Translations under genes and position numbers: made by a program
Notes under the pieces: model-generated
Database searches by the model: none
The model's input: only the letters and a program-made list of their open reading frames with translations
Told to the model about the DNA's origin: nothing
Shown: piece by piece, positions 1 to 11,065 of the stretch
Numbering within the stretch: position 1 is the first letter of the stretch
Layout of the letters: the number at the start of each line of letters is the position of its first letter
NCBI GenBank assembly: GCA_964549305.1
Contig: CAZJVM010000026.1
Location: forward strand, 23,322-34,386
From: an uncultured bacterium
GTDB taxonomy: Bacteria > Schekmanbacteria > GWA2-38-11 > J061
Reading direction: 5' to 3'
Length of the DNA: 11,065 nt

Positions 1-92
1 AATGGGGTGAAAATGCGCGCAAAAGAGCGCAGAGGAAATACGACAGGACTGTTGTAAAGGAAAAATTTGTTTCGCTATTCGAAGATCTCTGA
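1..92 (+). CDS. 3' end of upstream gene (partial), probably GT4/GT-B glycosyltransferase
   Basis: Frame from nt 3 reads WGENARKRAQRKYDRTVVKEKFVSLFEDL* (TGA 90-92). This resembles the typical GT4 C-terminal helix 'MGENARKRAEEKFSWxxxxExYEEL'. It stops 14 bp before the flippase start. Only 29 codons are visible. Confidence 0.6.
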   Translation, partial: WGENARKRAQRKYDRTVVKEKFVSLFEDL

Positions 93-106
93 TTTAATTA
101 TATTTT

Positions 107-1639
107 ATGGATAAAAACGGGGATTTTACGCAAAGCGACAGTAAAGAGTTTATGGGCAAAAACGCCCGTTATACCGCCGCAGGCGTTTTGTTTTCATCAT
201 TCTTTGGCTTCCTCCTCTACTTTGCAATCGGCAGATTCTTCGGCGCGGGAAGCGTAAGCGACGCTTTTTTCGCCGCAAACATTATATGGATGATGTTTCT
301 AACATTTGCTTCCACATTCAGATACACGGTTTCTGTTATGCTTGCACCTCTTGAAAAAGCGGAAGAATTCAAAGCGCTTGAAGGAAAAGTGCTTACAACC
401 GTGATTTTCTTAATCATTCCCCTTTGTTTTATCATTTATATCTATTCTTACCAATTAACCGGACTTCTCGGCGCGGGATTTGACGCAAAGAGAATGGATA
501 TAGCGCGCAATCTCGTGAAGATAATGATACCGGGATTTTTCTTTGTCTGCGCGGGATTTGTTTTTTCGTCATCACTTGGCGCGCGGGGAATATTTTCCAT
601 ACCCGCGCTTGCCCTTGCATCATTGAATATGACCGCTTTCCTTATTTTTCTTTTGCTTAAAGATCCTTTGGGAATTTATGCCGTTGCAATCGGTCTTACT
701 GCCGGTTCGGTAATTTTTTTTCTTATTCTTCTTTCCGCTGTAACGGTTAAAGGGATTTTCCCCGGGTTAAAACTTGTTTCGCCGCGGATTTTCTTCAAAT
801 TTATGGCTGTTATTTTCGCCGGCGCGGGCGTTTATCTCTTCAATCAGCTCAACTATTGGGCTATTCAGAGTTTTTCATCTTTTTTTAGAGAAGGCATCCC
901 GAGTCTCTTTGCTTATTCAGCCACCGTTACGGCTTTCGTGATTTATATTATATCTTTTCCAATTTCGGTTGTTTCCGCGCCTTCCATGGCAAGACAGCGG
1001 GAAAACGTAGAGAAGTATTTTTTCGGCGCTCTTCGCCTCAATTCCATTTTCTCGATTCCTCTTGCCGTAATGGTATTTCTCTTTGCCGACAGTTGTGCGA
1101 AAATTTTGTTCGCGGGAAGTTTTTCGGATTTGCAGATTCAAATTCTCGCAGGGATGATCAAACTTTATATACCTGTCATAATTGCCGGTGGAGTGCTCCT
1201 TCAGTTTTTCTCACTCTTTTTCTCCATGGATATGAAAAGACATCTCTTTATATCCGGACTTTTGAGTATCCCTGTCAATCTGATTCTCTTGTATCTGCTT
1301 GAACCCTATACCGGGTATTATTCCCTTATGCTTTCACAACTCGGATTTACGCTTTTCATTCTTGCCTACCTCTTTACTTTTATGAAATCGCTTAAAATTA
1401 AAATCAAACCGCTGTGTATGGAAATTTTTCAACCCAATGTGGTCATTTGCGCCATTTTCGCTTCGGTACCCGTAAAGGTTATTATGTTTTTAATTGGCGA
1501 AAAAACTGATTTGCCTTTTTTGGGGGAATTCTTGCTAATATCAGGCGGAGTGCTAATATATCTTGTATCTTTCATTTTGCTTCTCAGGTTTTTGAGCAGG
1601 GCTAAATTCGAGGAAACGGCAGGGATGATTAAAAGATAG
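107..1639 (+). CDS. MurJ/MviN-like MOP-superfamily flippase (divergent; probably not the housekeeping lipid II flippase)
   Basis: 510 aa, hydrophobic throughout (about 12-14 TM segments). MurJ-like motifs include 'GRFFGAGSVSDAFFAA', 'GAGFD...RNLVKIMIPGFFF', 'LGIYAVAIGLTAG' and 'AYSA...PSMAR'. An alternative start is possible at M16 (nt 152). Confidence 0.8.
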   Translation: MDKNGDFTQSDSKEFMGKNARYTAAGVLFSSFFGFLLYFAIGRFFGAGSVSDAFFAANIIWMMFLTFASTFRYTVSVMLAPLEKAEEFKALEGKVLTTVIFLIIPLCFIIYIYSYQLTGLLGAGFDAKRMDIARNLVKIMIPGFFFVCAGFVFSSSLGARGIFSIPALALASLNMTAFLIFLLLKDPLGIYAVAIGLTAGSVIFFLILLSAVTVKGIFPGLKLVSPRIFFKFMAVIFAGAGVYLFNQLNYWAIQSFSSFFREGIPSLFAYSATVTAFVIYIISFPISVVSAPSMARQRENVEKYFFGALRLNSIFSIPLAVMVFLFADSCAKILFAGSFSDLQIQILAGMIKLYIPVIIAGGVLLQFFSLFFSMDMKRHLFISGLLSIPVNLILLYLLEPYTGYYSLMLSQLGFTLFILAYLFTFMKSLKIKIKPLCMEIFQPNVVICAIFASVPVKVIMFLIGEKTDLPFLGEFLLISGGVLIYLVSFILLLRFLSRAKFEETAGMIKR

Positions 1640-1645
1640 ATTGTA

Positions 1646-2374
1646 ATGCAGGAAAATAAAGAAAAGAATAGCGATAAACTTATAATCATAATACCCGCGT
1701 TCAACGAAGCGCAGGGCATTGCAAAAGTCATTGAAGACGTGCACGCCTCTTTTTCGCAGGCGGAGATTGTTGTTGTCGATGACGGTTCGAAAGACAATAC
1801 ATGGGAATCAGCAGGGAACTCAGGAGCTACCGTACTGCGGCTTTCTGCTAATATGGGATACGGCGCGGCACTTCAAACGGGGTTTCGCTATGCTGTTGAA
1901 AATCGCTATGAAAGGGCGGTTATTATGGACGGCGACGGACAGCACCTTGCGGGAGAGATAGAAAAAGTTTTGAATCCCCTCCTTGAAGAAGGATACGACC
2001 TTGTCATCGGGTCGAGATATTCGGGGGAGAAGAAATATGAAGGCTCTTTTTTTAGAAAACTCGGTTCCTACCTTTTTGCAAAGCTCGCTTCCCTTTCCCT
2101 TGGTTTTACCGTTACCGACCCTACATCGGGGTTTCAGGCATTGAGCGGAAGAATACTCAGGTTTTTCACCACTCCTGTTTATCCCTCAGACTACCCCGAT
2201 GCTGATATTTTAATTGCATCAAAGAGAAACGGTTTCAGGATTAAAGAAGTCTCCGTTGCAATGAAGGCAAACCCTTCCGGAAAATCGATGCATTCCGGAT
2301 TAAAGCCGCTTTATTATATATTCAAAATGTTCTTTTCCGTATTTCTCACTTTTTTGAGAAAAAAGGACTTTTAA
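1646..2374 (+). CDS. GT2 glycosyltransferase, DPM1/GacI/PpgS-like polyprenyl-phosphate sugar synthase
   Basis: 242 aa with IIIPAFNE, VVVDDGSKDNT, NMGYGAALQTGF, MDGDGQH (DxD), DLVIGSRY and TDPTSGFQA motifs typical of DPM1-like GT2. It lies directly upstream of a DUF2304 gene. Confidence 0.88.
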   Translation: MQENKEKNSDKLIIIIPAFNEAQGIAKVIEDVHASFSQAEIVVVDDGSKDNTWESAGNSGATVLRLSANMGYGAALQTGFRYAVENRYERAVIMDGDGQHLAGEIEKVLNPLLEEGYDLVIGSRYSGEKKYEGSFFRKLGSYLFAKLASLSLGFTVTDPTSGFQALSGRILRFFTTPVYPSDYPDADILIASKRNGFRIKEVSVAMKANPSGKSMHSGLKPLYYIFKMFFSVFLTFLRKKDF

Positions 2375-2379
2375 TTAAT

Positions 2380-2384
2380 GGAGG
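2380..2384 (+). promoter_or_regulatory. Shine-Dalgarno GGAGG for the DUF2304 gene
   Basis: GGAGG 6 nt upstream of ATG 2391. Confidence 0.75.
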
Positions 2385-2390
2385 AATGAA

Positions 2391-2735
2391 ATGCCGTTAA
2401 TTCAAAAAATATTTGCTCTATCCGTAAGCATAATTATTCTGGTGATTATTATCGAGCTTGTCAGGAGAAGGAAACTGCGTGAAGAATATTCCCTGTTATG
2501 GATTATCACCGGGATATCGATTATTGTTCTTTCAAGCTGGTACAAGCTTCTTCTCTTTATTACAAAGATGATTGGGGCGGTGCTTCCCACTTCAACGCTT
2601 TTCCTATTCAGTGTTCTCTTTCTCATTCTCATTAGTCTGCATTTTTCCGTTAAAATATCCATGCTTACCGATAAGCTGAAGGATGTCACTCAGGATGTAG
2701 CCCTTCTGCGGGCTAAAGTGGAAAAAGGAGAGTAG
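2391..2735 (+). CDS. DUF2304 family small membrane protein (GacJ/Rv3632-like partner of GT2)
   Basis: 114 aa, three TM helices, 'ELVRRRKLREEYSLLW' motif and C-terminal amphipathic 'SVKISMLTDKLKDVTQDVALL', characteristic of DUF2304. It sits in its usual position after a GT2 gene. Confidence 0.85.
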   Translation: MPLIQKIFALSVSIIILVIIIELVRRRKLREEYSLLWIITGISIIVLSSWYKLLLFITKMIGAVLPTSTLFLFSVLFLILISLHFSVKISMLTDKLKDVTQDVALLRAKVEKGE

Positions 2736-2747
2736 GAATTTCCGAAT

Positions 2748-4754
2748 ATGGGCATTAAAAAAAAAGCAGAAGAAAATATTAAGTCAGGGACAGCCGCCGG
2801 TATTCTCTTTGTTCTCCTTCTCGCTATATATGGGTTTTCCCTTGCATATCCTTTTCATTACGACGACTGGAAGGTAATAGTAAATAACGAGAGCATCAGG
2901 TATGCCGGTACGATGAAAAACGTACTTCTTTCCGAGGCGTCGCGCCCTTTAACGATTTTAACATTTGCCCTCAATTACGCCTTTTCGGGGACAAATCCCG
3001 CCTGTTACAGAGTAGTGAATATTCTGCTTCACTTTTTCAACTCCCTTTTTCTCTATTTCATCTTAACCTTTTTCACCGATAGCTATAAAAAAAAAATATC
3101 ACCCTATGCCGCTGTAATCTCCGCGGGAGTCTTTCTGGCCCATCCGGTTCAGATTGAGGCAGTTACCTATATATCAAGCCGCTCGGAACTTCTTTTCTGT
3201 TTTTTCTCCTTTGCGTCGTTTCTCATTTTCTTGAAAGCAGCAAACCGTGAAAGATTTCGCCTGTTGACGGCGTTGTCAGTTGTTATTTTTATCTTTGCCC
3301 TTGTTTCCAAGGAAAGGGCGGTGATGTATCCTTTTGTGGCGGGGATTTTCTTTGCCCTTTTTCCCCGTAATTTCAAAAAAAATATGGGCAGGATATATGC
3401 TTACCTGTCACTTTGCCTGATTGCTGATCTACTTTATGTTCTTTACAGATTTACCTTTGCGGCGAGTTTCGAGGTGCGTACCGCGGCACGCACCTACATA
3501 GAGCAGGCAAAGGGCGCTGTTGCAGTTCTTTTAATCTACGTGAGAATGCTTTTTCTTCCCTTTAACCAGAATATAGATCATACAGTTAATGTTCCTTCGG
3601 GGACTGCCCTGGTCAAAGACCTGTTTATGATATTTGTTCTGATTTTTTTAACGGCTTTAATTTTCCGGAAAAGGGATAAGTATTTTTTTCTTTTTCCGGG
3701 TATAATCATTTTTATTCTTCCCCTCATTCCCAATCTTCTCATTCCCATTGAAGACCTTATGACTGAGCGATGGATGTATATGTCTGTTGCGGGACTTTCT
3801 TTCGTAATACTTCAGGCGTTTGTATCAATCGGCGAAATTAAAAGAATCGGCGAAAAAATATTATTTGGTATTCTAATATTTTTTATCATTCTTTCCTGCG
3901 GAAGAAATGCTGTCTGGTCCGATGAAGTGAGCCTGTGGAACGATGCGGCAAAGAAATCGCCTCAAAAGGCGCGACCACTGAACAATATGGCTTATGTGCA
4001 TATTCAAAGAGGCGAATATGAGAAGGCGCGCGATGAGCTCGCAGAGGCAATCAGGCGTGAGCCTGGCTTTGCACAGGCATACTTTAACTTCGGCACACTC
4101 TTTTCAAAAACCGGAAACGGCCCAAAAGCGGTTGAGTTTTATAAAAAATCCTTTGAACTTGATAAGGGTTTTAAGGGAGCGCCCGTGAATATCGGAGTGA
4201 TTGTTGCCCGCGAAACGAAGGACTATGCTTCAGCGGAAAGATGGTTTAAGTATGCATTAAGCTTTGATGAGGATTTCATTCCCGCCCTTGAAAACCTTGC
4301 GGAACTCTATTATGCGACAAAGAGATTTTCAGAGGCGGGAGCGTACTTTGCGAAATTGAAAAAGATTGGCGTTAAAAACAGGGAATTTGAAATCAAAGCG
4401 GCTAATTCCTGCAGAAGGGCGGGGAATTTGAATGAGGCGATGAAACTTTATAGAGAATACATTAAGAAATATGGTGAAAGTGTTGAAGCTCTTTCGGGAA
4501 TGGCTAAAATCAGTTTTTCCCGCGGAGAAAACGAAAAGGCATATGCCCTTTTTAAAAGGGTAACGGAGATAAATCCGAAAACCCCCGAGGCATACGGCAA
4601 CATTGCCCTTATTCTTTTAAAGAATGGAAAAAAAGAGGAAGCTATTGAAAACCTCGAGAAAGTTATCCTCCTCAATCCGTCGGATTCAAGGGCGCGAAAT
4701 TTGAAAGATACCATCCTTTCCGAAATGAGAGAGGAACAAAGTAAAAAGGAATAA
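2748..4754 (+). CDS. TMTC-like GT-C glycosyltransferase with C-terminal TPR repeats (paralog 1)
   Basis: 668 aa. N-terminal TM followed by PFHYDD (DD at 2862-2867), YRVVNILLH, HPVQIEAVTYISSRSELL, LVSKE, ERWMY, RNAVWSDEVSLW, then roughly 7-8 TPR-like repeats (e.g. AYFNFG...KAVEFYKKSFELD, AYGNIA...EAIENLEKVILLNP). Confidence 0.85.
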   Translation: MGIKKKAEENIKSGTAAGILFVLLLAIYGFSLAYPFHYDDWKVIVNNESIRYAGTMKNVLLSEASRPLTILTFALNYAFSGTNPACYRVVNILLHFFNSLFLYFILTFFTDSYKKKISPYAAVISAGVFLAHPVQIEAVTYISSRSELLFCFFSFASFLIFLKAANRERFRLLTALSVVIFIFALVSKERAVMYPFVAGIFFALFPRNFKKNMGRIYAYLSLCLIADLLYVLYRFTFAASFEVRTAARTYIEQAKGAVAVLLIYVRMLFLPFNQNIDHTVNVPSGTALVKDLFMIFVLIFLTALIFRKRDKYFFLFPGIIIFILPLIPNLLIPIEDLMTERWMYMSVAGLSFVILQAFVSIGEIKRIGEKILFGILIFFIILSCGRNAVWSDEVSLWNDAAKKSPQKARPLNNMAYVHIQRGEYEKARDELAEAIRREPGFAQAYFNFGTLFSKTGNGPKAVEFYKKSFELDKGFKGAPVNIGVIVARETKDYASAERWFKYALSFDEDFIPALENLAELYYATKRFSEAGAYFAKLKKIGVKNREFEIKAANSCRRAGNLNEAMKLYREYIKKYGESVEALSGMAKISFSRGENEKAYALFKRVTEINPKTPEAYGNIALILLKNGKKEEAIENLEKVILLNPSDSRARNLKDTILSEMREEQSKKE

Positions 4755-6389
4755 ATGGAAAACATAAAGAATAGAAATGTCATTATAGCAGTATTCCTGA
4801 TGTTAATCATTCTTCTCATATATCTTCCGGCAGTGGATTTTCCATTTCAATACGATGATGTGAAGGTTATCGTGATGCCTGATGTAATCAAGACTTTGAG
4901 CATAGATAAAATTTTCGAAGACAATCCCTTTCGCTTCCTTCTTACGTTTTCTTTTGCCGTTAATTATTTTTTTTCCGGACTTTCGCCGTCAGGTTACAGG
5001 ACGGTTAATATTCTTCTTCACATTGAGAATACCCTTCTCTTTTATCTGATTTTCAGCCGTATCGAGGAATTAATTATTACCAAAAAAAAAGACGGGGAAA
5101 AGCTTTTTTTCACTCCTTCATCTGTTTCAGCTTTTTTCTTTGCCGTAAGCCCTCTTATGATTGAATCGGTGACTTATGTTTCCGGAAGGTCGGAGCTTTT
5201 ATGCGGTTTCTTTTTTTTACTCTCTATCTATTTTTTCCTTTCATTCATCGGGCAGGGAAAGGGATATTACCTCATTCCTTCTCTTTTAGCGGGAAGCGCG
5301 TCTGTGCTTTCAAAGGAGAGAGGGGGAATGCTCGTTTTTGTCATTTTCCTTATAATAGCCTTCGTGCCGGCAAAATTCAGGAAAAAAAAGGTCTATTATG
5401 CTCTCATTCCCTACTTTCTTTTGTTCATTTTTTATATTGTCTTCAGACAGCAGTTTCTCGGAGATACTTTCGAGTCGGGATTTCAAAGAGATTTTATGAG
5501 ACAGATTTTTTATCAGGGAGAAGCGCAAGTGCTGAATTTAAAACTCCTTTCTTTCCCGGTTAATCTCTGTATTATGTATCCCCATTATCTTTCGTCATCT
5601 TCTCCTCTTCTAAGATTTGCCGCCATTGTCCTGATTGTCATTTTTTTCATTGCCCTTACAATCAGAATTTCCTCATCGACAAAGGCGGGACTCTTCTGCT
5701 GGGCGTGGTTTTATATTATTATTGCGCCCAATATTATCGTACCCCTTCAGGATATTGCCGCGGACAGATGGCTTTACCTTCCCTCTGCGGGAATATTCTT
5801 TTTGGCGGGAATGATACTTTGCGGGAATGTTAAAAAGCCCGCCTTTGCGTCGCTTCGCTCTGCCTTGATTATTTCAGTTATCCTCTGCTTTACTCTTTTA
5901 TCAATTGACAGAAATATGGTGTGGCGAACGGAAATATCCCTTTGGCAGGATGCAGTGGCGAAGGCGTCTTCTTCGGCGCGTCCCTACAATAACTTCGGTG
6001 TTGCACTGGGAAAAAGCAACAGACTATCAGAAGCGAAAGATAATTTTCTAAAGTCTCTTTCAATCGATGAATATTATTCGCCGGCGTGGTCAAACTTCGG
6101 ATTTGCCTGCAGGAAAAGCGGGGACGAAATGGGCGTGCTGAAATCTGCCGCTCAGCTTTTACGGTGCGGAGAGCATTTCGCGCGCAGGGGGCAGATAAAG
6201 GAGGCGATAACTTCCTACAGGTCAATTCTTACCCTTGTGCCCGATTCCATTGCCGCGATGGGAAATCTTGCCTCCATCTATATAATGACGGGAAATTACG
6301 AGGTCGCGCGATTATATCTCAGAGACCTTTTAGAGATATCGCCATCAAACAGAATGGCAAGAGAAATGCTTTCAAAAATCGGAGAATAG
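4755..6389 (+). CDS. TMTC-like GT-C glycosyltransferase with short TPR region (paralog 2)
   Basis: 544 aa. PFQYDD (DD at 4854-4859), YRTVNILLH, SPLMIESVTYVSGRSELL, LSKE, ADRWLYLPS, RNMVWRTEISLW, then about 4 TPR-like repeats. The start directly abuts the upstream stop (TAAATG). Confidence 0.85.
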   Translation: MENIKNRNVIIAVFLMLIILLIYLPAVDFPFQYDDVKVIVMPDVIKTLSIDKIFEDNPFRFLLTFSFAVNYFFSGLSPSGYRTVNILLHIENTLLFYLIFSRIEELIITKKKDGEKLFFTPSSVSAFFFAVSPLMIESVTYVSGRSELLCGFFFLLSIYFFLSFIGQGKGYYLIPSLLAGSASVLSKERGGMLVFVIFLIIAFVPAKFRKKKVYYALIPYFLLFIFYIVFRQQFLGDTFESGFQRDFMRQIFYQGEAQVLNLKLLSFPVNLCIMYPHYLSSSSPLLRFAAIVLIVIFFIALTIRISSSTKAGLFCWAWFYIIIAPNIIVPLQDIAADRWLYLPSAGIFFLAGMILCGNVKKPAFASLRSALIISVILCFTLLSIDRNMVWRTEISLWQDAVAKASSSARPYNNFGVALGKSNRLSEAKDNFLKSLSIDEYYSPAWSNFGFACRKSGDEMGVLKSAAQLLRCGEHFARRGQIKEAITSYRSILTLVPDSIAAMGNLASIYIMTGNYEVARLYLRDLLEISPSNRMAREMLSKIGE

Positions 6390-6393
6390 TTAT

Positions 6394-8505
6394 TTGCGCT
6401 TCAAATATTTTTTTATTTTCATCGTTCTTGCGGCAGTATTGATTTATGTTTATGCCGATTCCTTCAATTCACCCTTTCAGTATGATGATGTCCGCACTAT
6501 CGCGTTGAATCAAAAAATAACGGATTTCAATCCGCTGAAGATTTTTCTGGATTATCCTTCGCGGGCATTTACGCAAATGACTTTTTCCCTTAATCTTGCC
6601 GTTGGGGGAATCGACACCTTTGGATTTCATCTTGTTAATTTCATTATCCATCTGCTGAACGGAATTTTGTTTTTTCTTCTGCTCAAATGTATGAGCGGGG
6701 GTGATGTGAAACTGTCACTTTTTGCCTCGGCGCTTTTTCTTCTCTATCCGGTCAATGTGGAAGCGGTAACATATATTTCGGCAAGGTCGGGACTTCTATC
6801 TTCCTTTTTTTTGCTTGCCGGAATGCTCTCATTTATCAATTCTCAAACTTCAAAGAGGATGGTTTCCAAGTGGTCCCTTTTATCCCTTTTCCTTTTCTTT
6901 TTCGCCTCTGTGAGCAAGGAGTCGGGTTTTGTCTTCCTTTTCTTTCTTGTGCTTTATTTCCTGTCATTTGAAAGGGGAAACACTGAAGGATTGAAGAAGT
7001 ATCTGCCTTTTACATTCCTGTGGGTTGTTCTGGTCATATCCTATTTTATATATAATTCCGGTACAGTGCCCGGCAAAAGAAGCCATTCACTTGTTACCCA
7101 TTTAATAACTCACGTCGATGCGTCTGAAAAATATCTGCGTTTATTTCTTTTTCCCGTTAATCTGAACATTGACCATTATTTTCCCTTAAGGCCATATCCC
7201 GGCATTAAAACATTATGTTTTTTACTTCTCATAATTGCCGCGATATATTTCCTCTTTTGGAAGGGAAAGTCGCCTGCAGGAAAATTTTTTGCGGGATTCT
7301 ATTTTGTTTCTTTTTTGCCTGTTGCTCTTGTGCCTCTTAATGACATTGTTTCGGAGAGATGGATGTATCTTGCTTCACTATCCCTATCATTCTTTGTCGC
7401 TAAGTGTTTTCTGGTTTCTGAAAAATATGCCAAAGGAGACGGCATAAGATTGTTCATTGCTAAAGCACTTCCTTTAATTTTAATTGTCTTGTTCGCCCTG
7501 AATACGCAAAATCGCAATGCCCTCTGGATTGACGATGTCGCTCTCTGGCAGGACGCGGCAAAAAAGTCGCCTGAAAAAGCGAGACCCTATCTCAATCTCG
7601 GTTCAGCGCTTCTTTCAAAGTCAGCTTTTTCAAAAGCGGAGTCAGCTTTAAAAACCGCTGTGCTCATCGATAATGAATCTGCCGAACCTTATCTAAATCT
7701 CGGACTTTTAAAAGTTATGGAGGGTAATATGGGCGAGGCATTCAATTTTTTCAGGAAAGCTGAAAGCATTAATCGTGAATCTCCCTATGTGCGAAACAAT
7801 TTCGGCAACTTTTTCAGGGATACGGGAAACTTAGAAAGGGCGGAAAATGAATACAGAAAAGTTATTTCCCTTATGCCGGCATTTGCCGAAGCGCACGGAA
7901 ACCTCGGAATTGTTTTAAAGAGGATGGGAAGATACAAAGAGGCGGAAGATGAAATAAGAAACGCGTCCCATATGGATAAATTCAGATATAAATGGAGAAA
8001 CGAGCTTGCTATTTTGTACCTTGAAAGAGGGATAATGGAAAAAGCGGGGGAAATCATAGAAAATCTGATTTCTGATTTTCCGAATGTTGCAAGTGTAAGA
8101 AACACAAAGGGGATTTTTCTTGCTAAAAGCGGAAAAATCGCGGAGTCCGAAAAAGAATTTTCGAGAGCATTCACGCTTTCCCCCTCCAATATTAATTACC
8201 TTACTAACAAAGCGCTTGCTCTAAAAAAAGCAGGGCGCTTAGATGACGCGTTGACCTGCTTTGACATTGCCGAAAGGCATTATCCCAAAGCATATGATAT
8301 ACTCTTTAACAAGGGCGTAATTCTCTTTATGAAAAAAAAATATGATAACTCCGAAAAATATTTTAAAAAAGCACTGATGCTGAATCCGTCATTTGCCCTT
8401 TCGTGGAAATATCTCGGCGATATTGAATTTGCGCGGGGAAACAGGGTTCAAGGGTTAAAATTTTATTCATCTTATCTTAAATACGGGCAAAAAAATATTA
8501 ATTGA
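6394..8505 (+). CDS. TMTC-like GT-C glycosyltransferase with long TPR array (paralog 3), TTG start
   Basis: 703 aa. PFQYDD (DD at 6484-6489), FHLVNFIIH, YPVNVEAVTYISARSGLL, VSKE, SERWMY, RNALWIDDVALW, then about 9 TPR-like repeats. The TTG start is supported by GGAG at 6381-6384 and by the need for the N-terminal TM helix before YDD. Confidence 0.83.
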   Translation: MRFKYFFIFIVLAAVLIYVYADSFNSPFQYDDVRTIALNQKITDFNPLKIFLDYPSRAFTQMTFSLNLAVGGIDTFGFHLVNFIIHLLNGILFFLLLKCMSGGDVKLSLFASALFLLYPVNVEAVTYISARSGLLSSFFLLAGMLSFINSQTSKRMVSKWSLLSLFLFFFASVSKESGFVFLFFLVLYFLSFERGNTEGLKKYLPFTFLWVVLVISYFIYNSGTVPGKRSHSLVTHLITHVDASEKYLRLFLFPVNLNIDHYFPLRPYPGIKTLCFLLLIIAAIYFLFWKGKSPAGKFFAGFYFVSFLPVALVPLNDIVSERWMYLASLSLSFFVAKCFLVSEKYAKGDGIRLFIAKALPLILIVLFALNTQNRNALWIDDVALWQDAAKKSPEKARPYLNLGSALLSKSAFSKAESALKTAVLIDNESAEPYLNLGLLKVMEGNMGEAFNFFRKAESINRESPYVRNNFGNFFRDTGNLERAENEYRKVISLMPAFAEAHGNLGIVLKRMGRYKEAEDEIRNASHMDKFRYKWRNELAILYLERGIMEKAGEIIENLISDFPNVASVRNTKGIFLAKSGKIAESEKEFSRAFTLSPSNINYLTNKALALKKAGRLDDALTCFDIAERHYPKAYDILFNKGVILFMKKKYDNSEKYFKKALMLNPSFALSWKYLGDIEFARGNRVQGLKFYSSYLKYGQKNIN

Positions 8506-8525
8506 AAAAGGAAAATCGGGAATAG

Positions 8526-10559
8526 ATGGGAGATTACCTTTCACCTCGTCAACAAAAGCAGGGGAAAATTCTTTTCATAATCTGCGCCCTGCTTTTTATT
8601 CTTTCCTTTGCCTTATATTTTCAAAGCATATTTCACGGTTTTACGAATTACGATGACGACTGGCTGATTCTCGATAACTTTAAAATTCGCACACTGGAAA
8701 ACACTTTCAGGTTTTTTACGGAATCTACGGAAACCGACTATCTCCCTCTGAAAGAACTTTCATATGCCGTTAATTACTATTTTAACGGGACTGACCCCCT
8801 GGGATATCATCTTACCGATGTAGTTCTTTACGCGCTAACGGTTGTTTTTGTTTTTCTCTTTTTAATGACATTGTCCGACTCCTGTCTTCTGCCTGTAACG
8901 GCAACCTTGATTTTTCTCTGTCACCCCATTCACGCCGAAGTTGTCAACTGGGCATCTGCTAGAAAAGATACTCTGTCGGGACTTTTCTTTTTCGCGTCCC
9001 TTTATTTATTTGCAAGATATTTAAAAGGAGGAAAGGTAAAAAAAACTTCGCTCTATCTTCTTTCGCTTTTTCTTTTTCTATTATCTCTCTTTTCAAAGCC
9101 TTCAGTGATTATCCTGCCTCTGCTTCTTTTTGTGACCGAAATCTCATTCTTCAATGACGGTGATGACTGCAGGAAACTTTTTCCCGAAGGAATAATAAAA
9201 AGGATAATGCCTTTTGCGGCAGTCTCGGTTGTCTTTGCTATTCTTACATTTGTTACCGCCTATGAAAAAGAGGTAGTGAAAGAGTATTGGGAAGGCAGTC
9301 CCTATGTGACGTTTCTGTCAATGATAACCGTTATAGGCGATTACATTCGTCTTGTATTTTTTCCCTTCAACCTTTCTGTGAGATATGAGATAGATTTTCA
9401 GAGAAGTTTTTTCAGCATGCCGGTTATCCTCAATCTCATCTTTATAGCGATTATCCTTTTTGCCGCTTTAAAATGGAAAGAAAATAAGTGGTATCGCTTC
9501 GGAATTCTTTGGTTTTTCGCATCTCTTCTTCCCGTGTCGAATATAATACCCATAGCGATTTTAAAAGCCGACAGATATATCTACATTCCCTCTCTGGGCA
9601 TCATTGTCATCTTTGCGTTCTTCATTACCCGTCTTTTCGAAAAAGAGAGGGGCGAAACTTCCCTGCTCCCCATAAAATCCCTTGCTTATCTTTTCTCTTT
9701 GCTCGTATTCATTCTGTTTTCGCTTCTCACAGTTGACAGAAGCAATGTATGGAAGGACGGAATGACTCTTTGGCAGGATACGATAAAAAAATCGCCCGGT
9801 GATTATCTCGTATTGAACAATATGGGCACTACGTACAAAGATATGAAAAAATATGAGAAAGCGGAAAGTTTGTTTCGCCGGGCAATAAGGGCAAAGCCCG
9901 ATTATTATGCCCCCTATTTCAACCTTTCCACGCTATACGGTATTTACGGTGAAAGGGAAGAAGCGCTTTCATATATAGAAAAAGCTTTTGAACTCAACCC
10001 GGGAGATTTTAAGACAAATGTGAATCTCGGGAACATCTACAGGAGAGAAGGAAGACTGACCGATGCTGAATCGGCATACAGGCGCGCCATATCGATTAAA
10101 CCCGACGCGCCCGAAGGGTATTACAATCTCGCTATTTTCTATGAAAAGGAAATGGGTGACTTAAATGAAGCGCTGAAACTTTATGAGATGTCAATCACCA
10201 GGGATAAAACATTCGTGCGTGCCTTTAACAACATAGGAAACCTGTATTTCAGAAACGGAAAACCCGATGATGCCCTTTTCTACTATGAAAAGGCGCTTGA
10301 AATAAAACCGGGACACCTTCAATCCCTTAACAACATTGCCACGATTTACCTTCAGAAGGGAAAGTGCGAAAAGGCGATTTCATACTTGAAAAAAGCTGTT
10401 CAAAAAAGTAGTGATTTAAGACATATATTCTATTTCAACCTTTACAAGGCATATCAATGCTCGGGAAACGATAAGGAATCCGTGAAATATCTGAAACTTT
10501 CTCTTGAAATAAAGCCGGATTTTGCGCCCGCGCTTGAAGCACTGGACGTAAAAAAATGA
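8526..10559 (+). CDS. TMTC-like GT-C glycosyltransferase with TPR array (paralog 4, distinct subclade)
   Basis: 677 aa. FTNYDDD (DDD at 8652-8660), YHLTDVVLY, HPIHAEVVNWASARKDTL, FSKP, ADRYIYIPS, RSNVWKDGMTLW, then about 7 very regular TPRs (NNMG...AESLFRRAIRAKP, NLGNIY...AESAYRRAISIKP, NNIGNLY...ALFYYEKALEIKP). Confidence 0.85.
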   Translation: MGDYLSPRQQKQGKILFIICALLFILSFALYFQSIFHGFTNYDDDWLILDNFKIRTLENTFRFFTESTETDYLPLKELSYAVNYYFNGTDPLGYHLTDVVLYALTVVFVFLFLMTLSDSCLLPVTATLIFLCHPIHAEVVNWASARKDTLSGLFFFASLYLFARYLKGGKVKKTSLYLLSLFLFLLSLFSKPSVIILPLLLFVTEISFFNDGDDCRKLFPEGIIKRIMPFAAVSVVFAILTFVTAYEKEVVKEYWEGSPYVTFLSMITVIGDYIRLVFFPFNLSVRYEIDFQRSFFSMPVILNLIFIAIILFAALKWKENKWYRFGILWFFASLLPVSNIIPIAILKADRYIYIPSLGIIVIFAFFITRLFEKERGETSLLPIKSLAYLFSLLVFILFSLLTVDRSNVWKDGMTLWQDTIKKSPGDYLVLNNMGTTYKDMKKYEKAESLFRRAIRAKPDYYAPYFNLSTLYGIYGEREEALSYIEKAFELNPGDFKTNVNLGNIYRREGRLTDAESAYRRAISIKPDAPEGYYNLAIFYEKEMGDLNEALKLYEMSITRDKTFVRAFNNIGNLYFRNGKPDDALFYYEKALEIKPGHLQSLNNIATIYLQKGKCEKAISYLKKAVQKSSDLRHIFYFNLYKAYQCSGNDKESVKYLKLSLEIKPDFAPALEALDVKK

Positions 10560-10625
10560 TTTATTATTTTTGTTAGTTTTAGATTTGTTTATAAATAATT
10601 ATCATAATATGTAGCTGTTTTAGAA

Positions 10626-10642
10626 TGTCGGTTTTTTGAACA
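10626..10642 (+). promoter_or_regulatory. Putative enhancer (UAS) site 1 for a sigma54 activator, TGT-N11-ACA
   Basis: TGTCGGTTTTTTGAACA, an imperfect palindrome repeated at 10689-10705. It lies about 205 bp upstream of the predicted sigma54 start. Confidence 0.6.
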
Positions 10643-10688
10643 TTTTTTTCCCATAAAAAACAGCAACTTAACAAAAGAGCAAAAAAAG

Positions 10689-10705
10689 CGTCGGAAAATT
10701 GAACA
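10689..10705 (+). promoter_or_regulatory. Putative enhancer (UAS) site 2 for a sigma54 activator
   Basis: CGTCGGAAAATTGAACA shares GTCGG-N4-TTGAACA with site 1 and is offset by 63 bp (6 helical turns). Confidence 0.6.
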
Positions 10706-10772
10706 AAAATTGATAATTAAAGTTCTTTGTTTTAAAAAAAAAAAGAGAGGGGAAAATAAAATATCTCTATTT

Positions 10773-10785
10773 TATCAATGTTTTA
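10773..10785 (+). promoter_or_regulatory. Putative IHF binding site
   Basis: TATCAATGTTTTA matches WATCAA-N4-TTR exactly and has AT-rich sequence upstream. It lies between the UAS repeats and the -24/-12 element. Confidence 0.55.
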
Positions 10786-10814
10786 CTGTTAAAAATAGAT
10801 TTTTTTTCTAAAAA

Positions 10815-10830
10815 CGGCATAATTTTTGCT
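10815..10830 (+). promoter_or_regulatory. sigma54 (RpoN) -24/-12 promoter
   Basis: CGGCATAATTTTTGCT: GG (10816-17), N10, GC (10828-29), matching YGGCAY-N5-TTGCW. Predicted +1 is near 10841, about 50 nt before the small ORF. Confidence 0.75.
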
Positions 10831-10881
10831 TGTTTGAACTGATAAAAGATTTTGTTCATAAAAAAAACTCAATAAAACTAT

Positions 10882-10888
10882 GGAGGTT
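10882..10888 (+). promoter_or_regulatory. Strong Shine-Dalgarno for the small peptide ORF
   Basis: GGAGGT begins at 10882 and ends 6 nt before ATG 10894. Confidence 0.8.
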
Positions 10889-10893
10889 ATTCA

Positions 10894-11055
10894 ATGAGTC
10901 AGACCCGTAAAAAGACAGCAGTAAAGGAAGAAAGGCTTTCGGAATCAGGCGGCAAAAAACCTTTCGAAGAGCCGAAAATCAAGGTTTACAAGAAGCTTGA
11001 AGACATCACCCTTTTTACATCGACACAGAATGTTTCGGGCGGAACATTTTTCTAA
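10894..11055 (+). CDS. 53-aa putative RiPP precursor peptide with lasso-type/RRE-binding leader
   Basis: MSQTRKKTAVKEERLSESGGKKPFEEPKIKVYKKLEDITLFTSTQNVSGGTFF* (TAA 11053-11055). It has a strong RBS, its own sigma54 promoter, and the leader motif KKP-F-x-x-P-x-I...L-x-x-I-T. It is below the length cut-off of the ORF track. Confidence 0.75.
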   Translation: MSQTRKKTAVKEERLSESGGKKPFEEPKIKVYKKLEDITLFTSTQNVSGGTFF

Positions 11056-11065
11056 AGGAACGGAA

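Follow-up and report, generated by a model that had tools for sequence, protein, structure and literature searches.

A conserved 53-residue peptide that joins a lasso-type leader to a non-lasso core, encoded next to a predicted beta-propeller lipoprotein in Schekmanbacteria

Results

Gene order at the end of the contig

The window, by which we mean the whole stretch of 11,065 nucleotides under analysis, covers G000:C26:23322-34386 on the plus strand, and its last base (11065) is also the last base of contig C26. Here and below, G000 is the window's own genome, C-numbers denote contigs, L-numbers extracted loci and P-numbers database proteins. Most of the window is occupied by genes for a MurJ-family flippase, a family-2 glycosyltransferase (GT2), a DUF2304 protein and four membrane proteins with C-terminal tetratricopeptide (TPR) repeats, all on the plus strand and followed by an intergenic region and a short open reading frame (Table 1). 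The second TPR gene has a weak match to PMT_2 (GT-C) of 24.8 bits, below the cut-off of 26.1. The MurJ, GT2 and DUF2304 genes precede the short reading frame in the same order in G003:C37, and the locus at 107-10559 recurs upstream of it in both G003:C37 and G002:C12. Judged by its gene families, this locus resembles an envelope protein- or glycan-glycosylation system.

Table 1. Features of the window and positions of a sister peptide family elsewhere in the genomes.
Feature	Position	Strand	Evidence or remark
MurJ-family flippase	107-1639	+	
Family-2 glycosyltransferase	1646-2374	+	
DUF2304 protein	2391-2735	+	
Four TPR membrane-protein genes	2748-4754, 4755-6389, 6394-8505, 8526-10559	+	
677-aa membrane protein with C-terminal TPR repeats	8526..10559	+	Last of the four TPR genes
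A+T-rich intergenic region	10560..10893	+	Three sigma-70-like consensus matches on the plus strand at 10570-10626; no terminator-like site
Shine-Dalgarno-like GGAGGT	10882..10887	+	6-7 nt 5' of the ATG; read directly from the sequence
Peptide gene including stop	10894..11055	+	ATG start, 53 aa, TAA at 11053-11055; window member of the 51-56-aa family
Residues 1-20, variable, Lys/Glu-rich N-terminal part	10894..10953	+	Unconserved in family alignments
Residues 21-40, conserved leader-type segment KK-x-F/Y-x-x-P-x-I/L/V ... I-T-L	10954..11013	+	Alignments, docking model
Residues 21-40, predicted RRE docking site; predicted B2 cleavage site after Leu40	10954..11013	+	Alignments, model, spacing rule of PMC10368454
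Residues 41-53, predicted 13-residue core, Ser/Thr-rich with a Phe-Phe end; no Asp, Glu or Cys	11014..11052	+	Alignment
AAGGA overlapping the stop codon	11055..11059	+	Putative next ribosome-binding site of the first-pass annotation; six bases remain before the contig end at 11065
Sister (C27-type) peptide family	G000:C27:180-344 (L025); G002:C11 (L067 4736-4912); G003:C11 (L064 4362-4589)		

The intergenic region contains five sigma-70-like sites on the two strands together where 1.8 would be expected, all of them consensus matches only. For the reading frame at its end we obtained the same coordinates and the same translation as the first-pass annotation of this DNA, and the GGAGGT ribosome-binding site named there is present. 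The encoded peptide has neither a signal peptide nor a hydrophobic segment, and it matched none of the families in Pfam and none in NCBIfam at E up to 1. Short, low-depth unitigs from the sequencing runs left positions 10898-11001 of the reading frame without coverage, and one 136-base piece extended past the end of the window.

A conserved family of short peptides

The window's genome encodes a paralog of the peptide on a second contig, C43 (tblastn E 9e-10). Four further copies are present in G002, a genome in 20 contigs from the same family as G000, and one in G003, which belongs to a sister family. In a collection of 5.8 billion proteins we found 26 proteins of 51-56 residues, the two from the window's genome included; one of these relatives is named Candidatus Schekmanbacteria by its source. 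Eight further, more distant relatives (P0039-P0041, P0044-P0046, P0049 and P0050) were added when 1.84 billion representatives were searched exhaustively with a profile; two of the eight (P0040 and P0041) are encoded on contigs of about 45 kb. The relatives of the family that carry a name are thus from Candidatus Schekmanbacteria, with a few distant ones from elsewhere. A match in an Acholeplasmataceae metagenome-assembled genome, obtained with a narrower alignment in a profile search of genome contigs (67% identity over 18 residues, E 2e-4), was taken as spurious.

The 26 database proteins and three translated loci were combined into an alignment of 29 rows, some of which are identical. Seven residues (P27, I38, T39, N46, G49, F52 and F53) are invariant in this alignment and S43, at core position 3, is nearly so; the pattern FxxP...IT with a terminal Phe pair, for which the first-pass annotation had proposed to search homologs, is thus conserved at P27, I38, T39, F52 and F53. 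With distant lineages added (16 sequences), P27, T39 and G49 were still invariant. Conservation is confined to residues 21-53 and reaches the C-terminus, residues 1-20 varying freely, and the distant relatives carry 1-29 extra residues beyond the Phe pair. A "GG" split that had been placed after residue 20 of the window peptide is unconserved across the family.

Sequence divergence was examined in 12 DNA copies of the gene, across their final 33 codons. Synonymous differences (pS) ranged from 0.14 to 1.1 and were at least 0.6 in all except six pairs, as compared to non-synonymous differences (pN) of 0.00-0.39, and the two closest pairs differed by 6 and 3 synonymous changes with no non-synonymous change. 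The 53-aa reading frame is a real gene whose protein sequence is strongly constrained.

A lasso-type leader and a core without a macrolactam acceptor

Every one of the 29 rows fits the pattern [FYW]xxPx[ILVM] followed by nine residues, Thr, any residue and a tail of 13-14 residues. Counted from the predicted cleavage site, all rows have an aromatic residue at -17, Pro at -14, Ile, Leu or Val at -12 (the pattern also allows Met) and Thr at -2, and in the window peptide these positions are F24-x-x-P27-x-I29 ... T39-L40, spaced as previously described. Gly is usual at -8 of lasso leaders; at this position the peptide family has Lys, Ser, Asp, Glu or Pro. In lasso leaders, YxxPxL is described as occupying -17 to -12 and position -2 as usually Thr, rarely Ile or Val (PMC10368454), so that the spacing would be an exact match if cleavage falls after Leu40. 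The peptide family has an N-terminal leader recognition sequence of the W/Y/L-xx-P type, which is a criterion for an RRE-dependent precursor. As a caution, this motif is reported as common to the RREs of several RiPP classes, among them the lasso, PQQ and sactipeptide pathways (PMC12710340).

The 13-14-residue tail contains no Asp, Glu or Cys in any of the 29 rows. In a lasso macrolactam, the N-terminal amine is joined to an Asp or Glu around positions 7-9 of the core. Since none of the 29 cores provides such an acceptor, the peptide is not a lasso peptide, in line with the claim of the first-pass annotation that this core cannot form a lasso macrolactam.

Scoring against lasso-leader models gave a divided result: the window peptide on its own hit no family and the C43 paralog matched lasso_cyano weakly (13.8 bits against a cut-off of 33, E 0.042), whereas the leader half of the family profile retrieved proteins that pass curated models. 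These were P0042, P0043 and P0052, matched with E-values of 3e-6 to 8e-4 among 1.84 billion proteins, which score 37.6-54.9 bits with the NCBIfam model lasso_cyano (cut-off 33) and 20.6-25 bits with lasso_leader_L3 (cut-off 19). Two leader-type modules follow each other in a single chain in P0042 and P0043, and all three proteins may, as far as their sequences indicate, be multi-leader or repeat precursors. Genome-wide, there were 57 loose matches to the leader motif, of which by eye only three were hydrophilic and Lys-rich, namely the window peptide, the C43 paralog and a peptide on contig C27 that adjoins an RRE-fused radical SAM/SPASM enzyme.

Lipoprotein genes downstream of the peptide

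The next gene is visible at seven loci (G000:C43, the second copy in G002:C8, G002:C12, G002:C6, G003:C37, L053 and L055), and at all seven it encodes a lipoprotein and starts about 50-75 nt downstream. Six of these genes belong to one family of lipoproteins of about 1050 residues; the seventh, on G000:C43, encodes an FG-GAP lipoprotein that shares its N-terminal ~190 residues with that family. In G002:C8 there are two tandem copies of the peptide gene, the first followed by the second and then by a single lipoprotein gene. The gene order in G003:C37 is MurJ, GT2, DUF2304, three TPR membrane proteins, peptide and a 1042-aa lipoprotein, and that in G002:C12 is TPR proteins, peptide, a 1062-aa lipoprotein, an FG-GAP/TIG protein, a second lipoprotein and a TPR protein. 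Masked bases, seen as X in the translation, occur inside the lipoprotein gene of G003:C37.

Four loci, the window included, are cut just after the peptide gene: the contigs of L051, L052 and L054 (three of the five metagenome contigs) and the window's own contig break within about 10-80 bases of it. G000 contained no more of the lipoprotein family than a 164-aa end fragment, compared to five full copies in G002, and from their sequences the lipoprotein genes look like a multi-copy repeat family that breaks assemblies. The fragment, the C-terminal 164 aa of such a lipoprotein, opens contig C35 at positions 1-492 and is followed by a matching TPR gene. No other contig end in G000 shares at least 8 bases with the end of C26, and the putative joining of C26 to C35 is based on gene order only.

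A maturase gene had been expected just beyond the window edge; the gene order conserved in G003:C37, G002:C12 and the metagenome loci instead puts a lipoprotein of about 1050 residues there. Likewise, the AAGGA at the end of the window is unlikely to be the next ribosome-binding site, since the next start codon in the relatives lies about 50-75 nt after the stop.

The lipoprotein matched no Pfam and no NCBIfam family, its profile gave no sequence match to solved structures at E up to 1, an ESM Atlas query with a natural paralog returned nothing usable, and only 12 relatives were found. The structural model is weak (mean pLDDT 48.5, with residues from about 760 to 1062 unmodelled) and predicts a beta-sandwich and, after it, a beta-propeller of seven blades that spans roughly residues 195-762. 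Alignment of the model with VIA-align gave Z-scores of 18-21.6 with many unrelated seven-bladed propellers tied, and Foldseek returned Kelch-propeller matches with low TM-scores; we therefore limit the fold claim to "beta-propeller". No cofactor motifs were identified in this predicted propeller.

The peptide and the full-type lipoprotein are both present in G000, G002 and G003, and neither was found in G001 or G004. The five genomes are mutually related and two are poorly assembled, G001 being 97% complete in 370 contigs and G004 70% complete. In G001 there was no DNA match to window positions 8526-11065 and no match to the peptide at E up to 10, a result that is uninformative given the 370 contigs. 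Because the peptide co-occurs with the lipoprotein, and the B2 cluster described below is present in all five genomes, the peptide is tied more tightly to the lipoprotein than to that cluster.

RRE-associated enzymes elsewhere in the genomes

Neither an RRE nor a maturase gene was found near the peptide at its seven genome copies or the five metagenome loci, and in G002, where the two occur on one contig, about 216 kb separate the peptide from the closest RRE gene. Exactly one lasso-type B2 protein (NF033537) above the NCBI cut-off is encoded in every one of the five analysed genomes of the phylum, and its gene always comes after genes for PqqD (94-101 aa), an HprK-like protein of ~330 aa and a ~340-aa radical SAM enzyme. 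Of the kinds of maturase named in the first-pass annotation, radical SAM, HPr-kinase-like and B2 peptidase are accordingly encoded in the genome, elsewhere than beside the peptide. Cys75, His109 and Asp127 of B2 are invariant in three aligned orthologs. In none of the five genomes did we find a precursor-like reading frame of at least 18 aa around the B2 cluster, or an Asn-synthase-like cyclase (PF00733) beside either the peptide or the cluster; the PF00733 matches in these genomes were genes of AsnB size that lie on different contigs or at a large distance.

The cluster is complete in G002:C9 and G003:C1; in G000 it is interrupted by a contig break and lies partly on C86 and partly on C3. The two halves of the single B2 gene, G000:C86:1-327 (-) and G000:C3:2-268 (+), both lie at contig starts, and the two contigs are therefore genomic neighbours. 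Next on contig C3 are a 211-aa gene and a 274-aa reading frame, much as genes of 215 and 780 aa come after B2 in G003:C1. The gene divergent from the B2 cluster, at G000:C86:2663-3931 (L021), contains masked bases that appear as X in the translation.

There are five PqqD matches above the cut-off in G000 and at least four RRE systems besides the B2 cluster, and in the lineage most RRE systems apart from the B2 cluster come with a peptide of their own. The assignment of the peptide to the B2 cluster is based on Thr at -2 and on elimination. One of the other systems contains a sister peptide family of 54-75 aa (C27-type; Table 1), with the leader K-P-x-Y-x-x-P-E-I/V-I-T-Y and Cys-containing tails. 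These peptides adjoin a radical SAM/SPASM enzyme, to which the PqqD match is N-terminal in G000 and G003 and encoded by a separate gene in G002, and an HprK-like protein is also present at the locus in G000 and G003. The G000 locus then continues with a PorU-like protein of 1079 aa, an S26-type peptidase and a VanZ-like protein, while in G003 the peptide comes after a TPR gene. In G002:C11, a 573-aa secreted protein of no known family lies between peptide and enzyme; considered as a relative of the lipoprotein, it showed no detectable relation (hhalign probability 1%).

Two further cluster types were seen. In the C10-type (G000:C10, L023 4525-7005; G002:C12, L066 3614-6212), an HprK-like protein, PqqD and a radical SAM/SPASM enzyme are followed by a peptide of 67-72 aa whose N-terminus is twin-arginine-like (RRxFL) and which contains the motif W-x-S-P-x-h-I-S-L, likely a further type of precursor to judge by these motifs. 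The C28-type (G000:C28, L022 1930-5952; G002:C11, L065 256-6127) consists of a radical SAM/SPASM enzyme, PqqD, an HprK-like protein and an S26-type signal-peptidase-like protein, preceded in G002 by a 1009-aa S8 subtilase with CARDB domains, and there was no precursor among the listed reading frames of G000:C28 and G002:C11.

Docking of the peptide to the RRE of the B2 cluster

The first-pass annotation had proposed modelling the peptide with any neighbouring RRE. We docked one RRE, that of the B2 cluster (alignment of 5 rows), with residues 18-53 of the peptide (27 distinct rows). The complex model scored 0.80, as compared to 0.01 for the best of three controls. Among solved complexes 116 of 157 attained the pass mark, as did 2 of 215 mismatched pairs, figures that serve as a rough guide only, our own alignments having been used here. 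The runs agreed in at least 86% of contacts, and the partner pLDDT was at least 60. In the model, peptide residues 21-35, 37-38 and 40-43 are in contact with the RRE, and the tightest contacts are predicted between residues 24-32 and RRE residues 34-40, 64 and 74-82.

The model supports binding of the peptide leader by an RRE. RRE-leader complexes of lasso systems have already been solved, so the high score may reflect likeness to these; furthermore, docking of this kind does not separate paralogous RREs, and close cousins of the true partner also pass. Together with the spacing found in all 29 rows and the curated leaders retrieved by the profile, the predicted docking of residues 21-35 agrees with the earlier description of the leader as RRE- or lasso-like.

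Discussion

A proposed precursor matured in trans

The peptide gene is coding and conserved, its leader has the motif and the spacing of lasso leaders, its pairing with a lipoprotein gene is invariable at the loci where the next gene is visible, and the lineage's only lasso-B2 cluster is without a precursor. The explanation that we prefer, at a probability of roughly one half, is that the peptide is an RRE-recognised precursor whose leader, but not its core, is of the lasso type, and that it is matured in trans and is functionally or genetically coupled to the adjacent lipoprotein with its predicted beta-propeller. Residues 21-40 would then be the leader for a PqqD-type RRE, and the modifying enzymes would act from a locus apart from the peptide gene. 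The likeliest machinery is the B2 cluster, with its PqqD/RRE, HPr-kinase-like protein, radical SAM enzyme and B2 peptidase with a putative Cys-His-Asp triad. Under this scheme, the RRE would bind F24-x-x-P27-x-I29, the kinase and/or the radical SAM enzyme would modify the Ser/Thr- and Phe-rich tail, and B2 would cleave after Thr39-Leu40 to release a 13-residue non-lasso product, presumably exported, that may work with, or on, the neighbouring lipoprotein. HPr-kinase homologues are described as phosphorylating lasso precursors with the help of B1, either at Ser3 of the core (PMC10368454) or at the C-terminal Ser (PMC8498205).

A more specific form of this proposal seems rather doubtful to us. 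It would have a RiPP-like product made one-for-one with the lipoprotein, by RRE-guided modification, leader removal by B2 and export, and then serving as a dedicated ligand, small subunit or prosthetic group. Equally doubtful is its corollary, that a lasso leader-processing module has been re-used without the cyclase, its precursor genes being scattered beside the client proteins.

Alternative explanations

The peptide could instead be an unmodified small protein, or an upstream peptide acting in cis on the expression or handling of the lipoprotein, such as a translational leader or arrest peptide, with the resemblance to lasso leaders being coincidental. We regard this as unlikely on balance, even with the lipoprotein gene so close downstream at every visible locus and the presence or absence of the two genes matching in all five genomes. 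The pattern of conservation would also suit a cis-acting peptide, in that the last ~33 residues up to the stop are conserved and the N-terminus is free to vary; the ribosomal exit tunnel holds roughly 33 residues. Between the stop codon and the lipoprotein start, 0 consensus RNA pairs were predicted at six loci, whose brief A+T-rich spacers are difficult to align. Several observations speak against a cis-acting peptide. Tandem copies before one lipoprotein gene, as in G002:C8, are common for RiPP precursors. Arrest at the stop codon fits poorly with the additional residues after the Phe pair in distant relatives, and a secretion-sensing function with the lack of a signal peptide or hydrophobic segment. 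A coincidental motif is hard to reconcile with a leader match that is specific and reproduced on curated lasso leaders, or with a predicted docking score that is high relative to the controls.

Maturation of an RRE-dependent precursor by one of the other RRE systems, either the C28-type cluster (radical SAM/SPASM, PqqD, HprK-like, S26-type protein and S8 subtilase) or the C27-type RRE-fused radical SAM/SPASM enzyme, appears distinctly improbable. The multiplicity of PqqD matches in G000 leaves room for such a partner, the C28-type cluster is likewise without a visible precursor, the leader of the C27-type peptide is nearly identical in form, and paralogous RREs are not separated by docking. 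It is only the B2 cluster, however, that has a lasso-type peptidase fitting the invariant Thr at -2 and the exact -17/-14/-12 spacing, and the C27-type and C10-type clusters already have adjacent peptides of their own.

That the gene encodes a genuine lasso precursor is very unlikely. The leader spacing and Thr at -2 fit and a B1/B2-type pair is present in the genome, but the acceptor residue is lacking in all 29 cores, no cyclase gene adjoins the peptide or the B2 cluster, and the peptide family does not pass the curated lasso precursor models. A chance reading frame in an A+T-rich spacer, as its short length, intergenic setting and lack of family-model matches might suggest, can practically be dismissed in view of the purifying selection, the strong ribosome-binding site and the dozens of equally long homologs in different lineages.

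Comparison with known systems

The preferred explanation of a precursor matured in trans has its closest parallel in phosphorylated lasso systems with split B1 and B2 and an HPr-kinase homologue (paeninodin; BsfA of Bradymonas), whose leaders have the same residues at -17, -14, -12 and -2 as the peptide family and which, like the B2 cluster, contain a discrete PqqD-type B1, a B2 peptidase of the Cys-His-Asp type and an HprK-like kinase (PMC10368454, PMC8498205). BsfK is described as phosphorylating Ser at core position 3 (PMC10368454), the position also taken by Ser43 in the peptide family. In contrast to these systems, the core of the peptide lacks Asp and Glu, the place of the cyclase is taken by a radical SAM enzyme, and the precursor lies outside the cluster, paired with a lipoprotein gene. 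The RRE of the B2 cluster also scores only 50.4 bits with the NCBI lasso PqqD model, below its cut-off of 80, and the peptide family fails the lasso precursor models.

The combination of HprK-like protein, PqqD and radical SAM enzyme is shared with SynChlorMet (ScmC HprK-like, ScmD PqqD, ScmE/F radical SAM) and the HPr-rel-A system, cassettes that are defined in NCBIfam and uncharacterised. The cluster's matches to ScmD, ScmF, HprK_rel_A and HprK_rel_B are weak and far below the cut-offs (ScmF 84 bits against 400, HprK_rel_A 43 against 200), and PqqD_rel_X is passed by just a single separate PqqD of G000, located on C87 (40.4 against 35). Neither the peptide family nor the cluster is described in the papers listed by literature searches on Schekmanbacteria and RiPPs and on SynChlorMet and HprK-related systems.

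Peptide-derived partners of periplasmic beta-propeller proteins are known from PqqA and PQQ with the quinoprotein dehydrogenases and from QhpC, the small subunit of quinohemoprotein amine dehydrogenase. By analogy only, these resemble the arrangement proposed here, in that a small leader peptide is processed by PqqD/RRE, radical SAM enzyme and protease and the product joins an extracytoplasmic beta-propeller. No sequence similarity of the peptide family to PqqA or QhpC was obtained in any search, and unlike in those systems the predicted propeller is here part of a lipoprotein in which no cofactor motifs were identified.

Implications

If the preferred explanation is true, the lasso module for leader recognition and cleavage (B1 and B2) would work without a cyclase, having been co-opted, along with a kinase and a radical SAM enzyme, for a non-lasso product. 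A precursor that is encoded far from its enzymes and paired with a client gene would be missed by cluster-based genome mining, and no curated model detects the peptide family. It would also provide a first functional handle on the large lipoproteins with predicted beta-propellers in this barely studied candidate phylum.
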